DNA of 64,000 nt from Perkinsus chesapeaki ATCC PRA-425 (lineage: Eukaryota; Protista; Perkinsozoa). The notes below the pieces were generated by a model. It saw only the letters and a program-made list of their open reading frames with translations, was not told where the DNA came from and did no database searches. Of this stretch, positions 1-64,000 are shown piece by piece (positions within the stretch are counted from its first letter, which is position 1; each line of letters begins with the position of its first letter). The stretch is taken from positions 1-64,000 of the forward strand of contig JAAPAO010000131.1 of assembly GCA_013115145.1 (NCBI GenBank), given 5' to 3'. The position numbers were made by a program, and so were the translations under genes.

Positions 1-3000
1 CTGGCTCCTGGAACAAGAAGTGATCTTCGCGCATCTGATGTTCTTCCGCGGCTGTCATTCCGCCAGGTTTCTCGGGATAGCTGTCGGATCCGGCAAGTGG
101 ATAATAATCTCCGGCAAGTTCACCAGTCAATGCCTTTAAAGCCTTGGTGAGTACTCGCTCTACCTCGCGCCTCTCATCCTTCGTGCATGAAGGAGGAAGC
201 CTAATGCCTCTAACACTCCTTCCTGTCCTAACTCTAGTGGATATGACATACTTCTCAGTTGGATCAATTGCAGTGTCAAGGAGTTTGCTGTAATCCAAAT
301 CAGTCGGATGTTTGGCATCTGGTGGGTATCCACCGTGGCGCTGGTCGATGACTGGGTCGAAGAGCTCCTTGAAGACCTCGTAACATTCTTCATCACCCGC
401 AACCATTCCGACCGTTTTGATCATTGGATGTCCCTTATTATCCATACCGGTCTTGATACATTTCGCGAGGCCAACTCCATTTGGTGTCTTCTTATCCTTC
501 AAGTTAGCATAGATCTCTGGATTGGCTTTGAGGACATCAGCCATAACACTGTGGTGTTCAGACAGATCAGGCATCTCAGCCGGACATTCATCATGTGGGA
601 ATCCCGGGAATTCGTCGTCGCCTAATCCAGGCATGCTGGAGTAGTCTGCGTGTGCTGGCGTGGAACTCGAGCCGCCTCCAACAAGAGCTTCAAACGCAGC
701 CGCGTCTTCTTTTTGTAGAGCTTGCTCCATCTGGACGATCTTCGAGCATCCCGATATCATAATGTTGACAAGCTCAACTTCAGACTTGCCGATCCTATCA
801 CTGTTTGAAATATCCCAGATACCACCAACACTTGCACTATCCACACCAGCACCGCCGCGAGCTTGCAAATGGAGAGATTTGCAGATGTCCTTGAAATCAG
901 GCCTGGCCGACAGCAGAGGGACCTTCACCATAACTGATGCTCGGAGACCTGTGCCAAGGTTACTCGGACAAGTCAGGACATAACCAAGATGATCATTATG
1001 CATGAAGTCGTAGCCTTCCTGTTTCACCACTTCTTGGACCTTGTTCACTGCCTCGCAGAAGCGAGTGAAGACAGCCTTGATATCAGCGGCCTTCTGCATA
1101 GATATTATTCGCATGTGGTCCTCCTCATTAACCCATACTAGGAAGTTCTTCTGCTCGTTAGCGAATATGCCACGAGCATCGGGCCAGTGTCGGCCCATAC
1201 CAGAGGACAACAATAGAGTTGAGTCTGGCTCCTGGAACAAGAAGTGATCTTCGCGCATCTGATGTTCTTCCGCGGCTGTCATTCCGCCAGGTTTCTCAGG
1301 ATAGCTGTCGGATCCGGCAAGTGGATAATAATCTCCGGCAAGTTCACCACCTAGTGCCTTAAGTGCCTTTGTGAGGACTCTCTCAACCTCTCGCCTCTCC
1401 TCCTTTGTGCACGAAGGAGGAAGTCTAATGCCCCGGACGCTCCTGCCAGTGCGAACTCTGGTAGAAATTACGAACTCACCAGATGGGTCAATCGGGGTGT
1501 CGAGGAGTTTGGTGTAATCCAAGTCGGTTGGATGCTTGGCATCTGGTGGGTACCCACCATGTCGTTGATCGATGACCGGGTCGAAGAGCTCCTTGAAGAC
1601 TTCATAACTTTCTTCATCACCAGCCACCATTCCGACCGTCTTGATCATTGGATGCCCCTTATTGTCCATACCTGTCTTGATGCACTTCGCGAGGCTCACT
1701 CCATTGGGCGTCTTCTTATCTTTAAGGTTCTCATAGACTTCGGGGTGAGCTTTCAGGACATCGGCCATAACACTGTGATGTTCCGACAGATCAGGTATTC
1801 CAGCTGGGCATTCGTCGTGAGGGAACCCTGGGAATTCATCAGCTCCAAGACCAGGCATACTGGAATAATCCATAGTATTCGGAGCAGCAGCGCTACCACT
1901 GCTTCCCCTAAGGGATTCGAAAGCGGCCAGATCAGCACTCTCCAAAGCTTGCTCCATCTGGACTATCTTCGAGCATCCCGATATCATAATGTTGACAAGT
2001 TCAACTTCGGACTTGCCGATCCTATCACTGTTTGAAATATCCCAGATACCACCAACACTTGCACTATCCACACCAGCACCGCCGCGAGCTTGCAAATGGA
2101 GAGATTTGCAGATGTCTTTAAAATCAGGCCTGGCCGACAGCAGAGGGACCTTCACCATAACTGATGCTCGGAGACCTGTGCCAAGGTTACTCGGACAAGT
2201 CAGGACATAACCAAGATGATCATTATGCATGAAGTCGTAGCCTTCCTGTTTCACCACTTCTTGGACCTTGTTCACTGCCTCACAGAAGCGAGTGAAGACA
2301 GCCTTGATATCAGCGCCCTTCTGCATAGATATTATTCGCATGTGGTCCTCCTCATTAACCCATACGAGGAAGTTCTTCTGCTCGTTAGCGAATATGCCAC
2401 GAGCATCGGGCCAGTGCCGGCCCATGCCAGAGGACAACAGCAACGTCGAGTCTGGCTCCTGGAACAAGAAGTGATCTTCGCGCATCTGATGTTCTTCCGC
2501 CGCTGTCATTCCGCCAGGTTTCTCGGGATAGCTCTCGGATCCTGCAAGTGGATAATAATCTCCGGCGAGTTCACCAGTCAATGCCTTTAGAGCCTTGGTG
2601 AGTACTCGCTCTACTTCGCGCCTCTCATCCTTCGTGCATGAAGGAGGAAGTCGAATGCCTCTAACACTCCTTCCTGTCCTAACTCTAGTGGATATTACAT
2701 ACTTCTCAGTTGGATCAATTGCAGTGTCAAGGAGTTTGCTGTAATCCAAATCAGTCGGATGTTTGGCATCTGGTGGGTATCCACCGTGGCGCTGGTCGAT
2801 GACTGGGTCGAAGAGCTCCTTGAAGACCTCGTAACATTCTTCATCACCCGCAACCATTCCGACCGTTTTGATCATTGGATGTCCCTTATTATCCATACCG
2901 GTCTTGATACATTTCGCGAGGCCAACTCCATTTGGTGTCTTCTTATCCTTCAAGTTAGCATAGATCTCTGGATTGGCTTTGAGGACATCAGCCATAACAC

Positions 3001-5527
3001 TGTGGTGTTCAGACAGATCAGGCATCTCAGCCGGACATTCATCATGTGGGAATCCTGGGAATTCGTCGTCGCCTAATCCAGGCATGCTGGAGTAGTCTGC
3101 GTGTGCTGGCGTGGAACTCGAGCCGCCTCCAACAAGAGCTTCAAACGCAGCCGCGTCTTCTTTTTGTAGAGCTTGCTCCATCTGGACGATCTTCGAGCAT
3201 CCCGATATCATAATGTTGACAAGCTCAACTTCAGACTTGCCGATCCTATCACTGTTTGAAATATCCCAGATACCACCAACACTTGCACTATCCACACCAG
3301 CACCGCCGCGAGCTTGCAAATGGAGAGATTTGCAGATGTCTTTGAAATCAGGCCTGGCCGACAGCAGAGGGACCTTCACCATAACTGATGCTCGGAGACC
3401 TGTGCCAAGGTTACTCGGACAAGTCAGGACATAACCAAGATGATCATTATGCATGAAGTCGTAGCCTTCCTGTTTCACCACTTCTTGGACCTTGTTCACT
3501 GCCTCGCAGAAGCGAGTGAAGACAGCCTTGATATCAGCACCCTTCTGCATAGATATTATTCGCATGTGGTCCTCCTCATTAACCCATACGAGGAAGTTCT
3601 TCTGCTCGTTAGCGAATATGCCACGAGCATCGGGCCAGTGTCGGCCCATGCCAGAGGACAACAGCAACGTCGAGTCTGGCTCCTGGAACAAGAAGTGATC
3701 TTCGCGCATCTGATGTTCTTCCGCGGCTGTCATTCCGCCAGGTTTCTCGGGATAGCTGTCGGATCCGGCAAGTGGATAATAATCTCCGGCAAGTTCACCA
3801 CCTAGTGCCTTAAGTGCCTTTGTGAGGACTCTCTCAACCTCTCGCCTCTCCTCCTTTGTGCACGAAGGAGGAAGTCTAATGCCCCGGACGCTCCTGCCAG
3901 TGCGAACTCTGGTAGAAATTACGAACTCACCAGATGGGTCAATCGGGGTGTCGAGGAGTTTGGTGTAATCCAAGTCGGTTGGATGCTTGGCATCTGGTGG
4001 GTACCCGCCATGTCGTTGATCGATGACCGGGTCGAAGAGCTCCTTGAAGACTTCATAACTTTCTTCATCACCAGCGACCATCCCGACCGTCTTGATCATT
4101 GGATGCCCCTTATTGTCCATACCGGTCTTGATGCACTTCGCGAGGCTCACTCCATTGGGCGTCTTCTTATCTTTCAGGTTCTCATAGACTTCGGGGTGAG
4201 CTTTCAGGACGTCGGCCATAACACTGTGATGTTCCGACAGATCAGGTATTCCAGCTGGGCATTCGTCATAAGGGAACCCTGGGAATTCGTCATCTCCAAG
4301 ACCAGGCATACTGGAGTAATCCATAGTAGTCGGAGCAGCAGCGCTACCACTGCTTCCCCTAAGGGATTCGAAAGCGGCCAGATCACCACTCTCCAAAGCT
4401 TGCTCCATCTGGACTATCTTCGAGCATCCCGATATCATGATGTTGACAAGTTCAACTTCGGACTTGCCGATCCTATCACTGTTTGAAATATCCCAGATAC
4501 CACCAACACTTGCACTATCCACACCAGCACCGCCGCGAGCTTGCAAATGGAGAGATTTGCAGATGTCTTTAAAATCAGGCCTGGCCGACAGCAGAGGGAC
4601 CTTTACCATAACTGATGCTCGGAGACCTGTGCCAAGGTTACTCGGACAAGTCAGGACATAACCAAGATGATCATTATGCATGAAGTCGTAGCCTTCCTGT
4701 TTCACCACTTCTTGGACCTTGTTCACTGCCTCACAGAAGCGAGTGAAGACAGCCTTGATATCAGCACCCTTCTGCATAGATATTATTCGCATGTGGTCCT
4801 CCTCATTAACCCATACGAGGAAGTTCTTCTGCTCGTTAGCGAATATGCCACGAGCATCGGGCCAGTGCCGGCCCATGCCAGAGGACAACAGCAACGTCGA
4901 GTCTGGCTCCTGGAACAAGAAGTGATCTTCGCGCATCTGATGTTCTTCCGCCGCTGTCATTCCGCCAGGTTTCTCGGGATAGCTCTCGGATCCTGCAAGT
5001 GGATAATAATCTCCGGCGAGTTCACCAGTCAATGCCTTTAGAGCCTTGGTGAGTACTCGCTCTACTTCGCGCCTCTCATCCTTCGTGCATGAAGGAGGAA
5101 GTCGAATGCCTCTAACACTCCTTCCTGTCCTAACTCTGGTGGATATGACATACTTCTCAGTTGGATCAATTGCAGTGTCAAGGAGTTTGCTGTAATCCAA
5201 ATCAGTCGGATGTTTGGCATCTGGTGGGTATCCACCGTGACGCTGGTCGATGACTGGGTCGAAGAGCTCCTTGAAGACCTCGTAACATTCTTCATCACCC
5301 GCAACCATCCCGACTGTTTTGATCATTGGATGTCCCTTATTATCCATACCGGTCTTGATACATTTCGCGAGGCCAACTCCATTTGGTGTCTTCTTATCCT
5401 TCAAGTTAGCATAGATCTCTGGATTGGATTTGAGGACATCAGCCATAACACTGTGGTGATCAGACAGACCAGGCATCTCACCCGGGCATTCATCATGTGG
5501 GAATCCTGGGAATTCGTCGTCGCCTAA
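1..5527. repeat. Coding tandem repeat with alternating 1224/1227-bp units (higher-order period 2451 bp)
   Basis: The anchor ctggctcctggaacaagaag recurs at 1, 1225, 2452, 3676 and 4903. Spacings are 1224, 1227, 1224 and 1227, all multiples of 3. Confidence 0.97.
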
Positions 5528-6780
5528 TCCGGGCTGTGACGTGTATGCTGTTTCTTCTGCGGGGGTTGCCTCCTTCGCAGCGGAAGGTGCTTCCGCTGTG
5601 GGTTCGCTCTTAGATGGTTCATCTTGTGTACGACTAGCAGATGAGGTATCTAGAAAATCGCGTGCTGTTCAGTTCTTTTACTGTTATTGGCCATGTATCA
5701 AGAAGTGCGTACTTACTCCTCTTTTGGATATACTCTGCCATGAATGACAGAGGATCCGCAGGACGGTCCGTGAGGAGCTGCTGTACCATCCCCTGTAAGA
5801 GCAGTTGGACTTGAAAATCGTCAAGGTACTTCTTAGCGTTTAAAGCTGCCTGATGTCGCGTTTGGCGTTGGGATTTCCTGATGACAGATGTCTGGTCTCG
5901 ATTAACAGTCAGGGGTGTGACAAAATAGTGCCATGGCGGAGTTTATCTCCGTCGCTCGATGACGTCGAGCAGTAAATTACCGATGTCAGGGTTTATAGGC
6001 CAAAACGGAGCGCAAATCTATAAAATTGTCAAAGCCGGGAACGGTACCGTTCCTGACCCACTTCAATTCATTTCCGCCGTCCGTCGACGGCGTCCTCTAC
6101 CAATTGACTCGATTCGGCATCACTTATGCCGTAACAGGATAGCACAAGTAACCAGTGAGGAGACTGAGTTTCGACAAGGTAAGAATATGGCGATAAAGCA
6201 AGTCACCACAATGAGGCTCCTCGGTGTAATTTTATCTATCCACACCGAACGAGCAAGCTGTGGCTGGGCAAAATCACGCGAAGACGCATTTCTCACTTTT
6301 GTTTGACTTGAGGATCTGTATGCTTGAACGTAAGAGATATCTCGATGCTCGGTCCACCGTCTGGGTTCTCCATGGCGATGGATTCCGACTGCTCGCCAAG
6401 GTCTTTGAAATGGTGGAGCGATACTTGTCGACTGCCGACCTGAAGCAGTCGAGCTATCCATACGCAGCATTGTGATCAAATAAGCGAATGCGCTTGGAAT
6501 CCCCTGTGAGCATCGATGAAGGAGCAAAAGGCATGGAGGGATAAGGGGCTGTCTTGGAGAGAAAACGAGAAGGCTCCTACCTGAGTGAACAGGTCGACCT
6601 TGCAAGATTCCTGAGAGTCGGAGGGGAATCGGAAAGGCTCGTTCAAGCGCAGCGGAGCTTGGCGTCTGGTCTCTCCAACTCGGATAGACAGATAGGCTTT
6701 TTCTGAGATAAAGACTGTTTACGATGCAAGGCAGTGGTCTTACCTGGGACATTAGAGGCATCGGTGACGGTGATATCCAT
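1..6780 (-). CDS. Multi-domain phosphagen kinase (ATP:guanido phosphotransferase, creatine-kinase-like) polyprotein with N-terminal beta-rich module and Dpy-30/RIIa-like D/D motif; 3' end runs off the window
   Basis: Manual exon model with consistent phases: 6780-6744, 6702-6581, 6439-6297, 5877-5717, 5649-<1, all introns GT-AG. Repeated domains carry [51 protein letters not shown] and [15 protein letters not shown]. Both linker types were translated without stops. About 2037 aa lie within the window. Confidence 0.93.
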
Positions 6781-7335
6781 GGCTGCTGTCCAGTGGTGCT
6801 ACCTGGGAAAGTAGGTGGACAAGCAAGTGGACGAAAGCGTGTTCGAAAGAACTGAAAGAAAGGCAACAATCACGAAAAGCAGTGAATGAATTTGGGCGGT
6901 AAGCAAGATGTCATAGAGAGGGAAGAGAAAGAGGATGTACGACTACTGGAAGGCACCAAAGGAGATTTCCGGAGACTTCATTTGAATTCTGCGCTGATTA
7001 CGCGCACGCCATTGTAATCGATTTGACGGAGTAGAACAACACAGTTCGCAATGACGTCGAGCAGTATGACGAATGGTTAGTGACCCGCACTATGGTAGAG
7101 TGAGTGCCTTATAGCACTAATAACACCCGGGCATCTTGTTACCTATCTTACAGTGGCATTGGAACAGCTTAGACCCCAAAAGCTTTGGATTTACAATTGC
7201 TGCCGTGTTACATGTCACTATGCCATTGTCACTGTGGTGAGCGGTACCTGGAGAAAGGTTATTTTCAATGGGATTCACGGAGGGATGGAAGGGGCTTCTT
7301 GCACTGTAAATGTGGCTTAGAACTTTTTTACTGTA

Positions 7336-10240
7336 ATGGCTAGCAGCGTCCCCGCAATGAACGGATTCGGGGACTCGGCCTTCAGCTACGATCCAGCTGC
7401 CGCACCACAACTACCCCCTACAGGATCACAACAACAGCAACAACCAGCAACTCAATCTCCATTCCATACCGCTTCTCCGCCAACTCAGAAGGATGGTACC
7501 GCAAATGTAATACTGTGGGCGTCGATACCGAAAATAAATTTTCCTCGTCTTCGTTGGTGACAGGCTCTCGGTTTTGGAGCGCCTGGCAGTGCTGCCATTC
7601 CCGCTGTGTCTGGCAGTGGTGCGGCCTCCGCTGCTCCGGGCAGTGAGAGGGTGAATGATAGCATCTATATTGATTTTGATATTCTCGGGGATGGCAAAAC
7701 AGACCCAAATGAGTAGGAAGACTGCGTTGGGGACACTTGAAGAATCCCTCGCTTGCAGGTTGATGAAAACGCTCAAGGAGCAGCTGTCGAATCCCGAAGC
7801 ACCTATACGTAGGAACGCCTCTGTCTGGGCTTGTGGGGACATTAGTATTGGTAGATAACGGAATGTTTGGGGTGTTCGCGGACAAAGCTCAGCTGGAGGA
7901 TGCTCCCGCTGCTTCCACCAAGGCCGCTGCGCCGGCTGGAAGTGTGACCGGCAACGGTAGTGAGCAATGTGCGGCGATGACGGATCATTATTTAACCATA
8001 GATAATACTGGAGCGAATGACCAGCTTGCGTTGGAGCGTCATTTGGCTGAGCTAGAACTGAACGATGCCAAGGCCCAGCTCGAGGATCTAAAGAAGCAGT
8101 TGTCCGATTCGGGTAGGTGATGACATGCTCTATGTACCGTACCGCTCACGATCAGTATCGGCGCATCAGTCCTCTCTGACGCAGCTGGCAGATGCCAGGA
8201 ATAAACTGGACGATTCAATGGGCCAAGTGGCCAAGCTCGAGGTGCTGTCGGTTCATCGCTGGGAGGATGCTTACACTGTTTTTAGGGTGAACTTAACAGG
8301 GTTAAATCACAGAATAAGACACTTACAACTGACCTTAGTAACGCTAAGGATATGTGGATGAAAGTAGTGCCTAGTGGGACGGGGCATGGGAACGAACGAC
8401 TGCTGCTGTCAGGAATCGAGCCGTGCCTCGAAGCTCCAGGACGAGCTGAACACCAGGGACGATCAAATAGCGGAAGACTCGCGGAGAATGGCGGAGATGT
8501 CGGCAACCAATGAGGTACTGCGGCGGTGGTGGTCTCGACCGGGCCACATGTGGTGGGCAGGCGCTGCAACGTGAAAACGCCCAACTGAAGAAGCTCTTCG
8601 AAGGCTCAGAGCAGGAGGTGGCAGCCCGAGCGAGGGCGGCTGAGAATAGTTTTGGACAGCAAAACGAAAGGTGCTCGACCCGTGGGGGAATTCATACCGA
8701 CTTTTTCTTTGTTAGCTATTTTGGTGGCGCGCGAACAGTACCATCAACATCTAGAGTTCCAGCGGCGATGGCGTCGAGCCTCGGAGAGATGGTGGCTCCA
8801 CCTCAGACTGATGGGTACATGAGACCGCCTACCACCGCAACAACCACTGCATTCACTCCAACGCCTACAGCTCGACTAGGTCAGGGGGATATGGATGTCG
8901 CATGTGATTTGGGTACTTCAGGTGGCACCAGCGGCTCCCCGATGAAGACCACTACCTTCCAGCCTCCCACTACGGGTACTGTCGGTGGCGGTGCTCTCCT
9001 TCCACACAATGTTGGATCACCTGCGACTGTCGAGCGATTCCGGGCTCTTATTGGCGCTCAGGAAGGGGTGCTGTATGAGGATGATATACTACAGGTGATG
9101 ATGCCATACCCCCGGGAGATCTGAGGGAAGTTTGGTATTCAGATTGGAGTACAATCCTCCTACACGTGCGGTATGGGTGAAGGGCAGGTCTCCTTGTACT
9201 TCGGCAACAAGAGTAAGAAGCATCGCTGTGCAACCGCTCGGTAGGGCGCCTCAGGTTCCGGAGCATTGGACGGCTTCGCGGTAGAGCTAATCTCGGGGGA
9301 TGATATCACCCTCACTGCGGAGGAAGCGGTCCCGACGGCTATAAGGGCGAAACAGCAGGTAATGGTGTAGCTAGAGGTGTCAGTGAACTTCCTAGCTTAT
9401 TGTGTAGATACGTCTGTCAATGAAGGTTGTCTGTACTAAACCAACCCAGCAGATTCCTATGATGAGTGTGAGTCATTCTCATGGCTGCTGGCATCGTCCA
9501 CATTACAATCAAATCAGATGCGATTCCTTCTGTTCGATAACACCCCGCGGACCCTATCGCTTCGGTTGCCCATTCTCCTATCCAAGTTTATGACCCCTGT
9601 GGACATCCCTAATGCCGGTGATTTCTTCAGCCTCTGGCGACATCACACGTGAAGAAGCACCTTAGGCAACCAATCTCCTCAGCATCCTTCAGATACCATC
9701 TTTCGGAGCAATCAGCTGTAGTAAGCATCACAGCTTCCTTCGGCTGCAGGGATAGTCTTCTGGCCTTGGCCCGATCCGCCACGTTGGGAGGGGTAATAGT
9801 TCGGCGCGAGGAGGGTTAGGTGGCAAACTTTTTTGTGAAGGTGTTGAAGCTCCATTCCCAGTTGGATGCGAATCCTAACAACCTAGTTTTATGCGGCAAG
9901 TTCCCAGCAGATAGTCCAGAGGGAATACAGTGCTTCACTCTTCCCAATGCAACAGTAGGCCTCAGTGGGGATGATGAAGGTTATGGCTGCCTTCAGGTCC
10001 TAGTGCGGATCGAGGTCGGTACTGGCCCCCAGCATAGCGGCAAGGCCAGAGTTGCGGTAACAGTACCTTAAAAAATCTGAGTCGCCGATACCTGTTTCCC
10101 TTCAGGTCCGGTCGTCCGAGCCCGTTGTTGCGCTGGCTGTAAGAGACGACCTTCTGCTAGCGTTTGCCGAACTACCCGCTGATGCAGAGCCAAGCGACCC
10201 CAACTTTGAGTCTGGTGCCACGGCGGACAGTCGATAGGCT
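7336..10240 (+). CDS. Low-complexity/coiled-coil protein with C-terminal alpha-adaptin appendage (ear) domain, multi-exon
   Basis: Spliced translation FRALIGAQEGVLYEDDILQ|IGVQSSY...GQVSLYFGNKS, then LPILLSKFMTP and LDANPNNLV, resembles AP-2 alpha ear Ig and platform subdomains. The N-terminal part is Ala/Gln/Pro-rich plus heptad-like sequence (LERHLAELELNDAKAQLEDLKKQL). End is approximate. Confidence 0.7.
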
Positions 10241-10492
10241 ACTGTTGCTGCTTCCGGTGGTGATGAGTACTATGCAGGTAGTGGCTCGACCCCTGCCGTT
10301 GCCGACCGTTGTTTCTACTCTGTTCGATTACTAGTGATACCAACATTACCTCTGAGGAGCCCATTCATTGCTTTAATGCCGATCGGAATGGTTCTAGTGA
10401 AAGCGTCGTTATAACTGCTACCGTCCCTTCCACAAATTTCCGTGTAAGATCGTCTTGGGCATTCGTCCAGCTTCTCCATTAATATCTCACTT

Positions 10493-11897
10493 TTGTTGCG
10501 TTGTCCAGTCTGTCTACGGTTCCCTATAGTAATGCAACAAGGACTGCCGTTTAGCGGGCGCGCTCTCACGGCTGTCGGCGCTTCGAGGAGACTATCGGCA
10601 TGTTGCGCCAAGCAGGTGTCGAAGGCAGTCAGTGATAAGTTCGGCAGACGGCACACGTACCTCAGGCTGTCATTAACTGACAAGTGTAATCTGCGGTGCC
10701 AGTACTGTATGCCGCCCGCCGTCTACGGTAGTGAGCCGGAGGAAATCAGGTAACAACGAGAAGAGCTTCTTCTCCCTCTTCTGAAGAGGGTTGACGAAGG
10801 AAAAGGTTCTGGATGTCAGGCCACCGCCATCGGAGTATCTTACTGCGGATGAGATAGTCTCCTTGGCATCTACTTTTGTTAACGACTTGGGCATCACTAA
10901 AATACGTTTGACGGGAGGCGAGCCCACGGTAATATGAAGGCCTTAGCCACCTCTGATTGAGGGAAATGTCGGTATGGATGAAATGGCTACAACGGGAACC
11001 CCACACTGTGGAATTCAGTAGACCGCAACTTCCTCGACGGAAAAGCCCAGCTCGCTATTTAGTTGCGTTAACTAGTAATCTTCCAAAGCTCAGATACGAT
11101 CGGATTTTCCTCGCATCGTCGAAGGTATCGCCGAGAGTTGTCGGCCTCACTTAGACCAGTTTGGCATTACCACCAACGGCGTCCTGCTCGCCCGTCATCT
11201 GCCGGTGATGCGGTCGGCAGGCCTGCTCCATGTGAACGTATCTTTGGATACATTAGTGTCGGCGAAGTTCCCGATGATATCCAACAGACCCGAAGCCTAT
11301 TGGGAGAGAGCTCGGCGGTTGATAGACACTTTGCGGAGAGATGAAGACTTCCGTCTGAAAGTGAACTGTGTGGTCATGCGCGGCGTTAACGACGACGAGC
11401 TGTTGGACTTTGTTGAGCTCACGAGGGAGGAAAATCTCAACTTGCGGTTCATCGAGTACATGCCCTTTTCCGGCAACAACTGGGGCTCCGGCAAGTTGAT
11501 GCTATCCAAGCTTGAAATCCTGAATCGAATTCAGGATGCTGTTGGTGCTGATCGGCTCAGTGCAGTAGAGGAGGTCCATCCTAATTCTACAGTCGGTAAA
11601 GAGTACCGTGTTGAGGGATATAAGGGTACCTTCGGCGTTATCAGCTCCATGACGGACAAGTTCTGCGGCGGCTGCAATCGCCTGCGAGTCTCGGCGGATG
11701 GTTCCCTTTATAATTGCTTATTCTCATCTTCTGACTCTGGTTTGTCATTAAGAGATGCCCTAAGGGCAGGCAAGCCTCTCCGGCCCATCCTAGAGGAGTC
11801 TCTGTCCAATAAGGCCTGGGCTTTGGGAGGCCGAGCCGATATGCACGAGTTGGGCAGCAGCTCGAAGGAACTACGGAATATGATGAGCATTGGTGGT

Positions 11898-11900
<3 letters not shown>
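10493..11900 (+). CDS. moaA: GTP 3',8-cyclase (molybdenum cofactor biosynthesis protein A, radical SAM)
   Basis: [27 protein letters not shown] (CX3CX2C), [24 protein letters not shown]...NCLF (second Fe-S motif) and the C-terminal MMSIGG double-glycine. N-terminal extension resembles a mitochondrial transit peptide. Confidence 0.95.

Positions 11901-11965
<65 letters not shown>
11898..11965. repeat. (TGA)n microsatellite, about 22 units, starting at the moaA stop codon
   Basis: Directly visible perfect trinucleotide run. Confidence 0.98.
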
Positions 11966-12216
11966 TCAAGTGTCTATTTGTCAATATAGTTTTTAACCTA
12001 CTCAAACGTTCCTCTATTCGTTCGGCTCGGCTGCGGCTGCGGCTGCTGTCGGGTTATTATTGATCACTTGAGATGTAGCGCTGTCAATTAACTAAGTAGG
12101 GTCAATGCCACAACCGAGGCTCGGTTGTGGCAAGGATCTATGCGTGGCGTTTTGGCAAACTAGAGTTGAGGTTGTTATAATAACAGAGCCTCCGATACAG
12201 TGTGCGCTGCTGCTGT

Positions 12217-14450
12217 ATGTTTACCGATGTTACTGGACAAAGTGCGAATATAGAGGACATCGAGGTCGAGGATCCAGTTGTATTGAGTGTAGACGATGAT
12301 CCTGTGAACCAAATGGTCATACGTAGGCATGAGAGCACCCTCAACCTAGAGCTGGGGTGCTACTGCTGCTGCTGCATTCAGATTCCCTCCTCACGGCAGC
12401 TGGATACCAAGTAGATCAGGCTATGGACGGCTTCGAATGCCTAGAGTTGGCGCCCGAACCATACCATCTCTGCGATAAACGTTTCGGCAGATACTTGGCG
12501 AACAACAAGCTACCAAATCTCATCCTGTTGGATGCAGTGATGCCCGGAATGAGCGGGTCGGTGTTTTGCCACTTACAAGCAAGATGCTGATCCAGATACG
12601 ATGTAGCTCGCAAACTCCGGGAAGACTATCCCCCACGGTTGCCAATAATGATGATAAGTGCGAAATCGAGTACAGATGACGTGGTCAAGGGCCTGGGTGT
12701 TACGTGAGGAACCTACACCCGCATGTCTATGTCCAAGCCGAGAATCAGGTGTAATGATTACCTTTCAAAGCCTTTTGTGAAGGAAGAGGTTTTGGCACGC
12801 ATAGAGACACAGGTAGATCAAACCACTACCAACTTGCCGAAACACCGTCACGTATAGCAGTACGTCGCGATAGAACAATGGGTGAATCCAACAGATTAAC
12901 GTGCTCCTCGCTTAGAATACCGGAATCCGGTTGTCTGTTCTACCTCATGTGTCAAACTTCTATGATAAAGGGCACACTTGTGCGCCTTGGCTGCAGCACT
13001 GAACGTTTTATCAACAACCACAATCTCAGGTAAAGCTAAATGCCTACATTGATCGAATACAGCAGAACGCATACGATACTGCGATGCTCGAGTTCCTTCT
13101 TGGGGATGAGCTCATGAACAAGTGCGATGCCGGGCCCGCGAGCTCCCATCACCGCCGGTGACTCGCCGGCACTCCGTACAGGTTCGTGAAGTGTATCGAT
13201 GAAAATGGCTCTATCGATTTCGAGAAGGTCGGACAGGAAACCGCAGCTGACCTGTAGCATGCGAAATCAAGTGGTGCTCTTTCCTTCTGCACAGATGTCG
13301 CCAAGGAGGAGGAGGTGCTACTATATTGATGATGAAGACCGCTGAGGATATTGAGAACATGGAGGATCTGAAGTGCTTCTCAAACGCATGTGTAAAGAGT
13401 AGCAACATGAGAAGAGTGACGATGGTATGCAGATCGTCTTTGAGAAGCTACTAACAGAAGCAACTGACAGGCAGGGGGGCCCGGCTCTCCGACTAATCCA
13501 TGCCAACCAGCACTTGTGCGCCCTCGTTCATGGAAGCGCCAATCATGCGGCGGGTAAGTGAATGACTATTTCAAATACAATTACATAACTGTATCGTCAA
13601 GGGCTGTCAGTAAATAGTGTCTACTAGCACCACTCTACTTTGGTAAAGTTCCGGCGTTCGGGAGTCAATTCAGTGGATACTAGGAAATGGTGCTTGATCC
13701 AGAGCGTCCGTTTTCATTCTCTAGAACGTCCTTGACACTTCATTAGCACTTTCTTGGTATATTCAGATGCTATTTTATTCGCAAAAAGCTATCTGGAAGC
13801 CCTAAGGGCACTTCCAAGCATGGCACGGGTCAGAGTTAAGCTCGTAGTTCACACAGCCTCTGAGAAAAGCACTGGCGCCGGTGATCCGCTGATCATTGGG
13901 GTGGTTGGGGAGTCAATGCCGAGGTCTGTCACAGTGGGCACAGCAATGTCCAACGCTGGCTATTCGTTCAGGCTATTCGTGGTCAGTAGTGCACTGAGGT
14001 TGGCTCAGTTCATACTTGATGAAGTGCCGATGGCAAACGTCCAAAGGGACAGTTGCGTGCTTGTTACAGACGCCTGTGTGAATGCCCTTGCAGAGGAGGT
14101 GGGCAATGATAGCAAATGATAGCCACTTCAAACTTATCCATCAGCATCTGTCACAGTGTACTTTGGTAGAGCACGCAGAAGTACGCAAGATGGGGGACTT
14201 CCAGAATAACACGAGAACCGGAGAGCCAGTAAGGGTTGCTCATCCCAGCCGAGTTGGAAGCCTCATCAGGTGCATGTTTTTGCTATGGCTAGATCGACTA
14301 TGTCAGAGCCATCGACATCGAGTAAGTGCACCACAAGAACATAGCGTATGGGTTTGCCGGCCAGGGTACTCTTCCGTACAGCAGCAGCATATGATGGCAC
14401 AGAGCACCCTAGGTGAACATGACGAAGAGATAAGAAATCTGAGAGCTCAA
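12217..14450 (+). CDS. Response-regulator receiver domain fused to a degenerate class III nucleotide cyclase-like domain, multi-exon
   Basis: Receiver: VLSVDDDPVNQMV, LILLDAVMPGMSG, IMMISAK, DYLSKPF...LARIETQ. Then RLSVLPH (signalling-helix-like end) and VKLVVHT...IIGVVGESMPRSVTVGTAMSNA, resembling the cyclase motif GIHTG..VAGVVG..MPRY. Exon model after the receiver domain is uncertain. Confidence 0.65.
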
Positions 14451-14489
14451 GTCAGAGCAGCAGCCACCCGGGAAGCATGAATGGTACTG

Positions 14490-15999
14490 TACATCTCAGG
14501 TAAAAGAACTCACCGAGAACTACAATGAGAAGATGGCCAGAGCGGAGGAGGCAGCGCGAGCCCCTGCACTAGCAGGGGCTCCACCACCAGCTACTTGGTG
14601 CACTGCAGATGGTGAGGCGCAGCTCCTACGGTAGGGCCAGCTTGGCACGAAGGAACCATTCTCATCGCTAAGGCTGTTTGAGAAGCAAACCGTCACTAAA
14701 AGCCAAAGCAGTGGCTCACGGACGGACCTGCGAGAGGCAAGATTCCCTCTCTTGGCAGTAGCCAGGCTGATAAAACGCAACTCAGGCATTCAAAAGGAAG
14801 CGGACCGCCTCCTTGTCAGATGCTATAAGGTTTTTGAGATCAGAAATGATACGAGCGCTAGGTGAAGATGAATTACTGAGACGCTCTGGATAGGAGTATC
14901 TGTTTCAGATGGAGGAGATACACGAGGAGTTAAGGAGGCCACTGACCTACTAACAATGGAGGCGAGCTAGTTCGATAAGCTTCATTGACACATTCTTGCA
15001 GATGACATCTATACTAGCGGAAACAGATAGAGCAGAAGGCGAGAGCAGGAGCAAGCAAGAGGAAGGTAAGACAGAGAAATCTGGGTCTGGAATAATTAGT
15101 TTGAGGACATCACAATAGTATTGTGATGAGTGGTCGGATGGCGATTGTCACAATACCGTCCATCATCGTCCGACCACTCGTACATTCGAATGTTGGAGAT
15201 ATCGCCTGAAATTTGGAATGCATAGGTTCTCATTTTCGCGAGTAGCGTATAGCCGTCTTCACGTGACGGGTCCCGCATGTGGCAGATTCATCTAGCGATG
15301 GCGGCATCGGGCAAGAGAGCGGATCTCCTACGGGGCGCCGCGATCGATGGGAGCGTGAGAGGCTGGAGCAGGACGAGCAAGAATGCACGAAACTGAGGTG
15401 CGTTGCTGTTGCATTGTCGACCTATCGGATGCAGGCGTCGACTGAGAGCTCTGAAGTTGGCTCAAGATGTACGCTAGTCGAGGCCCCTTAATCAAGTCAG
15501 AAATGATTAAGTCCCCTTAATCATTTTCAGAAGCGTGATGATGAGAAGTACAGTAACACCAGAGCTACCAGCCCATCAATAGAAGGCGACCAGAGCTACG
15601 AGGTGTTCAATACCGCATGTTGATATCTGTCAGAAGAGTTTCAGTTACTGAGACTAGCGGCCGCTCGAAGAGAGAACGAATTCCTCCAACGCAATCTTCA
15701 GGATGCGCTGGATGAGAAAGTCCGGTAACGTGTCAAGTATTTTTCTTCCGTGGCCGAATTCAGGCGTCTTGGGAAGATCTGGCCAGAAGAATGGCTGAGG
15801 ATTCCCCATCTGCCGTAAGGGACCGAACTTCGACGGCTATCGTTGAAACCCTCACTCGTATCGAGGAAACAGAAGCTGACATTCAACTGTAAGCATCACG
15901 GCTGCCGATTTTTGATTTCCTCCATCTGGTCAGGCTACGATACAAACTTTTAAAGATGCAGGACGGCTACGACATCCCAGATGATAGTGATATCTAAGC
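14490..15999 (+). CDS. Coiled-coil hypothetical region, possibly the C-terminal part of the receiver-cyclase gene
   Basis: GT-AG bounded exons encoding Glu/Arg/Leu-rich heptad-like sequence (VKELTENYNEKMARAEE; ERERLEQDEQE), ending LLKMQDGYDIPDDSDI*. Confidence 0.4.
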
Positions 16000-16994
16000 G
16001 AAATAAAACTGAGTTTTCTATCTCGACACTTCTTGCGCTATGAGTAGTAACCTACTAACCGTCAGCCACTAATATAAGTTATAAGTGACCCGAGTGTCGG
16101 ACAAGTGCTTTTACAGGCAGACTGTACGCAACAACTTCCATTAACATCAACACTTCAATCAAACATGTCATGCAACCATTTGGCGCGTCCAGTGGCAAAG
16201 TCATCGAATCCACCTGAATGGAGAGTTCACTTTCTGTGAATATAACTGGGTTACGTGATGCCCGTCTGACTGTGGGGCTTTGCAGAACAATTGCGGCTAT
16301 TCGAGGCCCCGGAGGGAGGCTAGAGCTTCGGCCATTCTGGTAAAGTGGAGGGTTCGGGAGCGTGATCTCTCGCCTTGACCTCGGTCTGAGATGAAGCCAT
16401 TCGGTCGAGAATAACGAAATCTTATAGTCATAATATCCATCAGGGGGTCATTCTCACTGAAAAATGCTCAGCGCAAAATCAATGGAAGTTTTGTTATGAA
16501 ATGTTCCTAGACCAACAGGAAACGCCTAATGCATTTTTACTGGAAGCATTTGACGCTCCTCTATGACAGATTGATACTAACAGCCGCAGTCAACTGCTGC
16601 TGCAAACAAACTCACCCTTCTATGCCGTTGTTTGTGCCAACCTCTCTATTGTATCCAAAGGGGTGGAAATGGCAGCGAAATGCTCCCGTAAGAGGCCTGT
16701 GTCGACCGCCTCCGAAAGTGAACTGGGCAGCTTGTCCGGGCATGTAATGTCAGGGGAAATATAGCACAGTGCTATTAGCACTAGTAGGAATATCCACTAC
16801 CTAGATCTGCTTAACCATTTAAGATATAACCGCCACTATAAGATTAACAACATTAACAGGCTGATAGGATAGCAGTGAAAATGAAATGTTACCAGTAGAC
16901 GACAGCAAGTAGTTGACAAAGATAACACAGAGTACTTTAACGATACATTCAACTCATCACCGACGCCGAAATCCGAATAGTCTTGCTCGGGCTA

Positions 16995-17958
16995 CTAAAT
17001 TGTTGCTCGACTCTGATCGTGGCCATGAGAGACATCGTTAATCCAAGAGCTAATGAAAAAGTTGTTTTGCCACCCTGGTTGATGAGGCGCCAATCTCATG
17101 TACTGCGGGTCGATGTGCGATACATCCATATACGCTTGCTCTTTCATGGACAAATGTGAAGGCCCTTCTGAGGTAGTTTCGCTCCACTCAAAGCGCTGCT
17201 TTGATCGCTTCTTCTTTTTCTGAGCCTTCCGAGGCGTGCTGTTGTAGCCGTTTGGCAGCCCTGAAGCCATTGGCGTCGTCGTAGAGTTATTGGAGGCCGG
17301 TCCGCCCAGCCCTAGCGAACCGACGAGCTCACCGTCGCCGAACGCAACCTGACAAAATGAGTATATGTGCACACAGTCACGATAATTTAGCCAATTTTTT
17401 GAACGCGAAATATCATCTGTGTCTTACACAAGGCTCCTTGACCGAGTAGTTAGCAAAGAGTTTAAGCTCGTATTTGTTCCGTATCCATCGCTCAAGGTGC
17501 CGCGATGTGTCCGGATCCAGCCGATCACCTCCGTTACCCGCAGGGAACTGAGTGCCGTCTGGTTTGTGTATGTGTGGTGGGACATTATACCTGAGTAACT
17601 AACTGATCAACTTGCCGTCTGTAGGGGGAGACCTACTCGTAATAATCATTGGCCACTTTGTTGCCGATTGCATCGGCCAATGCTATCCATTCTGGCTTCC
17701 ACTTGTCTATGGTAGCCGACTGAACAAATGTTATATGTGTGCCTATTCCACGGTGGATGCCGGCACAGTTTGTGCCTGAAGCCGAAAGCTGTTGCCAAGG
17801 GGCCGTTCGTGACCCAGTGGAAAGTTACAAATAAAAACTCCGAGGTTGACTGAGGCCCATCGAGGATTAGGAGCGTTGCAGTCGGCGCAGACTGAGTTCT
17901 CGGGCCTGGCAAGTATTTCATCTAGATGGGGGTTTAGTGGGGCCACTGGAGTGCCCAT
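16995..17958 (-). CDS. ArfGAP domain protein
   Basis: [44 protein letters not shown] (zinc-finger start) and ERWIRNKYE, followed by a low-complexity tail. Confidence 0.9.
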
Positions 17959-18620
17959 AGAAGTAGTATGGTAAATAATAATAACAACTGATATACAAAT
18001 GAACACTACTGACCAACGACAACAAAAGAAGGACGAGTGTGGCTCGTGAAACTGAAGTTACGGCGACGACCTTGTCAAAGGAACGACACTAGTATATAGC
18101 TAAAACAACAATTGCCTCATTCGAAGCTGCTACTCCGCATGCCTCCTTCTACTATATTCCCCCGAGGTAGCGGACAACGGCTACAACGCCGTCGCCTGGA
18201 CAGACTACTATACTGGGAAAGTGAACAGATGAATGAGACATTGACACCAGAACGGTCGGGCCCAAAACAGTCGAGCCGGGGTTGAATGCCTGCCTAACTC
18301 CAAATACAGATAATGACCGGGAGTGCCGACGTAGTGCTGGGATACGTCACGACCTTGAATACAACCTAGTGATACGAAGGTACTCGTAGATAGTTCGACC
18401 ATTGGCAACTGGGCCCTAGAATGCGGGGAGCCATAGCTCTTGGTGATATACAAAGGGAGAGTTGCTTGCAATAGTACAGGAAATAGAGGTAAGGAGCAGC
18501 AACAACGATTGTGCAAGAGAAGGAGCACGGAAAGATAAAATTGGCATTTGGTCGTTCTTGTTTTTCTTCTTGGTGAGTAGATCGCCACCGTTAGAGTATA
18601 TAGGTCCATCACAACTAGTC

Positions 18621-19511
18621 TTATATCATAAAGAGAAGTTGAGCAACATATACCACAATAAGGGAGCCTATAATATCCTGGAAACAGGTCTCACCCGGCC
18701 CAGCACAGGCAGCGGGATCCAACTTAAATACAAACTGCACCAAGAGAGGGGACATCATACCAAATAGCCCACCGATGTTAGCGGTTAAGAATAAAACAAC
18801 AGCAACAACGAAACCAAACCACATATCTTCACCAGATATAGGTCCATGAAGCTTCCATGGACAGAGACCAAGACCGGTGGTCAACATTATGACAACCGAA
18901 AGGAAAAGAGAAGTGACGAAGTTAGCCTTAAGTTCGCCCCAGACTTCGTGACGCCAGGTCTTCTTGGTCACAATGCCCATGGCGAGCCAGCGGCTCATAT
19001 TGCTGCTGTTCTGCAGTGAAAAATTGCCAGCCACGGCAGTGACAACTGCACGTAGGCCCATGAATAGGTCAGCGCGGTCCTCACCAATGAGATTTCCCAG
19101 TTCACTAGAGCCTTGGGTATACAACAAAGACGGAATGAGTTCCAACAACAGAGTCACAAGAAGTGGCGTGAATCTCATCCAGTTTTTACGCAAAAATGTA
19201 GCGTGCTCATAGGGAAGGCTGGGAGCACTCTCTTCATCTGGAGCCACACCATTTCCGTCGTCATCATCATCACCAGCAGCGTCACTAAAGACTTCATCGG
19301 GCGGCGGCAACACCACATCGGCTTTGTCAGGGCTTGAAGGCTTATTAGAGTTAAACTCCTCAGTAACCGCGGTAGAGAGACTGCTGTTACTATTATTACG
19401 GACGTCAAAAGCCTGTAGTGGTGTACCGTCGGGAGGAATGTCGGCAATAGGGCGGTTAGGAATGGTATGGTCATCAGAGTAGGAGAAGGAGCTCGCGTTA
19501 ATAGCACACAT
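18621..19511 (-). CDS. mgtE: MgtE/SLC41-type Mg2+ transporter membrane domain, single exon
   Basis: 296-aa ORF: acidic N-terminal tail plus several hydrophobic helices with VAGNFSLQNSS and LDPAACAGPGETCFQDIIG (MgtE DPA..GP...D signature). Confidence 0.75.
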   Translation of the reverse strand: MCAINASSFSYSDDHTIPNRPIADIPPDGTPLQAFDVRNNSNSSLSTAVTEEFNSNKPSSPDKADVVLPPPDEVFSDAAGDDDDDGNGVAPDEESAPSLPYEHATFLRKNWMRFTPLLVTLLLELIPSLLYTQGSSELGNLIGEDRADLFMGLRAVVTAVAGNFSLQNSSNMSRWLAMGIVTKKTWRHEVWGELKANFVTSLFLSVVIMLTTGLGLCPWKLHGPISGEDMWFGFVVAVVLFLTANIGGLFGMMSPLLVQFVFKLDPAACAGPGETCFQDIIGSLIVVYVAQLLFMI

Positions 19512-19672
19512 GTTTATGGCATTACAGTAGGAGGAAGAAGTTCGAGTTTACGAAACCAGAGCTGACAAAAAATAACAATTCGTATCACCACTCGGAGGAG
19601 AGGAACGCAACGAAAGATTGGTGATGCGGAAGCCTGATCATGGTCATCATGGCATGCATAACAACTGAGGGT

Positions 19673-21900
19673 TTAATTAGGGCAGCCGCCGCCGCCGTAC
19701 TGCTGCTGGTGCTGCTGCTGGTGGTGTTGTTGTTGCTCGTCCTTGTACATTTGCACATTCCTCAGCCAGAGCCTGGTCTTCATGTATGCAGCGTAGGCCT
19801 CTAAACGCTCCTTCTGTTTATCCTTCATTTCCGGCGGTACCAACGACTCCAGCGGTTCCATGAGCTCTTCGTCCAGCTGCGTGCATGCCGTGATGGGGGA
19901 AAGCAACTTTACTGACTGCCACACCGGCGACGGTATCCTTGGCAGCCTGCCTAGTGACACTACTCCATCTGTCGTGAAAGCCGCTGGAGAGGCGGCGCCC
20001 GGCATCCGACTGACCGAAGGATGCACTCGAAGCGGGCCAATAAACGGGGCCGCTCCGGGCGAATTGTGGGGAAGTCCTTCGGTGTAGGCTACGATCTCAT
20101 CCACGCGCCTCTTGCCAGTCTTATCGAGATAAATGAATTGACCCGGGGTCTTCGGTGGGGTTATCTCCCCATCCTCCCACAGCACACCTACGCCGCCGAT
20201 CAGCTCCTCCTCAGCCTCCTTTGCTGCTGGTTTGATGGAATTACGTCTCTCTGCTGTCTGCTGCTGCTGAGGCGGCTGTAGTGGAGGCGGCTGCAGTGGA
20301 GGCGGCTGTAGCGGCTGATGGGGCGGCCCAAACGGCAGGGGAGGTGCCGCGGGCGGCAACTGTGCATATCCAGGCGGAGCTCGATCAAACGAGGATGGTG
20401 GAAGCGAGGGCGAGAGCTGGAACTGGGAGCCAGCGGCCTGTACGAAGGGAGGGGCATTTGAGTTCAGCGGCCGACTCGGAGGAACAGGTCTCCATTGTGT
20501 TGGCATCGGTGGTGATGCTACCGGAGGAGGCAAACCTTGCCCGGCCACCGTCATACCATGCCTGATGTAGGGGGAGTACTGGGACCTGTTATTATTGTGG
20601 TGATGATGGTGGCCGCCGTGATGGTCCATTGGTGGACGGTAACTTCTATGATACTCCGACATGGCTCGCCTAGCCGCCGCGGCAGCTGCCTGGTCATTGC
20701 TCATCATCCTATCGATGCCCGTTTCCCACGGTGGACGATGTCCACTATTCTGGCCATAGGTCAGCCCTGGCGTTGGCATCATTGGGCTGTACTGTATGGG
20801 GTGGTGATGGTTCTGTTGTTGATGGGCGAACGGGTTGATGCCAGGTGGCATGGTGTACCCGCTGGTGGCGTGCCCAGAATAGGCTGCTGGCTTAGGTGGA
20901 GTGAAGCTGCTCATTGATGGAGGGGTGTCCCATGGTTTCCTATGTCCTGTAAAGGTAGCTGGCGGGGAGGGTGGCGGCGGTGGCAGCCGCAAGTGGAAGT
21001 AACTTGGTCGTATAGTCATCACCTCCGGTAGTGCAAATGGCTCGGGCAAAGGCGATAGTCCGTACAGCTTACCCTGGCCAACTTCAGGGAAGGCCACGAG
21101 CTCCGCCGGCTGGGGCCTGCGAGCCTTCTTCTCGTCGTACTCTAACTTAGGATCCACCCAGTTGGGGTCAGCTTCCCGCCCTGGGTACCGCTTCAAGTGG
21201 AACACCGCGTTATGGCGCTGCTGCATATGCCAGAAACCATCGAATTTCCTAGCGTGAAATGGTATGAATTCAGGAGCCATGTGGTCAAATGGTGACGGCT
21301 TCATCCGTGCCACTTGCAATGGTGTCATCCCCGATGAAGGGGTAGAGGCTGGCGATATCTCCGGTGGAGATTCGCCCGGCAAGGGGGGCAACTGTAGGGA
21401 ACAAGCTGAAGCCTAGGCAGATGGAAGCCGCGCTCACCCCAGTAGCCGATCTCCCTTCAGCTTCTCCGGCCACCGGCGTCTGATTAGTGAATAACTTAAG
21501 CTAGTCCCCACTACCTGTTCTATTACCGGCACGAAGGTAAGGCCTTTGCAAAGGGATATCGGTATACGATCCCCCACGGGCCGACTTGGATCAAATACGG
21601 GAGAGTCCTCCGAGAGCAGGGCCGGTAGCTTCCCTCCTATGCTTTCCCGGAGCTTGAGCTCGCCTGGCGTGCAGGTGAAAGATACGTCATCTGTAACCGA
21701 CACTGTACTTTGGCGAAGAGGCAGCCGTTACTACCGCTATCTACTATAGAAGCGTCGCTGCAATCGGACATGTCCCCATGATTTGTAGACTCGTGAGAGA
21801 GCTGCATTACGAAAGAACTCAACTGACGCATCCCAGGTCCCCCATCGAATGTACGCAACTCCAGCAATGAAGAACTGCAGAGAGGCAATAATCTTTAATA
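19673..21900 (-). CDS. Proline/His/Gln-rich hypothetical protein with PAM2-like motifs; large terminal exon 21391-19673
   Basis: 572-aa ORF preceded by an acceptor (ctacag|TTG), with upstream in-phase exons near 21436-21478 and 21515-21700. The start is not defined. Confidence 0.6.
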
Positions 21901-22009
21901 GTACCTCATTAATACTAGTCTAATGGGAAGCACTGTGGCTACCACTGAGGTTCATAGCTTTAATAACAATAATATGAAACGGAATCATTATAGTATACCT
22001 GACCACGTA

Positions 22010-23525
22010 TTATCGGGAGGCAGCTTCAGGATTCTCGGACGGTTCAGAAGAGGAAGAGGAGCTCGTGCGTTTACGAGACAACCTGTGAGGGAGGAGGAGG
22101 AGCCCAGAAATAACTAGCGGGGACGACCGAGCTTAGTTGCTACTCCTGAATAGTGATGGTCCTTCCGTCAGGTCGAGGATCCATCATAAGGTAGCGCACG
22201 AACGCTTTGACTCGACGGTAATATTGGTCCCGATACCTGAAACACTTCACACAGTCATCACCGGGACTAGAACCCACGACCCAAGGATGCATGGCTCCGT
22301 ATTAAACCAATTACCGTATTTCGATGTCGTTATGTGTGGCACCTTTGACCCACCACGGCGGAAATAACGCTTCCGGGCAACCAAGCCGCGCTTCGTCGCC
22401 AGTAACAGCCTCTGCCAGCTGCATCCCATGCTCGCACGGTACCTTAGTAACGTACGCTTTCCATCCGAACTCCCCGGTGTCCGATTACCTCTTCGTCGTC
22501 AGTCCCATGGATAATGAAAACCGGTGGCGGTACGCGAGCTGTCCTTCGACGTGGCGACGCCTCCGCGAAATAATCGGATAATTTTTCTACATTACGATAA
22601 AGATCGAACCTGACACACCTGTCATCCAAAGATTCTTCAGAGGTTGATACACGTACCATGGTGTTCGACGAGGTCTATCATATGACTTATAAACTCTTAA
22701 ACCGCTAGCTATTGCACTATGCAAGATAAGCCCTCCAACAGGAACCTAGAGCGAGAATGGTGGCCCGGTAGAAGGCCGGTGAACTTACTTTGGTGTAGAG
22801 GTCAACTGCTGGGCCAGAACCGATGGATTGGCCGTAGAGGATAATGTTACTGGCCGGGATACCCAGTGATGTTACTGCAAAATCATACCTGGAGACGCAT
22901 ATTATCGGCAGGATTTGACGGAAATATGGTATTATTACACTCTTCTAATTGTACTATACGTGTTAGACTCACTTGGTTTACCACCGTTCAAGCCATACCT
23001 GGGAGCCTGGAATCTTCACGGTGCGAAAAAGCAAATATCTTACCCCGGATAGTCGTACGAAATGAGGTCAACTTTGAGGCGGCGCGCTAGATAACAGTGG
23101 GAGATCCAACTGTACCCTATGTCTAAGAGTTGAGAGAAATATGGTATGAAAAAATGCCCCTCCTATTACCAGTCGAATTGCCGTGGGAAAATATAATAGT
23201 CCATCGATCGGGATTCTCCACTGGCGACGAGTGCTTAAAATGAAACCCGTTTATATCACCAGGGAAGAGGATATGTTCACACGACAGCTTATCATCGCAG
23301 TAATAGGACAGGACGTCCGGTACCTGAATATCTTTAGGTCAGCTTGATGCCCTTGATTAGTAACCCTCTACTACCCTTATCGAAAGCCTTTGTCTTTCGT
23401 CCCGAAGCATAATAACAAGTCTGGTGGGCCCATAGGGATCGTTGCTCTTTTTCCATCGCCTTTTCTTGCATTTCAACGGGGCACCTAGCACTGCATAAAC
23501 CAACCATAACAGCCTTGAATCGCAT
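22010..23525 (-). CDS. ABHD17-like alpha/beta hydrolase (putative depalmitoylase), multi-exon
   Basis: IILYGQSIGSGPAVDL (nucleophile Ser), LILHSAIASGLRV, VFIIHGTDDE (Asp) and WWVKGATHNDIE (His). Both ends are approximate. Confidence 0.85.
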
Positions 23526-23875
23526 TACCCTCGTTTGGTGCTATGACGCCATAACCGCTCGGCCGCGGTGGATAGAAGGTCAAAGGGCGGACCTGAGAGT
23601 GTAAAAAATTGCGGTAGTGGAAATTAACCATGGCCTACCACACAGTCACGACAACCACAGATAGATATGCACCCGAAGCAGCATATTAGAGACATGCACC
23701 TCGAAAGCACTTCTGCAATTCTAGTGTTGGTGACAGAAATTATACATAATCGTTCGCACACTTATAATCGTGAGTGAATTATTTACACCTATATAATCGT
23801 CCGTCATGAATTTCCGCTCATACGGTGTCTCCAGCCCTTTTTCTGGCATAATTTTACTGTCCTTCTATCGAGACC

Positions 23876-26800
23876 ATGTTTACGCCTGAGATGATGCAAG
23901 CGGCCCAAAATATGATGGCCAATATGACGCCGGAACAAATGGCTCAAATGACCGAAATGGCTAAAAATATGGATCCTAATGTAGCGCCGGCGGGCCACGA
24001 GTTAACCTAAAAAGAATCTTTTAGATGATGCGGAACATGATGGGTGGGCAAGGTATGCCACCAGGCGGAATATCTCGTGACCAAATAGACCAGGTTGGTG
24101 GTCGGTCAAGCTCGATCGTTGCTCTAGGAATCTTATTTAGGCAACAGAGCAAATGCGGAATATGACACCAGAGCAGATGAGGGATGCTATGGGCCAAGCT
24201 CAGAGTCAGCAGGCTAATCAGATGCAGTAATGAGATAGTATGGGGTTTGGGAGGGGATAGTGTAGTTTAAGGTATTATGTGAATGCAACTAATACGTTGA
24301 AAGCCGAAGGTAATGCCCTGGTAAAGGAGCAGAAATACAACGAGGCACTTGAAAAGTAAGATGCTATAGTCTAATGGTGGGGTGGTTAGCTCCGTATCTC
24401 ATGGTTGTGGGTTCAATTCTGCCTGGGGGTACTTTATCACTAGATACGCTCGTGGTATCGAGAACGTGAAGTCGTACAGCACCCCATCGGTTTTAACCCT
24501 TCAAAAGGCCCTTTACTCTAATGCCGCTCTCTGCTGTCTCAAACTAGAAAAGTAACACCAATCTTATTATTGCCACCATAGATTCCTACTACAGGTTCCA
24601 GGAATGCCGGGATTACTGTGACCATGTGCTAGAGCAGGATCCAAAGGCAGTGAAGGCTCTCTATCGCAGAGGTGCTTCCCATAGTCCCGCTCCTGCTGCA
24701 GGGTTGTGATTACCCCGATTTCAGGAATAGCTTATAGAGAGCTTGAGGAGACAGATAAGGCCTATCTGGATCTATCGGCAGCCGCCCGACTGTCCCCCAA
24801 CGATGAGGTGTTAGTAAATGACTTTATGGAGTTCAAGAGCAGTCTACCCGAAGATTATATAGTCCCGAGTGAGGAGAGCATTTCTGATGAAGTAAGAGCG
24901 GTTCAATTTGGCTGACATGCGTTTACACTACTAGATGGTGAGTAATACGTGTGCACTGGACGGTGCAAGGTATAATATTCCGCACAATTCAATGCCTTAC
25001 CTGGCTTCGGTGCATTATATCTTTTTTATCCTTTCCGTTGACATAGTCACTGTAACCAAACGCTATTAGGAAAATACTTAGTTAGTTATACTTAGTTATA
25101 TTAGTTATACTAATATTAGGAAAGTTTCTTCAGGAGACCGTCGGTGATAAGGCCTCTCCATCCAATGGCAGCGGCTCGGCTTCTACCACACCTGGCTCCT
25201 CCACTGCTGGCAGCATTGATCCTAGTTTGCAGCGAGAGATGTCGGCTAAGTTGGCATCTGATCCTGAGATGGTGAAAAAGATGCAGGATATGATGAAAGA
25301 TATGTCCCCTGAAGAGGTATCCTTCATGGTGAGGTCCAATGCCAGAAAAGATTCTTTCTAGTTTGATGAGCTCCGTCGAGTCCAGATGAGCGGTTCAGCT
25401 CCTGGGGAATCGGCAGCTGCCAGGAAGTTTGCGGAGAGGCTTCGCAACGAAGACCCTGCATTTGTGCAGAAGATGAAGGATATGGTTGACTCCCTACCGC
25501 AGGATCAGGTAGTACTGGGCGGATAGTAAGGGGACCATGGCCTCAATGCTGCATCGTTTTTGATATTCTCAACTCGCAAATTGAGATCCGAATCAGCTTT
25601 CTCTACCTGTCTGTAAATGTGCACTATGCAGACTCTGCATAAGCCAGCTCCGTCCAAGCCTTTAAAAGCCGAGTCCGAGTTCATTGCAGAGTTACCTTAT
25701 ATAATAATTAATAATGAAATGAATGACATAGACTCGTTTTTGATATCTTTTCTCCCTGCAAGATTCAATATATGTCGTTCAGGTTGACCAAATCCGAAAG
25801 GCAGCTGCAGGTGGCAGCGCAAGCTCGGCCTCCGCCTCGACTGCAGGTCGGCCAGGAATGCCACCAACTGGAGCTGCCGGGCTGGCTGAGGCATCCAGGA
25901 TGATGAAGGAGAACCCGGATGTTATGAACCAGGTTTGGCAGTTGCTTCTGGGAGGCTTGGATGCTCATCGATCAGATGAGCGATATGATGGCAGGCATGT
26001 CAGATGACCAATTCGAAAGTATGCTTCGAATGTCGGGGATGAGCGCCAGTGCACAGGTAGGCCCGAGTTGGGGAACGAGTGGTAGGTTTTGGGTAGGATA
26101 CGGCGGCTATGAGGGAGATGATGCGGAATAAGGATATGATGAAGGCAATGGGAGACATGATGAAGAACATGTCACCGGATCAGCTTAATGCTATGTCGGA
26201 GGCTGCGGTAATGAGGGAGATCTGGATGGGTCTATCGTGGGTGTCATTCGGATCAAGGATACTGCGACTGGCAGCTGAGTTGCCTGACTTCTTTCTACAG
26301 ATGTTCTAGTTTGAAATGGTTCTTGCCATCCATGAGGGCCTTATGGTGAGGCTTCCACGTTCCGTGATGTCAATCGTCTTTACTATTTACTTTCTGTTCT
26401 CCTTCCCGCATATCGTATTGAAGCCGGTCGACGTACAAGTTTTACGTGTAAGTAGACTTGGTTACACATTCCTATCTGAAATCAGATATGGCGCTGGAAA
26501 TATCTTCTAAACTTGGTACGCGACCTTTGTCAGCGTGGTAGGGGTGATGAATATCTCGATAGGGATAGCGGACGTCGAGCTAGTTCCTTTTCTATCGAAT
26601 TCTCCTATCCAGTTTTCGAATGATCTGAACATATGGTGTAAAACAGCTAACTTCTTGGTGCCTCAGAAACCCGCCAAAGCATCTTCGTCCGCCTCATCAT
26701 CATCTGCTAACCCGGCTGGTGAGGAAGAAGCCCCAGCAGACATGCCCAAGATGCCAGAACATCCCGGCGATATGTTTAAAGATCCTAAAATGTTAAAGTC

Positions 26801-27206
26801 GATGGAGGCTATGATTAACTCCATGCCGGATGACGTCTTGGAGAATCTTATTGCTCAGCAAGCTGGTACCACCCGAAAGCGTATCTTGGAGGTTGAATGG
26901 TATCTTAGGTTCACAAGCGGGCCCTGACGGCGCTCCGTCATCGCTTCCCAAATGGGTTACTGGTCGACGCATCAAGTTCTTCCTGAGAATCATCATGAAA
27001 TTGGCGCGGCTCGTCATATTTATCAGAGTAATATCCATACCCACCGGGCTTAGCTTATGTGGACCTTTTAGAATCTTTTCGCTGCGATGTTCTCGAGGAG
27101 AGGCAAGTACATAATGGCACTGCTGGTGCTTCTTTTTGCTATCTACCAGCAGTACTTCAGCGGGAGCGGTAAAGTGGAGGACGCCCCAGCAGACCCCTCC
27201 GCCTAA
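23876..27206 (+). CDS. OEP61/TPR7-like chaperone receptor: Met-rich STI1-like repeats, TPR clamp, C-terminal transmembrane anchor
   Basis: MFTPEMMQAAQNMMANMTPEQMAQ; NTLKAEGNALVKEQKYNEALEKY, LLLNAALCCLKL and KALYRRG (TPR); many further DP/MM STI1-type motifs; hydrophobic IMALLVLLFAIYQQYF near the stop. Confidence 0.7.
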
Positions 27207-27806
27207 GGAAGCATTCACCCTTGAACAATTGCTGTGCCATCTGGGCCGCCGCTACTGCCATTGCTGTGTGATAGGTGACAGATATTTGAAAAGAAACATT
27301 ACTACCAATTTGATAGGAGGTCTGAGTGGTGTTCGGGCTAGGGTAGTTGATCGGGCAGGGATTTAACTTTCCCTTGTGTTTCTCTTTAATGCCCCTTATA
27401 TCCAATCATGTACAGTAAAGATGATTCTTCCTTCGGTAATGAGGAATCATGCCTGATTGGTCGATCAAGTCGGAGGTCACAAGAGGTAGTAAGGGGTGGG
27501 TAGTGGGGTAAATAACCGGGAAAGACCTTGGAAGGATGCATAATGCTCTTGAAGGAGGACACAGTGCCATGTCCCGTGTTTGCCCCCAATGCTTTTATCA
27601 CTTTTTGAAGTCGTATGGACCTATAATATATATTCCCACTATTTTCTTTATTATTCTTCCTTTTTTGTCTGTTAGCACTTTATATTTCCGTATTGACCAT
27701 GCATTTCTTATTTCCTAGGCCACGAAGCACTCGCCGAGGAGGACCAAGGGACGCCTGTCCCTTTCACCGCGACGGCCATCGGCTGAGCCCACTAAGATTG
27801 GCTCGA

Positions 27807-30431
27807 ATGATGGGGGAGACCGATCGGTACTGGAGTGGTTCCGACAGCTTAGGGCCACATTTGGGTAGGAATCTTTGTCGGGATCTTCGCCGTGAGGTTA
27901 ACCTTCAGGAATAAGATTCTCATCTGGATAGTAGTTTCGCAGCATCTTGCGAAAGGCTTGGTCCTCTTCTATATGTTCAGTACTATGGACTACCTTCTTC
28001 GGTAAGCCCCATCACCCCCCTGCTGGATCAGCTCTTCCTGATAGGTCCTACTGGGTCAGCGGTCCGAGACTTCAGATCCTCTCTGGTATCGCTTTCATGC
28101 CATGGGTGATGAAGCCTATGTAAGACCATCGCTGGTCATACCGACACTTTGTTATTAGTTTCGGAGTTCTCTCCGACATGTGTCCTATAATGGGCTATCA
28201 CAAACAACCGTACATCCTTATGGCCACACTGCTGGGCATAGGGGCCTTCGCCCTGTTGTGTGCCAATCCTGTTACCGATGCTCAAGGCAAATACCTTCCC
28301 TTGGAGGAACGAAGGTTGTCGCTGTCATCGGTAGGCATGATGACTTGGTCCAATGGTCATGCTGTGGGTCCCTGTATAGGTCGTGCTGGCTCTGTTCACT
28401 TGCATGCTCTTCGTAACAGTTCAGAATCTTCTCACCGAGGCTAGGTCACGGGTCAACCTTAGATTCCTCGTGCTTAGATGGCGGGCAGATACTCTGATTT
28501 GTTGCGTAATCAACCCGACGGTGCTGCGCGGATGGTCACCTTCATCCTCTTTGGCAAAAACGGATTCGAGCTCATTGCGGCGGCCACCGTTGGTGCTATC
28601 ATTACGAGGTGAACGTGCCCCACTGCATAGCCTCCTCGTAGAGCACTGTGTAGGTATGGCCCCCATGGGCCGTTCTTTCCTTGCCTTATCCCGGCAGCCA
28701 TGTTCCTACCGCTTATCGCCTTCAACTTCCTGGGAGAGAGGAAAGTTAGTAAGTTGTGAAGGGCTCAGCGACTTCTTATAGAATGCTTGTAGCTCGGGAG
28801 GACGTAGCGGAGAGCTATGCATCACTGAGACGGCAAGGCTACGGCGAGCTGGTGATGCTGGCGTGTGTGATGCTAGCATGCAGCTCGATTACTAATGGTA
28901 TAGGTTTTAAGGAGTAGGACTTGATGGGCTTCTGGAAGGAGGGGACAGTCTTTTGTGTTCAGAGGCCATGTATTGGCTGCGGCGTACACTGGTTTTATAT
29001 CCACAATGCTTCTGGTGGTCTTATTCGGTGTCACCCTTACACCGGTCATTGCCAAGTTCACAGTGTACTCCATTATACAGGTAGATTCATACCGCTCCTT
29101 CCTCTCATCATCATACCTATTAGGCATCTCTAGCGGTGTCTATAGAAGGAGGCGCTTTCTATTTCTTCACCGATACAGCTGAACAGTTCCCCGGTGGTCC
29201 CAACTTCTCCCCTGTCTACTACACCACAGTAAGCCCCCCTCCCCTCCGCAGCTTACCCAGCCAGCCCCCTCAGGTCCTCGGCGTGGTCTCCAATGCTTTC
29301 TCCATACTGGGGGTGGTGGTCTATTGGCTCTACATGCGTGATTGGACCTTCCGAAGCCTCCTTACGCTGGCTAATGCTCTCCACATGACTGTCGCACTGT
29401 TACAGGTAACCATTTTCACTGTTGGAAATGTCAGCTTGGAATCCTTTTCACCGAGCCCCGAACTTCCCATAGAAAATACACTCTTCACTCGTGCAAGATA
29501 TGGAAAAAATCCGGAAAATTTTCGGAAATTTTCCAAAGAAAAAACTTCCTTCACCAACGCATGCATGTTGCCTCTCAGACGTTCGTATTTCTCCGCTGGA
29601 ACCTTGCCATGGGCATCTCCGACAAGCTCTTCGTCCTAGGTGGCACTGCCATGCTGGAGGTGTGTCTGGCGGATGCCAATCTACTCGGCAGGCAGTTTGA
29701 GAGTTTAGGTCACTCGACAGTGGATGTGGATGCCCTCCCTCATCCTCACCTCGAAGCTCTGCCCTGCCGGTATGGAGTCCACTATGTTCGCGCTCCTCGC
29801 TGGCTGTGCTAGTGCTGGTTATACCATGGTAAGGGCCGGCTATAGACGGCAGTGAGGGGTAGAATGGATGTGTTAGGCTAAGTACATTGGGGCGTTCGTG
29901 CTACATGAGCTCAACATACGCCCTGTTGGAGCTGTTAATGAAGGCCACCAATTCGATAAGTAATCGTCGCCGCCGCTGCATCTCAGGATCGCGAGACTAG
30001 TAGAAGCCTGTACCTTACTCTTGCGAAAGATATACCTTACAGCTACGTGACAACTAATTTTTTCAGCATTCTTATTATCCCTAAAAGTAGTTGTTGCTCT
30101 TTCTTTAGCCTGTGGAAGGCTGCACTGCTCTCGGCAACCTGCCCTTTGGTCACTCTATTCCTCCTCCCCATGTGCATCCCCAATGCGCGCCAATCAGAAG
30201 ACCACTTGTCATTGACGCCAGGCGACAGCGTGGTAATGCTACTACTATATAGGCTTTGCAATATGCTCCTACTAGGTGAAGGGGTCGCTATGGAGAAGGC
30301 TGAGAGGCCATAATGATAACCTGGATGTTGATACCGACAACTCCGACACCGGCTCCACCACCGAGTCCAGCGACACCGTCAAGGGTAGCGGTGGTTTGCT
30401 AGGTCAAACCGGTACTGGTTGCTACTGTTGA
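27807..30431 (+). CDS. Folate-biopterin transporter (BT1 family, MFS), multi-exon
   Basis: IAFMPWVMKP, SDMCPIMGYHKQPYI, LLTEAR and DKLFVLG motifs with many hydrophobic segments. Confidence 0.85.
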
Positions 30432-30556
30432 CAGGTTCATAGCCTATTTAAAGGCTTTTGCGTTTATATTATTAAGGACAAGGATGCTTCATGAAAGCAT
30501 TTGGCTTTACCAGTTGTCGTTGATGTTATAATAATGTCACTTGTTGAATTAAGTGC

Positions 30557-30583
30557 ATAAAAGGGGGGTTGCCGGGGATCGAA
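30557..30583 (-). tRNA. 3' fragment of a probable tRNA (T-loop, acceptor strand, TTTT terminator) truncated by the assembly gap
   Basis: Reverse complement reads TTCGATC-CCCGG-CAACCCC-C-C-TTTT, matching the tRNA position 54-73 register followed by an oligo-T. The rest lies in the Ns, so the isotype cannot be called. Confidence 0.45.
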
Positions 30584-30682
30584 NNNNNNNNNNNNNNNNN
30601 NNNNNNNNNNNNNNNNNNNNNNNNNNNNNNNNNNNNNNNNNNNNNNNNNNNNNNNNNNNNNNNNNNNNNNNNNNNNNNNNNN
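30584..30682. other. Assembly gap (about 100 N)
   Basis: Run of N. Confidence 1.
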
Positions 30683-33600
30683 CAGTGATGTCGATCCTAA
30701 CTGGTTTCTAGAGTTCCATGACGTCCACGTTGGTGCCCCGAGCTATCGAGGTGTACTTCAACATGTACAGACAACACCTATGATGTGTAGGATCCGAGAC
30801 ATGACGGTAAGATATGCTAACTCTTGGCATCTGTGGCGGTGGACGTGGGAGACACTGCTCCTTCCATGCGTGATAGAGTCTAGTGCCATCTGTCGTTGAA
30901 TTGCCGAAAGATATCTTGGCTCAAAAAGTCGAGTTATGTGAGTGGGGTGTGTCCCTTCTCATCATGCTCCCATGAATTTCAGAAATTTGCTCGAAATGGC
31001 GTGGCAAATATATTCGCTCAACTCCCTCTATCACATAGCTTAGTCAGTTCTCGGGTTTTCTTCCGCACTCTAGCCGTACCAAATCATACCCGCATCACAG
31101 CTTGGCATTTCTTCAAGAGCTTCTGCTTCCGCAGCAGCGCCCTGTCTTCATAGTGTAACATCGTTATGCACACACCACTTCCCGAAAGAGTGCCCGTATA
31201 CAAAGTATTTTTGTCATCACTGCTGCATGTCATCGAAATTCTCCTCAGTACGCCAGTGATATCCTGGTTGATATATCATACGTTCGCGGCCGGGAAGTAG
31301 TACGTAAAAACGGGGTGTGTATCGGTCGATTGCCGGTCATGCTTCGATCGAAGCTTTGCCGCCTGCATGATGCCACTACAGAGCAAATGGAAAGGATGCA
31401 GGAATGCCCGTAGGACCGACCTAGGCATTTTTTCTGACACCTCTAGCTGTCCCATTCAGCCACGATCCCGGTGGATATTTCATCATTAAGGGGACGGAGA
31501 AGGTGTTGCTGATGCAAGAACAGTTGAGCAACAATCGTATAATTGTGGAGACAGACTCGAAGAAAATGATACAGGCTGTGGTTACCAGTTCAACTGCTGA
31601 TAACAAATCTCGTAAGACGCAAGCTCCACGCGCCACGAAATTGCATGTTCGATCAGGTACTGTGGTGTGTTTTAAATCGGACCTCAGCGGCCTTTACGTG
31701 AAGCATTCTGCGTTTACTGAGCTCATACCAGCAGTGATCATGCTGAGGGCAATGGGGATGGAATCCGATCAGGAAATCGTAAGTATATCATGGAAAAATG
31801 AAACATATTATACGAAGACTTTTCACACACTAGTAAGGATTTCAGTGTGCCCCTGGGAGAGTGTGATTTTTGTATCACCTCCTGAGCAAACTCGGTGGCC
31901 GGTAAGGTCTTGAGAGCGGCATGCAGCACATTGCGATGATCTCTGTGGCTTGCTTAATTTACCCCATATTTTATCTAGATTGGCTCCGCTGCTGCTAGTG
32001 AGCTCTTTAGGTTCAAATGGTTGGTACCGAGAAGTGTCACGTGGATGGTATGATCCTGAGTCTGCAAGATGCCCACGCTACAGGCGTATTCAGCCAGCAG
32101 CAGGCTCTGGAGTATCTTGGTAACAAACTGAAGATACGAAGTAGGTCGATAGGATCCCCTTGCGAATGTTTATCAACCCGCTCACAGGCTCCGCTGGAAG
32201 CACACCGGGTGGAGCTGATGCCACCGAAAGGAAGATGGGAGAGGCACTTGAGGTTTTGGTAGGCTTGAGAATATCGCTTGAATTCGTGCACACGTTCTCA
32301 CCAGGTCCGCCAAGTTCTGTCGCATATTTCTGTGTATGCTGATGGCAGCTTCAGCTCGGCCTTTGACCAGGATAAGGGCGGAGCTAGTAAGCCGTTGGAC
32401 TTCAGTGGAAAATGCCGCTTTCTCTGTTTAATGATGCGACGGGTAGGTTGATAGGCGTATCTTTGCGCACTGTGAAGGTTTTGTTTATCAGGCATTGGAT
32501 GCTCGTAGCGATTCTACCCTGCTCGATGACCGTGATTACTACGGCAATAAGCGTCTGGAGCTAGCTGGCCAGTTGATTGCACTCCTGTTCGAAGATCTCT
32601 TTAAAAGCATGAACACTGAGATCAAGAAGTCTGTCGACATGCGGCTCACTAAATACTTCCAGCAGGTGAGAAGATCGGCACGTCGTATGAGAGCTTAGAA
32701 GTCCACTGAACTCATTTGTTAAGAAATGAACGTTCGCTATTATTTCGTTCGGCTTCGGTGAGGGGCAACTGTGCGTTTGATCCCAATTGATACTATTTTT
32801 ATATCCATTCTTTCGTATCTTTCTCATCAGGCATCGTCAGCCTCAGCCCGTGCTGGAAGGTCGGTGGTCGGCCCTGATAGTGGCTATCCTGACGTGTTGC
32901 GTGACATTGACTCTGAGAGAATCACCAGAGGAATGAACAGAGCCATTAGCTCGGGCAATTGGAACATCAAACGTTTCCGTATCGACCGATCAGGAGTCAG
33001 TCAGGTGAGTCCTCCTGGCGGCAGTTCAGCTACCTGCTATACTCTGTACTACACGCGTACGTGTCGCTATATCCATTCGGGGATTCGTTGGCCATTTCGG
33101 TTGGTCAAACATTCTGTTTAATTGATTAATGTTAATAATGCGGGATATAGATATGCAGTCGTATTGTATTATCTCAAAGATTCACTGCAGTTCCCCAGTG
33201 TTCCCGATTCTCTCACACTGTTCAAGCTCGTGTGACTCTCTTCAGGTGCTTTCCCGTTTCTCCTTCATTGCCGCTCTGGGCGCCATGACCCGTGTCAAGT
33301 ACGATGGCCAACTTCCCATGAAGTATCCCCATTTTTCAGATCTCAATTCGAGAAGTCCCGAAAGCTTGCCGGTCCCCGTGCACTACAACCTTCACAGTGG
33401 GGAATGCTGTGCCCGTCTGATACTCCTGAAGGAGAGCAATGCGGTTTGATTAAAGCATTGTCTTTGCTAGCACACGTCACCACACCTGATGAAGAGGGGC
33501 CTATTAGACGCCTTTGCTACTCACTGGGTAGGTCAACGGTTATTGTAGTGGATATGGCTGGGGCAAGATTTTTTCGCTTGCCTCATTTGTTGTGAAACGG

Positions 33601-36600
33601 TCGATCGATTTCACGATCTCCTTATTTGCTGTCATAAGATTGCCAACGTATAATCTGCGAAGGCTTCAAACCGAAATGCTGAGTATTCGCGCCGAAACTA
33701 CTGTTTTAGCGGTTTGCATAACAAACTGGAACATCAAGTGTGCCAAATTGGTAAGATTATTTTGTCCTCATTTACGGATGAAATTTCATATATTGATATT
33801 TCGTAAGACCATGATCTCCGCAGCTCGCCCGGTGTAACTGAATAGTTCCTCTCTATTCAGGCGTTGAAGATGCTGCCGGTCTGACGGGCGAGGAGCTCCA
33901 CTCTACCGGCACGATCACAGTGTTCCTCAACGGTGCCCTCCTCGGTGTCCATCGACGGCCACAGACGTTCATGAGCGATATGAGGGCACTTCGCCGAAGA
34001 GGGAAAATAGGAGAGTTCGTTTCTATTTATGAGCATGAGGCTCAAAGGGCCATCATTATTGCGACGGATGGTGGGCGATTGTGCCGACCGCTGATTGTTG
34101 TTAAGAAGGGCAGGCCTATGCTAGTGCCAGAGGTGCATTTAAGGAAGCTCAAGTCGGGTGAATTGAGGTAGGCGCTTTCAATAGGATCAGATCTACTTAG
34201 AGCGGGAAGGGAAATAGGTTCTTTGAATCCAGCAAATCATCAATGCCTTCATGGTGTTTACTCGGATCAACCGCAGCTGAGCCGATTTCAACCGGCTAAG
34301 TTGATTCTTATTCTCGTGCACATTCAGTCTCCATCTCTATCGTGAGTGGCCTCCTCAGGTTCACCGATTTCCTTCGACTGGGTATAATAGAATGGGTTGA
34401 TGTTAACGAGGAGAATAACTCTTACATTGCAATCAACCCCGAGGATGTTGTCATGGAAACGACCCATTTAGAGGTAACCTGCCAGGAACCGAAGGTTAGG
34501 GTTGTGCTGTAACGTTCCACTTCCGCAGATCGAACCATTGACGCTTCTCGGTGCCGTGGCCGGCCTGGTGCCGTATCCTCATCACAACCAGTCGCCTCGT
34601 AACACTTATCAATGCGCTATGGGAAAGCAGGCGATGGGGAACATCGCTTGCAATCAGGTGAGGCTTGAGCGAAGTCATTCCTATTCGAATAGGCGTCATC
34701 TTACTGAAGGTTCTTTTTTGCTGCATTTTCTGTACTAGAGCGAAACTTAGTTCGCTGTGTGGTACAGAATTCCTCAGACTGAGCCATGAAGCTCCGTGAC
34801 ATATTTCTTCAATATGAAATTTACGCACATCTGTTTAGTTCGAGCAACAGCTATGTAACTAATAATAAAGTCTGTCCTGGTGTTGTTATACTTGCGCGAG
34901 AAATCCCTTCTATCAGCGCCCTTTGTGATGGTATCTTTCCTTTTCCTCTTCAGCACCTCCGTACCGATACCCAGCTGCTTCTGTTAACCTACCCCCAACA
35001 ACCGATGTGCAAAACCCGGACCATCGATCTTATCGGATATGATAACTTGCCTGCTGGCCACAATGCTAGTGTAGCAGTTATGAGTTACTCTGGGTAAGTT
35101 CACCCACCATTTGCCCGCCTGCCATCTGGCCCGTCCCAGATACGATATCGAAGATGCGCTCATCATGAACAAGGCGTCCATCGATCGTGGTTTCGGCCGT
35201 TGCTGCGTCACTCGGAAATATGTAAGTTCGCCATTCTTCCACTCTGCCTCTTCACCATCTTGTCAGGCGACCCCCCTAGCCCGATCAGCGATTGGATCTA
35301 GTGAAGAGCTTCGGGCACCTCCTGTTATCGGCGGTGGAGGGAAGGGCGGTGGTCGCCATCAGCGTCAAGGAGGATTCGTTGGTCGGGCTAAGAAGTAAGC
35401 TTGTTTTTGTCCGCCCTTTTGGTAGGCGAAGCTCAAGTTAGGCTCTCCAGCCGAGTTCACTATTCCTTTGCTTAGAACTAGGAAGCACCAAAACTGAACG
35501 GCATTTCTATTTTTTTTACTCGGCTAGCTTGTCATTCGCAATTATGTGACCGTGTTCCGAACTGTTCATCAGGTATGCTATTATCGATGAAGATGGTCTG
35601 CCATTCGCCGGTGAGCAAGTAATCGACGGCGGCGTCCTGATTAATAAAGTGTCCCCCATGAGCGATGCTGCTACTGGCCAAGTTACACACTGGCGGGATA
35701 CACCGATATCGTAGAGGAAATGTTCAACCTTGCTTGGTTGATCGCTCCGATTATTAGATACAAGAATCCTGTGCCATCGTATGTTGATAGAGTTATTGCC
35801 ACAGAAAACGAGGATCAAGCTAAGATATTCAAGTGCATCACCAGACAAACCAGACGGCCCGAGCTCGGTGATAAATTCTCCAGGTAAGCGGAGCGAAGCA
35901 CGCCTCATTTGCACCAGTTCTTGATTCATCATTAGTCGACATGGCCAGAAGGGTGTTATCGGTCTCATTGTTAACCAAGAAGATATGCCCTTCGGTGAGA
36001 AGGGGTGGTGCCCCGACCTTATCATGAACCCTCATGGTTTCCCAAGTCGAATGACAGTCGGAAAGCTACTCGTAAGTTCCCCGTTGAAAGTTCAGCTAAA
36101 TGTCGATTCTTGATTCAGGAATGCGTATCGGGTAAGGCTGGTGTTCTTGACGGTGAGCGATCCTATGGCACTGCGTTCGGTGGCACCACAAAGAAGCATA
36201 TGACGGAGTCCTTAATTCGCCACGGTTTCCATCCGAGTGCCAAGGAGTACATCACATCTGGTGTCACCGGAGAGGCTCTCGAATGCTACATATTCGTCGG
36301 TCCCATTTACTACCAAAAACTGAAGCATATGGTGGGCACTGTATGCCTCATGCTCATACGGACATTTTATCTGATCAGGTTATGGATAAGATTCATGCTC
36401 GATCGACTGGTCCAGTTAACCAACTAACCCGACAGCCCACTGAGGGGCGCGCTAAGGATGGCGGTCTTCGTCTTGGAGAGATGGAAAGAGATTGCTTGGT
36501 GAGATTCGTTACGCATTGTAAAACTGATAGTATGAAGAGTGCATACAGTACACAATTCACTTATTGATGGGTCCAGCATAGTAATAAGACCCATATATAA

Positions 36601-36940
36601 ACATGACATATGGGAACAATGGATATGCTAGTAAAGTGCAGTTCTCCAACGGTATCTTTCAGGTTGCATATGGTGCCTCCAACCTGCTGCTCGAGCGTCT
36701 TATGCTTTCCAGTGATGTCTTCACCGCTTCGGTTTGTCGACGTTGTGGCCTTCTATCGTACCAAAATGGAACTTGCAAGTAAGTAGTTCGCTGTAGCTCT
36801 CCCATCCAGCGTCGTACTTCAGATTATGTGGTACCAGCGAGAACATCGTCGACATCCGAATGCCATACGCCTGTAAGCTGTTGTTCCAAGAGCTGCAGGC
36901 TATGAACGTATGTCCGAGACTAAAAGTTGAATCGAGATGA
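30683..36940 (+). CDS. RPC2: RNA polymerase III second-largest subunit, 5' end in the gap, many introns
   Basis: [135 protein letters not shown]. The details fit the Pol III (RPC2) type. Confidence 0.95.
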
Positions 36941-37192
36941 TGATTACTATTACGGACAATTTCACCAACGTTGTTTCTACTGTATAACACAGAGGTTGTG
37001 TGAAAGATACAAAATAGGTCAACTTTTGGACACTCTTGTACGTTGGGAAATGGGTTTAAAGCAATGGCAAGGAAGTTTTCCGGTGAAGTTCAGCCAGTGG
37101 CTGACAGCCCCTCTTGCTGAGTAAGGATGCGCCAATAATAGACTTAAAAACTAAACAGTATAAAATAACAAGTAACTAATACACATAAACAT

Positions 37193-40100
37193 CTAAACAT
37201 GTAAATGGCCGAAGTTAAATCTACTTGGCTGGTCTACCACCAAAGCATAGCCAAGCTCGCCAGTCCGTAGCCTTTGCTCGGACATACTGAAAGAACGCAA
37301 TCCAGCAGCAGCAGCATTGTGCAATACCGTAGCCAGGCTTACAGGGGCGGGTTGGTCATGAACGACCTGAACTTCAGTAGTCTTAACAATGCCATGAGGG
37401 AGCCATGGGTCAGTGTCTTTAGGAAGGCTTAGGTCCACTGGGGCGCCGTTCGCAGGAGCCTGGCGAGCGTAATGGACTGTAGATGTAGGGGTGATGAGCT
37501 TACCGAGATGCCGCACTTCTTAGCTCTTTTCTCTGGAGGGAGCTCATGGAACTTGTGGAAGATTTCCCTCATAACCTCAACACGTCCCTCTAGCTGTTCC
37601 AAAGACCAAGTACCTGAGGGGAGAGCCCGTCGAATCGATGAAGCTGGAGACTTCCAACTTACAGACAGACTTGTAGTTCTTAGTGCCCGGCTTCTCCAGC
37701 CTAGACATTCTAACGTTGACGATGTCCTCCGCGTTGAAGTCGGAATGCTGTCCCTCGGCCTGGACATGGTCCACAAAAATCTCAATTGTGTACTTGTACC
37801 TGCCGATATTATTCGGAGAGAAAAACCCTTCCGAAAGCTTACGGTCGAACAGGATAGAGATCCTGTGATATCTCATTGGCCTCATCAACCAGCGGCCACA
37901 GCTTCTTCAGTGCATAGTCGACGACCGCCTTGTACTGCTTACTGCCGCTTCCCCATCTGCCAGTATGATCAGCGCCGCTGTAGCAATAGCAGAATACCTC
38001 TCCTTTGCCTTGGTGAGATAGAACTCGAGTTCAGCTGGGACCTGGCCGTCCAGCTGGGCCATGGCCTGCTCGAAACTCATGTCCTTATCCTCTTTATGGT
38101 TGGGGAAGTGTATTCGCACCATAATGGCTTTACCCAGGAGGATGTTATCGAGGTGATGCCTGCCACAAGTGCCATGATCCTTCCACTTTGGCGCCTAGCC
38201 TACAGTTTCTCTTTGTCTCCTGCCTTAAGCCGTCTGCCATTAAGCTGTACCGAGCCTTTCTCTGACATCATTTGAATCCCAACCTTGCCCTCCTCTGGGC
38301 ACACAAACTTGCACAAGGGCTCATCATTAGGAATTCCTAGACCGCGCACCACCACCTGTCAGCACCAGAGTCAGCAGTACCGATGGCTTTGCCGCTGGCT
38401 TACCGCGCATTTGTGCTTATGGCTTCCGACTAAGAACTCGTGATGGCCATGAAGTGACCAGGCAAGGCTGCCACTCAGAAGGGGATCGGAAGACACGTTA
38501 AGAAGGAAGGGATGCTTCCTGTCCACTACGTCCTGACAAGAATGCGATAATTTCCTGGCGCGCAGTAATCGTTCCCCCTCACTCCATGCTTGATCCCCTT
38601 CTGTTTAAGATATGACTCCCTGTCCTTTGCCATTTGCTTGTTCTTTTTGAGTTGGTCATGGAAATCCGTTTGCATCAGCGATATCTCGTGCTTATGTGCC
38701 TCCAGTTCAGCCTAGCCAGGCAAATCTTCCAGCAGCACACCCCTCGAACCTCCTCTCACCTTCAATTTCTTGATCTCCTCATTCTGCTCCTTTTCCTTTG
38801 CTATCCTGTCGGGGTCGTCCACTCCCTTAGCAGCAAGCTGCTTCTTCAGTGCCTCCATGGCTTTCTTCATAGCATCCACATTTCCAGCCTGAACGGGACA
38901 GCCACACAGAGCACTGCCAAGAGCCGCTCTTACCGCCGCCTGGTTCTGGACAGCCGAGGTCTGGACCTTCTTAACGGAGGTGGCGAATCTCAGAGTCGAG
39001 ACGGTCTCAAAGATTTCGGAGCCAGAAGGCGAAATAGCAGCGATCTGATAACCATTGATGAGATGCTGGTGTTACTTTGTGAGGCTACCATAAAAGTTTT
39101 GCTGTTGCCAGAAAGCGAGTCCTTAAGAAGGAAAGTGAGCTTGGAGTTACGGAAGGGTACATGGCCCTTACCTTTACCTTCAGACAGCGTAGCTATCACC
39201 TACAACATCAATAAGTAATTAAAATGCAAGGTGCCAGGTTCGAACCTGGGCGAGAGTCGAAAGAGACTTGTTGATGGCGATTCCCTCCTTAAGTCGACTG
39301 CCTTCTGAATGTGTCTTCGCCTGTCTCTCACTACCAGCAAGATCGACAAGGTTGATTCTGAGGCACTAAATGATAAAGTAATATATCATATAATAGCCCA
39401 CCTTGAATGAAGGTCTCCAGTGCCATCAGCACTTACACGTTGGACCCTTAATGTGAAGACAGCATGCGAGCGGGAGGATACAGCGTTCATATTGGTGGCC
39501 CCAACGGCTCTATAAAATACAGTCGGATATAGAGAGCAGGAAGAAACGATCTCACCTCTGGGCTGTACCGTAGTCAAGAAGGCCTTTCACATCTTTCAAT
39601 GATTCTACAGCTGCCTCGACAGCTCCGGAGATTATCACACCTTGGCCGGCTTGATCGTAAAGGGACAGACCCTCCTCTAAATTGGCAGGGGTATCTTAGG
39701 TTGAAGGTTACATAACATACCATTGGTATCTTCGTCTCCAGCTGCTAGAAGATCTCGAATCTTTTCATTATATATTTCAAGGTAAGATACCCATACGTGA
39801 GTTTGAGGGTACTTTGGATCTGCATGCTCCACCTTGGCGAACAAGGCCTTGGTTAGCCTTGGTATCATACCTGATACCACACTTCTTCTTTATCGCAGCA
39901 GCACTAATATGCTTACCAGGATCTCCCGAGCCTCCAAGCATACTGTAACTCTTTCCACTGCCTGTCTGACCATAGGCGAACAGACACCCATTGTAGCCAT
40001 CCATGGAGTTATCCAGTATAGCCTTGCCGATATCATCATAAAGCTGAACGGAAAGCATTCAACGTAATGTGGCAGTTTATTACCGTAGAGTTGTTGGCTC

Positions 40101-40385
40101 GACTGCTGGCCGATTCAGTACTATCATAAGCGTAGTCATAGAAGAATGTCTTCCCGGCAGCTGGTGCCTTCCCTGTAGACTTCTCGTTCTCCTTGGGTAT
40201 TTCCCCAATAACTTGACCTATAATAACACGTCTCTTTAAGCGTCTCTTCATCCCCTTTTGTTCCCTTTACATGCGTTGCCTTCTATAAGAATACTCTGTT
40301 TTGCCCCCAATGCCTTCTCCCTATCATTGAATGGCCTCATACGTATGGCCACTTTAATATTATCATCTTTCTTGGCTCCTCCCAT
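37193..40385 (-). CDS. Kinesin motor protein (kinesin-3-like), multi-exon
   Basis: [29 protein letters not shown] (P-loop), [65 protein letters not shown], then coiled coil and a C-terminal domain. Confidence 0.93.
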
Positions 40386-40805
40386 GTTCCGGAGTTCAGT
40401 AATGTAGAGTGCTAATAGACAGGCGGCGGCGGCAGTGCGGCCGTCTCTAATCTTGCTACTCTTACGTTTCCTTAATGTTTCTCGCACCTCCTCCGAAATA
40501 TGTTTCCCGCGTCTCCTCTACGATATTGTGACAGCGCGTATGAACGATTCAGGTGTTCAGAGGTGGTGTATGCATGTTATTCATTCTAGCAATACCTGTC
40601 ACTTCCGAGGCTCACTGACTTGACACCAAATTCGGCAGCTGCTTAGGTCCGTCTTGGATGAGGCTAGATTTGTCGAACTCTCCACCGGTTTCTTTCGAGC
40701 CATAGAGCGTTCTGCTACACAATACACAAGAATGGGCGACTCATTCGTCCTCGGACGTGAGAGACTAACTCAGAACTGCCACTAACAGTTGTTATACCTT
40801 TTATC

Positions 40806-41680
40806 ATGCTGCTGCATATATGTAAGGTTATCCTAATCTATTTAATTACACTGGAAGGGGTGACAGCTTTACAATCGAATAGAAAACGTAAAAGTTCAAG
40901 CCCATCCGGCGATGATGCTCCCGGCAATAAGCGCCCCAATAGCGGCGCTCTCGCTTGGAGGGAACTAAAACGAGCAAACGGTGATGAGGATGATGATGAA
41001 ATGGCGTGGTCTGATTCCACCAGCAATCCGGGGTCACCTGCTATGTCGGATGAGCCGGAGCTTGACCGAGGCCCGTCAGGTGGCGTATCGTCACAAGGAA
41101 AGACGAAGCACGCAGTGTTCCAGGTAATCCGCTTTGGGCTGAAGTGGATTTTCCTATTTTTGTAGGATGGCTACCGTATTACATTACTGCCAACTTCTGA
41201 GTGCGACATTTTCCGTGATCAAGGCTTCAGCTGGAGTTACCACGTCGCTGGTGGGTACGTGACAACCACAGACATATTATGCCAGGACGGAGGGAAAACG
41301 TATACGAACACTTTGTAAGCCTCAGAACAGCCTACTTCGGTGGCTCTGTTGAAATGCGAGCTTGAAGCATATGTTTCAGTAATCGAAGAAGCCAAAAAGC
41401 TACTGAGGTGACGTACGATGGAGTGATCGCACCGCAAGCTGCAGTTAAGCACATCAGAGACCCACTTGCAGAATCTAAGATCCCGGCAAAGAACCCGGAA
41501 AATAGTGGAGACTGTTTGGATGCTGCGAATGCCGTGAAAAACTTCTTAATGAGTGGCAAAGGCCAAGGAGGCTTCTACGACTTTTTTGAGACGCTGTGTT
41601 CGTTTTATAAAATGAATGTGTTCGACAAGATAGAAGAGTCAGATAAGGTGGACATCTCAGAGTTGAAGATACGTGTCTAA
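40806..41680 (+). CDS. Putative secreted protein, copy 1 (signal peptide, RKRK motif, acidic patch, unknown C-terminal domain)
   Basis: MLLHICKVILIYLITLEGVTA-LQSNRKRK; intron 41124-41165; C-terminal segment ends FCSFYKMNVFDKIEESDKVDISELKIRV*-like (ETLCSFYKMNVF...). Paralogous to 42455-43311. Confidence 0.7.
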
Positions 41681-41984
41681 CTCATGACGATACTCTATTA
41701 TTTGTTGATGTTATAACCATTTGCCATTGCGTTGTAGAGTATATACGGTCATCTATGCGACAAAACATCGACGAACTGCTCGTCCACTAGTTTATAAACG
41801 TGTACAGAACCACATTTTGAGAATGTAACACGGAGATGCTGACGTTGGTGCTTATCGAGTTGATCGGCGTATAGAAGCTGTCGGATAGACAACAAGAGTT
41901 GTACACTTGAGTCAAGTGACTTGACCTTGAATCGGTACGACGTCTAGAGCGCCGTATGTGCATTAGCCCCCAATGCCTTGTCCC

Positions 41985-42200
41985 TATCATTGCACGACCC
42001 TACATATGGCCAATTTAATATTATCATCTTTCTTGCCTCCCCCAATGATATGAAGCGATCGACACTGACAAGTGATACTGCCTCTACTATTCGTCTCTTA
42101 CATTTTCTCCATGTTGCACATTTCCGTCGGCACCTTGTTGGCCTCGTCTCCCTCCAAGAAAGCCTCTCAATGGACCAGAGTATTCCGAAAACGATTTAGG
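41985..42200 (-). pseudogene. Decayed duplicate of kinesin exon 1 and its 5' flank
   Basis: Near-identical to 40303-40530 (for example ttaatattatcatctttctt), but the ATG is lost and a 2-nt deletion gives a premature TGA. Confidence 0.75.
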
Positions 42201-42454
42201 GATGATACGAAAGCTTTGAAGTGCTCCCTCCGTTTTATTCTTCCTGGTGAAACGGATCGTGCGAGATTTTTACTCGTCAAGCGCCCCATGGCAGATCCCA
42301 ACATGGCTAGGTCAGTTTGGAGACTAGACTCGTGGAACTTGCCGACATTTGGCCCGCAGCCCTAGAGAGCTCTGTTATACAATAAGTAGTTCAATCGTGC
42401 CCGAAGTTGAGTCGGAAGTTTGTCACTAACAGTTTTTACACGTATTATTGTATC

Positions 42455-43311
42455 ATGCTGCTGCGCATCTGTAAGGTTATCCTAATATGTAACATTACAC
42501 TGGGAAGGGTGACAGCTTTACAATCGAATAGAAAACGCAAGAGGCTAAACCAGCACAACGATGAGCCTAGGAGTAAAATCGCTTGGAGGGAATCAAAACA
42601 AGCAGACAGTGATGATGATGAAATGGAGTGGTCTCGCAATCCAGGGTCATCGGCATTTTCCGATTACCAGGACCTCCCTGAGCCCCATCTTTCCAGTGGT
42701 TCATCTCCGGGTGGCAAGGTGAGTTCCTACCTCTGCTCAATGTCCCGCGTTATATCTGGATGATTTATCCCTTATAGGAGGGTTATCAGCCTCGATTCTT
42801 ATCATATGTTGGCGAGTGCGAGATCGAAATGGATGAATTAAAATGGAATTATTACGTGATGGAAGGAGGCTACGTAGCGACCACCGATACAACTTGCAAC
42901 TACGACGACATATACTCCATCACCTTGTAAGTTACTCAGTGTACTCACCCACACTTTGTGAATTACCATCTCCCCACTTATTGGCTTTATCGCGTTCGTT
43001 TCAGTGAGAAGGACAACCAGCAAACGGAGTTTGCAATGGAGGGGTTAATGATGGTCCCAGAGGCCGTACTGCGAAAGTTGAAGGATCCACTCGCCGAATT
43101 GAAGGTGCTGGCAACAGTGCCAGTCGCAAGCGACTCTGAGGGATGCCAGACCGTCGCCGACTCCGTTAAAGACTTCATCTTAGCTAAGAGTGAATCCAAC
43201 GCCAGGACCTTCAGTGATTTTATTAAAGTGTTTTGTTCGTTTTATCGAGAAAGTATATTCGAGAAGGTAAATCGTTCAGATATGATCGACATTACAAAGT
43301 TGACCATCTAA
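42455..43311 (+). CDS. Putative secreted protein, copy 2
   Basis: MLLRICKVILICNITLGRVTA-LQSNRKRKR; intron near 42719-42777; C-terminus KVFCSFYRESIFEKVNRSDMIDITKLTI* aligns with copy 1. Confidence 0.7.
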
Positions 43312-44088
43312 GCTAGTTTAGCTCATGACAGTCATTGCTGTTGATGTTACAAGCTCTATAGCAGCAGCCTTGTGTGGTTAGTGATTCTTTCGGCCGCCGG
43401 GGGGTACTTACAGCCAAACTGCGCTGTAGTGTAACGTAAGTTCACCGAACTAATTTACCGTAGTCGGAAATACACCTATCACCGGAAAGTTCGATAATAT
43501 AACCCCTCGTCCCGGAAGTCTCTAATCTGCTCAAAGAGCTAGTAGCCTAGTTAGTTCGATTGTCCACAGCCTCCTATTGGTTGCGGAGTGGGACCCTCCA
43601 ACATGTTTCGCGGACTGGCTTATTTCGTGAACTTGAACTACGTGAGTGTTGTTCCTCGAATATGGTCATGGAAGACATACTGCGATAATTGTATGGGATG
43701 GGAAACGGGAAGGATCTTCCCGGAAGATCGACCCACCACGGTAAAATACCAAGGACAAGTCATTGCCAAGGTCTGGTCATGAAACGACGACCAGGCATTG
43801 GCCTTCCACACAAAACCGTCTTCTCTGTGATTTCCCGGCCTAGATTGTTACCATCTTCGCCAAGAGTGGGCATAAAGCTTTTGTGTTCATCACTATTATC
43901 TGAGGTTGCCCTGGTCTAAAGTTCAATCGTCTATTCACTGATGTCTGTGACCTTCCTCTCCACTAGACAACACAAGAGGTCTCGTCCTGGGAAATGAACG
44001 TTGTAATGGTAGTGTTGTCATCACCGTGGATAAACAGTAGATACACAGAAAACAGGACAGTTGTAGCGATCTGCTGCCTCACTCCCAT

Positions 44089-45120
44089 TTATCGTCTCCT
44101 GCGGCCACCCTTCGACTTCCCTCCCTTTCCTGGCTTATCGTCGACGACCTCCTCGTGCTTGAACTGTATCACAGCAGCAGCAGAATCATCATCATCATCG
44201 TCATCAGAGTCGACTTGCACTTTTTTCCCTGCCCGACCGCGGCCCTTATTCTTCTTGGCGAATCTGAACAGCGAATGGGAGCCCGCGAATCTTATCGAGC
44301 CGCTCACTGAGCAAGGAAGGCATCCTCGTCCTCCGAGTCAGACTCATCAGAGTCATCGTCCGAACCCGATTCTGGTGGTGGAGTAGGCGACCTACGGCCC
44401 TTGTTCTTCTTTTGTTTGGCGAACCTATTAGGGACCAAGTGAGCCCAAGGCATGCCAAGGGTCTTACTGTGCTAAGAAGGCATCTTCATCATCATCACTT
44501 TCATCCTCATCATCATCATCGCTATCAGACTCCTCTACGACAGGCTGGCGAGATTTACCACCGGCAAACCTAGGACATCATCGTCCGACCATTCATCCGA
44601 CGACATCAAGCCTTACATTGCCAAGTCGAGATCGCTATCATCATCATCGTCTGCTTCCTCCTCCTCTTCTTCCTCCACCACTTCCACCTGAAGTCAGTAG
44701 TAACTGCAAATGTTCATCCATATGTTGTCATACCGGCTTCTCCTCCTTCTCCTTCCGTTTGCTCTTCTTCTCCTTTTTATCCTTCTTCTCCTTCTTTCTC
44801 CGTTTCTCCTCCTCATCATCATCATTGCCTTCCTTATCCTTCTTAGATTTCTTCTTCTTATCCTTCTTATCCTTTTTCTCCTTCCCTTCCTTATCCTTAT
44901 GATGATGGTGATGATGATGCTTATGTTTCGTCTCCTCGCCATTCTCCGTCAACGAGTCCAAGGACTACAGCCAAAGTCGCTGTGGAGTCTATGATACTAG
45001 TCTACCTCCTCAGCGATCGACTCCACATCCTTTGATCGGCTCTTCTTCTTCCCACTAGGGGCCTCGGCAACAACTGCCGGAGCGGCGGCGACCACAGCAG
45101 CAGCAGCAGCTTCCTAAGAA
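44089..45120 (-). CDS. Lys/Asp/Glu/His-rich low-complexity protein region
   Basis: Exons encoding HKHHHHHHHKDKEGKEKKDKKDKKKK, poly-D/E tracts and GKGGKSKGGRRRR*. May be a separate gene or an extension of the ABC-F gene. Confidence 0.45.
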
Positions 45121-45511
45121 TAACACTTTTCCACAGAACGCACCTTAAATTTGTGAGTGGTGATTCCGCTAGTAAATATGGATGTAACTGGCAGCAGTTC
45201 CCATATGGGAGGACTACTGTGACTCTAGAGAGAGTCTCAAGGTGTTTATGGAAGTTAGAGCTGCTGGTCCGAGTGACCGGAGGAGAGCCAGGTGAAGGAC
45301 TAAGACGTCGAGATTGATGACGCTCCACTTGGAGACGACACTGCCTGGGAGCTGGCTCCCCAGCCTGTCTCTTAACTGCTATGCTTTCATACTTGGTACA
45401 GTCGGTAGTATGCCAGACGGTGTGGGCTATTGCGCAGCGTTGTCAGTCGGCGAATGATGCGTGAAGTGGAATGTGACTTTATGGGTACATGTAGTACGAT
45501 TCCTAGTACGA

Positions 45512-48500
45512 TTAGCATACCTCCTTTTCCTTTTGCTCCTGCAGTCTCTTCCTCTTAGCTTCCTCTTTCCTCTTCTTCCTCGCCTCATCCATCATAGCAG
45601 CCACTCCCAACTTAGCCTTTTTTCCATTCTTAGGACCGGTAAGCTCCAACTTCGCCGGTTGGGAAGCAGCAGCAGCCTGCTCCTCCTTCCGTTGTGCCTC
45701 AGCTGCCACATGCGCGCTTTCGACCCTCTTCCGTCCGAGTCTAGCTGCATGACGCTCCATCTTAGACTTCCTATTCGCCTCCATCTGCTGCTCGACCCTC
45801 CTCTCCCGCTCCTCGACCTCAGCCATAACCCTATTGCGGTACTTATCGAAGTTGCCGTTGAACTTCCAAACCGTGCCGTCGGAGCAGATCCACATCTCGC
45901 AATCGAGGCTCTTGATAAGCCTGGCGTCATGGGACACTACCACAACACCGCCGTCCTGACAAAAATCCATCTTCCTGGCTCTTCATTCCCCTATTACGTA
46001 TTCCTCCAGACTGTCAATAAGAGCCTCAACAGTTTCAATATCAAGATGGTTAGTAGGCTCATCAAGAATAAGCAGATGAGGTGCTCTCAGGCCCAGCAGG
46101 GCAAAAGCCACACGGGCCTTCTGACCACCGGACAAGTTGCCGATATGCTTAACGTGCGACTCGGAGGGAAGACCGTACCGTCCCAAAATCTGACGGGCTT
46201 TCTCCGGCGTCTTGACTTGTGCCGGGCCAGGTAGGGTTCGGCCAACCTGCAGTATTTGCTCAACAGGTGTGAGAGCTAGATCAAGTTTCTCCTCGAAGTG
46301 CTGGGAGAAGAGCTCGACCCTCAAGCCGTGGTTGGCCATTATCTCTCCCTCAGTCGGCTCCAACTCAGATGTGAGCAGCTTTAGGAATGTCGACTTGCCC
46401 GAACCGTTCGCACCAACAACGGCGATTCTCGAAGTGCAGTCGACACCGAACTCTACGTGGTTGAGGATATAAGGAGGCTTGCCAGAGTAGGAGAAGGAGA
46501 CGTCCCGAAGGCCCAGACCTCCCAGGCGGTCGTCCTGGCCTTGGCCCTTGAGATTGAATTTAACCTTGTACTCTACAGGCTTCGTAATGTGAGCGTTCTT
46601 CTTCATAAGGGCCTCACGGTCAGCCTTGCTCTTGCAGTTCTTCAATTGCCTCTGGAGCAGGTCCCACTCCTTGCTCTGCTTTGCCACCTGCTGCTCGTGC
46701 ATGCGTTGGAAGTCAGTATAGCCTCCACGATATCTGAACCGGCTCTCATACTAACGACCCAGGTTCGAACCCCACACCCTATTATTACTGCATAAGCTTC
46801 TTATTCTCTACCGATATGATATCAGTACAAACGCTATCAAGGAAGTCAGCATCGTGACTCACCACCAGCACCGTATAGGGGTACTGCTCGGCAAGGTAAT
46901 GGTCCAACCTAGGCAAGCCATACAGACACCGCCCCCCCACAGAAGTCCCTACCAGAGGACTGCATCCAGATCCAAATGGTTAGTAGGCTCATCCAGCATT
47001 AACAACTTAGGCTGCATAAATAACGCTCTAGCAAGGGACACACGCATCCTCCAGCCTCCAGAGAACTGTCGCACGGGCTTCTCTTGGTCCCTTATCAACA
47101 GCACATCACTATTATAATAACAACAGCACTCCCTCATTACTCTGGTGTGAATCCAAGGCCTGCCAAGATCTTCCTAACCTTGGCCTCCTGTTTGTCAGCT
47201 TCCCTCGCCGAGAGACTTCTGATGACCTCCTCGAGCCTATCCTGCAACTTCATAATATTTTCGGTATCAGCAGCCTTCTCCTCGTCATCTGCAGCTTCGT
47301 CTAATTGCTTCATTATATCATCTTCCTCCTTCAGTAGCTTCACCGTAGTAGCATCAGCACTAAGAACCGCATCGATGACCTTGGAATCGGTGGCCTTGGC
47401 CTCCTGCTCGACCAGGAAGACATCCCAGGAGTCGGACACCGGTATAGCTCCATGCTGAATGTGCTTCAACAGAGTTGTTTTACCATAGCCGTTCGGGCCC
47501 AACAGACCGTACCTATATCGATAAGTTGAGGCAAAGTGTCAGATGCGAGGATCGAACCTGTGCCCTTGGACTATCCTAAAGCTGGCATCGACAAAAAGCT
47601 GCTGTTTGGGTGCAGAGATTGACAGACCCTCCACTGTGAGGGCATTATCGTCACATTTAATGCCGCCCTCAGGGACCGACATAGAGTATGCCTCCAGACC
47701 AGTTGGTGGGACGTATCTGCAGACCAATAGACCTCTAATCACATATGATACATCTAAAATTCGAACTAGGCTAATATAGACAGCAGCCGAGTCAACGGTG
47801 AAGTGGGAACAGTTGTTCATGTCATTGTAATGGGCAAATCAATTAAAAAAGTTATATTAAAATCCGCTGCTGTCCTAGAATCGGGTTTACGAAAACACGA
47901 TTACGATTTCAGAACTAGCCCATCGAGTTCCGGTATGGTATCCTACCCTGCCCGAATATTCTCCACACGTTTCTTTTCCTTTTCCTCTTGTTCAGCCACC
48001 AGTGCAGCAGTATCCGTAGCTTGCTTCTTTATTTGAGACAACAACAGCCTAGTAACCATAGTACTGGTGAAGTCAGGTCGGATAAATATAAGGCGTCCAG
48101 CCGTGCCTGAGACACACCATTCAGAGCCCCTACCGCGGCCATGTGCTCGCACCTAGTTTAACATCAACGTAGGGAAGCTCATCATGGACGTCCTCCAGCT
48201 TCGGCACTTGGACTTCGGCATAATTAACCAGGCGGACATGACTGATGCTAGCATCTCCTGTGTACGAGACTACGTCATCAAAGGCGTATCTTAGGTTGAA
48301 GCGCTGATGCCAAAATTTCCCTCCGAAGGCCATTACGCGTCGAATTTGAGCTTCTTAGGCTTCTCTCCCTCTTGGCTAGGCAGTACCTCATCGAACTTAA
48401 CGGCCGATTCTTCCTCCTCATCAGGGTCATAGACCAACGTGATGATCTACAGTGACGTCAGAGCCTCCATGGCTCCAGCCCACCAGCTACCTGTGCCGTT

Positions 48501-48905
48501 AGTTTCAATCGGAGAGTGACGGCCTTAGTGGACTGCGGGCATTGGACGAAACCAAAGCCCATTGTGGATCGGAAGTCCCCCATATTAGTAAACACACAGT
48601 CGGAGTCCTTGCCAAAGACTTTGGTACCTCCAGTGGGTCTAACCTTATTGACCTAAGATACGTCACTCCCCAGCCAGCCAGCAGCCCCGCCCTATTACAA
48701 AGGTAGCTCCTTGACCATCTATAATCTCCACCCTCTCTCCCAGTGCTTGGATGACATCTCTTCGATTCAGCATGTTACCAGCTCCATCCATTACATAGTC
48801 GTTAGGGAAGGCGTCCTCGTCCATAGCAGCAGCCCTTCGTTCCTCTGGAGTCTGCTTCTTACTAGCAGCAGCAGCGGCCTTCTTTGCTTTGGCAGCTTTA
48901 CCCAT
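45512..48905 (-). CDS. ABC-F family ATPase (ABCF1/ABC50-like), multi-exon, with N-terminal extension
   Basis: Two nucleotide-binding domains: [11 protein letters not shown] / [16 protein letters not shown] / [11 protein letters not shown], and GANGSGKST / LSGGQKARV / [11 protein letters not shown]. No transmembrane segments. Confidence 0.92.
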
Positions 48906-49430
48906 TATATAGTCCTTGTCGTTTTGATGATGACAGACAAGCTACCATTCAGCGATGCTGCCCCACTACAACTCAACAACATAATGAAACCGTCCAGAGC
49001 AATGGCTAAGGCCCAAGTGATAATATAAACTAACATAGGAGTAAAAAGCATCTTATACGAGGCCAGCCACTTTAGGTTCTATCGGTTTATTGTTGCACAG
49101 TAACCTCAATTAACGCCACGGCCCGAGGACCACAGGTGACGCAAGGTAACAAAATGAGAGTACCGTTCTGACTCAGGGCGGCAATCAAGGCTGTAATTAT
49201 GCCATTTCCATGCAGCCCAGATCCACGCCGGCAACCCATACGTGTAAGACTAAATACTGTCAACCACCGGTTCTCATATGGGACACTTCCCTTCATCTAC
49301 AGCTCTAGAAAATATTTTTGTGAAAAATGCGGAACGTAAGTCGCTTCGCTCCGCTAACAGCGCAGAATTGTCCCCGCTTACGTCTTGGGTCGCTGCGCTT
49401 CCCAAGACCTCTTTATCAGCCAATTACTAA

Positions 49431-51260
49431 ATGGACAGTCTTCTCTTCTATTATGGTGGTGATAGCCACTCTTTCTATTGTCCCAGCTGCTCTGCTGTAT
49501 CCGGGACCGCTTGCCCTGGCCACAGATCAACCTCGCCCAGACGGCGTGGTGCAGTACCGAAGGAGAACACCTTCGGCGAGGTGCTATATTTGAACCCTCT
49601 TTTCTCCTACCATCTTCCCTTATAGGCCGTTATGATGTACCAAAGAGGAGCTGGCCCTATATCGGCCAATGGAGCCGGTGTACGACGGAGCTATATGACC
49701 TTTGCCACACAGAGCCACAACACCAAACCTACTATTAACGAAGCCGCCTCTGGAACAAGGTAACCTTGCTTCTATTTGAATACTCGTTATCCTCTGTCAG
49801 AGTCCATCGACCGACCTTCTTCGATGACTGTCGATCGTGCAGCCCTTCTGGGCGCTCTGGCTCTTCGACCAGCCTTGGGGCTTACGCCGTCTTCCATAGC
49901 ACCATACGAAATTTTGGTAGATCCGCCTTATCCCAATCGACCTCTAAATGAATCTTTCTCAGCGCCGGTGACCACCACCCGAAGAAGACCGTCCAGAAGC
50001 TCTTCCCGGCCTAGGTGAGATCCACCGTATCACATACGGGCAACCTCAACTTCAGGAGCTCTGCGACCGCTAGTGCCACCGCCCGTCATCGCTCTCGATC
50101 AGCGAGTAGGAATAGAGGGGCCAGTAAAAGGGCGCAGTCTAGTGAGGGGAGGGGGCCATGGTTCCCCAATACTGCCCTCCCTACCACTTCACTGTGGCCT
50201 ACAAACGTTGTCCCTGACATGACTAAGAGCAAGGAGCCCGAGGCTAAGGAGCCGGAGACCGTAAGGGTGCCGTTGGACATTAGAAAAGATGATAGCAAAT
50301 TCAAAACTCATACGGCTGAGAAAGGTAGTAGAGAGACTTGAGTGTCTGAGGAGACGACTCATTCAGCAACCTCGGCTGGAGAAGTGATACGGGAATCTCC
50401 GAAGGAGGTCGACTACCACTCTCAGCGGTGCCCTTCGCGTCATCAACCAACTAAGGGAGAGCGCTTCAATAGGCTTCATCGGTTCCTATTCAAGACGCAT
50501 TTTCGATGCATAATAGCAGGCCTACTGGACAATGTAGTAGCTGTTATAGGGTATTTAGGAAGGCATCATTCAGGATATGCTGTCCCATGAGGAGCAGGTG
50601 TCGTTATTACTACTATTAGAGCGAGAGGAGGACGCTCGACGGCTGGCCGCTATTGAACGGGCTTATACAGCTTACGTCCATAATGAGGTATTATAGTGGG
50701 AGGAAGGAGGGTATGCAGTGTGCCTCAGAGGGCCGAGGAATTCGCGGAGGCCCTTCGGCAGGCGGTGGCATCGGCTTGAGCTGCATGATTTACCGATTGT
50801 TGCCGGACAGACCTGTTTTGTTTCGAAGCTAGTACACTCACGTGACCCTTCAGCCATTACTTTATGCTTTTGGCCATACTGAGGTGGCCATTCCTTCTAT
50901 TGGTCTGGTATCCCTCTACAGAGGCAGTACGACTGTCTTTCGATTCCGGGCAGATGGTGCCGGAAAACGGGGACATGCTTGAGGATGGTTCGCCACAGGT
51001 AAGAGCGGTGGTTCCCTAGGCTGCTGTTGGCGATTGTGTGGGTGTAGCGTGGAGGACTCTTAGAGACTCGGAGAGACTTTGATGATGAGGGGGATGATGA
51101 AGACGAGGGAGAGGAGGAGGTCGTGAACGACCTGCCTTTTGCAGCTAGCATTCTAGGTAGTACTGCGGGCTCGGGGGACTTGTGATTGGGCGGCTTCAGG
51201 GGTGGCCCGTCCAGCTCTTAGCCATACGGATTGGGACACAGGCATTATCAAAGGTATTAA
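49431..51260 (+). CDS. Hypothetical low-complexity protein, multi-exon
   Basis: Successive GT-AG bounded open segments that are Ser/Arg- and acid-rich. No recognisable domain; structure uncertain. Confidence 0.3.
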
Positions 51261-51549
51261 TATGGAGATGTTAATAAGGGAAGGATTTACTGTAAGTAGA
51301 TTCAACAGCTTCCGCGACATCGCTGGCTGACGAGCCGGAGATATCTGAGGAGCCGGTCAAGAAGCAGGCATCACTAGTCGAGAAGAGACAAAGTAGTAAA
51401 GCCTTAAGCGAAGGTCTCAGAGCGTCTGACAGGACTGACACCATCCACTTTGACGGATCCGGCAGCCGTGGCTCTGAAGGAAGTGGTTTCGTGGGTGAGA
51501 TGATCTTAAAGTGTGCCCAATAAAGTACCCTTCTTTTCAGTGTTCTAAT

Positions 51550-54500
51550 ATATGGTTCATTTGCTTCGCTTCGCTCGGGGCTTATTTTATATATGATAAA
51601 CTTGTCGATCAGCATAAACGAGCCAAGGCTCTTCTGGTTCCCAATGAAGGTGGGGAGGGGCTCGGAGGTGCAACTAACGTACCCGTAATATGTACGCTGC
51701 TAAGAGGTGGAGTGAGAGAGAGGGAGCGGTATTTTTGAACTCAGTGTACCGTACTTTCTCGAAGATTTGAGTGACTATCGGCGGTCACGGACATCTAGCG
51801 AGCGTGCATCTTGGGCCAAGAAAAGATACGGCGTGGCACTGTTTTCTTTTTCAGGCTGTCTGATACCTACTCCACCATTGCTGGTATCGGTGGTCGGAAG
51901 TGAATCTAGTACAACCCCACTCGAAACATTTCGAGCAAGTCCGTGGAGGGCATCACAGGTCAGTTTAGGAGAGACAAGTTGGAACGGATCAACCTCAAGT
52001 GCAGCAGCGCTGGATGACTGCCTGCGAAGAGTAGTGGAACTCTCTAAGGCAACCGTTGTACAGAATTCCCCTTTGCAGCTGCAGGTGCCAACCACACTAG
52101 GGGACCATGCGGAGCACTACCTCCTCAGTCCTCGCTCGGATGGCTCGTCTTATACTAGTGCATGAAGCAAGCGGCCAAAGGCATTGTCGTGATATGGTTG
52201 TTGTTGTTGTTGCGTTGATTCCAGTGATAATATGTCATCCCAGTTGATGGGTATTGACCTTCCACTCTGCCATCGGTCATTGAGGAGCTCCACTTCTTCC
52301 TCTACCGACTATGGTGCGATTGGCTTGATTGTTATACTATATGGATTGTTCTCGTACTTCCTATTGTTGTTCTGGGCGGCGACAAGGCCCACTATGAGGC
52401 TGAGGACATATCAGATGATAGGCCATTCACTGAGCATGTTCGTAGGTGTCCTGATATATCAAACTGTCGATGAGATTGCCAATGAGATATTCGCATCGTT
52501 AACAGGTAGGAATTCCATACCATATTTCCGTCAAATCATCTCCCTATCAGCTGAGCTCATCGTTAGTATAATTGTGTTCTTGCTTTGGACTACCTGTTGG
52601 GTCCTATTAATAAGCTCTGCCTATGCCAAGCCCCTTAAACAACAGGTAGGTGTGCTATTACTATCAGAGGGCAGGCCATTCGAGGACACGTTACTATAAA
52701 GGAGGTCTTTCAAGTGCATTGTTCATCTTCCCTATATTTCATCATTCAGTCTTCTGGTAACATATATTCTACTCCTCAATAGGAGTAGTGTACTCAGAAA
52801 ACCAGCATTTTAACCGGTGCTGGAAAGTGATAGTACAGTAGTACTGTACTATCACTTTCGCAGGCTGGATTGGAAAAGTAACTATTAGTACATTTAATCC
52901 CAAGTCAGCCTGCTACTACGATCAACCGTGCTTTCGTATACAATTCGTATCTGTAATGTATTTATTACTGCTCACTATGCGCTGGAAATACCTATTTCCT
53001 TCAGGGGGACTCATTACCACAATTCTAACTCCTGTGTACTCCTCTGTAGGGTTGCCAAGTGATCGGCGGTCACATAACAGGATTCGCCTGTATCAACGTT
53101 ATGAGCCACATCCAAAGCGATGAGTTCTTCTCCCAATCTCGAGGGTATGCTGTTCTATTCTTGGTCCTATCCTTCCTGGTTCTCGTTGTCTTCTACATTC
53201 TGAGGTACCCCAAAAAATCCGCTTCGCTCCGCCTAATTTTTCCCTACTGTAGTTTCTTCCTCACCGAGAGCCTCTATATAATGATAGTAAATGGTGTTCG
53301 CAAGCTGGTGTGGAAGATCCGACGGAAAAGGAATCCCGAGATTGATGCGGACCAGAGGCCGACCCTCGAGACCTTCCTTCATCGTCTGTGGTGTCCCCCT
53401 GCCCACGCCGAGGGGGCTATACTCAATTTCATGGTGCATGTTGTAGCAAGTAAGTCTGCCAACCGATGGGGTTCAGCAAACTCGTACGTGGGGCATTTAC
53501 CCCAGAATTGGAAGACACCGTTCTAACGTGGGAGCATTCGAGAGAATTCAGCCTTAATCTTTCATTCGTACGTACAAAATCTCATTCTAAGATGACCTTG
53601 GTTAAGTAAGCCTGACAGAGTTTTTCTAATAATGATACAGCTCTAGCTCGTGGGAACAGCTTCGTGATTAAGGTACCCAATCCTACCTTACCGTACAAGC
53701 ATGTGCCTATATGATATATAAGGTCTATCCAGGAGCATCTTTAATGCCACCTCAGCGAGGGCCGTTTGGTGTCTGGATGATGGGTTGCTGGGTAGTAGGG
53801 TACTGTAGAACGATCCATAGACACTAATCTGGCTTAGGCGGTGTTCTTCCTTCTACTTGTTTTATTGATTAACCTTATCACCATGTACCCCAAGGCAAGG
53901 TACTTTATAACACATGGTAAATGGTGGGCTGATATGTACTTTGATGGCGTGCACAAGTAAGCAGCTCGGGCTCCGACCAAACAACCAGCCACCACCGTGG
54001 ATTCCTCATTTCCTCCCTAGGACTCGTGAAATACCTAGAACGGGCTATTCTACCACTCTCTGTGGTGCCCATCAGGTCGCGACATCATCACGGCGATTCA
54101 CGCCATGCGTAGTGCTACCGTTTTATAGGATTCACTGGCAGTGTTATAACAAACGTTGCACTTTCGCTTATATAGGTTGCTGAAGAAAGCACTGGAAATT
54201 GTGGACACTTTTAACACCTTGAGCATTTTGAATCATACCTTAGAGTATATATAATGTTATTATGCATCTTTTACGCAATCATCGGCAATCTGGTGGGGAA
54301 ATGGTAGGGCTCGCCGAGGTAGGGTGCGTGGCCTATCAATACTGTTTGGTTCAGGTACCTCCATCTAAGTCTGGCATGGTCATCACTGCTCTTCACCTAC
54401 TGGATACTTGCCGTATTCTACCCTTCTGGCACACCACAGACGATGTGGGCTATAACGAACTCAATCCTCTACTCCCTCATGTCCATACCGCTCCTGGCAT

Positions 54501-54930
54501 TGCTCACCTTTACGGAAAGGAAGTAACAACTGGCTTCTGCCAATCGCACGGGGATTCCCTCCTCGTAGGTTCCACATTCCCAAGGAGATCGTCCAAGGTT
54601 TTATATGGGCGTTGTCTCTGGTTGTGGGTTACTCGTGGAAGCTTGTCTTCACCGATGTCCAAGACAGTGTCCTAACGTCGAGCACTTGGTAAGATATCGT
54701 CTAACTTTTCTGGAATTGCCTTTTTAGGTTCATACGTATCTTAACGGCAATAATGCTGTTCTGTTTAATGATACCTATATATTTCCATCTTATTTTACCA
54801 AGAATGAATCCTAATCTCATTTACCACGACGATGAGGTCCAGGTCACCGACGACGACCTGGTCTACCTGTCAAAGAGGGCCTCCACTGCCGACTCAGCGG
54901 CCATAGGACCGCATAACGATGCCGAATAAA
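51550..54930 (+). CDS. Multi-pass membrane protein of unknown function
   Basis: Hydrophobic exons (YGAIGLIVILYGLFSYFLLLFW; SLSMFVGVLIY; IGGHITGFACINVMSHIQ; YAVLFLVLSFLVL) separated by GT-AG introns. Ends are approximate. Confidence 0.5.
52769..52913. other. Cluster of four adjacent inverted repeats inside a 404-nt intron (52646-53049)
   Basis: Arms: 52769-76/52781-88 (8 bp), 52802-07/52818-23 (6 bp), 52823-40/52842-59 (perfect 18 bp), 52860-67/52906-13 (8 bp). Confidence 0.9.
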
Positions 54931-55134
54931 CTCGATACCATTGCTATCAAAGCTGGATATTTTTGTCTTAATATGTTACCAGTTCGTGGCGACCATTCCC
55001 CTCAGTTTCACCCGTTTGCGAGTTGGTAGCAGCGAGTCGCCACCGACATTTCCCATTGATTTGCGCAGTTGTCAATACGTACAGGAAACTACTATTAGGA
55101 ACAGGCAACATTATCGCTATAGACAGTATGAGAA

Positions 55135-55756
55135 TCATTTCTGTTTCTTGGGGTCCTGAGGCATGTACTCGTCGGTGTCGACGACCAAAGTGACCGGTCC
55201 GTCGTTATTCAGAGAAACGTCTGCGCAAACGGTCAAGTCAATTACACATTCGTGGCTCCGCTTACCCATATGAGCTCCAAAGATTCCAGTCTGGACAGCA
55301 GTATCACCCTTCGAGCCTGGATATTCTGCCCGACACCGTTTCACGAATTCATCGTACATGGGTTCCGCGTCGACAGGGCCCATGGCGAGCCTGTAGTCGG
55401 GCTTGTTACCCTGAAATGATACTCCTACCAGAAAGATTCTCCAGAGGTTACCTTGCGTAAAAGGCCGAAGAGCGTGAATTGCGATATGACGAGGACTTGG
55501 AAGTCCTTGTCGGTCACCGAAGCCCGCCAAGCAGTGCCCTTTTCGTCGTCCCATAAGCGAACCTTCATGCACTTGCGTACGCAATAGTCTAGCTCCGCCC
55601 TAAGGAATGTCGTGGGATTGTTTAAGGTCAGCAATTTTACATGGTATCGGTCTCCTTTATGCCGACTAAGAGAACTAGGCCTTTGCCTATTTTACCAACG
55701 ATGCTGTTTTCAACGGTAACGCTGGCTTCTGTGACTCGCTGTATGACAACCCTCAT
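55135..55756 (-). CDS. DTD1: D-aminoacyl-tRNA deacylase
   Basis: [48 protein letters not shown] (Gly-cisPro motif). Confidence 0.95.
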
Positions 55757-56070
55757 AGGAAAAATCCTACACATGAATTTCGATTTCCAAAGAACCAGTT
55801 ACGGTTGCACCCCAATACGAGCTCTCGCAGAGCTAATTTTTATGATCCTCAGAGATGGTCCACTCAACAATGAAGAAACACGGATCGAGTAAAAGGTGGA
55901 ATAGCATATCGTTTATATGGCATTATAGAGTCTTGATGTTAATCCGATACTTAACCCAACAAAGGTAATCGAAACGCACATAAATTCGCCGAACACAGCG
56001 GGCAGTGACGGATCATGAATACCAAGTTGCCAGTGGTGGCTACAATAATAATAACAACAACTCAAAATCT

Positions 56071-56479
56071 TTACGAGGATTCCTCCATGGCTTCAAGCTC
56101 GGCCTTCTCTCGTTCATACCGTTTCTTGTCATCCTCGCTCAGCTTCACATAGTGGGCTTTTTCGTCATCGGACAGCTGGCAGGGAAAATAGGAACTAACG
56201 GTCAAAATGGTGGACTTACACTTTTCCATTTTTCTCCTAGTTTTTTGGATATTTCAGGCAGTTGCTTATTAGCAAGACCAAACTCTAACTTTATCTTCTC
56301 CCGATTCTCCTGGGCGAACATAAAGTATCTAAGGTTGAAGCACGCATGATACACCAAACCTTGGATGGTGTCTCCTACGGCGTGAGAGCTCTTTTAATCT
56401 TCGGTTTCCCATCATCCTTCTTTACTCTTTTCTTCCTCTCCTTGCGAACCTTCGTAACATCCTTCTTTGGCTCCGTCAT
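56071..56479 (-). CDS. HMG-box protein (NHP6-like), 3 exons
   Basis: KPKIKRALTP|YFMFAQENREKIK...EISKKLGEKWK|LSDDEKAHYVKLSEDDKKRYEREK. Confidence 0.9.
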
Positions 56480-56693
56480 TCAACTCGAAATACTCGACCT
56501 TATCCACAGCAGATCATCTCTGCTATGCTTCAATTCTGCGGCCGCCCAGGTTGTATAACGCAGGGCGAGCGATATTTGCGATTGTGACGGCCGCCGCCTG
56601 CGAGGCCTGGCGGACTCCACTGCACTCTCGTTGTTGTAGTTATTCCTTTATTATTATACGGCATTGGTAAGCCCTATCCGATGCCTCACGATA

Positions 56694-58575
56694 ATGGGGA
56701 CCAACGGCGAGGCAATGCAAGCGCCGCTACGTATAAGGTATAGAGGGAACTCTTGATGAACTAACGCTGCTGTTCTCAGGCTCAAAGAGTAATTGGGTCC
56801 GGTGCATTTGGTGTAGTATACGAAGCTAAAGTACAGGAGACTGGGGAGACTGTTGCAATAAAGAAAGTGTAGGGTGATTAGGAAGACATCGGTAGAGTAC
56901 TTAGTAACGCAATGTGGTAGAGATGGATGATATTATATAGTGAAGAGTTAGTAGGACCATTAATGGTTAGTTACGCTGTACTGGGAATGTAGGAACAAAT
57001 AATGTATATTGAAGGAATCAGTATAAATAATACGGCTATTTTCACATGTTGAAAATAATGCATTACTTTATTATTAACATACATGATTTTTGGATGGGGC
57101 CAGATAATGGTAAACGAATGGCGCATAGATTGGGTCCAAAGGATGGAACTCATCGTAGTAACACCACGCGGCACTTACCTGTCTAGTGGGGATTGTACAC
57201 CGGAATGAAGGGAGAGCGAGGGGACACATAGAGCGGCATAACGTACTGTCCCACCAGCAACGCCTTCGCTGTTTCCTCAGTATATATTCTAATGCCTCAC
57301 TAGTACCGCTTGTTGCCTTTTAGTTAGTAATTACCTTAATCAGCACAGTAGTTGGATGATTGAGCCACGAGGCTTCCCGTCAATCTATTTGTAGGTTCCA
57401 AGACAAGCGTTTTAAGAACAGAGAATTGCCGACATTGAAAGAATTAAAGCATCCTAATATTGTAGCTCTAAAGCATGCTTTTCATACTGCCGGTGATACC
57501 CCTAATGACCTGTAGGGAATGGTAACGGTCCGACTGCTGTTGCATCGCCGTAATAGGTACCTCAACCTCGTTATGGAATATGTGCCGGATAATCTTTCAC
57601 AAGTGATGAAGTAGTAGAGGGGGTTGGGGGCTGGCTGATTCTGCGGAAATGTGGTATAATTATTCTATCAGATATTATACTAAAGTTAAGGAATATATGC
57701 CATCCCAACTTGTGAAGTTATATGCGTATCAAATTCTGCGCGCAGTCGGATACGTCAATGCAAAAGGGATTGCCCACCGCGACATTAAGCCGCAGAATAT
57801 ACTGGTCTGTCCGTCAACTCATACCATTAAGTTATGCGACTTTGGCTCGGCCAAGAGATTATCAGCCAACGAAGATAACGTCGCTTATATATGCAGTCGA
57901 TTTTATCGAGCTCCAGAGCTCATTTTCGGTGCGACGGGTTACACTTCTAAGGTACTAATAGAGGCTGACATTTTACAGCGCGCCACGAAATTGGCTCAGG
58001 TTGATGTCTGGTCTACTGGGTGTGTTATCGCCGAGATGTGCCTCGGGTCACCGCTGTTCCCGGGGGAATCTGGGGTTGATCAACTTGTTGAGATAATAAA
58101 AGTATTGGGAACGCCGACGGCAGAGCAGGTTAGATACCAACATTTACAGTGAGTGTTGTCGTGTTACAGCTGCTGCTGCTGTTAGGTTGCTGCTATGAAC
58201 CCGAAGTATAAGGATTTCGATCTGAAGGCCTTCCCATCTATAAAGCCTATGGGATGGGCGAATGCCCTTCGAGGACGGCCGCAGGCTGACAGCCATTTCG
58301 AGGCGCTACTGAGGGCATTATTGAAATTCGAGCCCCAAAACCGTGTGTCACCAATATTGGCATTGTGCTTGGACTACTTCGACCAGCTACGGACTCAGAC
58401 CGACCTCGGTAAGGAAATCGGGTCGGCTGGTGGGCTACCTAAGGATCTCTTCAAATTCACACGAGAGGAGCTAGCTGAAGTTGGCGATCCGAGGCGACTG
58501 GCCCCGCGTAGAGCCCTCCCCCGCGCCCCCCAAGTCCATGATGCTGTGAATGATAATAAGGTGGTTATGACATAA
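56694..58575 (+). CDS. GSK3: Glycogen synthase kinase 3 / shaggy-like kinase
   Basis: [17 protein letters not shown]|[53 protein letters not shown]. Confidence 0.95.
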
Positions 58576-58785
58576 TGGTGACTAATACCTTTAACTGCTG
58601 CTGCGGCTGCTCACCACTATAACATATTATCATCTGGTTATTTCTGTATATTGCTGGTGTTGCTGCCGTTGGGCGCCATTGGCATGTTTATAATGGTAGT
58701 AATAGTAGCATTTTGGCGACAATGACAATTACAAAGATTATCGACCCAGTATAATCATCCTCTATAGTGTATTCTTTATATCAAC

Positions 58786-60780
58786 ATGATTATCATCAGC
58801 AACACCCCCAGTAAGCCATCTTTCAGCCATCTCCCTTCGCCATCGCTACCATTATTAATATATCCATTCATATTGCTATTGTGTTCTAAGTTGGAGGATG
58901 ATAAAGCCCCAGCCTCAGTTCCCCATGGCAGGCCACACCTCTGCTGCTGCTGCTCGACAATCCCGCACTACGAATATCACCGACATAAGTCCATCATCTA
59001 ATAGCACTGATTTAGACATTTCTTCCTCTGGAGACAGAGCGTCCGGTGATGGTCCTATCATCACATCATCTAGCTAATCTATCTTTCATTCAGATGACGA
59101 AACAGCACCTCTGCCTCCAGAGGTGAAGCCCCGCACCAGTCGGTCCTCCCCTCGAACCGGTGAGAATCTTCGCCCAACCCACCTGCAGTTCCTTCCTAGT
59201 CTTGGCTGCAACACTACATCTTGTGAACCCGTTGGCAAAGCGCCGTAGTCTGGCTGATGTTCGGTACTGCCTTGGGTTTCAACTGCAGTGAGCCCTAATA
59301 GGTTCACCAAGGCGGAGGTATATAATCTTTACGTTACTTGCTGGACTGGTCTGGTATCTCTGTATGGTATGTGTTTCTTCACCGATAAGGAAGGCTGCCA
59401 AACTGTGTCGGAGATAGGCAACTACTCCTATGTGCTTCAATTTCCTGGCTCGAGATGGATCTACTTCCCTTAGCTCTTCACCATCGGTATGACTATAACA
59501 GCTGCAGGGCAGTCGGTGCTGTGGCCTACCCTGTCTGTATATCTTGCCCAGCGGACACCAAGGTCAACTTCACTCTTATTTGTAAGCCACTATATGGTCC
59601 CTCTTGGTGCTGGGCATTAACGTGCTGCTTTTAAGGCTCGTAGTGTCACTTTTATGATAACACTTCGCAAGCCTTTTCGCTAGTCTGGAATCTGCCGTTT
59701 GTTCATTCGAAAAGGGCCACCTTTCCCGGCAGCCATCGTATCCCTGTTTAGGTTCGTGCTGGCCTCCTCCTGGGTTACTTCAACGCTGTCTGCCTCGCCT
59801 GTGTTGCTCTAATACCCCTCCATTACGCCAATGCACTGCACACGTTCTTCGCCCAAACGTTCTTTGTCGCAGATTGCGCCACTTGTCTGTGTTACACCGT
59901 GGCAGCTTCTCGAATTGACCTTCTCCCCCGAGGCGCTCTTTCCACTGTACCGCCCAGCTTGCCGCAGCGTTGCAGTCGTTACTCTTGCTCAGATCGTTTT
60001 CCTAGGCCTAGGGTCGGCCTTGTTGTTGATAAGCTATATGCTAGTATACAACTTCATACCAGGAATTCGCATCGACTGGCCCTACTGTGTAGCTCTGCCA
60101 GCTCGACCGGCCGGTTCCAGCTGCCGGCTCTTCAGGTCTACACAGGCGCCGAATTCGTCAGCGCCGGCCTCTGCCTTGTGTATCCGCTTTGTTACGGGCC
60201 TGCAATCCGAGAAGCAGCGCGGACTGGAATTGACCATGCCAGACTGTAGGGCTTTCGGAGGGAATGTCTCACTGTTGTGTGTCAGATATTACAATGATTG
60301 ATCGACAAGCATGAATGAAGACTAGCATGCCTTTCTCTCCCCAAAAAGTATTGAGTTCCCCGGCGGTGCCCATTTACATTAGTCCTGTTACTGTCACTGA
60401 GTTTTATGGATTCAAACGTGCCACCTGTCAAGTCCAGTCCTGACGCATCTGCTGATGCTGCTGCCGCCACTGATCCAGCGGGCAAAGCTGATCGGTCTCT
60501 AGGTAAGACTTATGTAACAAACGGGGAGATTACCTGTTGTTGAGTAGACGATATTAATCCTTCCTGGACTGACCAACAGAATCGTGGTGCTGGCTTCGGT
60601 GATGACTTTTCGCCGGACTCATTTACTTTCAGCGAATTCGGTGGAGATGCGGAACTAGAAGGCATGCCGGGTGCCGGGTGTACGAAGAATCACTCTTCGT
60701 TCCGATTACTGTGTTCCCTTCAGATAGCGTGGACCCCTTCAAAAGCGCCAATCGGCATCCTAATGCGCCCAGAAATAGTA
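58786..60780 (+). CDS. MFS-like multi-pass membrane protein (possibly UNC-93-like)
   Basis: Numerous hydrophobic exons, including LFTIGMTITAAGQSVLWPTLSVYLAQ. Exon model and ends uncertain. Confidence 0.4.
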
Positions 60781-60881
60781 GGCTAGTCCGAAGGCTTCCC
60801 TCTTCGATCTCGTATCTTTCTCAGTGTTTAAGGCTATGGTGCAGCTTTTAAGTCCATGCAGGAAACAACGTAGCTTGGCCG

Positions 60882-61990
60882 ATGTCAGGTCTGACTGCTG
60901 TGAGAGTGTTATTAACGACGTTATTTGAGAGCAGGTTCAACTTGGTAGAGGTTGCCATCATGTACAGTGCGAGCTTAATAGGCTTAGTCTCCCTAATAGG
61001 GGCACTTGTCTTCAGCGACATCAAGGGATGTGACACAATATCAGCCATAGCAGCTGAATCCAAAGTAACACTGCGGAGTTACTTCGGACATCGAACTGTT
61101 CCGAGCGCGGAAATACAAATGCCACTTTTGAATGGGGGTTGTGGTAAAGCTAGTTATACCCGTATATAGTCTATTATAATGCAAACCGCCGCCGCCATTC
61201 GATTGTCTATCGTTCTCGATGCTCTTTAGGTCTTCAGAGTAGGCATAGCGATCGCGGCGCTCGGTCTCGCACCGGGATGGGGATTCATAGCAGTCTATCT
61301 TGCTCAGAGATCCCCGCGATCATTAAGCAAGCTGACGGTAGGCTACTGTCTTCGAACAGTCCTCGTAACTTTCACCTTCAGATAAGAGTGGCACTCTGGC
61401 TTGGCTTGATCAGTGCTATCTGCCTCTTCGGGGTAGCCGTTGTGCCTGTCAGCTACTGGAATGAGCTGCATTATTTGTTTGCACAATTATCCTTCTTGTG
61501 TGGTTGCCTCACATGCCTCCTCTTTTCTATTTCTGCCACCAAGGTTGATCTCCTCCCGAAATCTGCTCTCATCACCGTAAGTTCATCTCTTCCTTCCACA
61601 GTGTTACTAGCCTTGCTCCCCTCAGTTGATCCTTCTAACCGGTGCCACTATTGTCTTGCTCTTGAGTTATCTCCTCGCGAACGGCTACGTGCCAGGTGTC
61701 TCTCTCAAATGGCCCTTCTGCGTAAGCTTCTAATCCCGTATTACTATTGTACTATTATTCCCCTCAGGTGTACACTAATGTTCAGTTCTTCACCGTGGCC
61801 ATGGCATTTTTGTTCCCTATGTGCTTCGGACCGGCAATTAACCATGCCATTCACACGGTTGATTTCGCTCGAATGTAAGTAGACTTTTCTTCCTTACCCG
61901 CTCATTCGTGTTGCAGGTATTACTATGATTGATTCACAACACATCTCAGAGGGCCTGCTTGTGTCCTTTACAAGTTACCATTTCTAGTTG
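60882..61990 (+). CDS. Frag1/DRAM/Sfk1-like membrane protein
   Basis: DTISAIAAES, LWLGLISAICLFGVAVVP and ELHYLFAQLSFLCG (H..GA.L.F-like) within a multi-TM pattern. Confidence 0.45.
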
Positions 61991-62413
61991 TATAAAATGC
62001 CTCAATGCCTCTATCAAGTCTTTCGTTCCGAGTCAAACTAAGTGATAATTGTGCACTTGTTAATTGACTACGAGACCTGGTGTTATTCGGTGTCAGAAAA
62101 GTCAAGTAGAAGCTCCTTCCATCGAGGCAGGAATTATTATTAGAGCGAATCGCCCTCACGGTAGTCGTCAATACACCGTGAAAAAATGACAAGCAATGTC
62201 CATGAGACAAGAGCTTAAGTGGGATCCAAGTATTGTGAAAATGACCTTTAATCAAGAAGGTATGATACAATAAGAAAGTCATTATTCGTATCAATGCGCA
62301 CACTCATTCCGCAGAGTGGGCTATGACATAGTGGATGACAAGGTTCAACGGTGCAGTCGACAACAGGTTCGATAAGACTATTTAACAAAATTCAAGTGTA
62401 TGGTGCTTTAACA

Positions 62414-64000
62414 TCATTGCTGTTTAACAATCTTTAAAGGATGAGCTTCTGTATTCAGAACATACTCATCCAAGTTCAACACATGCCGTGGCGCCAAGGT
62501 CAAGTAGAGGTACTTCAATGTTTCCGCTGTGAAGAAGGATTCTTGCTCGTTCTTCGTCTTGGCCGGTATCTCGTTAATATTATAAACCTATTTCAAAGCA
62601 TTTACCTCCGAAGACACCCAAAAGGTCTTACAGCGGAATACCCGTACTCAACTTTCGCGTGCTTGTTAAGCGCAGACATCATCTCGTGAGCCCATACGCG
62701 ATACTTGGGATCACCTGGGACAGGAAAATATCCAAGCTGTTCGAGTGATGAATTGCTACCAGTGAAATAATGCATGTAAAAAATACTCTCTATGACTTCT
62801 GGTCTAAGAATGTAATGTGCATCAGCCGTTTTATAGTGCCTATTAAAATACTATATAAATGACAGTACGGAGAGGGACAGATCACAGATCCTCTCCCTTG
62901 GCTGCATGCATGTTGAATTCGGCGACTTCCGGCCCCAAGCCCGTTTTTGAGCGAGCGTACCTGAACCACGATATTCAACGAAGGCTAGGATGAGGTAGCG
63001 GTACATCTGATGGCATGTTTCTGTAATGTCACGCGCCCATTTCTCCCATCGAGGATCGACACGCTCTCGCGGTAGGGTGCGGGCTCCAAGCATAAGATTG
63101 CCGCCAATAAAGCAAGTAAGATGCTCCATACGATATCTCGGGCTGTTGAGCAAGTACAAGGCAGTGGTGAGCCGTCACGAGTCTTACCTTCCCGAGCGGA
63201 GCTCTCCGACAAAAGTGAGGCCAGCGTCCGTGGTGAATATCATTTTCTCGACTTCGGTCATGGTCTTTACCCAATAATCGAGGTGCCTACCAATCACAAT
63301 CTCCCTTCGTATGCCCCCACTTCAACCTCCTTTCTACTTCTCCTCGGTTTTATTGCTTTGTAGCCAAACCTTCAGCAGGTACTCAAAATAAGAGTCACCC
63401 ATCGCCCCAAGCGAAATTACCGAACCTAGATGAGCGCTATGACTCGAACATTGAGGAGGCATCTCACCAGTGAACATGGGCCGGTCGGAGGCAAGCTCAT
63501 ACGGGACTAAGCCCTGGCTGCCGGCCGCCTTGAATATGAAGTCTTGGCACTTGTCGGCTGCCTCGGCATACTTATGGTCTCCTGTTTGTTCCGTAAGATA
63601 CCGGAACTCTAGTTGGATAGTTCCAACCTTACAAGGACACAGATTGGGAGAACGTCATAAAGAGATCATAAAGTTGAGAATCTCAGCTTGAGATCCATTT
63701 CCGAATCTCTCAGCATTAAAAAGTGCTGATACGATCCGGCATAGTAAACACAGCGTTCTATAGAGATAGCCCATGAGAGCTTACTTCAGCAAGGATGAAG
63801 CCAGACATCCACCCATTGCCAGAGCTATGCCCTGTACCGAGATCAATACGAGGATGAGGGCACCCGGCTGACTGGCTGAAGCCCTGAGGAGAAACCCCGA
63901 TACGAACGTGGCAAGATTGCGGTGAGGTTACGGTCATCATATGGTCAGCGGCTTCTCGCGCTTTGTCTAGAAAGACTTGCCGCCCACTGAGGCTGTGCGC
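62414..64000 (-). CDS. Class I alpha-1,2-mannosidase (GH47), 5' part outside the window
   Basis: [40 protein letters not shown] and the terminal [10 protein letters not shown]. Confidence 0.9.

What the first reader, a model, noticed from the sequence alone, without database searches (positions are those of the whole stretch)
1..5649. Giant in-frame phosphagen-kinase polyprotein (at least 4.5 domains, still open at the window edge) absent from the ORF track
Seen: one reading frame carries four complete and one partial ATP:guanido phosphotransferase domains (approx. 5520-4380, 4290-3170, 3070-1930, 1840-720, 620-<1), joined by stop-free Gly/Ser/Ala linkers of about 30 aa. The NEED and CPSNLGTG catalytic motifs appear intact in each complete unit. 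Established: contiguous two-domain arginine/taurocyamine kinases and the three-domain sea-urchin flagellar creatine kinase exist. Inference: five or more fused catalytic domains is an unusually large ATP-buffering or energy-shuttle enzyme for a protist parasite.
Basis: partly seen in the sequence, partly recalled or inferred. Interest (0 to 1): 0.85.

Follow-up and report, generated by a model that had tools for sequence, protein, structure and literature searches.

The report
Five-domain anchored creatine kinase gene
The clam and oyster parasite Perkinsus chesapeaki has a real gene that strings about five working creatine kinase enzymes behind a docking module. The design already sits, uncharacterised, in databases for sister species, so this is a new member of a known kind and not a new system.

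Summary
One minus-strand frame (window 5668..2, 1889 codons, no stop) carries four complete creatine-kinase (CK) units and one cut unit, all with intact catalytic motifs.

- **Locus:** the window is Perkinsus chesapeaki contig JAAPAO010000131.1, and window position 1 is the contig end.
- **Gene model:** five exons. Exons 1-3 encode a C2-like beta-sandwich, exon 4 a Dpy-30 docking motif, and exon 5 the CK array.
- **Array structure:** units alternate as types A-B-A-B-A. Same-type copies are about 98.5% identical in DNA. Differences between units are mostly synonymous (omega 0.03-0.15).
- **Copy number:** assembler word depth in three DNA runs matches the assembly. It indicates exactly one more catalytic segment beyond the contig end, so about five domains (~2,220 aa).
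- **Public annotation:** GenBank model KAF4671673.1 wrongly splices out every catalytic domain.
- **Not unique:** the P. olseni orthologue (KAF4694947.1) has six domains, P. marinus two, Amoebophrya three and dinoflagellates three or four. Animal predictions reach six to eight.
- **Function:** an anchored, probably flagellar, ATP-regenerating enzyme. This is inferred. No RNA evidence was found.

The scan's other notes cover this same DNA in an overlapping window. Verdict: new member of a known kind, moderate interest.

The parts
6744..6780 (-). Exon 1 (start ATG at 6780); beginning of the C2-like module
   Evidence: GT-AG model built by homology to Amoebophrya P0132. The spliced N-terminus is identical to GenBank KAF4671673.1 (P0243). 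The record's gene starts at 6780.
6581..6702 (-). Exon 2; C2-like beta-sandwich
   Evidence: The AF2 model has pLDDT 86.5 and eight strands at residues 2-92. Foldseek top hits are all C2 domains.
6297..6439 (-). Exon 3; end of the C2-like module
5717..5877 (-). Exon 4; Dpy-30/RIIa-type docking and dimerisation motif
   Evidence: Pfam PF05186 scores 30.2 bits against a cut-off of 22; RIIa is a weaker hit. The motif is conserved in 3-4-domain myzozoan homologues.
2..5649 (-). Exon 5: linker plus the CK array, open at the contig end
   Evidence: Open frame; acceptor at 5650/5649; window position 1 is record position 1 of JAAPAO010000131.1.
4307..5533 (-). CK unit U0 (type A), complete
3083..4306 (-). 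CK unit U1 (type B), complete
1856..3082 (-). CK unit U2 (type A), complete
632..1855 (-). CK unit U3 (type B), complete
2..631 (-). CK unit U4 (type A at its N-terminal end, turning B-like near the cut); 210 codons, truncated by the contig end
   Evidence: Depth indicates that its missing catalytic half exists in the reads.
4454..4993 (-). Homogenised catalytic tract (unit nt 541-1080; the same tract recurs in U1-U3), 96.7-98.7% identical between A and B against 81-82% in the N-terminal half
   Evidence: Difference profile per 90 nt and identity ranges. Interpreted as a gene-conversion tract.

Best explanation
This is one real five-exon gene of Perkinsus chesapeaki (contig JAAPAO010000131.1, complement 6780..<1). 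It encodes an N-terminal C2-like beta-sandwich, a Dpy-30 docking and dimerisation motif, and a tandem array of creatine-kinase domains on one polypeptide. Four domains are complete in the window. The fifth is cut by the contig end and, by read depth, is the last one, giving about 2,220 aa and 244 kDa. The array grew by tandem duplication of a two-domain A-B block. It is kept uniform by gene conversion and by purifying selection, so every domain is expected to catalyse ATP + creatine <-> ADP + phosphocreatine. The single Dpy-30 motif most likely docks (inferred) the whole array onto an amphipathic helix of an anchoring protein such as radial-spoke RSP3 in the zoospore flagellum. There, several catalytic sites per docking site would regenerate ATP for dynein from phosphocreatine, as the three-domain flagellar CK of sea-urchin sperm does. 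Shown here: the gene structure, intact motifs, selection, copy number and conserved architecture. Inferred: enzyme activity, that the protein stays unprocessed, and flagellar location.
For: - **Gene and motifs:** open frame and domain count; all catalytic and creatine-type motifs in each unit. Per-domain PDB matches are best to creatine kinases (E about 1e-130), against about 1e-77 for single-domain arginine kinases.
- **Exon model:** all introns are GT-AG, and the N-terminus is identical to the GenBank protein.
- **Docking and C2-like modules:** Dpy-30 lies above the Pfam cut-off; C2-like fold.
- **Selection:** dN/dS is 0.09 between A and B and 0.03-0.15 between same-type copies. Most differences are synonymous: 11:6, 18:3 and 9:1.
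- **Copy number:** assembler word depth in three DNA runs from two studies equals the window's 31-mer multiplicity for the A-type N-terminal halves (3 copies) and the A-to-B linkers (2 variants at 1x each). It is 4.0 against 3.1 for the shared catalytic tract, meaning one more copy outside the window.
- **Orthologues with the same layout:** syntenic genes in P. marinus (2 domains, natural stop) and P. olseni (6 domains, complete, no gaps). Amoebophrya A120 has three domains, and dinoflagellate or metagenomic proteins have 3-4, all with the same N-terminal cassette.
- **Literature:** DPY-30-domain proteins bind the RSP3 amphipathic helix, and ciliary kinases that balance ATP associate with radial spokes (PMC12399478). 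A creatine kinase gene is up-regulated in free-swimming Amoebophrya dinospores (PMC6176090). Perkinsus CKs have been characterised as creatine kinases (Fraga, Ellington and Suzuki 2022, cited in PMC9678886; that paper was not readable here).
Against: - No RNA run was listed that holds the stretch, and nothing from the one RNA run laid matched. Transcription, splicing and stage specificity are therefore unshown.
- Only short-read contigs were available. Their depth is a rough proxy, and no single molecule spans the array.
- The 3' end and stop codon are not in the assembly.
- Flagellar docking rests on analogy alone. Dpy-30 motifs also occur in nuclear and other complexes, and a C2-like module could point to a membrane instead.
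- The position of the adenine-stacking His of arginine kinases is Met in all units (alignment). P. marinus and Amoebophrya CK sequences share this.
- A source of creatine in Perkinsus is unknown.
Confidence: 0.6

Rival explanations
1. Membrane- or cortex-anchored ATP buffer that is not flagellar. The C2-like module, not the Dpy-30 motif, sets the location, and the array serves trophozoite processes such as ion pumping, vacuole function or division.
For: The first ~95 residues fold like a C2 domain. The cultures that were sequenced are mostly non-flagellated stages, yet the gene is under strong purifying selection. Dpy-30 motifs are not restricted to axonemes (general knowledge).
Against: Pfam's C2 model is not matched, and calcium- or lipid-binding residues were not examined. 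The C2-like plus Dpy-30 cassette is conserved across flagellated myzozoans. A CK is up-regulated in swimming Amoebophrya dinospores. No RNA run was listed as holding the gene, which fits stage-restricted expression but does not prove it.
Confidence: 0.22
2. True polyprotein. The array is translated once and then cleaved in the linkers into monomeric creatine kinases, as dinoflagellates do with several plastid polyproteins.
For: The units are separated by flexible 28-29-aa Gly/Ser/Ala linkers. Perkinsus CKs are reported as monomeric (title of Fraga et al. 2022). Relatives of Perkinsus use polyproteins (general knowledge).
Against: Only one docking cassette exists per polypeptide, which makes sense only if the array stays intact. 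Characterised two- and three-domain phosphagen kinases are unprocessed (PDB 4RF6 and 4WO8; sea-urchin flagellar CK from general knowledge). Linker sequence differs between species and between A and B types, with no conserved cleavage motif.
Confidence: 0.1
3. Assembly artefact. A one- or two-domain gene was inflated by mis-assembly of reads or haplotypes at a contig end.
For: The array sits at a contig end. The P. marinus Sanger assembly shows only two domains.
Against: Same-type copies differ at 17-21 sites, mostly synonymous. Copy-specific variants appear at 1x, 2x and 3x depth in three runs from two studies, exactly as the assembly predicts, and the shared tract is at about 4-5x the single-copy flank. 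The flank shows no allelic variants. The P. olseni orthologue has six units inside a 255-kb contig without gaps.
Confidence: 0.03

Closest known systems
Perkinsus olseni 'Creatine kinase S-type, mitochondrial' KAF4694947.1 (UniRef100_A0A7J6PG89), 2648 aa
   Same: Syntenic orthologue with the same exon layout and the same C2-like plus Dpy-30 N-terminus. The CK domains lie in one long exon with all motifs intact.
   Different: It has six domains that are 98.5-100% identical in DNA, instead of about five of two diverged types. It is complete, with a natural C-terminus. Units group by species, so the arrays expanded or were homogenised independently. It is a database prediction only, and the name 'mitochondrial' comes from a BLAST hit.
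Perkinsus marinus creatine kinases (XP_002775402.1, two-domain; single-domain P0043; Fraga, Ellington and Suzuki 2022, Comp Biochem Physiol B 262:110758)
   Same: Orthologous locus with conserved upstream genes; 92% amino-acid identity; the same N-terminal exons lie upstream.
   Different: Only two domains as assembled. The annotated model starts inside the Dpy-30 exon. I could not read the 2022 paper, so I do not know whether it treats the multi-domain gene.
Sea-urchin sperm flagellar creatine kinase and 'creatine kinase, flagellar-like' proteins of animals (three contiguous domains)
   Same: Several complete CK domains on one polypeptide, about 50-53% identity. The proposed role is ATP regeneration along a flagellum.
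   Different: They have three domains and no C2-like or Dpy-30 cassette. Anchoring in sea urchin is by N-myristoylation (general knowledge), whereas this protein starts MDIT with no Gly2. In the quick tree the animal domains form a separate clade.
Two-domain arginine kinase of Anthopleura japonicus (PDB 4RF6) and two-domain taurocyamine kinase (4WO8)
   Same: Solved examples of contiguous phosphagen kinase domains; they are the best whole-chain PDB scores. Cooperativity between domains has been proposed (PMC12467219).
   Different: Different substrates, with a guanidino-specificity loop four residues shorter in the alignment. They have two domains and no docking module.
Dpy-30-domain flagellar proteins (RSP2; adenylate kinase 7)
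   Same: A Dpy-30 motif, alone (RSP2) or joined to a nucleotide-metabolising enzyme (adenylate kinase 7, general knowledge), docks on the RSP3 amphipathic helix (PMC12399478).
   Different: The enzyme is different, there is a single catalytic unit, and the motif's position differs. Binding by the Perkinsus motif is untested.

Membership tests
Phosphagen (ATP:guanidino) kinase family | N-terminal helical domain (PF02807) followed by the catalytic domain (PF00217) | tested here: met
   5 x PF02807 and 4 x PF00217, with whole-protein E-values of 1e-131 and 1e-268.
Phosphagen (ATP:guanidino) kinase family | Active-site Cys motif (CPSNLGTG), the acidic NEED motif and the phosphate-binding arginines | tested here: met
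   All motifs occur once in each complete unit. Residue roles come from general knowledge of CK structures.
Creatine kinase subgroup | Full-length guanidino-specificity loop and creatine-pocket residues (Ile in HP.I..VG, Val-Asp in GVD) | tested here: met
   HPMIKTVG and GVDS are present in all units. The loop is four residues longer than in the arginine kinase aligned. Single-domain PDB matches are best to CKs.
Creatine kinase subgroup | Creatine-specific phosphotransfer activity | not testable with these tools
   Needs a recombinant enzyme assay. Activity is reported for P. marinus CKs in a paper I could not read.
Contiguous multi-domain phosphagen kinases | Two or more complete kinase domains in one uninterrupted reading frame of one gene | tested here: met
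   Four complete domains and one cut domain in a 1889-codon frame. Copy number is supported by read depth.
Contiguous multi-domain phosphagen kinases | Translated and retained as one polypeptide | not testable with these tools
   No RNA or protein data; no RNA run was listed that holds the stretch.
Sea-urchin-type flagellar CK | N-terminal myristoylation signal (Gly2) for membrane anchoring | tested here: not met
   The N-terminus is MDITV. Anchoring, if any, is by another means.
Dpy-30/RIIa docking-domain proteins | Dpy-30 motif above the curated threshold | tested here: met
   PF05186 at 30.2 bits against a cut-off of 22. A three-helix segment is predicted at pLDDT 90-97.
Dpy-30/RIIa docking-domain proteins | Dimerises and binds an amphipathic helix of an anchoring protein | not testable with these tools
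   Needs a pull-down or a co-structure.
C2 domains | Eight-stranded beta-sandwich with C2 topology; sequence-family match | tested here: inconclusive
   Foldseek hits are exclusively C2 domains, but at E 1e-5 to 1e-3 and TM 0.4-0.55. There is no Pfam C2 hit, and the module is shorter than typical C2 domains.
Processed polyproteins of dinoflagellate type | Conserved cleavage sites between units and mature single-unit products | tested here: inconclusive
   Linkers differ between unit types and species, and I recognised no shared motif. Products were not observable.

The most novel reading that the evidence does not exclude
C2-like + Dpy-30 + (CK)n is a previously undescribed enzyme class conserved across Myzozoa. 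It is docked to the axoneme and forms the terminal of a phosphocreatine shuttle. Its number of catalytic domains per docking site changes quickly between sister species (2, about 5 and 6 in three Perkinsus species; 3-4 in syndinians and dinoflagellates) through block duplication and gene conversion. This would be a natural way to tune enzyme dosage at a fixed number of anchoring sites.
Probability: 0.35. Interest if true: 0.6.

Novelty: new member of a known kind. Interest (0 to 1): 0.4.

Why it matters
Creatine kinases were long regarded as animal enzymes, and their presence in alveolates has only recently been addressed. This locus and its orthologues show three things:
- Perkinsids, syndinians and dinoflagellates share an anchored, multi-domain CK.
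- The domain number is evolutionarily labile.
- The public gene model for P. chesapeaki is wrong in a way that hides all catalytic domains.

If the Dpy-30 motif docks the array in zoospore flagella, this would be a protist counterpart of the sperm phosphocreatine shuttle, built with a different anchor. It would also be testable, because P. marinus can be transfected. It does not define a new kind of system.

Tried and rejected
- **Tandem Repeats Finder** found nothing because the period exceeds its 500-nt limit. The repeat finder gave the periods.
- **Homology searches:** the three length-windowed searches did not show the six-domain P. olseni protein. It is clustered at 90% identity under an 878-aa P. 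marinus representative, and only listing of cluster members revealed it.
- **Key paper:** the paper on Perkinsus CKs (PubMed 35598705) is not held.
- **RNA:** the two RNA runs with the same species label hold none of the sampled words, and no contig of the one laid (X6) matched. There is therefore no splice or expression evidence.
- **Read laying scope:** I laid only window 4200-7300 (one unit plus the unique flank) and not the whole array, because the tool turns away stretches with long repeats.
- **Tree:** the careful domain tree did not finish, so only the quick tree and FastTree DNA trees were used, descriptively.
- **Rejected readings:** pseudogene or decaying repeat (no stops, omega well below 1); mitochondrial CK as in the GenBank name (the N-terminus is a folded C2-like module, not a presequence); allelic variants mis-joined in tandem (the flank has no variants, and the copy-specific depths are 1x, 2x and 3x).
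Full report
**Observation.**
The minus strand of window 5668..2 is a single open frame of 1889 codons. Pfam finds four ATP-gua_Ptrans catalytic domains and five ATP-gua_PtransN domains in it. Splitting at the recurring PGLG.DEFPGF motif gives five units:
- U0 5533-4307
- U1 4306-3083
- U2 3082-1856
- U3 1855-632
- U4 631-2, which holds 210 of about 409 codons

Repeat spacing is 1227/1224 nt, so the true period is a two-unit block of 2451 nt. The types run A-B-A-B-A. Linkers of 28-29 residues rich in Gly/Ser/Ala join the units. Every complete unit keeps [13 protein letters not shown], the arginine-bearing motifs and the creatine-type loop HPMIKTVG. The ORF list omits the frame only because it runs off the source.

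**Where it is.**
A homology search with a two-unit query returned 'Creatine kinase S-type, mitochondrial, partial [Perkinsus chesapeaki]' (P0243, KAF4671673.1). It lies on contig JAAPAO010000131.1 of GCA_013115145.1, which is 66,793 nt long. The first 9780 bases of the window are identical to that record's positions 1-9780. Window position 1 is therefore a contig end, and the assembly breaks inside the array.

**Gene model.**
The long frame has no start codon; it begins at an intron acceptor. Guided by the Amoebophrya A120 protein P0132, I built a five-exon model with only GT-AG introns: exon 1 6780-6744, exon 2 6702-6581, exon 3 6439-6297, exon 4 5877-5717 and exon 5 5649-2.
- Its spliced N-terminus is identical to the GenBank protein.
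- Exon 4 is a Dpy-30 motif: 30.2 bits against a cut-off of 22, with a weaker RIIa hit.
- An AlphaFold model of residues 1-160, built with 21 homologues (pLDDT 86.5), shows an eight-stranded sandwich followed by three helices.
- Foldseek matches the sandwich only to C2 domains, at modest scores.

The GenBank model then removes all four catalytic domains as 'introns'. That leaves five N-domains and no PF00217. The 5.6-kb open frame, the selection data and the orthologues show that this is an annotation error.

**Are the copies real?**
Same-type units differ at 17-21 of about 1225 nt, and A differs from B by about 13%. The differences are mainly synonymous:
- A against B: dS 0.53-0.63, omega about 0.09.
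- Same-type pairs: dS 0.04-0.07, omega 0.03-0.15, with synonymous to non-synonymous counts of 11:6, 18:3 and 9:1.

This pattern fits diverging functional copies, not sequencing error.

Three DNA runs from two studies hold the locus. I laid their contigs on one unit plus the unique flank.
- The flank is a single contig with no variants, at depth 90.2, 11.3 and about 115.
- For the A-type N-terminal half and the A-to-B linker, depth relative to the flank equals the 31-mer multiplicity of the assembly. Examples are 2.17 against 2.0, 2.38 against 2.51, 0.86 against 1.0 and 1.08 against 1.0.
- The variant letters are exactly those of U2 and U4.
- The two linker variants each sit at 1x, so there is no third A-type linker.
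- In the catalytic tract that A and B share, the ratio is about 4.0 against 3.1 expected from the window. One further copy therefore exists, which would be the missing half of U4.

The gene thus most likely has five domains, about 2,220 aa and 244 kDa. These are assembler word depths from short-read contigs, so the figure is an estimate. No molecule spans the array.

**Evolution of the array.**
Within a unit, the first 540 nt differ by 18-19% between A and B, while nt 541-1080 differ by only 1.3-3.3%. That indicates a gene-conversion tract over the catalytic core. U4 switches from A-like to B-like letters just before the contig end.

The P. marinus orthologue is colinear over the upstream 14 kb. 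It has the same exons and two domains followed by a stop, with no gap in the gene. The P. olseni orthologue (KAF4694947.1) has six domains in a 2585-codon frame inside a 255-kb contig, all motifs intact and a natural C-terminus.

In DNA trees the units group by species. The quick protein tree shows the same for Amoebophrya, whereas Symbiodinium-type four-domain proteins show positional orthology. Domain number in Perkinsus is therefore labile: 2, about 5 and 6. The Sanger-era P. marinus assembly may under-count.

**Wider family.**
The C2-like plus Dpy-30 cassette precedes three CK domains in Amoebophrya A120. It precedes three or four in many dinoflagellate or metagenomic proteins, including one from Symbiodinium natans. 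Among the 120 best long relatives, 75 have three domains, 31 four, 9 five, 1 six (the sponge Dysidea) and 1 seven or more (the nemertean Tubulanus). In the quick tree, a five-domain protein from an unnamed source groups with animal flagellar CKs.

[quoted passage not shown] I found no paper describing a five- or six-domain CK, or a CK with a Dpy-30 motif. Perkinsus CKs were characterised by Fraga, Ellington and Suzuki (2022), cited in PMC9678886, but that paper is not held.

**Mechanism.**
Shown here: each unit has the residues needed for catalysis and for creatine specificity, and has been kept by selection. Per-domain PDB matches are best to CKs.

Inferred:
- The protein stays intact, since there is one docking cassette per array.
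- The Dpy-30 motif docks it on an amphipathic helix, as DPY-30 proteins do on radial-spoke RSP3. Ciliary kinases that balance ATP also associate with spokes (PMC12399478).
- A CK gene is up-regulated in free-swimming Amoebophrya dinospores (PMC6176090).

I therefore favour an anchored flagellar ATP-regenerating array in zoospores, analogous to the sea-urchin three-domain flagellar CK but with a different anchor, because the N-terminus has no myristoylation glycine.

Rivals are a membrane or cortical role through the C2-like module, cleavage into monomers, and assembly artefact. The depth data make the last very unlikely. No RNA evidence could be obtained.

**Verdict.**
The feature is a new, mis-annotated member of a known kind. 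A complete six-domain orthologue has been in GenBank for a sister species, uncharacterised. The earlier notes of this scan on the cassette and on creatine specificity concern this same DNA in an overlapping window, and my tests agree with them. Interest is moderate. The value lies in the conserved anchored architecture, the labile domain number and the corrected gene model.

Noticed in passing
window 124-6780 (-): GenBank model KAF4671673.1 for this gene splices out all four catalytic domains as introns. That leaves a 935-aa product with five N-domains and no PF00217, so the record needs re-annotation.
   Followed up: yes
L002 6001-14382 (P. olseni JABANP010000026.1): The complete orthologue has six nearly identical CK domains. 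Its unit lengths run 412/414/412/414/413, reflecting a variable His run in the linker, so growth was in two-unit blocks as in P. chesapeaki.
   Followed up: partly
window units U0-U3, motif LRASVMVK: The position that holds the adenine-stacking histidine in arginine kinases (aligned as ...RASVHVK... in PDB 4RF6) is methionine in every unit. The same is true in the P. marinus and Amoebophrya CK sequences. The effect on nucleotide binding is unknown.
   Followed up: partly
window about 7300-11900 (+ strand gene models; L003 1-2445, L002 683-5584): In P. chesapeaki and P. olseni one called gene product carries Alpha_adaptinC2 together with Radical_SAM and Mob_synth_C. In P. marinus these are two separate genes (683 aa and 331 aa). 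This is probably a merged gene model and not a real fusion.
   Followed up: no
window 5552-7300: No alternative letters were seen in the single-copy flank in any of three DNA runs, so this locus looks homozygous in the sequenced cultures even though Perkinsus is reported to be polyploid.
   Followed up: no
P0294 (P. marinus XP_002771601.1, 806 aa): A second two-domain CK protein of P. marinus lies on another scaffold and falls in the same 90% cluster. It could be a second locus or a haplotype copy of the orthologue.
   Followed up: no
P0229 / P0207 (Macrobrachium nipponense): Animal proteins combine ankyrin repeats, four phosphagen-kinase domains and a C-terminal Dpy-30 motif. Pairing Dpy-30 with multi-domain phosphagen kinases may therefore have arisen more than once.
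   Followed up: no

Follow-up and report, generated by a model that had tools for sequence, protein, structure and literature searches.

In Perkinsus chesapeaki, a phosphagen kinase polymer of the creatine kinase type begins with an N-terminal cassette of 156 residues, encoded by four small exons, in which a module with a predicted C2 fold is followed by a Dpy-30-type D/D domain. The same pair of domains is found at the N terminus of various other proteins across the Myzozoa. We consider it probable that the cassette anchors the creatine-kinase polymer through D/D docking, with the axoneme of the flagellated zoospore as the most likely place.

The window analysed here is a stretch of 64,000 nucleotides of the P. 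chesapeaki ATCC PRA-425 assembly GCA_013115145.1 (contig JAAPAO010000131.1, positions 1 to 64,000). The gene and a conserved block upstream of it are composed as follows, with the corresponding introns of the P. olseni orthologue for comparison.

6972..7037, minus strand: upstream block of 66 nt, 192-257 nt upstream of the ATG; 80% identical by blastn at the matching P. olseni position
6744..6780, minus strand: exon 1, with the start codon, the first 12 codons and 1 nt; first beta strand of the C2-like module
6703..6743, minus strand: intron 1, 41 nt, GT..AG (53 nt at the same position in P. olseni)
6581..6702, minus strand: exon 2, 122 nt; C2-like core, including the invariant hairpin S-x-R-x-G-[DE]-x-R-[RK]-Q
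6440..6580, minus strand: intron 2, 141 nt, GT..AG (65 nt at the same position in P. olseni)
6297..6439, minus strand: exon 3, 143 nt; second half of the C2-like module (ending near 6314), then the start of a basic linker
5878..6296, minus strand: intron 3, 419 nt, GT..AG; the longest intron of the gene (240 nt in P. olseni, without alignment)
5717..5877, minus strand: exon 4, 161 nt; basic N-terminal helix, then the Dpy-30 D/D motif (Pfam match at about 5721-5837)
5650..5716, minus strand: intron 4, 67 nt, GT..AG (91 nt at the same position in P. olseni)
5528..5649, minus strand: start of exon 5; flexible tether of about 40 amino acids rich in Ser, Thr, Pro, Glu and Ala, linking the D/D domain to the first kinase unit
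1..5527, minus strand: remainder of exon 5; a contiguous series of at least 4.6 phosphagen kinase units of the creatine kinase type

The spliced minus-strand frame opens with the ATG at 6780, continues for 2037 amino acids to the edge of the window and is still open there. A first-pass annotation, made from the letters alone, had proposed four small, phase-consistent exons spliced in frame to a kinase exon that extends downward from 5649. This structure was recovered in full: all four introns have GT..AG boundaries, no stop codon interrupts the frame, and the spliced model reproduces exactly the peptides quoted in that annotation.

Comparison with related sequences confirms that the four small exons belong to the kinase gene. 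A search with the N terminus of the orthologue from P. olseni retrieved the NCBI protein P0277 (“Creatine kinase S-type, mitochondrial, partial”, P. chesapeaki). It aligns with residues 1-328 of the spliced model at 99.4% identity and without gaps; the public annotation therefore uses the same four junctions. The start of exon 1, which is the same in P0277, aligns with residue 1 or 2 of about 35 homologues. For exon 2, a six-frame HMM match was obtained with an E-value of 7e-17, together with a blastn match to P. olseni (79% identity) that is confined to the exon. In the P. olseni orthologue itself (KAF4719789.1, locus L001), the small exons are 37, 122, 143 and 161 nt long, as in the window, and the introns measure 53, 65, 240 and 91 nt. 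The two proteins are 81% identical, and the cassette shows 88% amino-acid identity. Over the 154 codons of the cassette compared between the two species, dN is 0.07 and dS is saturated; the cassette is thus under purifying selection. Among the 120 multi-domain kinases that were found with the kinase part, about 35 begin with the cassette, at residue 1 or 2.

When the window is compared with P. olseni by blastn, the exons and the single upstream block align and nothing else does. Around this block (6972-7037) the surrounding non-coding DNA, namely the rest of the upstream region and the introns, fails to align. The block may represent a 5' UTR, a spliced-leader acceptor or a promoter element; an Rfam scan of 5600-7500, which includes it, gave no match. 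In the region of intron 3 there is also a plus-strand open reading frame of 115 codons (5959-6306), the other introns of the gene being 41-141 nt long.

The kinase exon (window positions 1-5649) is built of near-identical units of about 1225 nt, which alternate between types A and B in a super-repeat of 2451 nt and run off the window. The units match the Pfam families ATP-gua_PtransN and ATP-gua_Ptrans, and the best named relative of the kinase part is from Amoebophrya sp. A120 (72% identity). Tandem Repeats Finder reported no repeats in the array, since the kinase unit exceeds the longest period of that program. The tether at the start of the exon evolves fast and differs by insertions and deletions between Perkinsus species, and the parts that flank it are conserved. 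Public gene models fail on the kinase repeats: P0277 (935 aa), the model for P. chesapeaki, leaves out parts of them, and the partial P. olseni models matching the kinase model, among those listed, lie on contigs of 1-3 kb and end within the first kinase unit. The “mitochondrial” label of the public annotation appears to be a best-hit name and was set aside; the N terminus is acidic and would adopt a beta-strand fold, unlike a presequence.

Two relatives of the polymer are informative in other respects. P0100, a cassette-bearing kinase of three domains, carries a canonical Pfam C2 domain (64 bits, residues 1534-1627) between its kinase domains, and this domain has no sequence relationship to the C2-like module at the N terminus. 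P0022 (eukprot GEMP01001088) is without a cassette and begins Met-Gly-Cys-Gly-Ser-Ser, resembling a dual-acylation motif, as do some related multi-domain kinases. The Met-Gly-Cys start of such cassette-less kinases suggests that anchoring devices are interchangeable in this enzyme family.

The second half of the cassette, encoded by exon 4, can be securely assigned as a Dpy-30-type D/D domain from its sequence and its predicted structure. The exon 4 peptide matches Pfam Dpy-30 (PF05186) with 30.2 bits (cutoff 22, E-value 3.8e-7) and falls just under the cutoff of the RIIa family (21.2 against 22.4); P0277:1-200 likewise matches Dpy-30, with 28.4 bits (cutoff 22). A profile of 31 members of the D/D family was searched against the PDB and matched FAP385 of the Chlamydomonas radial-spoke neck (E-value 3.9e-9), adenylate kinase 8 (AK8; 1e-6), DPY30 (4e-6) and the D/D domain of RI-alpha (5e-5), followed with weaker values by EFCAB10, NME5 and AK7. 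The AF2 model of the window's own 53-residue exon 4 peptide (pLDDT 90) consists of three helices (residues 3-20, 23-37 and 42-52). Almost all the proteins returned by Foldseek with this model are D/D domains, with weak E-values that reflect a query of only 53 amino acids. The model superimposes on RI-alpha bound to an AKAP helix with a TM-score of 0.73 and an rmsd of 1.0 Å, and on AK7 of the bovine sperm axoneme with a TM-score of 0.81; its identity to DPY30 is 38-44%, and NME5 is likewise among the structures returned. The Dpy-30/RIIa signature that the first-pass annotation had read in this peptide, and for which it had proposed AlphaFold and Foldseek as a check, is thus borne out by the Pfam scores, the PDB profile matches and the predicted fold with its D/D neighbours. 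D/D domains are obligate homodimers, as established for DPY30 and the PKA R subunits, and the groove formed by the two chains grips an amphipathic helix on a scaffold protein. Dpy-30 domains have further roles in the nuclear COMPASS complex and elsewhere.

The first half of the cassette (residues 1-95) is predicted to be a minimal eight-strand C2 sandwich with very short loops, the fold having been modelled on a homologue. The model was derived from a 30-sequence alignment, the first row of which is the homologue P0041:1-95, 45% identical to the module of the window. AF2 gave eight strands for P0041:1-95, with a pLDDT of 81, and C2 domains fill all of the top 50 Foldseek matches of this model. 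The VIA search, which is independent of Foldseek, gave a Z-score of 11.4 for the same model, with 93-95 of the 95 residues superimposed at an rmsd of 2.2-2.6 Å; 47 chains, almost all of which are C2 domains, reach a Z-score of at least 8, and among the matches are intersectin-2, E-Syt, Munc13, cPLA2 and C2D1 from the ciliary tip of Tetrahymena. A structure search of the ESM Atlas likewise gave TM-scores of about 0.8 to C2 proteins.

Searches at the sequence level gave no such name to the module. Residues 1-95 match no Pfam family, whether as the exon peptides or as P0277:1-100, and among the 30 members of the module family none matches the C2 family PF00168, a single one matching C2_GRDP weakly (E-value 0.004). 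The best E-value in a profile search of the PDB was 0.14, which is no match; hhalign of the module against canonical C2 gave a probability of 0.2%, and a feature search of the ESM Atlas with residues 1-95 returned scores under 0.9 and no name. The N-terminal C2-like module thus represents a domain family outside the coverage of Pfam.

Examination of the 30-sequence alignment shows six invariant positions (S19, R21, G23, R26, F39 and F52). Position 24, in the hairpin turn, is always Asp or Glu; position 27 holds Arg or Lys in every sequence, position 50 is acidic throughout (Asp in 28 sequences, Glu in the other 2) and position 54 is almost always Lys. The conserved residues are mostly basic, comprising K15, R21, R26, R/K27, K32, R45 and K54. 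The loop equivalent to Ca2+-binding loop 3 is three residues long, and the alignment contains no conserved Asp cluster of the Ca2+ type. With no such cluster and mostly basic conserved residues, classical Ca2+-dependent lipid binding is not indicated. The first-pass annotation had suggested a C2-like membrane-binding fold for this module; the predicted structure agrees with the fold, and, given the lack of a Pfam C2 match and of a conserved Asp cluster, membrane binding is no more than a possible role of the module.

The cassette is not peculiar to the kinase polymer. The C2-like HMM, run against 1.84 billion representative proteins, gave 547 matches at an E-value of 1e-3 or below and 91 at 1e-10 or below, and the match nearly always begins at residue 1. 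In local HMM scans of 133 new C2-like matches, a Dpy-30 motif was found 10-45 residues downstream in 101, and most of the remaining ones are fragments shorter than 140 amino acids. Among the non-fragment matches examined, the C2-like module and Dpy-30 therefore appear to form a near-obligate N-terminal cassette. About a third of its cargoes are phosphagen kinases; the others include an adenylate kinase, SH3/WW proteins, a long array of EF-hands and several protein kinases, of which one comes from Noctiluca. For many cassette-bearing matches there is no Pfam domain downstream. The pair occurs twice or more in tandem in P0125, P0149, P0196, P0198, P0218 and P0219, which supports its duplication as one unit. 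The tandem array of P0125 comprises four matches to the C2-like module and two to Dpy-30.

The named sources of the cassette are all myzozoan: Perkinsus chesapeaki, P. olseni, Chromera velia, Amoebophrya A25 and A120, Noctiluca, Polykrikos, Ansanella, Biecheleria, Breviolum and Symbiodinium. On these matches, the cassette would be a recurrent two-domain unit across the Myzozoa, including Syndiniales and core dinoflagellates. Precomputed Pfam labels mark Dpy-30 on a few such proteins. Our literature searches returned no account of phosphagen kinases with a Dpy-30 domain that always has a C2-fold partner and recurs on many cargoes. We tentatively propose that the cassette may act as a portable address label, with Myzozoa as the only group in which it has been seen so far. 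It would direct a set of enzymes, namely creatine-kinase polymers, adenylate kinase, protein kinases and EF-hand arrays, to one shared scaffold, most likely the axoneme, by an AKAP-like docking independent of PKA. Two contacts would be involved, namely that of the D/D groove with an amphipathic helix and that of a Ca2+-independent C2 domain with tubulin or membrane.

For the kinase polymer, the following arrangement can be proposed. The four exons supply an N-terminal cassette in which the 95-residue C2-fold sandwich, with its basic hairpin, is followed by a basic helix that leads into the D/D domain and then by a flexible linker about 40 residues long. Two kinase polypeptides would pair through the D/D domain, and the groove so formed would clamp an amphipathic helix of a scaffold, in the way that RSP3 holds Dpy-30 proteins in radial spokes. 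In this regard, the AH-D helix of RSP3 binds Dpy-30 proteins, and FAP385 resembles the N terminus of AK8A in the spoke neck (PMC12399478). The C2-like domain may add a second contact, with a membrane lipid, a tubulin surface or another protein. At least about ten catalytic domains on flexible tethers would thereby be fixed at one site, where ATP would be regenerated locally from phosphocreatine, and the axoneme of the flagellated zoospore is the most likely such site. The polymer would then serve as a tethered flagellar phosphagen shuttle, as the first-pass annotation had supposed. Tethering as such is well supported, and the evidence for a flagellar location is suggestive. A flagellar site is favoured because the nearest solved D/D relatives are axonemal (FAP385, AK8, AK7 and NME5), because the types of cargo resemble known axonemal D/D proteins, because a creatine kinase is up-regulated in the dinospores of Amoebophrya (PMC6176090), and because the kinase part resembles the three-domain flagellar creatine kinases of animals. 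Counting against an axonemal site, the E-value of DPY30 lies only about three orders of magnitude behind that of the best axonemal match.

Other readings of the locus were weighed against this one. The cassette could be an artefact of the gene model, in which the exons between 6780 and 6297, or all four small exons, form a separate upstream gene that is not spliced to the kinase. Two small sequencing runs bearing the species label placed no reads on 5400-6900, so that the junctions rest on comparative evidence, and the public models could likewise have been predicted without recourse to RNA. Against an artefact, besides the phase-consistent GT..AG introns and the stop-free frame, two other Perkinsus annotations share the exon lengths and the junctions exactly, and “complete” transcriptome open reading frames from Polykrikos kofoidii, Ansanella granifera, MGD/TGD dinoflagellates and MMETSP start with the cassette and continue into kinase domains. 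A separate upstream gene was rejected on the orthologue and transcriptome evidence, and we hold an artefact to be extremely improbable. A further possibility is that the cassette merely pairs two kinase polymers, Dpy-30 taking the place of the classical dimer interface of creatine kinase, with no scaffold involved and the C2-like module acting as a structural cap. Such a role would suit a domain that is an obligate homodimer in DPY30 and the PKA R subunits, and the creatine kinases of Perkinsus marinus are reportedly monomeric, to go by the title of a 2022 article by Fraga, Ellington and Suzuki. Simple pairing would leave the second conserved domain, with its invariant surface hairpin, superfluous; moreover, the cassette occurs on unrelated cargoes without an obvious need to pair, and its strictly N-terminal position and flexible linker are those expected of a targeting module. 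We therefore regard dimerisation alone as rather improbable.

A stronger competitor accepts the anchor and places it outside the flagellum, on a scaffold at the cortex or a membrane, for instance the cytoskeleton of the alveoli or pellicle, the plasma membrane or the surface of an organelle, where the basic patch of the C2-like domain would lie on acidic lipids and the D/D domain would engage a non-axonemal AKAP-like protein. C2 is classically a membrane-binding fold, and the conserved basic residues of the module (K15 to K54, listed above) as well as the diversity of the cargo, with its SH3/WW proteins and protein kinases, are compatible with this placement. The cultured stage of Perkinsus is, moreover, the non-flagellated trophozoite, as is most of the life cycle. 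On the other hand, the nearest solved relatives of the D/D domain are axonemal, and the adenylate kinase, EF-hand and kinase cargoes find their parallels among known axonemal D/D proteins. To our knowledge, all the named taxa with the cassette also possess a flagellated stage. A non-flagellar anchor is thus judged unlikely, and docking in the zoospore axoneme is retained as the preferred reading.

A phosphagen shuttle is most effective with its kinase held at the site of ATP consumption. Such fixation is known to us only for the arginine kinase AK3 of trypanosomes among protists and for the myristoylated sperm creatine kinase among animals. If the proposed anchoring is correct, the Perkinsus gene would represent a third solution, assembled from two folded domains. 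The group concerned includes parasites of oysters and symbionts of corals. Perkinsus is transfectable (PMC9678886), and the cassette provides a testable handle in this genus, which could be used to identify the scaffold and the enzymes that are co-localised on it.

The elements of the proposed arrangement are already known separately, as nucleotide kinases tethered by D/D domains, as multi-domain flagellar creatine kinase and as the N-terminal flagellar targeting of AK3. Like the axonemal D/D nucleotide kinases (AK7, AK8/FAP385, NME5/RSP23 and RSP2, docked on RSP3 and related scaffolds), the Perkinsus protein has a D/D domain on an enzyme of nucleotide energy metabolism. Its cargo is a phosphagen kinase polymer, as opposed to an adenylate or nucleoside-diphosphate kinase, and its D/D domain is of the kind that is always preceded by a C2-fold domain, which is absent from AK7, AK8/FAP385, NME5/RSP23 and RSP2. 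These four proteins reside in the axoneme, for which the Perkinsus protein is a candidate.

The C2-like module shares the eight-strand sandwich of canonical C2 domains (PF00168; synaptotagmin, cPLA2, ferlins and Munc13), with an rmsd of 2.0-2.6 Å over more than 90 of 95 residues. It is smaller than these, however (about 95 residues compared to about 125), and has very short loops, no Pfam match and no conserved Asp cluster. The central-pair protein C2D1 of Tetrahymena, found with a Dpy-30 motif dimer in PDB 9nw3, ties for the top match to the module (Z-score 11.4). At the ciliary tip of Tetrahymena, TLP2 has a helix that is gripped by a Dpy-30 dimer, and next to this dimer the C2 protein sits on the tubulin surface (bioRxiv 10.1101/2024.12.02.626492). 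C2D1 and Dpy-30 are separate proteins there and fused in Perkinsus, and an identity of about 11% points to a shared fold and not to orthology.

As in the Perkinsus polymer, several contiguous kinase domains are joined in one polypeptide in the three-domain creatine kinase of metazoan sperm flagella (sea urchin type), and the kinase part is 50-53% identical to the metazoan three-domain proteins named “creatine kinase, flagellar-like”. The metazoan sperm enzyme is anchored by N-terminal myristoylation. The Perkinsus protein begins Met-Asp-Ile and carries the cassette instead, with at least 4.6 kinase domains compared to three; because its start is Met-Asp, it does not have the Gly2 required for myristoylation. 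The sperm enzyme is described as part of a phosphocreatine shuttle along the flagellum (Tombes et al. 1987, as cited in PMC4517888). In Trypanosoma brucei, the flagellar arginine kinase AK3 is directed by a dedicated N-terminal extension (PMC4517888). The Perkinsus polymer would resemble AK3 in being a phosphagen kinase with a dedicated N-terminal targeting extension, whereas that of AK3 is a calflagin-like basic peptide of about 22 residues with no folded domains, attached to a single kinase domain and unrelated in sequence.
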